NCBI RefSeq assembly: GCF_000315625.1
Contig: NW_005434620.1
Location: forward strand, 91,719 to 155,718
Direction: 5' to 3'
From: Guillardia theta CCMP2712
Lineage: Eukaryota; Protista; Cryptophyta
DNA: 64,000 bases
How positions within the stretch are numbered: the stretch's first letter is position 1; every line of letters starts with the position of its first letter. Both the position numbers and the translations under genes were made by a program. The notes under the pieces are model-generated. The model searched no databases. It worked only from the letters and a program-made list of their open reading frames with translations, and was not told where the DNA came from. Below, piece by piece: positions 1 through 64,000 of the stretch.

Positions 1-804
1 ATGATGTAGGATAGAATAGAGAGAGCTGAGCGTCTTTTCTTCCACAAGCTGCATGCGATCTGGTCTCCTCAACTTGTACGAGGGATCTGAGAATCTTGAC
101 AAGAGCGGGAATCATGAATCGTTCTTCCTCCTATGACCATGCTACAACCTAGCTTTTATTTTTTTTCCCTCTTCAACTCCCAACTTCTACATGTGCTCGA
201 CGTGCTAATACAAGCTTCTCCTCCTCTGCCGTCCTAAGCGAAAGCTCTGCCAAAAAAATGTCAATCTCACTTCCTCCACAGCACACAGGCATACACACGG
301 GTAAAACCTTTCCATGCATGATTGAACCATTCGATTGATTCCACACACAACACTGGAGCTGCTCTCAGACGCACACTCTGTCTTGACTAATTGAGTTCTT
401 GCTGTCTTCATGGAGATTCACCTACTGGAGTCGGGGGATCGGAGAATATCTCAGAGTCATCTTGAGGTGTTGCGTGAATCTGATCCTCCATTCCCATCTT
501 AGTTCAGAGCTGATTCTTTCCTGAAATCAGTGCTCCACTTTCACTTATGAAACAGATTGAGCATGGGGGGAGTAGAATCCTACTTGGGTTGTTGTCCTAC
601 ACAGGGAGATCTAGAACAGCATCTTGAATCATCGGCCTCGGCCTGCAAAGCGCATATAAGTGCCAGCATGAGTAACATACACGCCATATCAAAGCAACCA
701 AGTATTTCCCATCATGACTCATCCAAACACCCAAGTGTTGCCAATCACGGCTTATCCAAACAAGCAAGTATTCCAAGCGAACCTCTTTTCGGGGACAAGA
801 CAGC

Positions 805-1138
805 ATGTCGACCATCTTCAAACGCTTCCCCTCCTACCGCAACTTCAAGGTCAACCTCCATGACATCGAGGAGAACCTCAGGACCTTATGTCCGGAGGCC
901 CAGCATCTAGAGAACCTCAAGGCGTCTGTGGGGCTTGCGAGGAGGGAGTCGGACTTCGACCATGTAAGGCGACTGAAAGGAAGTTGGGAGGGGGATGAGA
1001 GCCTGGTAACTTCATTGCCTGCTGCAGATAGACATCGAGACCTTCAAGAGGGTGTTTGGTTTCCATTTCAGCTCAGAAGACGAGAACACAAAGACGAGGT
1101 ACCAGTCCAGGCTTGATGATATGCTGGACAGATTTTAG
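805..1138 (+). CDS. Small hypothetical protein, at least 2 exons; 5' end uncertain
   Basis: Frame MSTIFKRFPSYRNFKVNLHDIEENL...DFDH, then GT-AG intron 964-1027, then IDIETFKRVFGF...DDMLDRF*. Codon usage is GC3-rich and coding-like. An upstream ORF from 563 (MGGVESYLGCC) is in a different frame. Confidence 0.45.
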
Positions 1139-1469
1139 AGTGATCGAGATGGGCCCGGCCAGTGAACTTTGAACTCAGGGCCGGGTTCAGCGGCCGCTTA
1201 CTTACACGCTTCACTGAGTCACCCGATCAAGTGCTGTTTGGAGTTGTCGCCGGGAGCCTGAATCAATCAGCCCAGCTTGCCAAGTTGGGCTCGGACATTT
1301 AGTAAATGTAAACATACTATGATTGCTATGATTGACAATTCCCCTCCCCCCCCGCCGCACCCACTCACCCCTCCGACTTGCAAAGAAGTGTACTACTTCA
1401 AGATCGACTTGGACCAAGGCGGAGGGTCAGGATCAGCGTGTTCACAAGCTTTGAAATAACGTTTCATCA

Positions 1470-2520
1470 AGATGTCGCAGCTGTGAAACACTCAGGCGTC
1501 ATCAGCTGATGCGGCTTGCCATGAAAGTGAAGATATGAAAACATATAAGGTGCTTTGTTGATTTCATCAACACATTTCTCTGATCGTCGTCTGCATCTCC
1601 AGTCTTTAGACCTGAGAGCAAACGAATTCAAGCGAAATTGCATTGCAGTGAGAAAAAACACAGCAGTAGCGGCTGGAGACGCAGCATATATGCTCAATGG
1701 CTTTGAAGATCGGAGAAATCGGTGAAAGGATAGTACTGTACTTTATTCTCTGCCAATGCATTTCACAGACACGGGAAGTCGACAATCCTGTGTTATTTAT
1801 GAGTAGTTCCCAAACGTCACTTCACAGATTCCATCTTGCATCCCTCCTGCCCCATTGGTGCCTGCAGGGCCAGTAGTGCTGCATGATATCAAAGGGTACC
1901 CATGGTGACTTGAAATAGGGACTGTGGATAGTGTTTGTTCCTATTGCTGTTAGGCTTATCAAGTGAAGAGGTCTCAGACGGAGAGCTCAACTTGTTTGTG
2001 GGAACAGTGAGCTTGAATTTCACTTTTTTGCCCGCAACGAGCTCAACTTGTTTGTGAGAACAGTGAGCTTGAATTTCGTCTATCTTTGGAGAAGGCAAGC
2101 ACACACTTTCGTTAAATTCAAAACTCTTGATTGCCACCTTCTGCAAACAGTCCATAAGTTATGTAGAGCTATGGGATCTAAGTAGGATGTACAAGTCAAA
2201 ATATCCGAGAGGCTCCTATTGACTCTCAGGGGGCAAGCCTGGACCATCAGGTATTTGCAACGTCAGGCAACGTAGAGGGAGCGACAGATTGAGCACGAGC
2301 GCAGAAAGAAGAAGAAGACGCCATTCCAGCTGCTCATGTAGATGGGAAATGATCCTTCAGTTTGTCCATGTCACTTCCATACGACAGCACACATTCGATC
2401 CACGTTGAAATTTAGATTATGTAATGTAGTACAACTAATACATTTCAGGTTTTGACGACGCGGTACAGGACATGCTTACCGCCTTGGACAGTCCAGGAAA
2501 CACGCTGAAAGAATGGGCTG
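1470..2520 (-). pseudogene. Probable decayed multi-exon gene of unknown function
   Basis: Exon-like segments between splice-like signals contain in-frame stops (LQIPDGPGLPPESQ*EPLGYFDL; DGICEVTFGNYS*ITQDC). An internal duplication with 56-bp spacing at 1983/2039 shifts the frame. Confidence 0.3.
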
Positions 2521-2835
2521 ATAGGGACAGGAGCAGCAGTCGTGTGAGTTACAGAACTCTTACTCGTTGCAATGCATACGATAGATGTTGCTGCTAGCGC
2601 TGCCAGCGTAAAAGTTACTCATCATTGAAAGATAAGAAGTGACTCACACGGAGGCCTATCAACGGGCCCAACGGCTGTCTCAGTACGGTAAATTTACTCT
2701 AAAACTGAATTTTAAACTAACCTAATTTTTCGTCGAATGTCAAAATCAACGGATGTAACGGCCGAAAAAGAATGTCCTCGCATGCTCTCTGGGATGAATC
2801 GGGACAAGCTGAAACAACTACAACAGGGAGGAAGT

Positions 2836-3040
2836 GAAGAAGATCGAGAAGAGAAGAAGTCATAGACTATGAAGAAGATCGAGAAGAGAAGAAGTCATAG
2901 ACTATGAAGAAGATCGAGAAGAGAAGAAGTCATAGACTATGAAGAAGATCGAGAAGAGATAAAGTCATAGACTATGAAGAAGATCGAGAAGAGAAGAAGT
3001 CATAGACTATGAAGAAGATCGAGAAGAGATAAAGTCATAG
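2836..3040. repeat. 35-bp minisatellite, ~5.9 copies
   Basis: Unit GAAGAAGATCGAGAAGAGAAGAAGTCATAGACTAT starts at 2836, 2871, 2906, 2941, 2976 and 3011 (partial). Copies 4 and 6 share the variant AGAGATAAAGTC. Confidence 0.95.
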
Positions 3041-3360
3041 AGTACGTACCAGCAATTAGAAGTTGAAAGATGATGGGGAGGGAGAACATCGGTTCCCGAG
3101 AGCAGAGAAGGATAAGGACGATGGGAAAAATCGTTTAAGTTGTTGTGTTCCTTCCAAACGGCAGATTGTGAAACTGTGATGCTTGCGAGGCTTTACATAT
3201 GACACAAAACAAGTACTGAGACATCATAGGCCTCCAAGATTGAAGATGACATCTTCCCAGAAGTTGGAGAAAACCCCCAAGGCAAGAGACACTGCATAAA
3301 GGGAGGCCGATGCTAATAGAATTCTTTCTCCTGCAGGTTTGGGATCCCCGAGAGCGTTTG

Positions 3361-6300
3361 ATGGACGTCATGTCATCTAGTCTGTCGTCGGCGCGCTCAT
3401 TGAGGAGCTCAGCCGGGGAAGGGAAGGAAGAGAACCTTATGATCAGAGTGCTCAGTGCAAGCGGCCTGAAGCAGAAGGGCCGAATCTTTCTCGACGATCA
3501 AGAGCCTGTGTTCTGTCAACTCCGCGTGCTTGACGGCGATGAGTCCGACGTCCAAGAAGGCCGAACAGAAGCAATGCCAGAAGACGAGACCGACGTGATT
3601 GTATGGAACGAAGGGTTCTTGTTCAGCGTGCGGAATGCGAGCGAGGCCCAGGCAAGTCGGCGGCCATCGACTTAAGAAGATTTTGACTCCCCATGCAGCT
3701 GGAATGCTCTGTTTGGCGCTTGAGTTACGACCCCGAGGAGAACAAAGACGTCACGACCTTTCTTGGAGGAGCTGTCATCAGCACAAGCGAGCTTGCAGCC
3801 TACGCTGGGAGGTATACATCTATCGCTGTGCCGGCAGCTTTAAGAACTCTTGCAGGCTTCTCAAGCAAGACTTCGAGCTGGAGGGCTCTTCTCACTTTGG
3901 CGGGAAACTACAACTTGCCTTGCTGTACGGCGCAGATCCCAACGATTTGGATCTTTCCGAGGGGTACGAGAGCCACCAGGAAGGGGAATCAGAAATTGAG
4001 ATTCATGACTACCCTATGCAACGAGTGGACCCTTCGAATCAGAGCGACACATTCGAAGCTGAAGACGAGGTGGAGGAGTACGAGGACAATCAGGAAGAGG
4101 CTATGTTTGAACCGCAGCTCTACGATACCGAACTTCCACAAAGGTTGTCAAATCAGAGCAGCCCACCAAGTCTGCAGGATGAGAACGAGCATGATGAGAT
4201 GTGGAGGGGAGGAGACGACCAAGAGATAGAGATGAAGAAGAGGCTGGAATCTTCAGAAAACAACTCAGGCGTCGGGATCTCACTGGAGGCTGATAGTGAG
4301 GGAAACGTTGTTATTGTTTCACTTCGAGCTGGCGGGTCAGCAGAAAGCAGCGGGCAAGTGAAACCAGGCGACAGGTGAGAAGGAGAGTTGGGAAGAGTTG
4401 TACCGCGAACTGACACGTTGCTTGTAAAGGATCTGCGGCATCGACGGGCAAGACATCCGCGGTCTGAGCGTTCCTGACATTCTCGACCGCATAGTCGGGC
4501 CGAGCAACACGAGAGTCTCACTGGACCTGATGGTTTGAAAGGGGAAGGGGAGAGAGCCGGCAGACCAGCTGAGAGGTTGGCAGGACGCGGATCGATCTGA
4601 CGGGCACGTGAAGCGAGTGATGTTGCGGCGGATGTCATCGATGCCGCTGCAGATTCAGTGAGCAGGAGAGGAGTGTGAGATGTGCAGGCTTGTCTCCTCA
4701 TGTCTTCTTCGATGTCTCCCCGTGTCTCTCCCTCCTCTCCTCACGCCTTGTGTCCTCCAGGTTCGACCAGCCGTTTCCCGACCATCCGAGCTACCTCTCA
4801 CAAGGAGCGCAAGACAGATACCTCGTCCCTGACGTCTCCAGAGCGTCTGACATCGACGGTAAGCCGTCCAGCCTCTTTCCTAGCATGCAGAACCAGCCGG
4901 TGGACACCCTCGCGTCGCATCACAGGCCCTCGAAGCAGGCGAAGGTGAGGAGGGAGCCGAGCAAGAAAGAGGGGCTGATAGCCCTGTAGGTCAGCCCTGT
5001 GCCCTCAGCCCCCGATGATTTCTCGGTGACGATGGTGGACGGCGAAGGATTCTTAACCGGCGAGTCGATCACGCGAACTCTCTCAGAGTTTGAGATGTTG
5101 TACGAGTTCCTCATCGGTAATTACTCCAAACCCAGCAGCATGCCCAGCTCTCTGGACCCCTTCGACGCTCATCGCAATTTTGCGGTCCCTTCCCTGGAGC
5201 TTGACCTCGTCTTTGATCAGCAGGGGAACGTCAGCCTCTCTCTTCTCGCTGCTCGCCTCGAGGAGTTCCTCAACGAAGTCTTGGCTGACCCTCTGCTGTC
5301 GCGCGACACATACGTCCTTGCCTTCTGCGAGCCCGACGAGCTTGACACCCTCAAGGAGCTACAGGACTCCTCCAGCGAGCAGCGCTCTCCTCCTCCTCCT
5401 CCTGCTCTCGATCCGCTTGAACTCGTCTCAAGAAACGGCTACGCGTCCAGCTTCAGCAAGAGCATGTCGCCACAGGACGGGAAGTACGAGATGTCGAACG
5501 GGTCGATGGCGCTTCCTTCTTCGACAGAGGGCGTGGTGAAGTTGTACATGGAGAAGCTGGCAGAGAAGGACAGGCAAATCGCACACATGTCCATAAAACT
5601 CTCAGCTGCTGAGCACAAAGTGTCATCAGCAACGCAGCGAGAAGCGGAGCTGGAGGAGGAGCTGAAGCGACTGAAGGCTGGGGGGACCGCGAGGTTCTCG
5701 ACAGGAGGGGAGGGGTGGGAGGAAGAGAAAGCGAAGCTCATCGCCGGGTTCAAGGAGCAGATCGAGATGCTGCAGGCCTCTCACAAGGAGGGAGGCGGCC
5801 GCTTGTCAGCCGGAGTTGACAGCAGAAGCTCAGCTGGTCAGCTGCAGGAGGTGATGCAGAAGTTGTCAGAGGCGAACCAGGAGAGCAACCGGCTCAAGGT
5901 CAGGCTGGGAGAGCTCGAAGTGACGCTGCGGAGCGTGGAGGAGGAGCGAGCCCAGCTACAGCGAGAGGTGAAGACCGCAAAGTGGAGCCCGAGTGAGGAG
6001 GAGGAGGATCAGGGGAGGCCGTTGGAGGTCAGCGAGCTCAGGAGGAGGGTGAGAGAGCTGCAGGAGGAACTCTCGTCGGAGAGAGAGCGCCTGAACCAGC
6101 AGAGGAGACAAGCGCAGACGCTAGAGACGAACTTGAGCGAGTCCAAGGTGATGGTGGAGCAGCTTCAGCAGGAGCTGGAGGTGGCGCAGATGAAAGTCAC
6201 GCACAGCAGAAACCTGTCGCAGGAGGTGGAGGACAAGGAGTTGGAGATCTCCTCCCTCGGCGAGAAGTGTGCCATCCTCTCGAAGAGGAACGAGCAGCTC

Positions 6301-7093
6301 CTGGACGAGCTGGAGGCTCTGCGGAAGAGCAGCGACGAGCTGAAGGCACAAGTTGGTGGGGAGCACCAGAGAGGACGGCGAGAGGATCGAGAGGAGGCGA
6401 TGGAGGAGCTTGACAGCCTGAGAAGGCAGCTCATGACCCAGCAGGACGAGATCAAATTCCTCAAGTCCAAACTCGCGGACGAGCGCTGGAAGACTTCTTT
6501 CCCTCCCAACTCTCTCCAGCTCGCGCCCAACTCTGCTCCCTTCGGCAACGGACAGACCAAGGGCTCCATCCTCAAGGCTCGACAGGCTGTGGAGGAGCTG
6601 AAGCAGAGGATAGTCGGAGGCTCCTCCTCCTCGAGCGTGTCCCCCTCCCCCCGCCTCTCCGCCAGTCCTCAAGCCTTCGCTGTGTCGCAGGCCATGGAGT
6701 ACGAGACGAAGATCGCCCAGCTGATGACCCAGCTGAAGCGGGAGCGACTGGCGCTGGAAGAGGAGAAGATTGCCAGGCAGGCAGCCGACGAGCTGAACGC
6801 GGAGCTGCTCGAGAGCTTGCAAGAGAGCCGCGCGGCCCTTCCCTCCACCTCAGCTGCTCGACCTTCATACCAGCAGGACTTGAGCTGGAGACGGTCAGAC
6901 CTGAAGCTGGACGGAGGGTTCGCGCGATTCGTCAACAGCAAGAGGAGCGAAGGAACAGAGAGGACGATGAGCCCCCAACTGTCTTCCACGCTAGCCAAGG
7001 TGCCGCAGACTCCAGCTGGTGTCGACCTGTCTAACTCGCTCTCTGCAGGTACAAAAAGCCCTCGCTCGAATCAAAAGCGACATGGACATCTAA
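3361..7093 (+). CDS. Multi-exon C2 + PDZ + PX-like + long coiled-coil protein
   Basis: C2: LMIRVLSASGL...PVFCQL...VWNEGFLF...FLGGAVI. PDZ: GVGISL...VVIVSLRAGGSAESSGQVKPGDR/ICGIDG...IVGPSNTRVSL. PX-like: ITRTLSEFEMLYEFL...LEEFLNEVLADPLLSRDTYVLAFC. Heptad-rich region ~5540-6830. Last exon VQKALARIKSDMDI*. Start uncertain. Confidence 0.75.
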
Positions 7094-7979
7094 CTCACAT
7101 CCCTTCTCCTCCTGCCTCTCTCCTCTTGGAAACCTTCACTTTACCCTCCTCTTTGTTTTTCTTCCTTTGCTTCTTCACACTGGGTGTAAAATGCTGCCAT
7201 GAAACTGCAAGGCGACCTCGTTTGCTTCCTCCACGCATGACAACTACAGTCATCCTGTCAGCTCCTCCCCCTCCCTCGTGTCTCTCTCTCCTCCCCTCTC
7301 CTTTCCCTCCCTCTTCTCTCCCTCGCACAACACTCCCCCCCTCCCCCTTCCATGTCTTCACCCCATCCTCTTGAAGTAGACCCCGATAACAATTCATTCA
7401 GCGATATGGATTCTCGGCAGGTACTTTATGTGGTGAACGGTAGCATATACCACTCGTCGTGTATTCGCGCTGCCGTCAGCTGTCAGGATCGGCAAGCAAC
7501 TTGAGCACCTCCTCGAGGGCTTCCAACAAGGTGTTGAGACGATGTGACTGGGTATCAATTGAGGGCTCATACGTTCCTTAGGCTGACCAAGCGGCGCGGG
7601 TGTTCTGCAAAGTTGGAAACAAAACAGAAGTGATTTCAATACCGGATACAAGTCAAAATGTGTCATGGCTGGTGGATGTGATTCAGGCACGATTTGGAAC
7701 AAGAGTATGCCAACCTTAGCATAACTGCATTTACTCACTAGCCTCCAGGTCCAGTCACTGACTGTGATGGGCTGTGAATTGAGAAATCAAGATGTTATCA
7801 TGAGTGTTATAAGAGATGGAGATCTGATCGAAGCTGGACCTTCAAAAGGTCTAGATAATGGCAAGAACCTCAGCATCCGTGAGCGGTATAAGGAGGTGAA
7901 AAGATACAAGGTTCATGTTGCAAGAGACTGCCTAAAGATCTTTGATTGTGGCTGCAGGGAGGTGTAATGGGTACAGTTT

Positions 7980-8450
7980 NNNNNNNNNNNNNNNNNNNNN
8001 NNNNNNNNNNNNNNNNNNNNNNNNNNNNNNNNNNNNNNNNNNNNNNNNNNNNNNNNNNNNNNNNNNNNNNNNNNNNNNNNNNNNNNNNNNNNNNNNNNNN
8101 NNNNNNNNNNNNNNNNNNNNNNNNNNNNNNNNNNNNNNNNNNNNNNNNNNNNNNNNNNNNNNNNNNNNNNNNNNNNNNNNNNNNNNNNNNNNNNNNNNNN
8201 NNNNNNNNNNNNNNNNNNNNNNNNNNNNNNNNNNNNNNNNNNNNNNNNNNNNNNNNNNNNNNNNNNNNNNNNNNNNNNNNNNNNNNNNNNNNNNNNNNNN
8301 NNNNNNNNNNNNNNNNNNNNNNNNNNNNNNNNNNNNNNNNNNNNNNNNNNNNNNNNNNNNNNNNNNNNNNNNNNNNNNNNNNNNNNNNNNNNNNNNNNNN
8401 NNNNNNNNNNNNNNNNNNNNNNNNNNNNNNNNNNNNNNNNNNNNNNNNNN
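7980..8450. other. Assembly gap (N run)
   Basis: N run, flanked on the right by (GGA)n. Confidence 1.
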
Positions 8451-8545
8451 GGAGGAGGAGGAGGAGGAGGAGGAGGAGGAGGAGGAGGAGAGGAGGAGGA
8501 GGAGGAGGAGGAGGAGGAGGAGGAGGAGGAGGAGGAGGAGGAGCG

Positions 8546-9988
8546 ATAGTGTCATCACCGTAGACCTCGACCTCACAGATAGTCAAGATCCTGTTTTCAC
8601 CTGTACGCCCCCAGCAGTCACTCGTCCTCGTCAGCAAGAGACCGCAAACCTGGCATGACGACGAAGATGTACTTTGCACTTGTCTCACACCATCTGATGA
8701 ACTCAATGAGGGGAGCAGAAGGGAGGGGAGGGGAGGGGAAGGTGAGGCGAGAGGAGGCAAGAGGAGAGGAGAGGAGACTGGGAGAGGGGAGAATGGAGAG
8801 AAGACTAACATCAGTTCGTCCCCAGCTGCCGGCACCTCCACATCCGCCGCACACAAGAAGTTTTCAGTTGGAATTGGAGAATCTCCAGCAAAGACGTTGA
8901 CGCCCTTTGAAAGTCATGAATGACGTTCTCTACTCCCCTCCTCTCTTCTTCTCTCCTTCCTCCCTCTCCACATCCTGCCACCCTCACTCGTCTCTCCTTC
9001 ATCCTCCCTCCTTCCTCTCCTTGCTTCACCTGCAGACGCTCGAAGCAACAATCCGCGCGGTTCCACAGTCTGATGGCTGAAATGCTGCGCTGGGAGTGCT
9101 AGAGGAGTCTCAAACTCCTCCACCCCCTCACTCTCCTTACCATGTCCAGCATCCACCAGGGGTCCCCCGTCCCCTTGCCGTGCATGTCGTCCCACGTGTG
9201 CGTGCATGCGCCCTCTGCGAATGCGTCATCTGCTGTTGAGGAGGAGGAAGAGGAGGATGAAGAGGAGGAGGTGGTGGTGAAGGTGGTGGAGGTGGAGGTG
9301 GAGTAGGAGAGAGGAAGGTAGCAGGACCAGGAGTATGAGGAGGAGTAGAAGGAGAAGGAGTATGAGGAGCAGGAGGAGGAGATGCAGGAGGAGAAGAAGA
9401 AGAAGGAAGAAGCTTCATTTCACCTGACCATCTCATCTTCTTGTTTCCATCTACCGCTAGGTATGCATGCCCCTCACTTGTTTCTCATGTCAGACTCGCA
9501 GCTGAGAGGAGGGAACGAGGAACCTCGAAGTTGACGACTGAGTGGTGCTGCAAGCTTCGACCCCTGAGGACACGTCAGAAGCAAGGATTCCCCATCATCT
9601 GCTCTATCTGACTCATCTTCTCCCTGCTCCTTCCTCTCCCCCTTCTCCTCTCTCCTTTCATTGTTCACCTCCCTTCTCTTTCATGGTCTCATCTCCTCCC
9701 TTACCTCTGCTCTGCTCTGCTCTGCTCTGCTCTGCTCTGCTCTGCTCTGCTCTGCTCTGCTCTTTTCTCTGTCTGATCCCTTTTTTCCTCCCTACTCATC
9801 TTTCGCCCCTCCCGATTCCTCTCCTCCATTCCCACCGCTCTTTCCACAAGATCGCGCGAGATTTCGAGAGTCCGCAACTGCTGCCAACTGACTCTGGCGA
9901 CGTTGTCATCTCAGGGAGGGAGGGAGGGAGGGAGGGAGGGAGGGAGGGAGGGAGGGAGAAAGGGAGGGAGGAGGAGGAGGAGGAGGAG

Positions 9989-10021
<33 letters not shown>

Positions 10022-11793
10022 AAGGAGGAGTGCCTGATAGAGGAGGTTGGATTTGAGAACTTCTCGAACATTCTTGAAGTCTGTCAAGGTCGTCAGAGCA
10101 ACCAGCAATTACCTTCATCTCACCTGTAGCAACAAACAGGGTCGTCCGATGGTCAGCAGGGCAGAGGCTGAGGGCGCAAGAGAGGAACTTGTTCACAGTT
10201 CGATCCGGCTGCTCCCTCTCCCACCCTTGCAGGTAAGCTCGCAAGTGGTGCCAACGAATCTGCAGCCCCACCGAGCAGACGCTGGCCTGCTCCCCTCGAG
10301 GTGAGCGGAGGGAGACGAACAGCTTCGTGCCACCTCCAGCTCCTGGCGCCTCCACGTCACGACCCTCTGGATCTTCTCGTTCGGCCTGCCACCTTCCTCA
10401 TCCCTCGCGCGGGCCTCCAGCTATACCTGTGCAGGAATGCATGGAGGATCGGGAAAGCGAAGATGCCGAAGGTCTTGGTGATGGCGTCGATGTGGTGCTG
10501 CTGTCGATCAGCAGGCAGACAGCTGAACGCGTCCTCCTCACCTTGTTGAGGTATGCTGTGGGAAACCCGAAGAGAGTTTGCGCCAGGATCACATCATCCG
10601 GCTGCTTGCATGTCACAGGCGGAGGAAGAGGAGGAGGAAGGAGGAAGAGGAAGAAGAGGTCACTTACCATGCTGTCGTTCCAGTGCTGGCAGGCCAGCAG
10701 CTCTCCGTACTTGCCATACTCCTCCTGCGGAATTCGAGGCATCTCGACCTGCATGGCGCTAAGCGACCGACCGTCACGTCCAGCTGGGGTCACAAAGTCT
10801 CGATGCTCGGTGAGATAGGGAGCGACGCCGTCCAGAAATACATTGATGGGCCAGTCATACTGGTAGAGTCAAGTTCAAGCAAGAGCAGAGGCAGAGAACA
10901 AGGGCATGATGATGATGATGGTGTGGTGGTGGTGATGAAGATGATGATCACGACGAAGACAGTGATGGTGATGATGATAATGATGATGATGACGACGACG
11001 ACGACACCTCAAAGATGGGACGAGGGCCTGTGTAGGAGTCGTTGGAGAAGTCAAGGATGAGGGCTCGTCTTGTGAGGATGGCGATCAAGAGCCCTGTCAC
11101 TTCCTCTATCTGAGTGTTTGAAACCCCATGGCTGCTCCTGACCACCAAGAACCTCTTAGCCACGCTTTCGTCCTGCTCATCCAAGATCCTTCGATGTAGA
11201 TCCACGTACTCCCTGAGGACCTTGTTCGCTCGCTCCTCGAACAGCCAGAAGGATGACAAGGCAGGAGGAGAAGGCTCCACCTGGTTGGCTGCTTCCCCCA
11301 CTTCTCGTTCGATCCTCAGAAGCGTCCTCCGGGTTCGTAAGACAGCTCCCTGTTGGTCTACAAGGACGACTCGCAAGCTGTGAGCGCCGAGTGCCAGCGA
11401 GACGTTCGCCGAGCAGGAGCAGGACGAACACAAACTTGTCTGCACGGTGTTTACGAAAGCAAGCAAGCTAGTCTGCTTGGTAGCTGCACACAGACATCCG
11501 CTGCCCTCGATCTTGACCTCCAGCTCATCACTCACACTCGAGCACCTTATCACAGTCCATCCCTTCTCTGCTCCCACCCAGCATCCCTGCCTGCCCACCC
11601 AGACCCTCAGGCAGTCAGCATGAGTCGATTCGCTTGCCCCGACGGCACATTCAGCACCTTCTTGCGCTGTTACAGTCATCGCCATGGCCATGGCCATGGC
11701 GAGCATCGTCGAGATCCTTGCAGTCTCTGATGCTGCTCTCCTCTTCCTCCCCTTCGCCATCATCGCCCGCTGCTGCCTCCCTCCCCCTGCCAT
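8546..11793 (-). CDS. Fucosyltransferase-like (GT37/GT23 superfamily) protein with an F-type lectin domain; 3' end runs toward the gap
   Basis: Hydrophobic N-terminus. GT-like motifs: RFLVVRSSHGVSN..EEVTGLLIAILTRRALILD, FPILHAFLH..PNEKIQRVV, SVGLQIRW, KFLSCA..TLFVAT. Lectin exons: NLARSC/VEACSTTQSST/AYLAVDGN/CTHT..DPWWMLD/ISAIRLWNRADCCFERL/GVNVFAGDS..CA/KYIFVVMP/ILTICEVEVYG. Confidence 0.7.
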
Positions 11794-12132
11794 CTTAGCG
11801 TCCTGTCATGATCCTCCCATTCCGACACCCCACCAATATCACCACCCCCATCCAAGACCTCGAATAGACCCCACCCCCCCGGGCTATCCACTCAGGCTTG
11901 CAAATGCCATGGGCGACAAGGATGGAGTCGCTCGGGACTCTGATGGGGCAGAGGAGCAGGGGGATTAAGAGCCGATCACTCAGCTAAGAAGAGGGACGGC
12001 GAACACGGGAGGCAGCGAGACTAAGAAAGAGAAGGTGGGTGAGGAGGAGACGACGACGAGACAGACACAACATTTACTTCCTTCACTGGGCCCCTCCTCC
12101 ACCCCCGGAACATATAAACCAGCCAGGAGGTC

Positions 12133-13972
12133 TCAATCAGCGGGCACCACCTGGTTGACCTTGAACTTCCCTGAGGCTCCATGACTGGCTTCGACGAGCC
12201 CCAAGTTCTTTCCATGTCGATCTATCACCGTCCGCAGCATTTTTTGCATCTCCTCGTTGAGGGAGTCGTCTGAGTCCAGAGCGACGGAGGTTGCAAACAA
12301 GAGGAATTCTGTGGGGTTCAGGTACCCGTCCCCGTCTGCATCATACTCAGCAAGGAACATCTCCACTCCCTCGTCGCTGATGTTCAGCCCGAGCAGCAAC
12401 AGGGCCTCCTTCAGCTCTTTCTTCTCCAGAATCCTCGAGTTGTCATGATCGATCTTCTCGAAGACGCTGCGCACAAGCTTCTCATACGAGTCATGGCTCA
12501 CGTCCTCCTGCAGCATGTTCTTGATCAGCTTCCCGAAGGCGATCTTCCCTCGAACAGTCTCCAGCATCAGCATGTTCCGCTTCTCGGACTCCAGCTCCTG
12601 CTTCTTCTTCCTGAACTTTCTCATCTCGTCGTACCGATGCCCGAAGGTAGTCGACAAGACTGAGATGGGCCCCGACAGCATCAGGACGCCAGTGACGACA
12701 CAGCAAGACGCGAAGAACTTTCCCACTCCAGTCTCCGGCACAACATCTCCGTACCCGACTGTCGTGAGGGTGACCACGGCCCACCACATTGACTTGGGGA
12801 TGCTCTCGAAGTTCCTTCGAGCTTCACAGTGATCAGGAGGATCTGATACGAGACACTCCGAGAATTCGGTGAGGTGTAGGATGCTGCCATAGAGAACAAC
12901 CCCGATCGCAAGCATGAGGAACAGAACGCTGAGCTCCGACTTGCTCTGATGGATTGTGTAGATGAGAATGCGCAGACCTTCGCTGTAACGACCAATCCTG
13001 AAGATCCTGAAGATTTTGATCAGCCTGACAACTCGAAGCACCACCAGGCCGCTGAAGTTCGAGCTCAACAGAATTAGATCAATGTACCAAGGCAGCACAG
13101 ATGCAACATCAATGATGTTCAGTGATTCTTTGAAAAACGAAGATTTCTGCATGGAGTTGGCGAACCTAGCAGCAACTTCGACAGTAGAGAAAATAATGCA
13201 AAATGCCTCCACACTAGACACCACATTGTTCCAGTAATCTGATGTGGCCGAGCCGACTTCACGTAACTCAGGCAGGCTATCGACAATGAAGTTGACAGAT
13301 GCAAGTAAAACGACTGACAAAGAGACCAAACTATACATTCTTGCCCATTTTGAAGATTCTGGATTCTCCAAGAAGAGCCACAAAGTCTTCCGGTATCCAT
13401 GATACAAATCCTCTACCTTCAACTCTGCTTCTTTCTCAGTCAACTTATCAACGGGGATGGAGATGTTGTAGAAATCAAGCTCTTCTTGCCAAGATTGTTC
13501 GCTGATCCCGTGCGGTGGCTCTAGCCTGTCTGTGCGGTAATAATTCATGATGGCATGAAATGCTAGCGGGTTCCTATCCAGGAAAAGGAATCCGGTCCGA
13601 TCAAGAATTCCACCATCAGCCTGTCGGGAGTCAATCACTACAAGTGACTCCTCCACATCTCGAGGCTTACTGATAATCTGTACAAAAGCGTCCGAGGAAG
13701 TCGTCTCAACGTCGATATGTACGTCTTGTGTATCGTTCCCCCGCAATCAATGGTGACGATCTTCTCTTCGAGCAGCGAGCTCCTTCTTCTTGCTGCAAGA
13801 GCGTCAACACCTGTTCACTTCAGGGGGCAAGAGGCCTACATATGAACGACGGGCTAATCCCCACATCTCCTGCGCGATGGGCTTCTGATATGTTCTCCTC
13901 GGAAGCTGCTTCGAGAGAGGGTTCAAAGCTTGCACTCGAAGAAGCTGCCACGTCATCCGAATGATAAGGCAT
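12133..13972 (-). CDS. Voltage-gated K+ channel, Shaker/Kv type, with N-terminal T1 (BTB) domain and C-terminal EF-hand pair
   Basis: T1: IVTIDCGGTIHKTYISTLRRLPRTLL/FLDRNPLAFHAIMNYYRT..EELDFY. S4: LRVVRLIKIFRIFRIGR. Pore: WWAVVTLTTVGYGD. EF loops: DHDNSRILEKKE and DADGDGYLNPTE. Two short introns near the 5' end. Confidence 0.92.
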
Positions 13973-14309
13973 GGGCCCCTCGATCGCTCCGCATGCACTG
14001 CTGAACAACCTATCTAATTGTTGGGCTTTTATTGGATAAGGCCATGCACCTGACAAAAAAAAGGTCGTCACGCGACAAACCCGTTCATAATTCAATGCTC
14101 TTCACGAAAGGATCACGAAAAGTTGCCATGGACACTCTCGACTCTTCATACCTGTGCTGATATCTCTTCAGCATGTCGTTCCCTGCACTCTGCCAACTCG
14201 GCTCCTCAGCTTCTCTTTCCCATCAGCATCCCTTCCCTCTTCCTCTTCGAAAGTTCTCTTTCTACTTCTCTCCTACTCTGTCCGCCCCCGCCCCCCCCCC
14301 CCCCCCTCC

Positions 14310-14409
14310 NNNNNNNNNNNNNNNNNNNNNNNNNNNNNNNNNNNNNNNNNNNNNNNNNNNNNNNNNNNNNNNNNNNNNNNNNNNNNNNNNNNNNNNNNNN
14401 NNNNNNNNN
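14310..14409. other. Assembly gap (N run)
   Basis: N run after poly-C. Confidence 1.
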
Positions 14410-15499
14410 CCATCCCCCCTTACTGCCTGCAACATCTCGCTCGTCGTTGCATGTCGCTGCCCATAATAATGTCAACGCCAAGTCAAAGCGTATCAAGCCG
14501 GGCACCCACCCCCCAACTAGCTTCAATTTACAACCAAATTCTCCGAGATTACCCCCTGAATTTAACTTGATCTCCTCACCCTACCCATGCTCAGCCCCTC
14601 AAACCAAGTCTTTGGGGTAGGTACTCCCGGGTACTTCGATTGACCCGGGCTTCGGGTGGGGGTGGTTTGACAGAGAGTCACATCGGCGTTATTTGCCTCA
14701 CATGCCCAAACTACCCCCTGTACCCCCTGTACCCACGTAGAATTAGGGAATGGTGGCACGGTGGGTAGTACAAGCACTGAAGATCTCGGCGGCGGGCCCG
14801 GCATTGCCTCGCGGGAGTCGGACTGAGAGGCCTCGGACCAAAAAGGGCACGGCGGCGTCGATGACCACTGATCGAATCATCATAATCAGTGACTTGGCTC
14901 TACTATTGGAATCTTGCAAGTTGAGTCCAAGACTCCCATGTCAGCCTGTCTGTGCAGTCACCCCAAGCTTGGCAGGCCGCGGCTCAGTCCAGATTTTCTA
15001 GTCCCAGACCGTTAAAGCTCTAGCCCACAACTGTCTTAGACCTGCAGGCTTCACTTTTACTCAAAGTTAAAGTTAAAGATCAGTACGAAACTTGGCTCAC
15101 CACTCGATAAGACGAAAGCCCTGAACTTCTCGCGTCTGAAAGAACTTCTGAGGTTTGTCAGAACCAAGTTCTTACAATCCGATCTCATACTTTCCTAGTT
15201 CTCCCAGTGTCTAAATTCCGTTTGCAGATCGATGAGGACTTTCTGTTCATGTCTTCCAGCAACCGAAGTTGCTGACTCCGAGTCCCGCGGCAGGGGATGC
15301 CAGCCTGTGCCTGTGCCTGTGCCGCGGCCGCTCGGATCATCCGGGCGTCGGATGCTAGCTGCCACGGCGGCAAATACCGCGACCCATTGAACCACCGGGA
15401 CGAAGGGAAATTTGGCTACCAAAGAAGTGTCTTTATGACCTAGATATTACGGAAACATCGCAACTTCATCTTCAAGTTACTCCGCAAACCTCTTCATGC

Positions 15500-16240
15500 T
15501 CAGTTTTCGACTGATACCAACGGTTTCTTGCGTTGACTTTGCATTACGGTTCTCTTCCTGTTCGCAGTAGGACCTAGGATAGCCTGCTGAAATCTCGATG
15601 AGGTTCCATCTTTTGGATGCCTTTGTTCCTGCGTCTTGCTAATTTTCATGGCAAATGACATCCGCAAGTCATGAGGAACGCAGAATTTGACGCTTCTTAT
15701 CCTCGGGTGATTGATCTCCGTAGCTTGAGTGGCCGTAAGGGGCGTTCGTGGTGAAGCTGCACATGCCAACCTTGCCCTCAGTTTTTGGGTCGTGATATCC
15801 AATTGTTTTCGAGAACTACCTTGTACCATGCTCACATCGTCCTGAAAATTGTTCAGTGAGCTGAAAATTGCTTGTTTCTTGTGGTCACACCTTACTGCAA
15901 TCTTGAGTCAGAATGCACTTCATGATTGATTGGAAGTCTGCTGTACTCGAAACCAAAATTTTTCCCTGCAACTCTGCTGTGTTCTTGTCCTTGCTCGTTC
16001 TGAGCGGTGGTTGGTCTTTACCTCTGGGCTCGCAGAGAATTGAGAAATATCTGGAATACGCACAATCAGTAACAGCACAAGCGTATTTCAACAACCTCGA
16101 GCTTGTACGTTTTGTTTGAGGCATCGGAGGTGAGGTCTTGTTCGAAATTCACTTCTGTCCTCCTTGTTCTGTTCCCTCTCCCCCTTGGTTTCTCTGCCAC
16201 GGCATAGCACAAGATCATCAGTACATCGAGAATGCCATGC
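15500..16240 (-). CDS. Possible hypothetical multi-exon gene
   Basis: Several minus-strand ORF pieces bounded by GT/AG signals; no recognisable motif. Confidence 0.25.
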
Positions 16241-17646
16241 TGAGCCGTTGGGAGGGATATTCTCCCGAGTCTGCCTCAGAACTGAAGTCGGGCAACGGGC
16301 CCGCCCGGATGCCGGTGCCGGGCCACTTCCGAGACCGGACATAAACACTGAGAATCCCGATCGACCCCGGACTGCTGAAACCTGGAGGTCATCCGAGGAA
16401 AATGAGGGGGATGAAGTTCACAAGGTGTCGTAATATTTCCGACGAGGGCGGACTGACCTCATATATACATGCAATGAAATCAATATTTTTATTATATTTT
16501 CAAAATATAAAACAATATTTGGAAAATTATTACAAAAAAATTTTAAATTATCTTTGCGCTGGCATTCTGAAAATCATGTCATGTCGGCCCCCGTTTCAGA
16601 AGAAACCCACCCACCCCCTACTTTTGGACGATTACCCACACCCACCCTCTTATCGATCTTTCTCCAGCATTTTGACACCCCCCATAACTTTTATGGACCC
16701 CAGCTTTCCCAATAAAACATGGCCTTTTTTACTATATTAATCACCACCCCTGTACGTCTGTACCCAACCAAAGACTCTTGTACCCCTAACAATAGCCCTT
16801 TGGCACCACAGCAATTAACACTCCAATCCTGGTGCGCCCCACCCCAATGTCCAGGGCTGAACTTCTTCATCACCCCCTGTAATCACCATAAACGTATCGA
16901 TCAAATACTACCCCTCCATACTCCCTACCCCCTCCATGAATATTTACTAAAGTCAAGAGGTAGATTGTTTTGTAGCATTATCAATGAATGGTACACATCT
17001 CCTAAGGTATATAACTCTTCAAGAAAATTCGAATAATTTGCGAAATTTCATAAGTGAATTTCAGCTTGTATAATTTTAAATATTCAAATTTCCAAACACT
17101 TTAAGTTAATTACTGATGTATACAAATTTTCTAGGTACTAGTGCCCACACCCCTCAGCCCACCTCCACCCCACCCCCAATGCAAAGACCCCCCAACAGAA
17201 CGTTCCCCACGTAAAGCATCTGTTTGATCCCGACCACCCCTACCTTCTCCACAAACACTACTACCTCACCCCCATCAAGAACAATAAGTACACCCCTACC
17301 CACCCTGTATGACTCATCAATTCACATTTATACCCTACCCATTCTTTCTAGTATTTTACACTACAAGGTACCGGTGGAATGAACAATGAGGACACCACCG
17401 GTTCCCTAGCTCCCAGGGCACCCTCTTGTGTCCCGTTAGACCCTACCCCGTTTCTTTCCAGATCATGTCTGACTTGCACACACTCATACCCCTTGATCTT
17501 GAAACTCTTCCTCGTGTTATTTGAAATGATATAACTGTATTTGATATTATCGAATATTAATTTCAAAGTAATACCATGAGGGGTGGGGTGGGGGCTGGGG
17601 AGGGTCCGGTAAAGGAGGAGGAGGAGGCGACACACAACCATCAAAC

Positions 17647-19117
17647 ATGCAGGGGATACTGCGAACGGGGGTGGCGATGGCGATGATGGTGGCGGTGGAC
17701 GCATTCATGTCCTCCCCAGCCATGAGGATGCAGAACGTTAGGAGACTAAGGAGCTCAGGACCTGCCAAGAGGAGCTCGATCAGTCCAAGTAAGTTCCCTT
17801 CGAAAACTTTCGCGATTTTGCATGAAAAGGGGGAGACTGGGTGTGGATGAGAGAAAGCAGAAGGGAAATAGGAGGAGACATTGAAAATCTTGACTAAGGC
17901 TCGTGATTCGACAGGGATGACCCTTGCTCTTCCGCGTATGGAGCCGCTCCCTCCCTTGGACGGACAACTTCCCGACTGCCCGGTCACCATCTGGAACTCG
18001 GAGAACATCGACATTGCTGCTGAGCAGGTCAAGACTGGTGTTGCGCATTTACCATGCTGAAGGCTCTGTGCAGCGACGCTACAAAGAGGAGGGCATTCCC
18101 GAATCTCTCTTGGAGATCGTAGCTGACAGCGAAATCAACGCTCAAGGGCTGGCTTACTTCGAGGTAGCGAGAGCAGAGCGTGTCGAATGCGACTAAACTG
18201 TTCTCAGCAAAACAAGGAGATGATCATGAACCACTTGAAGCAGAATGGTGCTGTCATCTTCAAGAACTTTGACATCAGCAAGACTCCCGAAGGTACCCGA
18301 TCTTCCTGCTTGACTACTCGGAGCTGATTTCTTCGAAAGGATTCCGCAGGGTCTGGGAAACCCTTGACATGGCGCCGTGCCTTGACCCGATCCACAACTC
18401 TGGACTTCGCTCATTCCTCTCATCCAGGTCTTTGATCCCCCTAGACCTCGTGCTGGCTCTCAACTGAGTGTCGGTCCTCAGGGACGGAGTTTACGAGGAG
18501 GTGAACAAGAAGTCGCTCGCCAAGCACTACATGTGAGGCCCGTCGGACTCGAGGACTGGGTTCTCACGTGCTTTACAGTGGTCTCCACAACGAGTCCACC
18601 TTCAAGAAGACTGCCACGTATGGTCGCGGATTGTTGGGTTTCCAAGCTTGACCTCACCATACCAGCTTCGGAGCTTTCGTTTGCTTCAGCCCAGCCAGTG
18701 AGAGTGGAGGAGAATTCTTCATTGCCGATGGAGCTAAGGTGATAGAGAGACAAAGACAGAGGCGTCATGTTGATGACTGAACATCTCTTCAGATCTTCCG
18801 TGATCTCAGAACCGAGGTGCTCGAGTCTCTCTACAACAAGGGGTCCGACATTCGTTGCGCTGCTTCCTCCAGCTTGACTGACCCTCGTTTCTCAGAGTGC
18901 GCATCTCCGTGTCAAACTTGGACCTTGACTTCCTTGGAGCCCTTGGCCCTCTCAAGGAGCCTGCCATGAACTTCTTCAAGGTCTTGCGATCTGCTGTCAT
19001 GTTGGCACTCTGACCTTGTGCCAGGGATTGATTGGCTCCACTGTCGCCCCCAAGTTCGACATGGACCTTGACATGATCTACGGAGCTGATGGCAAGCCCC
19101 AGCGTCTCCAGGTGCCA

Positions 19118-19150
<33 letters not shown>

Positions 19151-19857
19151 TACACGCTTACTATCCTGCAGGCCATCGAGCACCGCCAGTCCCCCATCAA
19201 CAGACACCCCGAGACTGGCAAGCCCGTTTGGTTCTGCAACATCCACAACCATGCCAGGTCGATAGTGTGAGCTCGGTTCTGCGCCCGCGTGTCTTACCTT
19301 CGGTGAAGATACCTCCGCGACAAGCGCCCATGCAGCGTGCCCGAGGTGACTGGCGAAGGTCATGTCATGGTGTGTGATAGGATGAAATCAGGTCGGCATG
19401 ACAGACGTCTACTACGGTGACCTCTCGCACATCCCCAACGAGTATGTGGATCACATCAACGAGGTTCATGGTCATGTCATCGCCCTCCTACCCTGACTCT
19501 GCAGCCGCAGGTTTCGGAGAAGCACATCCAGAATCTCGCCATGCAGAGCGGTGACGTGCTCCTTATCGACAACTACCGCATGCTCCACGGCCGCCAGACC
19601 TTCGCGGGTGATCGCCTCCATGCGGTTGGCTCCCTTGATGTCCCCTTTCCACTCCCAACTCATCCGTCGCAGGTTTCTTGGTTCCGCAAGGGTGACGAGG
19701 CTGTCACTCCTCAAGGCAAGCCCGGCAACTTGCTCAACTCGGTGAGGAGGAGGAGGAGGGGGCGGAAGAGGAAGAGCAGGGGCATGGGGCAGGGGAAGAT
19801 GGATGCAAGCATTAGAGACTTATATGCTGGCAGGCTGTCAACTCTTTGATCAAGTAA
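17647..19857 (+). CDS. Plastid-targeted TauD/TfdA (clavaminate synthase/SyrP-like) Fe(II)/2-oxoglutarate dioxygenase
   Basis: Signal peptide ending VDA-FMS. Motifs: LKQNGAVIFKNF, GLHNES (HxE), GGEFFIADG, HPETGKPVWFCN, MQSGDVLLIDNYRMLHGRQTFAGDR. Many short introns. Confidence 0.88.
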
Positions 19858-20038
19858 GCACATCGAGGCTCCTCAAGAGATTGTCTTGCTTTGCAAGCCC
19901 TGTACCTGCTAGTCTGTGAATGAAGTGATGAAACCATCTTCTTTGCAGCTCTCTCGTTTCTTCCCTCCTCCTTCCATTCTGCGCTTGTGATTGTTCTCTC
20001 CGTTCATCCCTCTCCACCCCCCCCACGGTGGTTGCTCC

Positions 20039-21443
20039 TCATCTCTTCGCCGGAAATTTCTTGCCATGGCCGAAGTAGGTGAGGAGGTCGCGGTGGGTAG
20101 AGTTGCGCTCCTTGAATAGTTTCCTGCCGCTGCAGTGAGACGAGCGATACGAGGTGGGGGTGGACCTGAGTGAATGATGGCCGATGCGGTCGAGCGCGAG
20201 CTCCCCTGAGCTCATCCTGTTGCTCTGCTTCAAGCTCAGTCTCCTCGTCTCCATCCTACTTCATGTCCTACCGAAAAAGCCGCGTCGTCCTGCAAGTCTA
20301 TGCTTCCCCCCTTGTCGGTCGTTGCTCGGGCCCTCACGTGACTCTGCAACTTTCTCAGCTCCTCGTTCAGCTCGTCTCGTCCTAGTCGAAGTTTCGGCCT
20401 GAGCAGCTCGTGACTTGAACCTCAGGCAGCAGAGATCTCGACCTTCCAAACTGCGAGGGGCTCATGGCCGTTAGCTCCAGCCTGATCGGGACAGTGAGTT
20501 CATCAAGGTCGAGAAGCGGAAAACAGCTGTGCGTGCAGAGCAGGAGAAAGAAGGGGCGAGAGGGGCAGGAAGGGGAGGAGGAGCTCACTGGGGTGTCTTG
20601 CAGGTCTCAGGATCTTCCATGCTCTGCAACTGACGTGAGACGCGTCACATCGCGTGCGGGTTGAGACCTCGTGAGAGAGGAGGGGAACACTCTCTGAGCG
20701 CTTTGACAGCCAGGAGGGGAGGAAGACAGGGTCTTGAAACCCACACGAGGTTGTCCCGAACATTCTCCGTGAAATCCTTCCCACGTTCTTCACTCGCAGC
20801 TCCGCATCCTAGAGCAGGTCAGCTAGCGCCAGCCTGCTGAGGTCGATCGCACTGAGAAGTAGCGGCGCAAGGGCTGCGACGAGGTCGGGGAGGTAGCGGC
20901 TTGAGAATCTTCTAGGACTGCACGCTGCACGCTCGACACGTTCTCTTCTTCTTCTCTTCTCATAAACTTGCTGGCCTGGGCCCCAACAAGCTCGAGCTCG
21001 AACACACCCTTGTAGCCCGTCCTGCACAGCAACGTCCTCCTCTGATATCGCCAGCTGCTCCAGCACGTCAAACACTCCGACAGGCAATGTCACCTCACCG
21101 GACAACACAGGCGCCTCCCCCAAGTTCCACGCTCACAACAACTCCAACAGCCTCTCGCGGTAGCCATGTCACCATGTCGCGCGCCTGATCACGAAGACAA
21201 ACTTCCATGCCGACCCTAAGGCGAGCAAGCTTGTAAGCTGAAGCGAAGGGCAAAGTGGTTGACGCTGTGAAATAGTCGCACATTGCAAGGAAGGCAGAGG
21301 AGGGAGGAGGGGGGAAGCAGGTTTAGGAAGGAAGCGGAAAAAGGGGAGGAAAAGGGGGGAAAGGAGGAGGAAGAGAGATGATTATTGTGAAGATATGTTG
21401 ACGACGAAAAAGGTGGTGGTGGTGGTGGTGGTGGTGATGATGG

Positions 21444-21533
<90 letters not shown>

Positions 21534-21608
21534 GGAGGAGGAGGAGGAGGAGGAGGAGGAGGAGTACCTTGCTTGTACATCCCTACCGATGATCGCTCCC
21601 TTCGCCAT
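20039..21608 (-). CDS. Hypothetical multi-exon protein, possible Mib/Herc2-like segment
   Basis: Spliced coding pieces AVGVVVSVE..ACVVR/W..RTLLCRTGYKGVFELELV. Last exon ends LLTYFGHGKKFPAKR*. Confidence 0.45.
21414..21563. repeat. Compound microsatellite (GGT)n(GAT)n(GAG)n in an intron
   Basis: Long pure GAT run visible directly. Confidence 0.95.
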
Positions 21609-21955
21609 GCTCCTCAGCCGTTTGACTTGACTTGAGCTGACAGGCATGGTGTTGCCCGGGGCCGGGGGTTGCGAGCACCCTGGCGAGCACCATGCCCGCC
21701 CGGGGCCCGGGGCCAACCGTGGCCCCAGTGGCGCCCGGTGGGGCCAGTAACTCCACTTCCCCGGCCCCCTCAACTTGCCTCACATCAGCCTCACTCTTGC
21801 CTCACTCGGTCGGCCACGCGGGGCTCCGGGGCCCGATCGGAGGAGCTCTGGGTGATCGACTTCCCGGCCGGTAGGCACGGGTCACACTGAAACCTATGGT
21901 CCGATCTCAATGCTGAGGCGGGCATGAGCCCAGTAAGCTACAGAGACGGTTTTAC

Positions 21956-24900
21956 TCAAACAGTGCCAAGAGAGTGAAGGAAGGAAAGAATCTGCGTGAC
22001 GTCAGCAGGAGCAGGAGCAGGAGAGAAGATGAGACCTCGAGGTCCACCTTGGATCTCGAGGAAGAGCGAACTAGAGGAGCGTCAGTGCTGGGATCTCACA
22101 GCACAGGCAGGAAACTTGGGAGGAAGAGAACGACCGAGACAGTTGGTGGCAGCATAAATGAGGAAGCGCGGTTGAAGGAAAGGAAGTAGAAGAACAACGA
22201 TCACGGAAGGAAGAAGAGAGCAGCAGGCGAGAGGGGGGGGGGGGGAGAAGGAGGAGAAGGCTGTACCGATATGCTCGATTGCCTTGATGGCCTCCCTGTA
22301 CTTTTCCTCCAGATCCTTTCTTGCCTTCCTCGTCTCTTCCAGCTCTGCGAGGTCTGCGTAAGTTCCTCCTCGCCTCCTCCTCCTCCTCCTCCTCCTCCTC
22401 CTCCAGCGATACCTTCTCTCTGTTCCTTCAAATTCTCCTCCAGACGCTCAATGTGATCGGAAGCAACCTTGCGCTGGCAAGAGAAGGGAGAAGATTAGAG
22501 GGCATCTTCTCGCCTCCTCCTACTCCTCCCACCTGCTCACTGGAGATATGTGCAGCCTTTGCGTTGAGCCCCTCAAGGGTGAGGATTTGATCTGAAGGAT
22601 TTTGTTGAAAACCAACGAGGAGAAGATCGAAGGAGAGACGAAGGGCGAGCAGGGGAGGAAGCGGAGGAGGAGAAAGGAGAGGAAGGAGCAAGAGCTGGGG
22701 GTTAGAAGGTGGGGGGGGGGGGCGGGGGATGGGCAGGGAGGAGGAGGAGGAGGGGGAACCTGTTTTCTCCCGCACCAGCTGCTCGAGCTTCTTCTTGTTC
22801 TCCGTCAAGATTTTGTTTTCCTACCCGGCAACATGTTGAGGGAATGAACAGGGAGGAGCAGGAGGAGGAGAACGGAGAGGGAAGGCAGGAGGGGAGGAGG
22901 GAGGAGGGGGGAGGGGGATGGGGGGAGGGGAGGAAGGGAGGAGGGAGGAGGGAGCAGGAGGGATAGATCAGGTTCAAACCTCTTCAAGTCGCTGCAGGTC
23001 TCCTTGTTCGCGACTTCTCTGAAGAAACTCTAATAGGAGCGCATCATAGTCACCAACACATCCCTATGCTCCTGCTCTCCCTCCCCCTTCCCTCCATCCT
23101 CTTCCCTCACCTCTCTTGCTCGCAACCGCCTTCGCTCTCTCGGCCTCGATCGCTTTCTCCGCAAGTTCTGCCTCCAACTGCATCCTCGTCACCCGACGCA
23201 CGTCACAACAAGCCGCACATGTTCGATCCTACGCTGTTTCCCCTCCAGCTCCAGTTCAGCTCTCTCCTTCGCCGCTTGCTCCTTCCTCAGCTGCAGACCG
23301 TCAGACTTTGGCTTGTCTTGCTCAGCGTAGGACCTCATTCTGCACGTGCTCCTTGCCCCTCCTGTTCTCCTCCTCCGACCAGGGAGCCCACAAGAACGCG
23401 CCCTCGTCCACGAGCATGCTGCGACTGACGTACTTCCTCCGATTCTTGGCGTCTTTGAGGTCGAGGAAGACGACTGCCCCCTCTGCGTCGATTTCCTGGA
23501 ACCACCTGCAGCTCAAGGACTTCAATCCTGCACAGGTGAAACCAAAGAGGAAGGAGGAGGAGGAGGAGGAGAGTACGAGAAGGAGGAGAGTTGAGTACGA
23601 GGACAAGGGGGAGGAGGGGGAGGAGGGGAAGGAAGAGGAGTGCGAGCAGAAGGAGGGGGTGGGGAGTACGAGCAGGAGGAGGAGACCTCGTTTCTCCTTC
23701 CTCCTTTAATGCCTTCTCGTAGCTCTCAGGCACCTCAGCCGCGAGATTCTGTAGGACTCGCGAGTCTTTCGCCTGCGACTGGTCAGACATGACCAGCAAC
23801 CAAGTCGTGCAGCTCACGAGCGCCTTTCTCAGCTTCTCCACCTCCTCCTCGAGCTCCTTCACCCGCGGGTCTACTTGCGGCTCCTGCTGAAGGGGGACAA
23901 AGCTGAAGAGAGACTGCTGGGAAGGAGCATCTTCGCCTCGGGCTGGCTCGGACGGCTTGACTGGCAAGAGGGAGGAGAAGAAGTCGAGGGCAGGGATGCC
24001 GGACCCTTGCTGGGCCTGCTGGCTGCTGCTGAGCAGCTGCTGCTTCAGCTTCTCGTTCTCAGCTCGCAGCGCCTCGAGCTCCTTCGCCTGCTCGTCAAGA
24101 GCAGCCCTGCTCTCCTCCATCGCCTTTAGTTCATCCTCTCGCGCCTTTGCAGCTGCTTCCTCCTCCTGCTCCTTCTGCTTGCTCTTCTTCTTGAAGACAG
24201 CGAGCCTGTTGAAGAAGTTGCTCGATACTGCCAATCAAGTCAGCTGGAGCTTGCTCGACACATCATACCTTTTCCTTCGTTCTTCTCCCCCTCGTGTCCA
24301 TCCTGCCCATCTTGCTCCTCATGCCCTTTCTGTCCTTTCTGACCCTCTTGGCCTTTCTGACCCTCTTTGCCTTTCTGACCCTCTTGGCCTTTCTGACCCT
24401 CCCCCTCCCCCGCTCGCACAGGATCCGTTGCCTTGGTCTTGAGGTCTTCTTTCTCCCGGCTGACACTGTCGAGCTGATTCTTGAGTCTCTCATTCTCCTT
24501 GCTTATATCCTCGAGCTGTTTCTTCGCCATCTCTTCTTCCTTGCTAGACCTGAGCTGGGCTGCAGCAGTATCCCTCACGTTCTCACTCGCGAGCTTTTCC
24601 GCCTCTTCCAGCTTGACGGGACCGTTTTCAAAAAGGTCCAACGAGCGAGCTCCACCGTTGGTATCTGCAGCAAGAGGTCTCAAGCACATGGTAAGAGGGA
24701 GGAAAGACTACCTTGCGGGGTCGACTTGACTGACTTCCGTCCATCCGACGAATCCCCGTCGCTGCAGTCGCAAACATGACTGGAGGACAGGGGCCGGGGA
24801 GCAGCATGGCAACTCACGTCTTTTGTTGTTCTTCTCTCGCATCTTCTGCTGTCTGAGTGGAAATCGTCGCCGTCTCGACCGGGATTACCTGACTCACGAG

Positions 24901-25966
24901 TCAAACTTAACCCTGCAAGAATCCCGCATCACCACAACCTTGGGAGGGTCCGCCGCAACATTGGCAGAACTTTTCGCCTTCTTGATCTTCTCGACTGCAG
25001 ATCTTAAGAGCAACGAAACTCTCAGGTCAGCTGGCAACCTGGTGGAAGGTCTTCCAGGCTGCACTGGATGGCCTTGGTGAAAAGCTTCTTTTTCCTCCTC
25101 ATCCTCAGTCGCTTCTTGCCCAGCTCGGATCCAGGGCGCGGCCTTGTGATCCCAGCTGACAGGATCTCAGCGTCAGACGATCTTCACGAGGTCTTAGCTG
25201 GTCTCACTTGCGATGCGATAAAGTCTTGACAGAAGGTTGTTCCCGTCGGGAGTCATCGAGCAAGTCCCCTTGAAATCTCATTTGAGTTGAGCAGAAGCAA
25301 CACCGTCAGCTCTTCTCCCACCTCCTTCCTCTTCTTCATCTTCCTTATCCTCTGCTTCAACTTCCCGCTCTTGAGCATGGCTGCCGTCCTTGTCAATCCA
25401 CTGACCTAGAGCCGCCACACCTCCTCACCTCCTAGGTTTCCTTTCAGCTCGTCGTAGGAGAGGGAACTTTCCGGGTCGTACTCGAAGATGAAGACTTGCT
25501 TCAAGCCCGTGAGAGGTTGGGTCATGTTCATCACTGTGTTCAGAGGCAGCTCCTCCCGATCATCTGACGCGTTCCTGTCGCACCCACCGTCACTCTCGTC
25601 ATCACAGTCAACTCCTGTTTGTCTCGTTCTTCAATCACCATCGCTGTCACACTGCACGCTCTCACCCCCAGCTCCCTTTCGCTCTCCTCCTCCTCCTCTC
25701 TTCCTCTCTTCGCCCTCACTCTCTCCTCTCCCTCCCCCAGCCCGATCATCCGCCAGCTCTCCTCCAGCACAAACTCACAGCGCGAAGAGCGTTGTCATGT
25801 CGGCTCCTTCGCCCCATGAAGCGGGAACTTCTCGATCCTCGAGGAACTCGACGATGAGCACACAGACGTCCTCTACTGTCGCTCCCTCCTCTGCCTCCAG
25901 CTCCTCCTCCAACTCCTTCCCCACCTCCCCGAACGTCTCCGTCCGCATGACGAGCTTCATCCCCAT
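21956..25966 (-). CDS. Multi-exon coiled-coil protein, possible WW-like motif
   Basis: E/K/Q-rich heptad exons (LDEQAKELEALRAENEKLKQQL; LEDISKENERLKNQLD). WW-like RWFQEIDAEGAVVFLD...WAP. Last exon ILSFLHSLGTV*. Confidence 0.6.
24335..24400. repeat. 18-bp tandem repeat (CTTTCTGACCCTCTTGGC), ~3.5 copies, probably intronic
   Basis: Direct repeat visible in the sequence. Confidence 0.8.
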
Positions 25967-26474
25967 GGTCGCCAGCAATTTCAACTCGACTTCGGGTCAA
26001 ATTTGAAATCCAACCCAAGAAATGTTGCAGAGGACCAGAATTCCTGCCACCAAGAGTCAAATCCAACGGAAAATAACCGCCGTCCCATCACTGAAAGTGG
26101 GCCGGGCCGGTGAGTCGCCGCTCACCTGCATCGGCCCGTGACACCGGCGGAGTCCTGGACTCGGGAGTCGAACTCCGTGAGGCCCCGGGGCCCGGACCGT
26201 ACCGGGGGTTGCCCCTGCCCCTGTCGCTCACCTTCCGCGGGCACTGTCATCAACTCTTTACTCAAAGTTATCAGCTCAGGATGATCAGAACTTCGGAAAA
26301 AGGGCCAGAGACCCTTTGAGTCTCCTGGTCTCCGATCACCTCGGACACTCCGCCGGGCTCGAAACTATGATTATGGTCGGCGAGCCTCCGAGTCAGTTGT
26401 GAGGTTCACGGCCAACATTTGACCTTTTTCTTTCACTTCACGATTCGATTCGATTCAAACTCCACCCTTCGGCA

Positions 26475-28451
26475 ATGCTAAGCGCTGAGGAGCGCATGCT
26501 CGCAGCCGTAGCGCGGGCTCGAGGGGGAGGACGAGGAGGAGGACGAGGACGAGGAGCAGGAGCAGGAGGAGCAGGAGGAGCAGGAGGAGCAGGAGGAGCA
26601 GGAGGAGCAGGAGTGCTATTAGAGCTTATCACAAGGCATGATGGTTCAAAACGCCAGGCATGGAGAGTAGGGGGACCACCAGATCCAGTGTCAGAGCTTG
26701 CGACGCTATCGGGATATGCTGGTGCGTTCAGCTCCGAGCAAGAGAAGCGTCAAGAAGAAATCACAGCAGGGGATAGAAGAAGCGTCAGGGAGGAGATTTT
26801 GCTGTCCCGTCAAGCTACACGCTCGCAGATTGTCGACGGGAGGAGTTTGAATCACATGGAACCCAAGGATGCGTCAGCCATGTGCTCTAGTAGCTCTGGT
26901 ATGGTTCCTGACTCTCGGCCACGACCTGTGACAACAACAAGTGAACCTGCGGAGGTTCCGCCTTCCTCTCACGTGGGCGTTGGGCTGAAGTTACGGCAAA
27001 GGGGCTCACAATTCGAAATCCTCGAAATTGTTTATGATTCTCCCGCATGGAAGTCATCGCTGGCTATAGGAGACAAGATCGTAGACTTTGATGGCTCCCT
27101 TTGCGCACGTCTCAGGTCTGGTGCAGGTGAGCGTCGATGGATTTCCTGTCGAGAACTTGAGCTTGTCCGAGGTACCTGCTTGCTTGACTGCTAACGGTCT
27201 GAGATCCCCTCAAAGGTGGTCAGGAGGATCATGGGCCCTGAAGGCTCCACTGTGACTTTGACGACTGATACAGCAACTCTCGCACTGAGAAGGAGCAAGG
27301 TGACGATACTCCTCAGATCCTCTCCGAACCTGAGCAACGCCGCAGCCTACCTCGACAGCTCTGTCCTCGATGGCCAGGCAGCTAAACAAAGCTGAACACG
27401 CATCTTCTCACGCTCCTTCATCGTTGCGATACCAGGCGATGAGAGGAAGAAAGATAGAAGCTCATGCCTCCTGACATGCTTCTGCTGCAGGTCAATCTCG
27501 GTATCAAGGATCGGTCCGAGCCTGTCAATCCTCCTGGCGCTGCTCCGGTCAGTGACGGGGCTACCTCGACCATCCGTGCCAAGCTGCTTGAGGAGTGGAA
27601 CACCATCAAGTTTGGATCGAGCTATGCCCCGGCTGCTCGGGAATCCAGTCAGAGACAGCAGCTGCCCAGCATGGCCTCCACATCCATGAAGGACAACCTC
27701 GCCTCCTCCAGCTCGCATTCCAGCCTGGCACCATCGCTCAGCAAGGAGGCGCAACCGCAGGAGGCGCAAGGGGGCCCAGCAAGGAGCCTGTCCAGTGGTG
27801 ATCGGAACCCACGCGTGGACCAGGAGGAGGTGGAAGAGTCGTTTGTGAGGAACCTGGAGAACTACCAGCAGCGGATCGAGGAAGCTCACAGCTCCTCCGG
27901 GTCCAGGGATATCCTGCAAGTCCCGCAGGAATACCCCGGGCGGGGAGTCCGCGTGCTGGATGAGACCAAGATGAAGGAGGAGCTGCCGGGGCAGAACCTC
28001 GGACGTCCGACTGTACCGAGCAAGGGGCAGGTCGATGATCGAGAGGGTGAGGAGGAGGGCGATGACGTGACCCTGCAGGGGCTAGTCTCCTCTCAGCAGG
28101 AGAGCTGGGAAGAGGTTGGAAGGAAGAAGCGGGAGGCCTACAGCCGGGGGGTGGAGGTGAAGCAGCTGCTGGAGGGGGATGAAATGGACGTGGCAGAGGA
28201 CGTGTCAGACTCGCAGGGGCTGGCGAAACTCTTGGCTTCCATCGAGCAGATGCATCGCAACGTGACCAAGAAGGCTCTCGACACATTCCTGCGCCTCTAC
28301 GAGGAAGATGATCTGAAGAGCATCAAAGTCGCTCTCGAGCACATCCGTGAGGCTCATGACGGCATCCGCGCCATGGCGATCGAAGCGCTCGAGGCTCTTG
28401 CAGTGACACCTGGGATCAGGTGAACAATCTTCATCCTCCTCTCCTCTTACA

Positions 28452-28500
<49 letters not shown>

Positions 28501-31253
28501 TTCCTCATGCTCTTCCTCCTCGTTTTCCTCTTATTCAATCCCGTTGTTTGTCCTCTTCCTCGTCCTCACTGTCGCCCATCGGTTTAACTTTGCTCCCCTC
28601 TCCCCTCCCTGCCTTTTCCCCACACTTATGAATGTGTCGGCAGGGCGGCAGTGGCAAGCGTGCTGGCAGAGATCGAAGAGAACTTTTCGTTCATCAAGAA
28701 TGCGGCTAAGCAAGTCATGAAAGGAGACGTTTCTTTCCTCTTGAAGTACCAAGAGAGCAAACATACGGCCGTGAGCTCCTCGGAGTCCAGCTGGACAGAC
28801 TCAGGTTCACGCGGCGTTCTCAGCTCTCTTGTGCTCGAGTGCGTGACTCCCTGACGATGGCAGAGTCCGAGGAGGAGAGCCAGGCCGGAGAGCAACGTGC
28901 TCCTGCTCTGCATGACAAACAGGAGGGGGAGGACGGTCGGCTCGACGATGCTGAGCGGCATGTCCTGGGGAGGAGGAGACTTGGGTTGATGTGGCAGCAG
29001 GTTCAAGCGAGACTTCGATAGCCTCCAGTATCTTCGCAGCGAGACGAACAAGCCGACGGACATGGCGCAGGAGCTCAAGAACGCGGCGATCGTGAGCGAG
29101 ATGAGGAGGGAGAGGAGGGTCTGATGTCAGCAAGCAGATCTTTCCCTTCCTCAAGCTGCTCGAGTCTGAGCTGGATAAAGAGCAACACATCGATGTGCGG
29201 GGGATGCAGGGGCTGCTGGACGTGAACGTGGAGAAGCTCGGGCTCGACCGCGACTATGCGGGGGACATGATGGTAGGTGACTCCTCAGCTCCCCTCCAGC
29301 TGCTGACGTGGCAACCCCGCAGATGCTCTCCAAGGTCTCGTTCGCCAACCCCACCAGGATCGCTCGAGCTGGGCTCGACGGGCACCAGAGCATCAGCTTC
29401 TGTGCTTGGCAGCAGAGCTGCTCGCATGCTCACATCCTCCCCGTCTACTTCGCGGGGGGCCCGGACCTCTTCTTCGTGCCCCGCATGCCCCTCGTGCTCG
29501 CTCAGGCCTACATCGACGAGCACTCGGCCGTCAGCGACCGCATCCAGCGCGAGCTGATCGTCCTGCAGGTGGGCTTGCAGACCGCCTGGGCTCTAGAGCA
29601 TCTTCACGGGGAGGGTATCCTCCACCTCGACGTGAACCCCAGCAACGTCGTCGTCAGGTCTCACGCCGTCTTCGACACCGACGGAAGAGTCTCCACCCGC
29701 CATGGCTCCGTGACCTTCGGCACCCCCAAGACTCCAGGAGGTTCTCAGCTGCACACGCGGCCCTTCCACTACATCCACGCGATGCTGGCTGACTTCTCCC
29801 TCACCTCTCGCTCGCGCGACTCTCACACGACCATCGACGCCTTCGCGTACAAGGACATCTCCAAGCAGCCCGACAAGACCGGAGGCTCTCCCCAGTACTG
29901 GGCCCCCGAGCAGATTCTGCCCGGCTACTCCTTCTGGGGCAAGATCGCCTCCCCGCGCGACTGCCCGATCCACATCGAGGCTCCGATCATGGACTACGTG
30001 GACAGCTGGGGGTGGGCGGCGACGATGGTGAGGCTGCTGGGCTGCACGCGGCTCATGTGGGACATCGGGTACAGCGCCTTCGCCGAGTGGCTGAGGAGCG
30101 ACGAGTCGCTGGAGCGCATGCCCATGGGCCTTGGTTACCTCCTCGCCGACTGCCTCAAGATTCAGCCCTCCTCTCGCCCGTCCTGCGCCAAGGTCTCTCA
30201 CAGGATGATGGAGCTGCTGGAGATCCTCACCAAGTCAGCTGGGTACAACGTGGAGAAGTTCCACGCTGTGCTGGAGCCCAAGGCCATGATCCCCTTCGCC
30301 CGCTCCCAGCAGTACGTCACGTCCCTCCTTCTCGACAAGACCGACCCGCAGACCCGCGGCTCCTGCACCCTCCTCGCAAAGCTCCTGCGCATCTTCGGGC
30401 CCTTTGACGAGGCTCTCACGATCACTCTCGATGCCCTTGAGATGAAGAAGATGAGCATGACGGCCGGGAGGAACGACTCGCAGGCCCCAGCAGACGCCGA
30501 GCTGGCGCGTTACCTCGCAGCTGCAGGCTCAGCTCACTCCAAGGTAGGAAACCTCGAGCAGGCCGCGAACTTCTACGAGGAGGCTCTGGAGGTCTACCAC
30601 CGGTCGCTCGTGCCCAATCATCCCTCCATCGCCGCCTTGCTCAACAACTTCGGCGTGCTGTATGAGCACATGGGCGAGTACGACAGAGCTATGGAGATGC
30701 ATGAGAAGGCGCTGGGGATGCGGCAGGAGGTGCTGGGGGAGTGGAACACGGACGTGTCGGTCTCCCTCAACAACCTCGCGATCCTCCACAGGCGGTTGGG
30801 CAACTACAAGCAGGCGCTGCCGCTCTACGAGAGGAGCTTGGCGATCCGCCAGCGGTCGCTGGGGGAGACGCACGTGGCAGTCGCAGTCTCGTTGAACAAC
30901 CTCGGCCAGTGCTATCGGCACATGGGAGAACCGCTCAAGGCTCTGCCGATGCACGAGCAGGTAAGATGCAGCTCCTAGCGGGTCAAGGACAAGCCTGATG
31001 CCCCACAGGCTCTCAAGATCTTCGAACAAGCTCTGGGTGCAAACCATCCCAACGTCACAGCAGGTCCCTTCATTCCGAGCTCTTTTCCTCGGTTCTCATT
31101 CTTGTACAGCCTTGAACAACCTCGTCTCTCTCCTGGAGCAGGTAACTCTCGCCCTATACTCTACCTCTGTTGCTGACTTGCCTCCTTCAGCTCGGCCGCT
31201 ACGACGAGGCTCTTCCTCTATACGAGCGACGCTTGGCCGTCGACACAGACTAA
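26475..31253 (+). CDS. PDZ + helical region + protein kinase + kinesin-light-chain-type TPR repeat protein
   Basis: PDZ: VGVGLKL..SPAWKSSLAIGDKIVDFDG..MGPEGSTVTL. Kinase: HLHGEGILHLDVNPSNV, LADFSL, GGSPQYWAPEQ, DSWGW, CLKIQPSSRP. TPRs: LNNLAILHRRLGNYKQALPLYERSLAI. Last exon ends RRLAVDTD*. Confidence 0.8.
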
Positions 31254-31365
31254 CGCAAACCAGGATAGCCGCTCACAGTCTGAAGTCTTTAGTGTCTTGT
31301 CATGAACTTGTAATGAAGATTTTACATGCCAACGGTCTAGCAAAAGGGCATAGGATGCTTTTCGC

Positions 31366-34300
31366 TTACTCATGGTGGTTATACATTTCATGCTGATGGA
31401 TTCGACTGTATCTGGACGCATCTCTTTCAACCCTACCGATCGTGTCAGAGCTCGGAGTTCACCATGAAGAAAATGACAAACCGCATGTAATGTGTCGTCC
31501 CCGTCTTGAAGGCCAAGTTTTCTATGAACTCCATGTCGTGCGAGATCACAATCAGCTGAAATGTGTCTGACTCCGCCTTTCGTTCATTCACCAGCCGTGA
31601 AAGGGCATCAGTGAATCCCTCTATATTCCTGAAGGACGGGTCAGCACAGGACTAGCGTCTCGGTCAAAACTTCAGTGCTTCTTTCAGCTCACTTTGCGTC
31701 TAGGTTCGATGTTGGCTCATCCAACGCTAGGATCCTGCGATCAATTCAGAGGGGTCTTTGAGAGACGATCTGCAAATACCCGCAGTTGTGACAGAATGTT
31801 TCTGCAAGTGCAAGCCTGACGACCAAGGAGGCTAAGACCTGTTCTGTATATCAGAGAGCTGTGATCTTCTATGATCAGTGGACACCTTCTGTCCTGCAGA
31901 ACACCTTCCGCGCATATCCAGCTCAACAGCATCTAGACATTTCATGACCTTGACAATTTGAATGAGTGGCACATTAAAACATATCAACCTATACCAGGCG
32001 ATAGTTGTGAGTCCGGCGATTGTTGGATTCGTCGACATCCGTTTTGATTTCGATGTAAGCGATATCATCGCCCCGATAGGTATTCTGTCGAAAGCTTACA
32101 ATTTGATAAGGAGATTGGTATTCTGACCTGCCAGAACTCTTTCAAAGACTGATTGATCTGCTCCATCTGACGAAGCAAGACTCAACTTAAAACTAATTAC
32201 CAATTGGTGGGACTTCACCTTTAACGTGTGAAACTTGACAAGAGCTCTGTCTAATGCTTTGTAGCTCTTGTCTAAGTCTTGTTCAGCGATTCTTTTCGCA
32301 TTAAGCTTCACAAGCTCCAAAGCATAAATCTTATCGATATCTTGGTATTCACTTTTACGTAGTTCTGACTCGCATCCCCGTATTCCCTCGGCATCCCGTT
32401 CCTGCGAAGCATTTGAATTTCCCGATTCGTCATTAGTTGGAAACAAACCAAAGATCCACGGATTTGATTTATTGTGGCTTTGATGCCATCCACTCTTTGG
32501 ATCAACTCTTTTTGTTTCTATCAGCATTTTCTGTTATATGAACACTAATCTGCAAGCAAAAGTACTCGTTTTAGGTCTTGGATTTTGCTTGCGCTCGGGA
32601 TCTCTTTTCGAATAGCAGCAATATCCCGATGGCATTGCTCACAATCGCTTTCACATTTTTTGAACTTCAAAAAGGCTTCGATGGACCTGAAAGACTTTGA
32701 GATAAGCAGCCTTGATATAACATTCATCACCAAATCATTTCTTGCATGTTTCTGTCTGATTCCTGGTTTCCTTTATCGATGCTAATCTCGCTTAACCTGC
32801 TCTCATATTCCTGATACGAGTGAGGTCGACATCACATGGTTGATTCATTTCTTACCTTCTGCTTTTTCTCTTCCTCTTTAATTCTTCCTTCCACATCACG
32901 AATTGCCTTGTCTAGCGAGCTTCTCGAAGAATTATATATTTCTGAGTCGAACGATTTCAACTGGAATAATTTCTCCTTCATCGAGTGAAGCTGGGAAAGG
33001 AATTATTCGAACGGAATTTGAAAGGATGCAGGCTACCTTAGAATCGTTCTCGTTTTGAAGAGAATCAATTTCTTTTTGTAAGTTCTTTTTTTCTGCTTCC
33101 TTTTCAGAAAGCAATTTTTCATCGTGCACTTGATCTTTTTGTGCCTTCTGGATTTCTATGATGGCGTTTTCCTTTTGTTTCTTGAACCCTTCGAGTTCAC
33201 GTTGATTTTGTAACTTTGTCTGATCGAATTTTTCCTTTTCACTTGAGAATAACGATACTTTCTTCTGCAAAGAATTCTCTTTCTCTTGGCACACCTCTCT
33301 CTCTTTGAATAGAGCATCTATCTTTGTGTCCAATTCGATACAAGCATCTTGTAATTCTTTCTTTCTGGCAATCAAGCTTTCATATGAAGAATTTTGACCA
33401 TCATCCTGAGCAGTATCGGAGACCTTGGAATCCGAAAGTTCTGATTTCATTCTTGCAAGAGACTTAAGATCCATCTCATCCAATATACTTGTCAATTGAT
33501 TTACCTTCTCATCATGCTCCTCTGCCTCTTGTTTGCGCTTTGTCAATGCTTCTTGGGAGTCGATGGCAGAAGCTTTGATTGCAGAAAGTTCCTCCGCTTC
33601 TTTTGACTTCTCCAAAAGCTGAGCCTCAAGTCCTTTCAGTTCTTGCCGAAGCTCGCATGCATGCGCGACATGTCCGATCTTTTTGTCCACTTCCATGATT
33701 TGCTCTTCGAGTTTTTTCAAGACTTCGGGTGTGACATCTGCCTGTAGCGATGCGCATTTTGATTTTATCTTTTCCAGCTGTCTCTCCGATTCCACCTGTT
33801 TTGCACAAATTGGACATTTATGATGTTCAGAAGCAAATTTTTCAAAAGTTTCAACCAAAGATTTCAGGCTCCTATTTGCAACACACTGCTGATTTAGAAT
33901 TTCCTTATCATTGTTCAAACTTTTGGTCAATCTTTCTAGGTTCGCATCAACGTCCGAACCTAGCATGGATTCTCGGGTTGCTCCTCCCTTGACAGCAGAT
34001 TCTTGAGATCGATTTCTTAGGTCTTCACAACTCTTTTTGAGCTCATCCATTTCTGAACTGACTTTGCGAAGATTAGAATCTGAAGTTTCCAGAGTTTGTT
34101 GATGTTGAAACATCTCATTTTTGATTCTGTCCATGTTCCGTCTACTTTCTTGGGACAATGTCGCGATGTCGTTTGCATTTTGCAGGGATTCCAGGTCGGG
34201 GCGAAACTTCATTATTTCTTGAAATTTTCTATCATTTTGGGCAAGTATTTCATTGGCTTTTGCAAGACGCGATTCGTAATCTCGTTGCTTATGTTTCCAG

Positions 34301-35916
34301 GATATGTATTCGTCATGTTCGCATCTCCTCCTATTCAGTTCAGCTTCAATTTGTTCCATTTCAAGCTTCTTGTTCTCTTTCTCACCCCTAAATTCATCAA
34401 TCCTCCTTGTAAACCGTTCTTGGCCACCTGATTCCTTGAGTTCATCCAATTCTTGCTGAACTTTCGTGATTTCAACCTCCCGTTCTTCCCACATTTTGTC
34501 ATTGGAAGAGAGAAGAGATTGCTTTTCGTTCAGGATTTTGATTTGTTTTTCAGCATCATCCATTACCTCTTTCTTTCTATCCTGAAGATCTGCATTCGAT
34601 TTTGTTTTGTACTGAAGATGACTGATAATCTTGTGACACTCCAAGAAGTAAGCCTTTTTCTTTTCCAGATCTATCTGATGCTGACTTTGTTGTGCATTGA
34701 TAGCATCTCCAAATACACGAGAAAACGACGATTCTATACTAATCCCCACTTCATTCACATCTGTTTTGTCAAGTGAATATTCACTTGCGATATCCTTACA
34801 GAATTTGAGCCTTTCCTCTTTTTTCGTTTCCAGGAGTTGCTTGTCTCTAATGAGATTGCTTTTGTCATTCTTGAGCCGTGAAATATTCTCCTGACAGTCA
34901 TTCAACTTGCCTTTCACATCGTTCTCTTCGTTTACAAGATTTTCGAAAGATTCTTGACAATCGCGGTCTTGGACCTTCAAATCTGCCAAGAGCGATTCCA
35001 ATGTATTCACATCCTCGGTAAATTCCTGTTTCACGTCTGCTTCTGCTTGGGCTTTGAATTTTTCAAGAGTCTCAAGCCTTCCTTCCAAGCTTTTCACTTG
35101 AGTTTCTTTGTCAGCGTATTCATCAATCGTATTGGACAAATTTTGCAGCTCTTGTTCAGCGTTCTTGCAGTTCTTTTCATGCATTTCAATCTGTCTTTTC
35201 CCCTCTTCACTCCTTTGCTGATAATTTTGAAGATTTTCTCGTTGTTGCTTTGCATGATCTCTGTTTGTCCGTAACCTGTTGACTCTTTCGTGAATTTCTT
35301 TCAATTCAGTTTTTGTTTCCTGCTGGGTCTTCCTAATTGATTCAAGCGCCTTCGCATATTTTGTCGAAGCAAATATCGCATCGAATTTCTCTTTGATGGA
35401 CCTTGAATCCCCAAGAATCCAGTTCGACTCTTCCTGATGACAGAATATGACATGTTGCAACAGTGCTTTTGTCACACCCATCATTATGGGGACAACATTG
35501 TCATCGCCACATTTTCTGTTCATGGACTCAGCTTCCTTGTTGGCACTCTTGATTTCAATTTCGCTGCTCACTTTCCTGTACTGCTGCTTTTGTTCCGACT
35601 TGTTGGCAAGCTCAAAAGTCTGCTTGACTGTTACTTGCTCTCCGTTGAGACGAGAGAATCGCATTCGAATCAGAGACGAGGTCTTGGTCCTGTTCGACGC
35701 TCTGGGGTCGTGGATGAAGGATTGTCCGGAAGATGCATGGGGGGGAAGCGCCCCGGATGTGATCATTCGCAAGCATTCGATGATGGTAGTTTTCCCACTT
35801 CCATTCTTTCCCAGAATCAGAGTGAGAGGGCATCCGAATTGAATTGTCTGCTTATCACGGTCATCTGGTCCGTATGACCTGATTCCTTGAATGAGGAGCT
35901 TGTCTACTGTCGTCAT
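31366..35916 (-). CDS. RAD50: DNA repair ATPase RAD50
   Basis: KLLIQGIRSY; Walker A GKNGSGKTT; IFCHQEESNW; zinc hook CPIC; signature DMRGRCSAGQK; Walker B LALDEPTSNLD; QLIVISHD. Confidence 0.97.
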
Positions 35917-36344
35917 TCAACGGGTTCGCAAGAAAACCTGTTCTGTTCTTCTCTTACCCTTCTTTCCTTGTTCTGTTCTTCTCTTACCAATTCTTTCCTT
36001 CTTCCTTGCTCGCTTGCTGCCTTCCTCGCCCTGGGTGGTGCGGCTTTCTCAGCAACTCCTGGTCGCAAAGGGGGGTAGGGTGCTACACCCCATCCGTTCC
36101 CTCTCATGACCCACCCTACCGAAGGACAATGCGATTGGTTGATCTACCCCATCTCTTGGTACATCTTATTACTACCCCTACCATCAATTTTATATCAAAT
36201 CTCCAAGTTTTCCACCCGAACCACCGTGTTGTCTACCACCCCTTCACATCGATCGAGATAAACCACCCCCATAAGAATCCCCACCCTTCAATTCTCTGAC
36301 CCCCTCTTCTCACGCATACGGTAGTACCCGCAGTTGTTTCTCAA

Positions 36345-36353
36345 TTTCCCGCC
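36345..36353 (+). promoter_or_regulatory. Candidate E2F/DP site TTTCCCGCC
   Basis: Exact match to the E2F consensus, ~430 bp upstream of the RAD50 ATG, in a divergent intergenic region. Confidence 0.45.
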
Positions 36354-37099
36354 AAATTCGAGGTTTGTGGTTCTCGGACCTCCGGCGAAAAGCGAACTTG
36401 CTACTACTGCAGTGCGGGCCGGGCCGGTGGCGTCGCCGGCCGGGTCACCAGGACGGCACGGCCCTCAGGGCTCCGGGCCCGGGGGCGGCCCGGCACTGTC
36501 CGACCGGGCCCGGCCCGGGCTCCGGGCCCGCTCACTCACTGTCAGTTATGGTATTAGTAAAAAGCCGTGAGATGGTAGGTTGGCCGGGCATGAAAGAATA
36601 TTTTCAAATTTGGTTCTAAACTTTTAATTTTCTGCAGAGATAATTTAAACATATTCAAAAGACACGGCGAATCGGAAAAGCTCGTGTTCACGGGAGAGAA
36701 AAACTCGCCCCCAAGCCCGCCTCCTCTTGACAACCCCCGGGCCCTGCAACCTTGCTTCGAGGCATGCAGGCGCCAACAGCGGCCATCGGGGACGTGAGGA
36801 AAGCAAGGAGAAGTCGACACTTGCGCATGGAGAGAAGAGGAAGAGGCCCAGGAGTGTGTCAGAGATCAACAAGTGATCGAGAGAGCAAACATCTTCAAAT
36901 AAGGAAGGAAAAAAAATTAACAACAGAAGAGTGAACGCAGATGCAAGCAGAGTCTTGACCATTCTTGATCCAACAAGCTGAGCCAATAAGATCGCTACTA
37001 CGCTAGACAGTACCCTGCCAACCCGACAATTTTCCTCGTTGAAACCGCAGAAGCAAAGATAGAAGGCGCATTATAGTTCATTTGCAGCAGATTGCAAGT

Positions 37100-37594
37100 A
37101 TGGATGAATTGTACAACATGCACAGGACCGGAGGCTCCGTGACCGTCACGCCCAAGCGATCGGCTGACGGCAGGAGCGTCTATGACGTCCAGCTTGACCT
37201 GGCCATCGTCGAGCCTCTCTTCCACATGCGTCAGGAGGACGCGGCCAAGTTCTTGGTAAGCACACATGTTGCTATGCTTGCTTCTTGTCGAGTCCGCCTT
37301 GATGCGCGCGTGCTCTCAACCCGACCATGGCAGGGCATCTCCTTGACGAGCCTGAAGAAAGCCTGTCGCACCCTCGGCATCCAGCGATGGCCGTACGCGC
37401 GCATGCGCGACAGGACGCGAGCAACCCGGCCCAGGCGGCAGGAGAAGCGCGGGATGACTGAGGCCCCGGAGGAGGAGCACGGGGGAGCGACGAAGGTCAT
37501 CGAGGGTGATGAGAAAGACGACGACAACAAGAACGATGGAGGAGGAGGTAAGGAGGAGGAGGAGGAGGAGGAGGAGGGCCAGGAGGGAGCCAAT

Positions 37595-37656
<62 letters not shown>

Positions 37657-38245
37657 AGACGAGGAGCTGGATGGGGAGCAGGAGAACGGCCTGGAGGGCA
37701 AAGCAGAAGGGAACAGGAAAGCAGTGGTGGTCGCCAAGTACAAGGCATTGGATCTGGAAAGCAAAGTCACAAAGATGAAAAATAATGTCACGTCCGCTGG
37801 CGAGGGGGAAGGAAACGTCAAACAAGAAGAGGAATCTGAGAATGCAGAGGGGCAGGCGACAATGGCGACGACGAGCAGCAGCAGCACTGGGCCCAGCACT
37901 CCCGGCGCCAGGCAACGGCAGCCCACGCATGACCTACAGGGCCCTGCCCCTCCAAGTCTCATGCCGCCTGCACCGCCCCCCGCCTCTCTTCCGAGCTCAC
38001 AATCCAGCTCCGAGGTCAGCGCCAACGAGTCGTCAAGCAGCAGGACAGGCGACGCGGCGAGCAACGCACGTCGGAGCAGGGGGGTGACGAGGTCGCGGGA
38101 GTCGATCGACAACAAGTGGCTGGACTGGTACTTGTCATGCGAGAAAGGCTTCAAGGCTTGTGACCGGGTGAGCGGCACTCACGGTGCGGCAGGCAGCCCG
38201 GTCCGACCCGGCCCAGTGACCTCAATTCGGAGCCTAGTACTGTAA
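37100..38245 (+). CDS. RWP-RK domain transcription factor, copy 1 (5' exons uncertain; unique insert and 3' end)
   Basis: LAIVEPLFHMRQEDAAKFL | intron 37256-37333 | GISLTSLKKACRTLGIQRWPYAR, followed by an acidic tail. Confidence 0.85.
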
Positions 38246-38925
38246 ATCTCACCGGGAGGCCGGGCTTGACTCTGACACTGTCGCATAGGCCACTGGCACA
38301 TGGCGTTGACCGTCGACTCACTGAGAAGAGAAGAACTTCGGAACTTGGAAGGGCAGGCTTCGGAAAGCGACACAGTGAGAACCACAAGAGTCTGTGACTT
38401 TCAAGTTTCAATCATCCGGCGGCACTCACAGTGAGGCCGAGAGTCACTCGGATCACCGTTGGCGACAGTGATCGATTATCCTCGTACTGATTTTTAACTT
38501 AACTTTGCGTAAACTGAGAGATCGACCGTCCGATCGGATCCGACCCGCGGGCCACCGTAGAGTCGGTGGCACAGTCCGATCCGGGGCCCGGGGACGGTCA
38601 CCGCCGGGGCGAGGCCAGGGCCGCCGGCCCGCTGTAGTACAAATGTCTTATTATTGCCCCCACGCTTTCGGAAATTATTTACCCCCAGTTTCAGGCAAAA
38701 AGGTCAAGACTACCCGTCCTTTCATACTTCGAGGTAGGGGTCAATAATATGGGGTAGGGGGTCATCGAAGCGGGGGTGAGTTGTTTTTCATGGCCTTTCA
38801 CTCCTCACCTGTCTCTTCGCCTCCTGCGCTTCCTCCGCGTGCCCCCATCCCGTCCTCACACTTTGTTCCTTCAGTCTCTGCTCCTGCCTCAGCTCCTCCT
38901 CATTTCTTTCTCACTGATACCCTCC

Positions 38926-39562
38926 ATTGTGATTTTCTTACCCGTTCCCCCTCTTCAACCCGGAGCTTCTGTTAGATTGCTTTCCAACTTTGTTTCGATG
39001 ACCAATACCGAGTTTTCCTGCATCACCTCTACCTCAACCCTGTACTATTTTTCAATGTCGTGCAGAGTGAGCTTCAAGCTTGATGTGAAGGTTCAGGTTC
39101 ATTGCTGCCTTTTTAGGATTGATTTTCTTACCCGTTCCCCCACTTTCAACCCGGATCTTCTGTTAGATTGCTTTCCAAGTGAATTGTTTTGATTACCAAT
39201 TGTACCAATACCGAGTTTTCCTGCATCACCTCTACCTCAACCCTGTACTATTTTTCAATGTCGTGCAGAGTGAGCTTCAAGCTTGATGTGAAGGTTCAGG
39301 TTCATTGCTGCCTTTTTAGGATTGATTTTCTTACCCGTTCCCCCTCTTCAACCCGGATCTTCTGGTTAAACCCTTAGACTGCATTAACTTAATGTATCTT
39401 CTGTTAGATTGCTTTCCAAGTGAATTGTTTTGATTACCAATTGTACCAATACCGAGTTTTCCTGCATCACCTCTACCTCAACCCTGTACTATTTTTCAAT
39501 GTCGTGCAGAGTGAGCTTCAAGCTTGATGTGAAGGTTCAGGTTCATTGCTGCCTTTTTAGGA
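38926..39562. repeat. Tandem triplication of a ~190-240-bp unit
   Basis: TGATTTTCTTACCCGTTCCCC...ACCAATACCGAGTTTTCCTGCATCACC...TGCCTTTTTAGGA occurs three times, with a near-identical core. Confidence 0.95.
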
Positions 39563-39743
39563 GATGTATGCTGATTTGGCATTGGATCAAAGCAGTAGCA
39601 AACATCCTCAGAAAGGAGCCGATTGTTTTGTTTGATATTGCAAGAGTCCGAAGTAGTATGAATCACGTATATGCAAGAAGCTCTTGCCCATCTATGTGGA
39701 AGATCAAGAAATTTTCTGTTTTAGTGTAGGGATCCGTCGGTGA

Positions 39744-42292
39744 GCGAGATTTGCTTTAAGCTTCTTGCTCGCACTGGCCAGCTCAGCACTCGCTCGGTGA
39801 TGTAGTGTTGAGTTTCGATTCCATGCTGTCATGTGGGTTGTGAATGAAGACGCGGTAAACCGATATGGAGGAGGGACTTGCTCTTTCTCTGTGTGAGCCC
39901 TTCCGTGCTGCCTCTTTCATGCTGCTTCAGCTTTACCCGCCACAGCAGAAACCCTCCTCGCATGCATCCGATGGTGAGGTCTGCAGAGACTGACGAGCGG
40001 GAGGGCTCACCCAGGAAGGAGCGCATGTGAAGACAGGGGAGCAGGAAGAGAAGGAGACAGGAAAGGAAGGTCACGAGGGTGCGAGATGAAAGAGAGGAAG
40101 GGCGAGGATGGGCGAGAAGGGAGGTCTAGGAGCAACGGACATTGTGTCTATCAAGGATCGCTGTGGGGACATGGGATAAAAGAAAGAAGCTGCAGGGACG
40201 CCAGCGATAAGCGAAGGGAAGGGGGGGGGAGGGGAGGAAGCGCAGGGAGGACGGAGGGAGAGTAGTTTGAGGGAAGGGGTGCATTTCAAGGGCGAGGGTG
40301 GGTGGTGATCCGGGTCGAGGGAAGGGGTCGGGGGTCAGGGAATCCACCCAAAGGAAAGGGGCGTGGAAAGGGACCGAGAGGAGAGAGGGGGTGGGGTGGA
40401 GGAGAGTAGGGGACGGTACGACGGCACAAGGCTGGTCTAAGGCAGGTAGGGTGATGGGGCAAGCAGGGGTGGATGGCTGCCAGGGTGATCCTGAAGCAAG
40501 AGGAGGACGCACCCCCTTGTTCGACTGCGCACTACCCCACCCTCGAGGACTGAGGATGCCCTAAGCTTAGCCTCAGCAGACTCATCATGGAGGCAGGGAG
40601 GAGGAGGATGGGGAGGGAAGGCGGGGAGGTGTACAGGCCGCCTTAAAGGAGAGAGGCGCTACGGCAGGGCAGAGGAGGTCGCCATGACGCGACGACTGAC
40701 AGCGGTGTTTGCGACCGGAGAAGCGAGGACGAGGAGGATAACACACAAGGTCGCCGACGCTGCCGACAGGCAGGCAGGGCTTGCGGGACATGATCGACAA
40801 GTCAAGCATCGCAAGTGGGCATGCGGGCAGGAGGTGAAGACATGACAGGGTCGAAGGGGCTTGCGATGAGCGAGGAGAGAGAGATAGGAAGAGAAAGACT
40901 CATAAAGCGCGCATGACTGCTCGAGGCGATCCTTGATGACGTAGCTGTGAGCTCACAACGAGGCTGTCTGCCCCGTGCCATGGCGTCGTCGTAGACGTCT
41001 GCTGATGTCGTCAGGCCCTGGTAAGCAAGAGCATGTCATGCTAGGGCGCGTGATCGTCTTGCCTCGTCCACACATGGTACGTTGGTCTCTGGTGAGCGTG
41101 AGGAGGCGCTCCGAGCAGCGTCATCGTCGAAGACGACATTGGCACAGAGGCACGGACTGAGAGCTTAGCACGTTCATCTACACTCACACGCCCTCAGCGG
41201 GTTCACGACTCCTGATCCTCGCATGACAAGTACCAGTCCAGCCACTTGTTGTCGATCGACTCCCTCGACCTCGTCACCCCCCTGCTCCGTGCGTTGCTCG
41301 CCGCGTCGCCTGTCCTGCTGCTTGACGACTCGTTGGCGCTGACCTCGGAGCTGGATTGTGAGCTCGGGAGAGAGGCTGGGGGCGGTGCAGGCGGCATGAG
41401 ACTTGGAGGGGCAGGGTCCTGTAGGTCATGCGTGGGCTGCCGTCGCCTGGCGCCGGGAGTGCTGGGTACATACCTACTGCTGCTGCTCGTCGTCGCCATC
41501 GCCTCCTCGTCCTCGTCCTCGTCCTCATTGTTCTCGTCCTCGTCCTCGTCCTCGTCCTCATTGGCTCCCTCCTGGCCCTCCTCCTCCTCCTTACCTCCTC
41601 CTCCATCGTTCTTGTTGTTGTTGTTGTTGTCGTCGTCGTCTTTCTCATCACCCTCGATGACCTTCGTCGCTCCCCCGTCCTCCTCCTCCTTGGCCTCAGT
41701 CATCCCGCGCTTCTCCTGCCGCCTGGGCCGGGTTGCTCGCGTCCTGTCGCGCATGCGCGCGTACGGCCATCGCTGGATGCCGAGGGTGCGACAGGCTTTC
41801 TTCAGGCTCGTCAAGGAGATGCCCTGCCATGGTCGGGTTGAGAGCACGCGCGCATCAAGGCGGACTCGACAAGAAGCAAGCATAGCAACATGTGTGCTTA
41901 CCAAGAACTTGGCCGCGTCCTCCTGACGCATGTGGAAGAGAGGCTCGACGATGGCCAGGTCAAGCTGGACGTCATAGACGCTCCTGCCGTCAGCCGATCG
42001 CTTGGGCGTGACGGTCACGGAGCCTCCGGTCCTCGCCGGGTCGCTCATGGTCAGCGTTGCAGCTTGGGGTGGCGGGCAGAGCGTTACTCGAGCTGTTGCA
42101 TGCTGTCTGCTGGGTGAGAGTGAAGGAGGGGTGGGTCTGGCGGGGTAGGGGCTAGTTGGCTTGAGTTTGGCTGTGGAGGAGGGAGGGGTCGACGTCTGAG
42201 CTCCTCCTCGTCATCGGTCTGGGCCCGTCCTGCAGGGGGGGAGAGCGCATTCTGCTTAGGCGAGGGGGAGATTCTTTTTTGGAGTTTTTTTA
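39744..42292 (-). repeat. Left arm of a large inverted repeat
   Basis: Reverse complement of 43035-45685. Outer end GCGAGATTTGCTTTAAG; inner end GGAGTTTTTTTA. Confidence 0.95.
41203..42048 (-). CDS. RWP-RK domain transcription factor, copy 2
   Basis: Same domain and 78-nt intron as copies 1 and 3; ends KWLDWYLSCEDQES*. Confidence 0.9.
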   Translation of the reverse strand: MSDPARTGGSVTVTPKRSADGRSVYDVQLDLAIVEPLFHMRQEDAAKFLVSTHVAMLASCRVRLDARVLSTRPWQGISLTSLKKACRTLGIQRWPYARMRDRTRATRPRRQEKRGMTEAKEEEDGGATKVIEGDEKDDDDNNNNNKNDGGGGKEEEEGQEGANEDEDEDEDENNEDEDEDEEAMATTSSSSRYVPSTPGARRRQPTHDLQDPAPPSLMPPAPPPASLPSSQSSSEVSANESSSSRTGDAASNARSRGVTRSRESIDNKWLDWYLSCEDQES

Positions 42293-43034
42293 GGTCTTGT
42301 CTAACTTCGATCAGGGGGTTGTCACCCCTATTCTTGTAGGGTGGGGTGTGGTATTCCCGGGGGTAGTGGTACCTCTGTACGGCATCATCAGGGCAGGGTT
42401 ATTGGAAACAGCTTGTTGTCTCCTTCGCTGGATTTTCAGGGGTGGGGTAGATACCAGAGGTAGGGTAGGGTGAACAGTTTTTGAGTTTGATTATTGGGGT
42501 GGTAATTGGGGCAAGCACCCCTGTTGCATCCTCGTTGTGGACCTCCTGTGAGATTTGACTCCGCACCGCGGAAACCTTTTCTCCTCTCCTCATCTGTTGA
42601 TGATGACGGAGCAAGGTATTTGACCGCTGTTGTTGTATTGGTTACCGTTGATATCTCATTAGAAGTATGACTTTGGAGTCACGCATTGCAGGTGCAAGGG
42701 TGTGCTGCTCTACCATGAACTACGGTCACTTTCACACTAATCGGTGCAGCGCGCAAGCAACCTGAATGTGAAATTTTCGAAAGAAATCTAGAGAGGGGTC
42801 TTTCTCTATGGCCTCACACACCAATCTCTGTGTCCTTTCTAGATATCAGTTGGATGAAACTACTATTGTATTGATGTAAAGAAAGCATGCAAGTGCGGTC
42901 CTTTTCCCACCCTCCGCAAGTTCAATTCGATATGCCACCCTAGCTACTAGTTTACTCACCCCACCCCCCATACAAAAATAAGACACTACCCACCTACCAC
43001 CAAAACAAAAGAAAAAAAAAGATGGAGAAATAAT

Positions 43035-43779
43035 TAAAAAAACTCCAAAAAAGAATCTCCCCCTCGCCCAAGCAGAATGCGCTCTCCCCCCCTGCAGGAC
43101 GGGCCCCGACCGATGACGAGGAGGAGCTCAGACGTCGACCCCTCCCTCCTCCACAGCCAAACTCAAGCCAACTAGCCCCTACCCCGCCAGACCCACCCCT
43201 CCTTCACTCTCACCCAGCAGACAGCATGCAACAGCTCGAGTAACGCTCTGCCCGCCACCCCAAGCTGCAACGCTGACCATGAGCGACCCGGCGAGGACCG
43301 GAGGCTCCGTGACCGTCACGCCCAAGCGATCGGCTGACGGCAGGAGCGTCTATGACGTCCAGCTTGACCTGGCCATCGTCGAGCCTCTCTTCCACATGCG
43401 TCAGGAGGACGCGGCCAAGTTCTTGGTAAGCACACATGTTGCTATGCTTGCTTCTTGTCGAGTCCGCCTTGATGCGCGCGTGCTCTCAACCCGACCATGG
43501 CAGGGCATCTCCTTGACGAGCCTGAAGAAAGCCTGTCGCACCCTCGGCATCCAGCGATGGCCGTACGCGCGCATGCGCGACAGGACGCGAGCAACCCGGC
43601 CCAGGCGGCAGGAGAAGCGCGGGATGACTGAGGCCCCGGAGGAGGAGGACGGGGGAGCGACGAAGGTCATCGAGGGTGATGAGAAAGACGACGACGACGA
43701 CGACGACGACGACAACAACAACAACAACAACGATGGAGGAGGAGGTAAGGAGGAGGAGGAGGGCCAGGAAGGAGCCAAT

Positions 43780-43839
<60 letters not shown>

Positions 43840-45685
43840 GCGATGGCGACGACGAGCAGCAGCAGTAGGTATGTACCCAGCACTCCCGGCGCCAGGCGAC
43901 GGCAGCCCACGCATGACATACAGGACCCTGCCCCTCCAAGTCTCATGCCGCCGGCACCTCCCCCCGCCTCTCTCCCGAGCTCACAATCCAGCTCCGAGGT
44001 CAGCGCCAACGAGTCGTCAAGCAGCAGGACAGGCGACGCGGCGAGCAACGCACGGAGCAGGGGGGTGACGAGGTCGCGGGAGTCGATCGACAACAAGTGG
44101 CTGGACTGGTACTTGTCATGCGAGGATCAGGAGTCGTGAGCCCGCTGAGGGCGTGTGAGTGTAGATGAACGTACTAAGCTCTCAGTCCGTGCCTCTGTGC
44201 CAATGTCGTCTTCGACGAGCATGACGCTGCTCGGAGCGCCTCCTCACGCTCACCAGAGACCAACGTACCGCCATGTGTGGACGAGGCAAGACGATCACGC
44301 GCCCTAGCATGACATGCTCTTGCTTACCAGGGCCTGACGACATCAGCAGACGTCTACGACGACGCCATGGCACGGGGCAGACAGCCTCGTTGTGAGCTCG
44401 CAGCTACGTCATCAAGGATCGCCTCGAGCAGTCATGCGCGCTTTATGAGTCTTTCTCTTCCTATCTCTCTCTCCTCGCATGTCTTCACCTCCTGCCCGCA
44501 TGCCCACTTGCGATGCTTGACTTGTCGATCATGTCCCGCAAGCCCTGCCTGCCTGTCGGCAGCGTCGGCGACCTTGTGTGTTATCCTCCTCGTCCTCGCT
44601 TCCGGTCGCAAACACCGCTGTCAGTCGTCGCGTCATGGCGACCTCCTCTGCCCTGCTCACTGCCGTAGCGCCTCTCTCCTTTAAGGCGGCCTGTACACCT
44701 CCCCGCCTTCCCTCCCCATCCTCCTCCTCCCTGCCTCCATGATGAGTCTGCTGAGGCTAAGCTTAGGGCATCCTCAGTCCTCGAGGGTGGTGCGTCCTCC
44801 TCTTGCTTCAGGATCACCCTGGCAGCCATCCACCCCTGCTTGCCCTATCACCCTACCTGCCTTAGACCAGCCTTGTGCCGTCGTACCGTCCCCTACTCTC
44901 CTCCACCCCACCCCCTCTCTCCTCTCGGTCCCTTTCCACGCCCCTTTCCTTTGGGTGGATTCCCTGACCCCCGACCCCTTCCCTCGACCCGGATCACCAC
45001 CCACCCTCGCCCTTGAAATGCACCCCTTCCCTCAAACTACTCTCCCTCCGTCCTCCCTGCGCTTCCCCGCCTCCCTCCCCCTTCGCTTCCCCGCCTCCCT
45101 CCCCCTTCGCTTATCGCTGGCGTCCTCGCAGCTTCTTTCTTTCATCCCATGTCCCCACAGCGATCCTCGGTAGACACAATGTCCGTTGCTCCTACACCTC
45201 CCTTCTCGCCCATCCTCACCCTTCCTCTCTTTCATCTCGCACCCTCGTGACCTTCCTTTCCTGTCTCCTTCTCTTCCTGCTCCCCTGTCTTCACATGCGC
45301 TCCTTCCTGGGTGAACCCTCCCGCTCGTCAGTCTCTGCAGACCTCACCCGTCTGCTCCCCCCTCGCGTTCCTCCCTCTTGACTCCTTTGCCTAGCAAGCT
45401 GATCTCAGACATGCACATGTGTTCAAAGGCGCAGGCAGCAGCTCTGTTCGCCCGTCATCGGATGCATGCGAGGAGGGTTTCTGCTGCGGCGGGTAAAGCT
45501 GAAGCAGCATGAAAGAGGCAGCACGGAAGGGCTCACACAGAGAAAGAGCAAGTCCCTCCTCCATATCGGTTTACCGCGTCTTCATTCACAACCCACATGA
45601 CAGCATGGAATCGAAACTCAACACTACATCACCGAGCGAGTGCTGAGCTGGCCAGTGCGAGCAAGAAGCTTAAAGCAAATCTCGC
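43035..45685 (+). repeat. Right arm of a large inverted repeat
   Basis: Reverse complement of 39744-42292, with scattered SNPs and indels, including ~110 bp at ~45348-45457 absent from the left arm. Confidence 0.95.
43279..44139 (+). CDS. RWP-RK domain transcription factor, copy 3
   Basis: MSDPARTGGSVTVTPKR...FHMRQEDAAKFL | intron 43426-43503 | GISLTSLKKACRTLGIQRWPY. Confidence 0.9.
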
Positions 45686-47235
45686 GTTGCAAGCAACATC
45701 AGTTTGATTCCGGATGCTGAAACATCTCAGGATACACACAACGTTTTTCCATCATCCAAAACTTCCATTGTGCTAATTTCTGATCTCAATGTTCCTCAAA
45801 CAACTATTCCTATCAATGTATTCGTGATCCTTCTCCCTATTCTGCTGAAAATCACGCCATGAAGGTTTGACAAGGTGATGGTCAAGGTATGTGTAAACTG
45901 AATACATTGTTACATGAACCACGAGACAGAGACATTTTCTGATAGACGACCCGCTGAATAACAGGTTCATGATTTCTGCTTAGAGATAGAATTGCTGATA
46001 ATTCGTGCGATAGTATAAAAGCTTAATGAATGCCTTTCAGACATTGCTTGTTGGCACCAACACAAACAAACTACATGGCACTGCAGGATGCTATCGCTTC
46101 ATCGTCATCAAAATGCGCAAGTGAAGTCTATGAAGAGGATAAAGTTATCAGGAACTTGAATGTTATGAACACTACCAGTTCTGATCTCCATCTGACTCTA
46201 ATCTCGAAACACGTTCCAAATAAAACATTTGTTATGTTACTTCCAACAACCACTTTTAGATTATATGGTCTGAAGTTATCTACATCCCATACTTATGTTT
46301 GTATGCTATTTGTTTGTTGAGCATGAATATCTTCTAGAGGAGTGATGGTGGGTCAAGGTCTGCATGCCTGGAAACAGTGAAATGACATACAACCTCAATG
46401 GAACGAAGCAAAATATCGTACCTGTCTACCAACTGCTTCTGCATTTCGAATTTTGCATAAATGGCAAGCAGGTGGTGCTATGGGGACAGGAGAGGAGATG
46501 TGAGCATGAATCATCGTGGGATGAAGTGAAGACAGCACAGGAAGTCCGAGGGGGCAGTGAGAGGATCATGTCTGAAACCGCATGGCATGAAAACTCAAAA
46601 TTTACCCCTGGATGTTCTACCCCCTACCCCTTTTAATGCTGCCACCCTACCCTAGAGAAAAACGTTCCCCCGCCCTACTAAAATATGCCCCCTCCCACCC
46701 CCTACCCCCTTCAAGTAACGTCTGGTGAGGAGGTGTGTTACATCGACAGTTTCTTTCTGGTATTCTCCTAAGATCAACCGCTAATGATATGAGGAATGCC
46801 CCTTCTCTCAAGATACTTTCACCCCCCACCCCCTTACTCTAGGTATCCCCACCCCGACGTCCAAACACCTCGAAAATTGACCCCCATTCCCTACCTCCTG
46901 GGCCTCGCTACCACCCCTGCTAGAGGATTGCTTCTCAGCCTCCTTCTCATTTCACCCCTTAGCAATAGATATTTCATAAACATTTCATTAATCAAATAGC
47001 CATATGTATGCCTCTAGCCTCTTTTAGAACGCAACCACCTCTACCAGGTGGCCACTGTGTGGATTGCCCCTAGATCTACCCCGTACCCACTCCACATCAG
47101 ATGTTATTTCAAGCCTGCCCCACCGAAAGTCGATTTCGCCTTCAAATTTCAACAAACCTCTATTTATTGTGCTGTCTTTTTATTAGTACATAATTATCAC
47201 TCGAGGCGGACCCGTTCGGGTATTTGTCGATAGAT

Positions 47236-47244
47236 TTTCCCGCC
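47236..47244 (+). promoter_or_regulatory. Candidate E2F/DP site TTTCCCGCC
   Basis: Exact consensus match ending 18 bp before the ZGRF1 ATG. Confidence 0.5.
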
Positions 47245-47262
47245 ATTTTCCGAGTTTGTGGC

Positions 47263-50200
47263 ATGCGGTTCCGAGCGCTGTACACGCTGCAGAAGACGCA
47301 GAAGACGAAGCGATGGGCCGATGGGTTCCTCGTATGCGGGGGCTTTGGCCAGGTGAAACTGCTGGATGAAGAAGGGAAGGAGCTTGCCTCCGATTTCAAG
47401 CATGTAAAGGTGATTTTGAGAAAATGTCGTCGAGGACGAGGTGTCCTGACTGTGGCGAGCAGATCGCCGAGGGGGATCGGATTGAGTTTGATCTTTACCT
47501 TGTTGATGTAGACGAGGTCGATCAAGAACATCATGAACCTGAACAGAAATGTCCCCCTGCGCTGACTGCGAATCTCAACACAACAACGAGACCCATGAAC
47601 CAGCCGTCGCTACCCAGCAGAAATTCCTACAAATCTGCCCCAAGATTGGGATCTCGCCCTGCACTCCCATTTAAGGGCCCGTCACTTGCTAGAGACGAAA
47701 CCGTCTCACCCTATCCTGTAAATGCATTCAATCCAAACTCAACTCTTTCCGCTCCAGCTAAAAGTGGATTCCAATCATCCTCCAGCGCTGTGGAAACAAG
47801 AAGCAACACAGATATCTTGGCCCTTCTCAATTTCCCAACCTCTGAAATACACATCAAGGAGGATGAAACGTCGTTTGTAAAACAGGACAATCCCAGCTCT
47901 GCTGCAAATTCAAGTATTGAAGTCGATGTAGATGATGTGCTTGTAGATTCGGTTGATGGCAATTCCGAGGTAGTCAAACTCTCAGGCCCTGACTTAGAGG
48001 CTCCATCTCAGGTTTCAGCGAAAGGTAGTTTTTCACCGCCTCCATTGACAGAGCTTTCTTACGACAGAGAATAGGTTTCTTTGCTCTAAAAAATCCCAAT
48101 TTGATGAAAACCAATATGCCTGCATGGAAACCAATGAATGCATTCAAGAGGCCCAAGCATAATCATTTTTCGATGAAAGAGGTGAATTCTTGAAACTATT
48201 TCTTAACGATATGACTCCATATGAAATAGAATACCGTTGAGCCTTCTACTTCTCTGCGTGCGGAGCAAGCAATGCACTTGAGACATGACCGTGAAGTACA
48301 GGAAAGGTGCAGAAATGCTGCCGTTTCAAAGACAAATTTGAATGGATTCGGAAATATCAATTTCCCATCTCCAGAAAGCATGGATAAACAGAGTGTAAGA
48401 ATTGAAATCCCTGATACTTTCAGGACCCCAGTTGAATACCGCACATCCTACATTGCAGCATTAGAAGAGGAAATCAAGTAAACAAATTCAATGGTACGTA
48501 TTTGTTTGACTGAAATGATTCGGCAGTTCCAAAATTTGTGAGTCAGCCAGTGCCTTATATGCTGCGATCCGTGAAGTCTCAGGATCTCAAGCAGCTGTCG
48601 TGAAGTGCAATTGTCAGAAAACAGCAGTCACGCGCACTGTCAAAAAAGAGGGCACAAATTGTGGCAGAAAGTTTCTCTCATGTGGACAAAACAGAAAATG
48701 CAATTTTTTCAAGTGGCTTGACTCTGCTCCTGCTATTTCAGAAATCAAAAATGTCAATGACTTGGAAATTAATCTCAACAAAGATTTGGACCTTACGATT
48801 CTCAAACAGAGATTTCAACTGCCCATCTTTCAGTGTGAAGTTGTATCTGAAAACAAGTTTCCGAAATTTTTTGGCAAAACTTCGGATGAAATGGTTTCCA
48901 GACCAAAACGCAATTGCGTAAAATTGATGGGTTGCTCTGAAAAATTACATGGATTTACCAAGGACGACCTTTGGATACTATCAACTTCTCCATTTTTTAA
49001 GGCAGATCCACGTGCTAAGATTGTGCTTTGCCGCAGTTCATGGTCGCTTCAGACCTTTATTTGATTAGACTGCTTTGACAGATGTGCAGGTTTGGATTGG
49101 ATTCAGAAGATCGATTGCATTTAGATGTGCTCGGAGGGAGTTGGAACTCCTTGCTTGGAAGAACTTCACTCTTCGCGTTATGCGGACCAAATATTTCTTC
49201 AGAATTTCAGATGCTCCAATCCTTGAAAGACTTCAACCCAACAGAAATTCCGTTGCTTCCTACAATCCTTTCTGGTGCGCACCGAACAAAGTCAGAATTT
49301 CGAGAGAAACTCTGTATGAAAAGGCAGGGTATAATTCTCTCCATCGAAGAGCATAAGCTAAGGGAAGAAGTTGACCGTGTGATCCAAGAGTTTGAACTCA
49401 ATGAAGAGCAAGGAAGTGTAATTGAGGTATTTTGATATTGTCTCGCTGGTATGCATGACAATATTGCAGCATGTCGGAAAGCTTTTACATCAACCAGAGT
49501 CTTCCGATCCAGTGGTACTTGTTCATGGTGTATTCGGTTCCGGAAAATCTACTTTGCTAGTGGCATTGGTTATGTTTCTCACACGAGTTTTCGAAACATC
49601 CACCCAGGAAACCTGTAATGAGAATCGAGTCCTTATTACAGCGGCGACCAACGTGGCTGTGGACAACATTTTGATGGGTTTAGTCAAACGCGATTTCCAT
49701 GATTTCGTCAGGGTATTATCAATTCACATTTTGTCCACTACACGATTTTGATTTCTTGTCTAACAGGTTGGATGTCTTAAAAGAATAGCAAAGCCAATTT
49801 TGAAATACACCTTGAAAGAGACTGGGAGTGACGAAAAAGTTGACCAAGAATCAGTCAAAGAGCTAGAAGAAATCCTAAGAACTTGCAAGGACTCTGACGA
49901 AATCAAAGATATCAAAATCGCTATTACACAGTACTATTTTCTCTGGTGTAGAAAATGCATGACATCTTTCCGTAGATGTAAGGATGGAAGGATGCGTGAA
50001 AGGAAGAAAGCTTTATCCAGCACCAAGGTTGTCGGCGTAACATGTGCCAGCACCAAACAAGATATTTTGGAAAATCAAAGGTGCGTCTGCCTTTCTATCT
50101 CAAACCGTATTGGTGATATGTTCGTATAGATTTTCCATTGTCATCCTTGACGAATGCTCTCAGTGCATTGAACCCTTGTCATTTTTACCTGTCGCAAAAT

Positions 50201-51188
50201 TTGGATGCAAGATTCTGGTCGGGGCCGGCGATCCTATGCAATTGCCACCTACCCTTACTGGACATGAAAATTCTTCAAAGCTACTTCAGAACAATGACTT
50301 GAGCAAAACCATGTTTACTCGAATGATGAACACTGGAATCTCTCCGATTTTGCTGAAAAGACAGTATCGTTGTCACCCAGTGCTCGGGAGTTTAGCTTCG
50401 GATCTGTTTTATGACAGCAAGTTGGTCAACGGTGTGAGCGAAGAGAAAAGGAGTCCTTTGGTGAAGGGTTGGCCTCCACTTTTGTTTTTCGACATATCTG
50501 GAGCAGGCGCCAGAGAAACCGTGCAGGATAGTGGATCATTTGTGAATGTACAGGAAGCACTTTTTATCACATGGTTAGCCAACGCTTTGGTGAGCAATGG
50601 GGTAAGTTGTAAACAAATTGGTATCATTTGTTTGTATAAGGCCCAAGCGTTTCATGTTCAAACTCTGTTGCATCAATCAGATTCGTCATCTGCACATAGT
50701 ATACAAGTGTCTACAGTTGATGCTTTTCAAGGCGGGGAGAGGGAGATTGTATTGGTTTCGAGTTGCAGAACGCAATCTTTAGGATTCATAGCATCACCAA
50801 ACAGGATGAATGTTGCAATCACACGATCTCGAAGACATTTGGTAATCGTCGGTTGCAAAAGGACGCTTCCACAAAATGAACATTGGAGGTTAATTCTCGA
50901 ACGTGCGTCTTCATTACCTGGAGGCTACAGAGACTCCTGTGAGTATCAAATGTCGAATGACATTGAAATATTAGATGGAGTTGAATCAGGTATACTTTTA
51001 CTGGAGTTGTGAGACAGCTAACGCAATGTTCAGATGATCTAGAGAGTCCTCCCCAGAATTTGAGCAACCCGTCTTCTGATTCCGATTCATCAAGGCAGGG
51101 GCAAAGTGAAGGACCAAAGCGAATTTCGTCCGGGACGAATATGTTTGCTTCGTTTGATCTTGAGAGTGACGAATCGCTCTCAGATTGA
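47263..51188 (+). CDS. ZGRF1: ZGRF1-like protein: DUF2439 + GRF zinc finger + Upf1/Dna2-like SF1 helicase
   Basis: DUF2439: FRALYTLQKTQKTKRWADGFL. zf-GRF: CNC..RTVKKEGTNCGRKFLSC..CNFFKWLD. Helicase: VHGVFGSGKS, TNVAVDN, LDECSQ, GDPMQLPP, QYRCHP, VSTVDAFQGGE, RMNVAITR. Confidence 0.92.
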
Positions 51189-51379
51189 ATTGGAATCGAC
51201 GTGATTTTTCCATCTTGTTGGGTTGCACCGTCATTGGAAATTGTAACTATATTTCAATATCTCTTGTAGCTCTGTACACACATGAAATGATGCATCGAAT
51301 GGATTTTCAATTCACTCAGAATTGCATGAAAACCGAAGAGAAGAAAAGAATGAGCTATTGAACTTCAAACGTTTTTACA

Positions 51380-52219
51380 TCAACAGTGTCTGAGATAAAT
51401 CATAATGCACAACAAGAAACAAACTATGTGAATTGCATATTCCGGCCTTGTTAGACTGGCACCTGCGAAACAAGAGCAGCTTTGCTGCGTGGCCTGTTTG
51501 TGTGCAACGTCAACAAACACGTCTCATCACAGCAGTATCCTCACTGTATCCACTCCATTGACACAAGTTTGTGCAGCCACTTGTCCCGACATAACAAAGT
51601 CACTGCACCTGTCGCACCATCATGGCCTGTCCATGTCCTGACTCCTCCACCCTCTGACCTTGCGGTAGCGATCTTGTCACCGGAGGAAGCGGCACAGCTC
51701 TTGAATGCCGTGTAGCATGAATCCCAGCAGAGCTGAGTAATCATATCAGAGGAGAGACAAAACCAGCAGACCGTCTCTTACCGGCACTGTGATTCGATAC
51801 CGGCAAAGGGGAAAGTAGAGCCCGCACACAAAACGGCTGAAGACTTGAATCTGATGAGCAGCAGACAGTGAGGATGTGTGCGTATGAGAGCGCCATTGCA
51901 GCTCACGCAGTAGTCGTCGTTCTTCATCCTGTAGATCGCAAGGGATCGAACCTGCTCACGATCGAGTTGAGAGGGGGAGGGAGCAAAGGGATCGAGGTCT
52001 ACCGCCATGTATGCTTCGTTGTCACCTCCAGGATACGCGCAAACATCAGCTGTGATGCGACAACTGCATGACATGCATCACAAGCGAAAGTCAATCCTGG
52101 ATCGCTTACAATTTATTTTCTGTTGGTCGGCTGCAGTTGGCCATGCAGTAGCCGGTGGAACTGGCAGGAGGAACGAGGACCAGGAGGCAGAAAAGACAAA
52201 AGAGGAAGCGCATCGACAT
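51380..52219 (-). CDS. Small secreted Cys-rich protein, probable GPI anchor (Frizzled/folate-receptor CRD-like)
   Basis: Signal peptide MRFLFCLFCLLVLVPPASS; LCAGSTFP..C, LCWDSCYTAFKSC; hydrophobic C-terminus SCFAGAS..IHIVCFLLCIMIYL. Confidence 0.6.
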
Positions 52220-53608
52220 CCGACGGATGTAAGCGAGAGCAAGAAGGAATGTTGCTGATCGTGCCGCCTTCACATTTCAACTATATGCTTTCAACATGCG
52301 GCAGCACAACACTCAGGTACTTGCAAGTTTCTGTGCTTTTCTGGAATCTTGTTTGTAACTACTATGCTCGCTTCCGATTGATCCTTCACCTTGCCTCACT
52401 ACCTACTCGAGCTGCTGCTGCTCGTGCTGCTGCTCCTGCTGCTGCTGCTCCTCCTCCTCCTCCTGCTCCTCTTCCAACAAGAGCCTCCCTACCTCCCTTC
52501 GCAGTCCTGCTGCCTACCAACGACAGCCACATCCTTTCCACCCCCACCCCTCACACCCACCACCCCTTCATATCCCTGTGTACTACCCTGTCTCACCTAC
52601 CACCCTCCTTTCCCATCGCAAACCTCCTTGGCTATTTTCGACAGTGCCTTGTCTCCATGGCTCCGACCGAACTCCTGCCCGCTGCTGCTGCTGCTGCTCC
52701 TCCTCCTCCTCCTCCCTCTCCTCCTCCCTCTCCTCCTCCCTCTCCTCCTCCCTCTCCTCCTCATTCTCTTCCTCGACGGTCTTGTCACCCATCACCAACG
52801 CCAACTCCTCATGCATATTTCATGCTCACAGTCTTGCCTCCCCTTTTCCTGCTCCTTCTCTTCTCCCTCCACTTGAAGTCACGGAGGAGAGTCGTCTGCT
52901 TCTGTGGGGATCCAACTAACGTTCTCTCTCTCAGCTGTCATCATGTTCGCTCTTCTTCAGAAGCTGCACGATGAGACGATGGTGAGTTGAGCTGAGGGTC
53001 CATGGGGCTTGACGTGCATGGCAGACTCAGAGTCTCTGGCCATTGGACCTGTACTCGGACTGCAAGAGCGGCAACCACCACAGCACGGGGGAGGAAGGGA
53101 TGTCCGACTGCGCTGAGGACGTTGACAACGGTAGTGAGGAGGAGCGATGTGGGCGACGAGGATAACGATCGTGTGCAGACACCCTGGACATGACGAAGGC
53201 CCCGTACGCCATCGGGAGGAGGAGCCTGCATCCTACCATGTTCGCGTGAAGATGCGAGGGAAGGATGGCAACGACTGTACTTTATCTCGTCCTTACCTTG
53301 ATGACCCGTGAAGATTACTGTTGACATCGACCGAAGGGAATTTCCGAGGGAGGAGAGGAGAGGAGGAGATGGGTTAGAGGAGTGCAGAGGAGAGGAGGGG
53401 AGATGGGTTGGGGGGGGGGTGGGAAGTGACGGGGAAAGAAGGGCAGGGGAGCAGGAGGGATTAGATTGGAGGGAAGTGGTATGGGAGAGGAGAGGAGAGG
53501 AGCGGATGGATTGGAGGGGAGAAGACTAAACGTTTCACAACTCGTTTACTCGGCAGGGTTGAGTGAGTCCTAGAGGAGGAGCTGATCAAGGTGAAAGAAT
53601 CTCCTCGC

Positions 53609-55633
53609 CTATCGCAGCTCGACGTTGAGCTTCTTCGCCACGAGCTCTCGCACTTGCTCCTGGATCTTGTCCACCTCCTCGTTGGTCAACGATCGATCCA
53701 TGGCCCTGTGCTTACGTCAGCCAAGGGGAGGGGAATAAGAGCAGAGGAGGGAAGAGGGGGAGGCGAACGAAGAGGGAGATCGGCCATGGCGAGCAGAGAA
53801 TGGCAGATGGAGGGAGAGGAGAATATGAAGGAGGGAGGGAGCAGGAGGAGGGAGGGAGGGAGAGAGGTGAAGGAAGGAGGGAGGGAAAGAGGAGGAAGAG
53901 GGAGGGAGAGGGGACGAGGAGGGCTGTCACCTGTAGTTTATGCGATAACAGTGGGAGGTCTTTCCCTTCTTGGGGTTGTCGAACCTGCAGAGCAGCCGTC
54001 ATGCCAGGACGAGACGAGAAGCTCGGGCTACTTGTCAACCAACTCCACGCTCTCCACAATGTCACCGGCGATGTTTCTGTGGGGGCATGAAGGGTCAACG
54101 CGACCGGCAGCCGCAGGCTCCTCACTGACCTCACGAGCTCGAAGAAGTTGTTCTCCTGCCAGTCCCCAGGAAGCCAGAAAGACACGTCCTGTGCCCTTGT
54201 TGAGGATGGGGAGGAGGAGGGGGAGGAAGAAAGGAAGAGGGGAAGAGAAGATGCAGAGATGGATAGGGGCAAGGGAGGAAGAGGAAGAGGAAGGAGGAGG
54301 AGGAGGAGGAGGAGGAGGAGGAGGAGGAGGAGGAGGAGGAGGAGGAGGAGGAAGGAAGGAAGGAAAAGGAGGGAGAGAACGGGTCTCAGTACCTTGTAGC
54401 AAGGAGGATACTTAGAGAAAGGTTGGAACTTTGTGATCACTCCATCCTTGAATTGTTTCAAAAATCGTTCTGCCCAGGTCAAGTCTCAGCAATTTTCGCA
54501 CAAGCAACAAATCTCCTCCCGCTGTCGTTCCCTTCCTTCTCTCCCTCTCCCTCCTTTCCTTTTCCTCTCCCCGTCCTCCCCTCTCCTCCCTCTCAAGCTG
54601 ACCGTCTTCAGTCCAGAAGAGTCGGATGTCCTGCCTGACGTCAGACTCCAGCAGCAGCTCAGCTCAGCTCAGCTCAGCTCAGCTCACCGGGATGTCAAAG
54701 AGCACCATGGCGAGACGCTCAAGACCGAGACCGAAGGCCCACCCGTGCTGCGGGTGACGTCAGCAGCCGGAGGTCAGCCGGGAAAGCTACCGCATCCTTC
54801 ATCTCGCAGCCGTCGAGGATCTGCTGCTGGATGACGCCGCAGCCGAGAACTTCCAGCCACTTGTCCTGGTAGAAGATCTCGAGCTACAAGCCAGTTACCC
54901 TCCTCCTCCTCCTCCTCTTCCTCCTCCTCCTCCCTTCCCATCTCTTCTTCACATTCCTCCTCTCTCTCCCTCCCCTCCTTCACCTCGTAGGAAGGCTCCG
55001 TGAAGGGGAAGTAAGCATCAACCCAACGCTTCTCCACCTTTACGTATGTGAACGACGAAGAAAGACAGGAGGGAGAGAGGGAGGAGAGGGAGGAGAGGGA
55101 GGGAGGAGAGGGAGGGAGGAGAGGGAGGGAGGAAGAGAGATCAAGATCAGCTGACCGGTCCGAAAATGGCGTCAACCATGCCTGAGTGAAAGAGTTATTG
55201 GGAGAAAAGGCAGGAAGACGAAGGAAGGAAGTGAACGAAGGAGGAAGGAAGTAGAAGAAGAAGAGGACCAAAGGATGAGAGAGGTTCACCTTCGAGATGG
55301 TCCTTGAGGTCTTCAGAGCACATCTTGACCCACTGCTCGCTGCTCTCCAATCAGCCCCCCCCCCCCCCTCCCCCTCCTCTCAGCCTCCTCCCCCTCACAG
55401 CCTCTGTCTCTTGCTCCACTCACCGATCCTCCATGCCAGTGCATTCTTTCAAGATCTTCACTCCCTCCATTTGATGAAACCTGTCATCACCATCCTCAGC
55501 GTCTTTGAATCTTCAATCATCATCATCATCTTCTTCTTCTTCTTCGTCATCATCATCAAAAACAACAACGCCATCGTCGTCATCATCGTTATCGTGATCA
55601 TCATCATCATCATCAACGTCATCGTCATCATCA

Positions 55634-55670
<37 letters not shown>

Positions 55671-55771
55671 GATCTTCTTTCAAACTCACGCAGGGTAGTG
55701 AGAAGCGTCAATCTCATCGCGTCTGTAAACATCGCCAGTGCCTGCGAAGTTACATCACAACTCCCCTAAAG

Positions 55772-55840
<69 letters not shown>

Positions 55841-55853
55841 ATGATGCTTCTGC

Positions 55854-55884
<31 letters not shown>

Positions 55885-56100
55885 CCTGTTCTCCTTCCCC
55901 CAACTTCTGCTCTCTTCTCCATCCTCTTCTCCACCTTCTCCACTTACAGAGAAATTTTCTGCTCCCTCCCCGGAGGAGCTCGGTCTGGTGTGCGCTGGTG
56001 TGGGTGCGGAGGAGGCGATCCTGGTCGAGGTAGTAGGTGTCGGATGGTCGACGGCTGACGTGATCCTTGGGAATGAGGAGATCGTCGAAGCACTGAAGCT
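53609..56100 (-). CDS. FARS2: Organellar monomeric phenylalanyl-tRNA synthetase; N-terminus missing, probably in the gap
   Basis: [27 protein letters not shown]; [15 protein letters not shown]; FHQMEG; YFPFTEPS; WLEVLGCG; [12 protein letters not shown]; DIRLFW; anticodon-binding domain [19 protein letters not shown]. Confidence 0.93.
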
Positions 56101-56227
56101 GATGTGAGAAGGAGAGAGGAGGGAGGAGGGAGGAGGGAGGAGGGAGGAGGGAGGAGGAGGGGGAGGGGGAGGGGAGAGGAGAGGGAGGGAGTGGGAAGTG
56201 GGAAGGGGAAAGGGAGTGGGAAGGAGT

Positions 56228-56326
56228 NNNNNNNNNNNNNNNNNNNNNNNNNNNNNNNNNNNNNNNNNNNNNNNNNNNNNNNNNNNNNNNNNNNNNNNNN
56301 NNNNNNNNNNNNNNNNNNNNNNNNNN
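56228..56326. other. Assembly gap (N run)
   Basis: N run within a purine-rich tract. Confidence 1.
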
Positions 56327-56655
56327 NGAGGGGAGGGAGGAGAGGGGAGAGGAAAGAGTTTCAAGCAGATTAGCTATGAGATTTTCAGAAAGAGAGAAAG
56401 AGAGGTGGAAAACGAGATTAGATGATTCTTATAATCCAGTAGGACTGTAAATACGAGGATGTCATGAATTTTATGATGTACTTGCAGTGTATATTTCACG
56501 CGTTTTTTTTTTTTTGCATTTCCCAAGCAAGCATGAGTGATCGTTTGAAAGTTGTACCATTCATTTCCGTCAAAGGGCGTGTACAGCAGGCACGATTCAA
56601 GGGCAATGGTGAGGTAGCAGGGATGGAGGGAGAGTTCGTTCTGAAGGGGTATGAC

Positions 56656-58480
56656 TCACTTCTCCCATGGGAATGGAGTAAACTTCTTCCTTGCTTCCTC
56701 TGAGAACTTCTTGTCTCGCAAGTTGAGCATGTCTACATGTTAGTCGTCAGTCCCAGGCTCCTCATCCTCGTGTGCAGCAGCTCGCACTCACCCTTCTGAA
56801 GGGCTGGGGGGATGAAGAAGCCCCCTGCCGCCATCTTCTCGGTCCTAGCGCAGTGCTCTGGCTCACCGGCGGTCCAGATGCGGCCGGGCCCCTGAGCATG
56901 CCGGTCAGGATCAACTTCTGACTCTGACCCTCTCGCAACCTTGGGATCCTTCTTGGACGATCGCACGGCACGTAGGAAGTTACCAGCGTTCTTCTGTTGG
57001 AGGGAGGAGAGGTCAATCAGGGGCTAGCAGTAGGATCCAGCCCCCTGAGGCAAGCTCACCTTGAACGTCGGGAGGTCGCACATGGACTCTATGTCGATGG
57101 CCAAGAAGATGTGGCCGAGAGGCATGGGCTTCTTCGCTCCGGTCTTGCGGTCTGCCGTGACATCAGCACTCAGATTGATGCTAGTTACATACTGGCATAC
57201 CAACACCAGCGAGTTCCTCTCCGAACGGCCCGCTCTGGAAAGCCGTGCAGAGAAGCTCGACTGTAGCGGCCCATCCATATCCCTTATAGCCTCCCATCTC
57301 ATCTCCAGCTCCTCCGACAGGGCACAGCGCTGCTCTGCCTTTGACAAGGTCTTGGAGAATTCCCTCTGTGTCGGTTCGCTCGTTTCCGTCGAGGTCGATC
57401 ACCTGCCCGCGCGGGGTGGGCTTGCCCTCTCGGCCGTACCTCTCAATCTTGCCTCTCTGATTGACCGAGGTGGCGCTGGAGGACGTCAGGGGCAGCGAGA
57501 GGAAGTTTGCAGCATCACCAGTCAATCACAAAGGGAAATTCTTCATCAGTCGGAATTCCAAAGCACAGAGGGTTGGTGCCCATCATTCCCTCGACGCCGA
57601 AGGTCGGCTGGAAAATCATTTAGTAGATTACGAGATTGAAAGCGAAGACTGACGGCAATGGAAGGTCTTGCGTTTGTAGTAGAGAATCCCACGCATCCAG
57701 CCTGCAAGCGCGTCAAGAGCTGTCACTGTGAGCTGTAGAGTGTCACTTGAGTGGCCATGGTAGCGTAGTATCCAGCAATGCCATAATGGGTAGAATTTTG
57801 AACGATGACACAACCGATTCCTGCAAAATCAAGCATCAGAAAGCTATCACCAAGAGCAGGATGAAAGAGAATGAAACAAGTCATGAAGGTTCTGTGCTCA
57901 GTGGAGGGATGGAAACAAGAAGTTCGTGAATAACCGTGCTTCTTTGCTTTGTCAATTGCCATCTTCATGCAAGCCGGACCAATAGTCAATCCCAAGCCGT
58001 TGTTTCCATCAACCTAGTGAGCCAGGTTAGTTTCGCTTGATGGATCTCTGATATGCAGACAATGGCCGTCGCATCGTTGTCCTTGATAATCGTGAGAGGG
58101 GCAGTGGACCTCAAGATCCCGTCGTCCAGGCGATCACAATAGATCGGTTTGAGACGCCCTACAGTCAAGGAATCAACTCCTTCTTCACCCTCGTGTACTC
58201 GCGTACCGATGCCATGGCTGCTGATTCCACGCTTATCAGCCTCAATAAGCACATCAGCTGCAGTGTTCGCCTCGTCTTCTGGAACGCCATACTAGGGAAG
58301 AATCAGATTCCAGGAGCTGAGCCAGTAGATCATCAGACCTGTCGGAAGGTCTCGATCATGAAACTAGTCATGTAGTCGAAGTCCACTTTGACACTGCAGC
58401 AACCAAATTCATCGAAGCCCCTCTTGCTGCTTGCAGCACCCACCTCCCAGCGACGGGATCGTCTTTGGTGGGATACCAAT
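56656..58480 (-). CDS. Ldh_2 family (type-2 malate/L-lactate/ureidoglycolate dehydrogenase-like) oxidoreductase; more 5' exons likely upstream
   Basis: ADKRGISSHGIGRLKPIY; DGNNGLG; AIDKAKKHGIGCV..NSTHYGIAGYY; GTNPLCFG; GGYKGYG; GHIFLAID; RIWTAGEPE. Confidence 0.9.
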
Positions 58481-59910
58481 CCTTGGACCATGTCTTGCTA
58501 GTCTATAACGCCAGTCTCAACATACGCCAAATAAATCATATCAAGTCGCACTTTTGTTGGGTGCAATTTGTCATATTCTGCACATGTCAAGTGAGATATT
58601 CCAACCTCAGAAGCCAAATCTATGTACCCGCTCGCAGTTCCGGTGTCAGTTTTGAGAGAAATGACTGACAGGAGCGCGTTAAAACTTTACTCTCAGGTGT
58701 CACCACCAAGTACCTGTATATCAGCAGAGGCCACCACTGCAAAAAGACAGTTCAATGTCAGATGCAGTCAAAGCTACAGATACTGTCTTCAAATATACTC
58801 TTTACACAAATATCACACACGATGTCGCTCTGCACATATAACTACACATTCATTCACGCTTAGAGTGACATGATGACCCCGAAAATGCTTGTTATTGATT
58901 GTACAGGTACATGATCTACACTTTTTATTGCATTCTCACGCAGATCATTTTGACATACATGCTCGTCATCCCTCTTTCTCAGGCCTGCTCTCTGCTGCTT
59001 TCAGGCAAAGCCCCTCCCTCTCTTGCTCATTTTTAACCCAAGAATCAAGCAAACTCTTCATCTTCTGTCTCGGAATGGGTTCTCATTTTCTCGCATTTCT
59101 TTGCATGTACATGTTCTCACTCATGCCTCGATTGAATCATCTATTTCTCCCTGCCATCATTCCTTCTGATATGCCATTTCCTTCGCAGCATGCATCTCTC
59201 CTTGTTCACAGTCTTGTTTCGTGACTCCAAGCCCTCCTTTCCCTCCCTCAACCTCCAGCCATACCGGTGGCGGCGATCGCAAGTAACACCAGGCGCAGCA
59301 GCATTGCGACTGAAGGGATCAGGTTCCGGCAGGTGGAGGGAGGGTGGGTGGGTAGGGGAGTGAGGCATAACCAGGGGTACTTCATATAGAATAGGAGGGG
59401 TGTTGAGAGGAGGTCATCAAATTACAACGGGTTATCGGTGCACGAAACGTGTCGTATCAGGGTAGGGTAAAAAAGGTGGGGTATTCTCAGTGTATATCAG
59501 GGGTACATAGAAAATCCGGAGAACTATGGTAGGGAGGGGGTGGGGTCCCTCAGATGCGACTCTCGAGGCCCACATCCCCACGATGAATGACTACCGAGAT
59601 TGTTCGAAAGTTTGAACTTTGATATTGAAAATTGAAAAATGCCAGGAAATATTCATTCTTGTATTAGGGTTGATAGTATTCCATGCTGCCCCAATAGTTT
59701 TGATTGAAATTAATTTGAGGCGGATCTGCCTTTTTTTTCGCCATGGATAGCGCTGATGGAGTGGGAGGCTGAGCAATGGTTGTTTTCGGTAGGCCCTGCC
59801 ATGACCTCTAGTCACCTCCTCCTGCCATCAGCAGATCTCAAGGATTCCTGTACGACAACTCCTCTCCACCATCCTCTTGAGGCTTTCCTGAGGTGAAAGA
59901 ACACTCTGCC

Positions 59911-62900
59911 ATGGCGTTGGTAGGGAAAGGAGATGTGAAGGAGGAGGGTACTGAGAAGAGGAGGAAGCAGTGGGGACCAGGCCTCCGGATACAATTCATC
60001 CCACCTCCTCCTGGCAGGACCGCTGGACGGAAATGTAAGGATGGTCGATGGCAAGGGCAGTTTCATCTGTTCCAACCGACCGGGAGGGGAATCATGTATT
60101 ACGACACCGGCGATCGGTATGAGGGGACGATGAGCTATGGGAAGAGAGAGTCCGAGACGAAGGGGAACTTTCTCAAGGGAACCTACTTCTTCGCCAACGG
60201 ATCCAAGTACCAAGGGCAGCACTCCAAGGATATGTTCCACGGCAAGGGCAAGTACTGGTTCCCCGATGGGTCGTCGTTCGAGGAGACGTGGCAGAAGGAC
60301 ACGACCGTCATCTCGAACCATGAGTTCAAGAATGGCAGCGTGTACAGCGGCAGCGTGAGGAAGGGGAGGCTGGAAGGGGAGGGGGTGCTGCTGTTTCCCG
60401 ATGGTGACGAGTACCGAGGAGTCTGGCAGCGCGATCACTTTCATGGGAAGGGAGTATACCGCAGCAGGTCGGGGGACTGGTACGAAGGAACGTTTGCGGA
60501 GGGAGGAAAGGACAAGTTGGGGTCGAGAGGAGAGAAGGGAGCAGGGAAGGGACTGGCTTCGCTGACTGATGGTGATGTGTATTACGGGTCTTTCAACGCA
60601 GGTGTGCCCGACGGTAAAGGGAACGTGCTGTTTGCCGATGGAGGCATGCTGGAGGCGACCTTCGAGCATGGGAAATGCGTGGGGAGACGAACGTTTGCCA
60701 ACGGTGATGTGTACGAAGGAGAGTTCAGGATGAATGAGCCGCATGGCGAGGGAAGCTTCACATTCAGGGACGGGACAGTCTGCACAACAACGTTCGATTC
60801 CGCGTCCTTCTCCTTCGAGCGGAGGAACGGGAAGGTGCTCGAGTCAGGCGTGCACCGGAATGGGATACTGCATGGGCCAGGATGCCGAGTCACAGAGAAG
60901 GAGAGCTACTCGGGGGAGTTCTACCAGTCGCTCTACTACGGGAGGGGGACGCTGGAAGTGGCAGAAAGGAATCTCAAGTACGAGGGGGAGTTTGTTGCGG
61001 GGAAGTTTGGAGGATACGGCAAGCTCCTCTACGGTCTTCATCCTCCTGGGCTGGACCCCGAGAGCGAGGAAGCGAAGTGCTATGGGGTCAGCGCGAAGCT
61101 CCCCGGGTGTGGGGTGCTGCCGGAAGGGTGTGAGTACGAAGGGGAGTTCGTGCATGGAATGAGGCAGGGGAAGGGAGAGTTCAGGAGCAAGGAGGAGAGC
61201 TACGTTGGGGAGTTTGATGAGGACATGTACCATGGGAAGGGGTTGTGGACTTGTCATACCGACTCCACAGCATGGAGTGCGGGGAGCAGCTACGAGGGGG
61301 AGTGGGTGTGCGGGAGGAGGGATGGGATGGGAAAGTACGTGAGCGATGTAGGGTACACTTACGAGGGGAGCTGGATGAGGGGGTTGAAGCACGGGGAGGG
61401 GCTAGAGAGAACGGTTCCCCCGGGAGGAAGCGGCATCTACAGCGGGGAGTTCTTCCTGGACCTGCGGCATGGGAAGGGAGCGATGAGATATGACTACGGG
61501 GGGATCTACGAAGGAGAATGGAAGCTGGGGAGGAGAGAGGGAAAGGGGACGGAAGTTTTTATCTCGGGAGGGAAGTACGAGGGGGAGTACTACAACGATC
61601 TGATGAACGGGAGCGGGTGCTACACCGTCCCGCCGGTCACCGTTGAGGAGCAGCGGAGGGCGTACAGGCTGCAGATGCTGGCGCGGGGGGAGCAGGTGCT
61701 GAAGATGACAGACAGGCTGATCGATGAAGCGGAAGTGCTGAGAGCGAAGAGCTTTCTGAGCATGGCGGAGATGTACTTCTCCTCTGCTGGGTACATCGAT
61801 CCTCCTCCCCCCCAGCTCGTACATCAGCTGGGGCGAACGCTCGATGGTGGGTTCGCAGGATGCACGTCCCCCCTGCTGAGAGCGACTGACCCTGAGAGCC
61901 GAGCGAAGGACATGGGTGAGACGATTCTATCCTCTTGTTACTTGGGGTGGAGGTGGGGAGGAGAAGTAAGGAGAAGCAGGGGGGGAGAGCGAGGGGGGGG
62001 TTATGGAGGAGGAAGGAGAAGGACGAGGAGGGGGAGGAGAAGGAAGAGGGAGGAGGAGCACGAGGAGGAGGAGGACGAGCAAGACGAGGCAGCACGATTG
62101 AGAATCAGAGAGGGAGGAGGGAGGGGCAGGAGGGGCGAGTGAGGTTGATGCAGGTCTTCTGAGAGAGAGGTTGTCGCACGCCGTCGGAGAAGTTCTTGAG
62201 GGAGAGAAGACAAACATGCAGAGAGGAAGTCAACATGAGACATCCGCCGCCTTCATCGCCAACCTGGTGAGCCCCGGTGTTCATCTTGTGCTGGGGTGTG
62301 TTGCTAGTCGTCAGCGATCTGCTGTGAACATGTGAAGCTGTCGAGTTGCTCCTTTCCTGTCCTGTCGTTGAGTTCTCTCTTAGGAATCGATTCTCAAGGA
62401 CCTTGAGAGCCCTGGCCAGCCAAGTGAAGCAGCAGAGGAGCTTCCTGACCCCGACAAGTCCGACGGCAAAGAATTAGAGTGGAAGGTTGAATCTATGACA
62501 CTCTCCTCTCGCCGTTCCCCTCCTCACCCTCCCCTTTCTCTTCTTTCCCTTCTTTCCCCTCCTCCAACTTTCCATCTCCTTCTACCTTCTCCTCACTTCA
62601 CCTTCTCCTTCGTTCGTTCCACATTGATCACATCTTCCTGCCCTTTCCCCTCCCGTGCTGCCCCCTCACTTGCTCTCTCCCTGTCCTCCCTGTCCCTCCC
62701 TCCTCCTCAATCGATCGGCAGGACATCGACAACGGCACCTACGAGGGAGAGTTTGTGGACGGCCAGCGCCATGGCCATGGGCTGCGGCGCTATGGCAACG
62801 GGGACGTGTATGTGGGATCATGGCAGGGAGGCAAGAAAAGCGGAAGAGGATTGATGAGGTACATGGACGGCAGCGAGTATGACGGTTTTTTCTGGGAGGG

Positions 62901-64000
62901 ATGCTACCATGGAGAGGGGAGATGGAGGAGCGGGAAGGGATACAGCTACAGGGGATCGTGGATGAACGGGAAGAAGGAGGGAGAGGGAGCGTACTGGTGG
63001 TCAGAGGAAGGAGCAGCCAAGGAGGACTACTATGCTGGGAGGTTTCACGAAGACAAACCGCACGGGGCAGGCAGGAGGATTTTTGCGTCGGGGGCGTCGT
63101 ACGTGGGGGAGTTCAAGGAAGGGTTCTTCGACGGGCAGGGAGTGATGAGGTACGCGGATGGCGCGAGGTACGAGGGACGATGGAGGAGAGACAAGAGGCA
63201 TGGGAGGGGAGTATGGGAGGCGGTCAACGGGGAGAAGTTCAGAGGAGAGTGGGAGGAGGACGTGGCGATGGATGGGTGGGGAGTGATGGAGGACAAGGCG
63301 ACTCGTTCAGTGTACACAGGGGAGGTGAGGAGCAGGAGACGGCACGGCGTTGGTTCCCTTGCCTACAAGGACAAACCTGAGACGTACGAGGGAGAGTGGC
63401 GGGAGGGGAGAAGGCACGGGCGGGGAAGGTCGGAGCATGCAGATGCGACCGGAGGATGGGGGAGCAGGTTCGAAGGGGAGTGGGAGCAGGACAGGGCGAT
63501 CAGTGGGGAGGGGAAGCTCGTCTACTCCAAGTCCTCCTGGTACTCGGGCGAGATCCAACGAGGAGCGAGGCAGGGCAAGGGGACGATGCTGTACGAGGAG
63601 GGGGACGTGTACCATGGCGACTGGAAGACGAACCTGCGGCACGGCCATGGCTGCATGATCAGAGGAAGGGTAACGTACGAGGGGCCCTGGGTCTACGACG
63701 ATGCCGGGGAGGAGGAGGAGCCGGAGTGGAGGCCGTACGAGGAGAGCAACCCTGCTGTGCTGCTGCTGTATGCGAGGAGGGAGTGGGAGGGCATGTGCAG
63801 CCTGCTGGCGTTTCCTCGGGGACGATGCGAACTCTTCGCCAAGTTTGCGGGGAAGGAGGAGGTGATGGAGGTCTGCTCGGGCCCAGCTCGACAAATGGCG
63901 GATGAGATGGTCAGGCTGGGGCACCTGGAGAGAGAGGTGGAGGAAAGCGACATGGCCAACAAGGTTGAACGCCTCCCTCCTCCTCGTACTCTTGCCCTCC
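59911..64000 (+). CDS. Large MORN-repeat protein, continues beyond the window
   Basis: Dozens of YEGEW/F..G..HG.G units in two blocks (~60050-61630 and ~62720-63700), separated by a helical segment and long introns. Confidence 0.9.

What the first reader, a model, noticed from the sequence alone, without database searches (positions are those of the whole stretch)
37100..45685. RWP-RK transcription-factor gene triplicated as +/-/+, with copies 2 and 3 forming a ~2.6-kb-arm head-to-head palindrome
Seen: arms 39744-42292 and 43035-45685 are near-identical inverted copies around a 742-bp spacer, so both genes share one divergent upstream region. A third, direct copy lies ~3 kb to the left. The arms differ by SNPs and indels, so they are not a simple read-flip. 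Known: RWP-RK factors (MID, RKD, NLP) control mating type, gamete identity and nitrogen responses, and palindromic gene pairs can be maintained by arm-to-arm gene conversion. Inference: this is a dosage-amplified or conversion-maintained regulatory cassette, possibly for differentiation or sex.
Basis: partly seen in the sequence, partly recalled or inferred. Interest (0 to 1): 0.75.

Follow-up and report, generated by a model that had tools for sequence, protein, structure and literature searches.

The report
Palindromic RWP-RK gene pair, Guillardia
Two nearly identical copies of a small transcription-factor gene face each other in a 2.6-kb-arm palindrome, with a third partly overwritten copy nearby, but this alga (Guillardia theta) has hundreds of such genes in dozens of similar tandem and inverted clusters, so the locus is an ordinary example of local duplication and gene conversion rather than a special sex or dosage cassette.

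Summary
Arms 39744-42292 and 43035-45685 are inverted copies around a unique 742-bp spacer: 2496 aligned bases, 31 substitutions (1.24%) and 10 indels, with no assembly gap. Each arm carries one RWP-RK gene (PF02042) whose domain is split by an in-frame 78-nt intron. A third copy (37100-38245) shares only the interior of the coding sequence.

The genome is Guillardia theta (87.1 Mb, 669 contigs). A six-frame PF02042 search gave 571 candidates. All 150 that were scored pass Pfam's cut-off, and most sit in clusters. In loci sampled elsewhere, seven other inverted neighbour pairs are 97-100% identical in protein, and two palindromes are as large as this one.

Copy 1 is as close to copies 2 and 3 inside the coding sequence as they are to each other. 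Its flanks, start and stop are unrelated, which points to ectopic gene conversion. Nothing links the locus to sex, nitrogen or dosage beyond family membership.

This scan had already noted arrays and conversion of RWP-RK genes on other DNA of this genome (s1-436909, s1-448816).

Verdict: a real, ordinary member of a very large lineage-specific family. Low interest.

The parts
37100..38245 (+). Copy 1, an RWP-RK gene. Exon 1 is 37100-37255, the in-frame intron 37256-37333, and exon 2 37334-38245. Only 37124 to about 38143 is homologous to the arms. It has a private insertion of about 170-200 nt near 37690-37860 and its own start and C-terminal tail.
39744..42292 (-). Left arm of the palindrome, consisting of the copy 2 gene plus about 1.46 kb of C/T-rich 3' flank and 244 nt upstream of its ATG.
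41203..42048 (-). Copy 2, an RWP-RK gene. Exon 1 is 42048-41902, the intron 41901-41824, and exon 2 41823-41203.
42293..43034 (.). Unique 742-nt spacer at the centre of the shared divergent upstream region. It holds no tRNA and no Rfam match, and has no other copy in the genome.
43035..45685 (+). Right arm of the palindrome, consisting of the copy 3 gene plus about 1.55 kb of C/T-rich 3' flank. ORFs in that flank have no Pfam match.
43279..44139 (+). Copy 3, an RWP-RK gene. Exon 1 is 43279-43425, the intron 43426-43503 (GTAAGC...GGCAG), and exon 2 43504-44139.
37124..37465 (+). Stretch identical in all three copies. It covers part of exon 1, the whole intron and the RWP-RK-coding start of exon 2, and is the likely gene-conversion tract.
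   Evidence: (D3, I3)

Best explanation
The locus holds three paralogues of a small, Guillardia-specific subfamily of RWP-RK-only transcription factors. Each protein has an N-terminal RWP-RK DNA-binding domain, an acidic D/E-rich middle that probably acts as an activation region, and a conserved C-terminal motif ID..WL.WYLSCE. Copies 2 and 3 arose by an inverted segmental duplication of about 2.6 kb that copied the gene, 244 nt of upstream sequence and 1.5 kb of 3' flank. They are either very young (about 1% diverged) or kept alike by arm-to-arm exchange. Copy 1 is an older neighbour with its own promoter, start codon and tail, and the interior of its coding sequence has been overwritten by ectopic gene conversion from copies 2/3 (or the reverse). 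The locus is one of dozens of tandem and inverted RWP-RK clusters produced by ongoing local duplication, conversion and divergence in a family of several hundred genes. Shown here: the structure, the domain, the intron position, the family size and the recurrence of such pairs. Inferred: conversion as the cause of the sharp identity borders, and the activator function.
For: Divergence is no lower in the coding exon 2 (2.09%) than in the 3' flank (1.14%), as expected for a young or homogenised duplicate rather than an old pair held alike by selection. In well-aligned CDS the three copies are equidistant, with about 3-4 private differences each, while copy 1's flanks are only 37-45% alignable. 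Its ATG and stop lie outside the shared tract. The arm and spacer are unique in the genome, so they are not a transposon. The genome is G. theta: the best named hits are GUITHDRAFT proteins, and P0001 maps back to contig C540. Annotated paralogues P0001-P0003 read ...DAAKFL|GISLT... across the same junction, which confirms the intron. Both halves of the domain are also detected on either side of it. Family size: 571 candidates, with all 150 scored above the cut-off. Recurrence: inverted repeats of 200 nt or more at 91% identity or more occur in 13 of 18 other sampled RWP-RK loci. These include arms of at least 3.4 kb at C19, which holds the closest paralogues, and 2.6-kb arms at C50. Other algae and plants have 0-15 such genes.
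Against: No read-depth, long-read or transcript data were available, so neither the assembly of the palindrome nor expression is verified. No protein matching these three genes exists in the 5.8-billion-protein collection, so they are unannotated and could be silent. The substitution-free 528-nt stretch between the arms (43108-43635) is only marginally unusual: my rough scan estimate is p of about 0.02, and it is not significant once substitutions in low-complexity repeats are set aside. Arm-to-arm conversion is therefore not demonstrated. The sampled loci were chosen because they showed opposite-strand neighbours, so the 13 of 18 figure is not an unbiased rate.
Confidence: 0.78

Rival explanations
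1. The palindrome is old and conversion-maintained. The head-to-head pair predates the split from the C19 paralogues, and its arms are kept near-identical by continual intrachromosomal gene conversion, as in Y-chromosome palindromes.
For: The closest paralogues on C19 are also a head-to-head pair, 100% identical in protein, within a palindrome of at least 3.4 kb. Its arm identity is patchy, running 99.3, 93.6, 99.6 and 96.5% along successive segments. Conversion clearly operates at this locus, as copy 1 shows.
Against: No homology outside the CDS links the C19 and C54 palindromes, so a shared ancestral palindrome is not shown. Many loci carry pairs at all levels of divergence from 40 to 100%, which fits repeated independent duplication followed by decay.
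Confidence: 0.15
2. The locus is a functionally special cassette, with dosage-amplified regulators of mating type, gamete identity or nitrogen response.
For: The only support is family membership. RWP-RK factors include MID, RKD and NLP (established knowledge; the preprint read makes the same link for cryptophytes).
Against: Hundreds of paralogues exist, with many equivalent pairs. There is no PB1 or GAF domain. The neighbourhood consists of ordinary genes. The subfamily has no detectable relatives outside G. theta.
Confidence: 0.04
3. The palindrome is an assembly artefact, with two alleles or chimeric clones laid down as an inverted repeat.
For: The arms differ by about 1% plus indels, as alleles might. 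The assembly is a draft of 669 scaffolds with gaps elsewhere in the window.
Against: There is no gap anywhere in 37100-45685. The orientation is inverted around a unique spacer, which allelic redundancy does not normally produce. The same architecture occurs at many other RWP-RK loci on other contigs.
Confidence: 0.03

Closest known systems
RKD-type (RWP-RK-only) transcription factors of plants and green algae, including Chlamydomonas MID
   Same: These are short proteins whose only recognised domain is RWP-RK. By the TAPscan v4 rule (RWP-RK present, NLP domain absent) they would be classed as RKD (file 20).
   Different: The domain is N-terminal and split by an intron. The motif reads RWPYAR rather than RWPxRK. 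The subfamily has its own C-terminal ID..WL.WYLSCE motif. Family size is at least 150 here, against 1-14 RKD genes in Archaeplastida and 0-15 in other microalgae. Orthology to MID or RKD was not tested.
NLP / NIT2 nitrate-response RWP-RK factors
   Same: They share the RWP-RK DNA-binding domain.
   Different: No PB1 and no GAF-like N-terminal domain was detected. The proteins are about 260-360 aa rather than about 900.
Other tandem and inverted RWP-RK gene arrays of Guillardia theta (scan notes s1-436909 and s1-448816)
   Same: Same genome, same family, near-identical neighbouring copies, and conversion-like identity restricted to the domain-coding part. I confirmed this independently.
   Different: This locus is a single palindrome with long arms (2.6 kb, including 1.5 kb of non-coding 3' flank) plus one converted neighbour, not a multi-unit array.
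Palindromic ampliconic gene pairs maintained by arm-to-arm gene conversion (for example on primate Y chromosomes)
   Same: Near-identical inverted arms surround a unique spacer, with one gene per arm.
   Different: The arms are a thousand-fold shorter. Maintenance by conversion is not shown here, and a young duplication explains the data equally well.

Membership tests
RWP-RK domain family (Pfam PF02042) | Match to the family HMM above the gathering score | tested here: met
   Scores are 41.5, 42.5 and 42.4 bits against a 29.3 cut-off for the three read-through ORFs. Exon 2 alone scores 34.4 bits. The match covers HMM positions 23-47 because the intron splits the domain, and a locally built profile detects the first half upstream of the intron.
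RWP-RK domain family (Pfam PF02042) | R-W-P core followed by basic residues (nominal motif RWPxRK) | tested here: met
   The sequence is GIQRWPYARMRD. The RWP core is present, but the literal RK is replaced by AR. Only 1 of 51 sampled domains in this genome has a literal RWPFRK, and RWPY[AKSTE]R is the commonest form.
RKD subfamily (TAPscan v4 rule) | RWP-RK present, NLP/PB1 domain absent | tested here: met
   RWP-RK is the only Pfam family at E of 0.01 or below. The rule is given (file 20). This is a classification rule, not evidence of orthology.
NLP (NIN-like proteins) | C-terminal PB1 domain and N-terminal GAF-like region | tested here: not met
   No PB1 or GAF match was found in any copy.
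MID-type mating-type determinant | Location in a mating-type locus, with presence limited to one mating type | not testable with these tools
   Only one strain's assembly is available. Neighbouring genes show nothing sex-related.
Conversion-maintained palindrome | Arms more alike within a genome than orthologous arms are between strains or species | not testable with these tools
   No second Guillardia genome is available. Arm identity of 98.8% is compatible with either youth or conversion.
Ectopic gene conversion between paralogues | Near-identity confined to a tract with sharp borders, between genes whose flanks are unrelated | tested here: met
   Identity is 99-100% over 37124-37499 and 94-100% over 37900-38099. 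It drops to 37-45% outside 37100-38199. Copy 1's start and stop codons lie outside the tract.

The most novel reading that the evidence does not exclude
Head-to-head and tail-to-tail palindromes may be a systematic mode by which Guillardia theta amplifies and homogenises a family of several hundred RWP-RK regulators. That would be a cryptophyte-specific regulatory radiation, an order of magnitude beyond any plant or alga surveyed, which I found described in no paper of the searchable library. In that reading, arm-to-arm and neighbour conversion would keep the DNA-binding domains identical while the tails diverge.
Probability: 0.15. Interest if true: 0.55.

Novelty: new member of a known kind. 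Interest (0 to 1): 0.25.

Why it matters
The locus by itself matters little. It is a clean small example of inverted duplication plus ectopic gene conversion. What deserves attention is the genome-wide picture it belongs to. Guillardia theta carries at least 150, and perhaps several hundred, RWP-RK domains, mostly in young local clusters. Plants, green and red algae, diatoms and haptophytes carry 0-15. In the papers I could search, the only related statement is a passing count of 56 such genes in Rhodomonas salina. Why a unicellular cryptophyte needs or tolerates so many regulators of this one class is an open question, but this locus gives no particular handle on it.

Tried and rejected
- **tRNA or non-coding RNA in the spacer.** A stretch near 42700 looked tRNA-like by eye, but ARAGORN and Rfam found nothing in 36000-47000.
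- **Transposon or dispersed-repeat origin of the arms or spacer.** Both are unique to this locus.
- **A second gene in the 1.5-kb 3' part of the arms.** The ORFs there are C/T-rich low-complexity sequence with no Pfam match.
- **Exon 1 alone against Pfam.** No hit, because it is too short.
- **Solved structures.** No relevant match.
- **Orthologues or annotated models of these three genes.** None were found, only three G. theta paralogues.
- **Literature on RWP-RK expansion in cryptophytes.** Five searches gave only a passing remark and comparison counts. One search was badly framed and useless.
- **Significance of the substitution-free stretch between arms.** Not robust once low-complexity sites are excluded.
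- An RWP-RK phylogeny against MID/RKD/NLP was not attempted, because the domain is 49 aa, no reference sequences were obtained from a tool, and it would not change the verdict.
Full report
**Observation**

The repeat finder recovers the inverted arms exactly as described: 39744-42292 against 43035-45685, with 742 nt between them. A full alignment shows collinear homology from end to end of both arms. Counted on that alignment, the arms share 2496 aligned positions with 31 substitutions (1.24%) and 10 indel events. The largest indel is 108 nt and is missing from the left arm. The region holds no N run; the window's three gaps lie elsewhere. In the whole 64-kb window, these are the only repeats of 250 nt or more. 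Neither the arm nor the spacer has another copy in the genome, so the arms are not a transposon.

**Genes**

Each arm carries one open frame, 41203-42048 on the minus strand and 43279-44139 on the plus strand. A third frame lies at 37082/37100-38245 on the plus strand. All three match Pfam RWP-RK above the cut-off, but only over HMM positions 23-47.

The reason is an in-frame 78-nt intron (GTAAGC...GGCAG) that splits the domain. In copy 3 it lies at 43426-43503, in copy 2 at 41901-41824 and in copy 1 at 37256-37333. Three annotated paralogues read ...DAAKFL|GISLT... straight across that point, which supports the splice. A profile built locally from sampled loci also detects both halves of the domain on either side of the intron.

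Exon 1 alone is too short to score, and exon 2 alone passes at 34.4 bits.

The proteins have the following layout:
- An N-terminal RWP-RK domain with the motif RWPYAR.
- A D/E-rich repeat region, where most arm differences and indels lie.
- A Ser/Pro-rich region.
- A C-terminal motif ID..WL.WYLSCE shared with the paralogues.

No PB1 or GAF domain is present. They are therefore RKD-like in the TAPscan sense, not NLP-like. No solved structure is related.

**Organism**

The assembly has 87,145,349 bases in 669 contigs. The only named relatives are GUITHDRAFT proteins of Guillardia theta CCMP2712, and one of them maps back to contig C540 of this assembly. The window is therefore nuclear DNA of that cryptophyte alga.

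None of the three genes has a matching protein in the 5.8-billion-sequence collection, either with the whole ORF or using the conserved N-terminus of a paralogue. They appear to be unannotated, and I have no evidence on expression.

**Third copy**

Copy 1 aligns to the arms only from 37124 to about 38143, and both flanks are unalignable. In 100-nt windows, identity to copies 2 and 3 behaves as follows:
- 99-100% over 37200-37499.
- 94-100% over 37900-38099.
- 37-45% outside 37100-38199.

In the well-aligned parts, each of the three copies has about three or four private differences. Copy 1 is therefore as close to copies 2 and 3 as they are to each other.

Copy 1 nevertheless has its own start codon, its own C-terminal tail and a private insertion of about 170-200 nt. 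A partial duplication that happened to land in frame between a foreign start and stop is far less likely than conversion of an older paralogue. I infer ectopic gene conversion. A stretch of 342 nt (37124-37465) is identical in all three copies, intron included.

**Is the locus special?**

It is not. A six-frame search of the genome with PF02042 found 571 first-look candidates. Only 150 were scored, and all 150 exceed the Pfam cut-off, the weakest at 49.5 bits against 29.3. The three genes of this window are not among them, because the intron halves their score. So 150 is a lower bound.

By my hand tally of the table, neighbour pairs within 5 kb number about 37 tandem, 16 head-to-head and 8 tail-to-tail.

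I fetched 18 other loci that showed opposite-strand neighbours; this is a deliberately biased sample. Thirteen of them contain inverted repeats of 200 nt or more at 91-100% identity. The largest are:
- C19:523800-533799, with arms of at least 3.4 kb that run to the edge of the fetched stretch.
- C50:288500-298499, with 2.6-kb arms holding two genes each.

The protein comparison shows near-identical neighbour pairs of all three kinds.

| Arrangement | Locus (contig) | Protein identity |
|---|---|---|
| Head-to-head | C19 | 100% |
| Head-to-head | C50 (two pairs) | 100% each |
| Head-to-head | C2 | 98.8% |
| Head-to-head | C1 | 97.5% |
| Tail-to-tail | C121 | 98.5% |
| Tail-to-tail | C89 | 97.6% |
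| Tandem, six genes at a 1528-bp period | C2 | 97-100% |

The C19 pair consists of the closest paralogues of the genes studied here.

Two earlier notes of this scan on other DNA of the same genome say the same. They are s1-436909, on arrays among hundreds of genes, and s1-448816, on conversion homogenising the domain. I reached both points independently.

**Mechanism**

Divergence between the arms is no lower in coding exon 2 (2.09%, inflated by the acidic repeats) than in the 3' flank (1.14%). It is zero over exon 1, the intron and the start of exon 2. This pattern fits a young duplication or homogenisation, not long-term selective conservation of an old pair.

The 528-nt substitution-free stretch is only marginally unusual. 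My rough estimate is p of about 0.02, and it is not significant if substitutions in low-complexity repeats are excluded. Arm-to-arm conversion is therefore possible but not shown. Conversion involving copy 1 is the better-supported exchange.

The divergent upstream region measures 1230 nt between the two ATGs. It consists of 244 nt of arm on each side plus the unique spacer. It holds no tRNA or Rfam family.

The neighbouring genes are ordinary: a Rad50-like AAA_23 ATPase, a TPR/kinase protein, an SF1 helicase, a MORN-repeat protein and a voltage-gated-type channel. Nothing suggests a mating-type region.

**Comparison and novelty**

Published counts of RWP-RK or RKD genes are 1-14 in 33 Archaeplastida (file 2) and 0-15 in seven microalgae. 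A preprint notes 56 in the cryptophyte Rhodomonas salina in passing. I found no paper describing the Guillardia expansion or its palindromic clusters. This absence refers only to the open-access library searched.

The locus itself is a new member of known kinds: an RWP-RK-only factor gene, an inverted segmental duplication and a paralogue conversion tract. The interesting matter is the family-wide radiation, which this locus merely samples.

**Limits**

No reads, transcripts or second strain could be examined. Assembly correctness, expression, and young versus conversion-maintained status all remain to be tested, as set out under next steps.

Noticed in passing
window 38474-38513: A short (about 40 nt) dispersed repeat lies just downstream of copy 1. 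It gives at least 46 matches at 85-98% identity on many contigs, with 697 first-look candidates. It may be a terminus of a small mobile element.
   Followed up: no
window 38952-39562: Three direct copies of a 167-nt unit, spaced 203 and 241 nt apart at 77-100% identity, lie between copy 1 and the left arm (D2).
   Followed up: no
G000:C2:281944-291187 (L011, L023): A tandem array of six RWP-RK genes at a 1528-bp period, 97-100% identical in protein, ends with one inverted copy.
   Followed up: partly
G000:C50:288500-298499 (L016): A nested palindrome carries two different RWP-RK genes in each 2.6-kb arm. Arm identity is 96-100% and the spacer is about 1 kb.
   Followed up: partly
G000:C19:523800-533799 (L015): The closest paralogues of the genes studied here also form a head-to-head palindrome. 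Its arms are at least 3.4 kb with patchy identity (93.6-99.6%) and reach the edge of the fetched stretch.
   Followed up: partly
window 37100-38245, 41203-42048, 43279-44139: None of the three genes has a matching protein in the 5.8-billion-protein collection, whereas their paralogues on C540, C122 and C19 are annotated as GUITHDRAFT proteins. They appear to be missing from the public gene set.
   Followed up: partly
sampled RWP-RK loci L002-L029: The name-giving RWPxRK motif is degenerate in this genome. Only 1 of 51 sampled domains reads RWPFRK, and [RK]WP[YF]x[RK] variants such as RWPYAR, RWPYKR and KWPYKF dominate.
   Followed up: partly
window 32932-35916 (-): An uninterrupted 994-aa ORF with AAA_23 / SMC_N (Rad50-like) N-terminal ATPase matches lies directly left of copy 1.
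   Followed up: no
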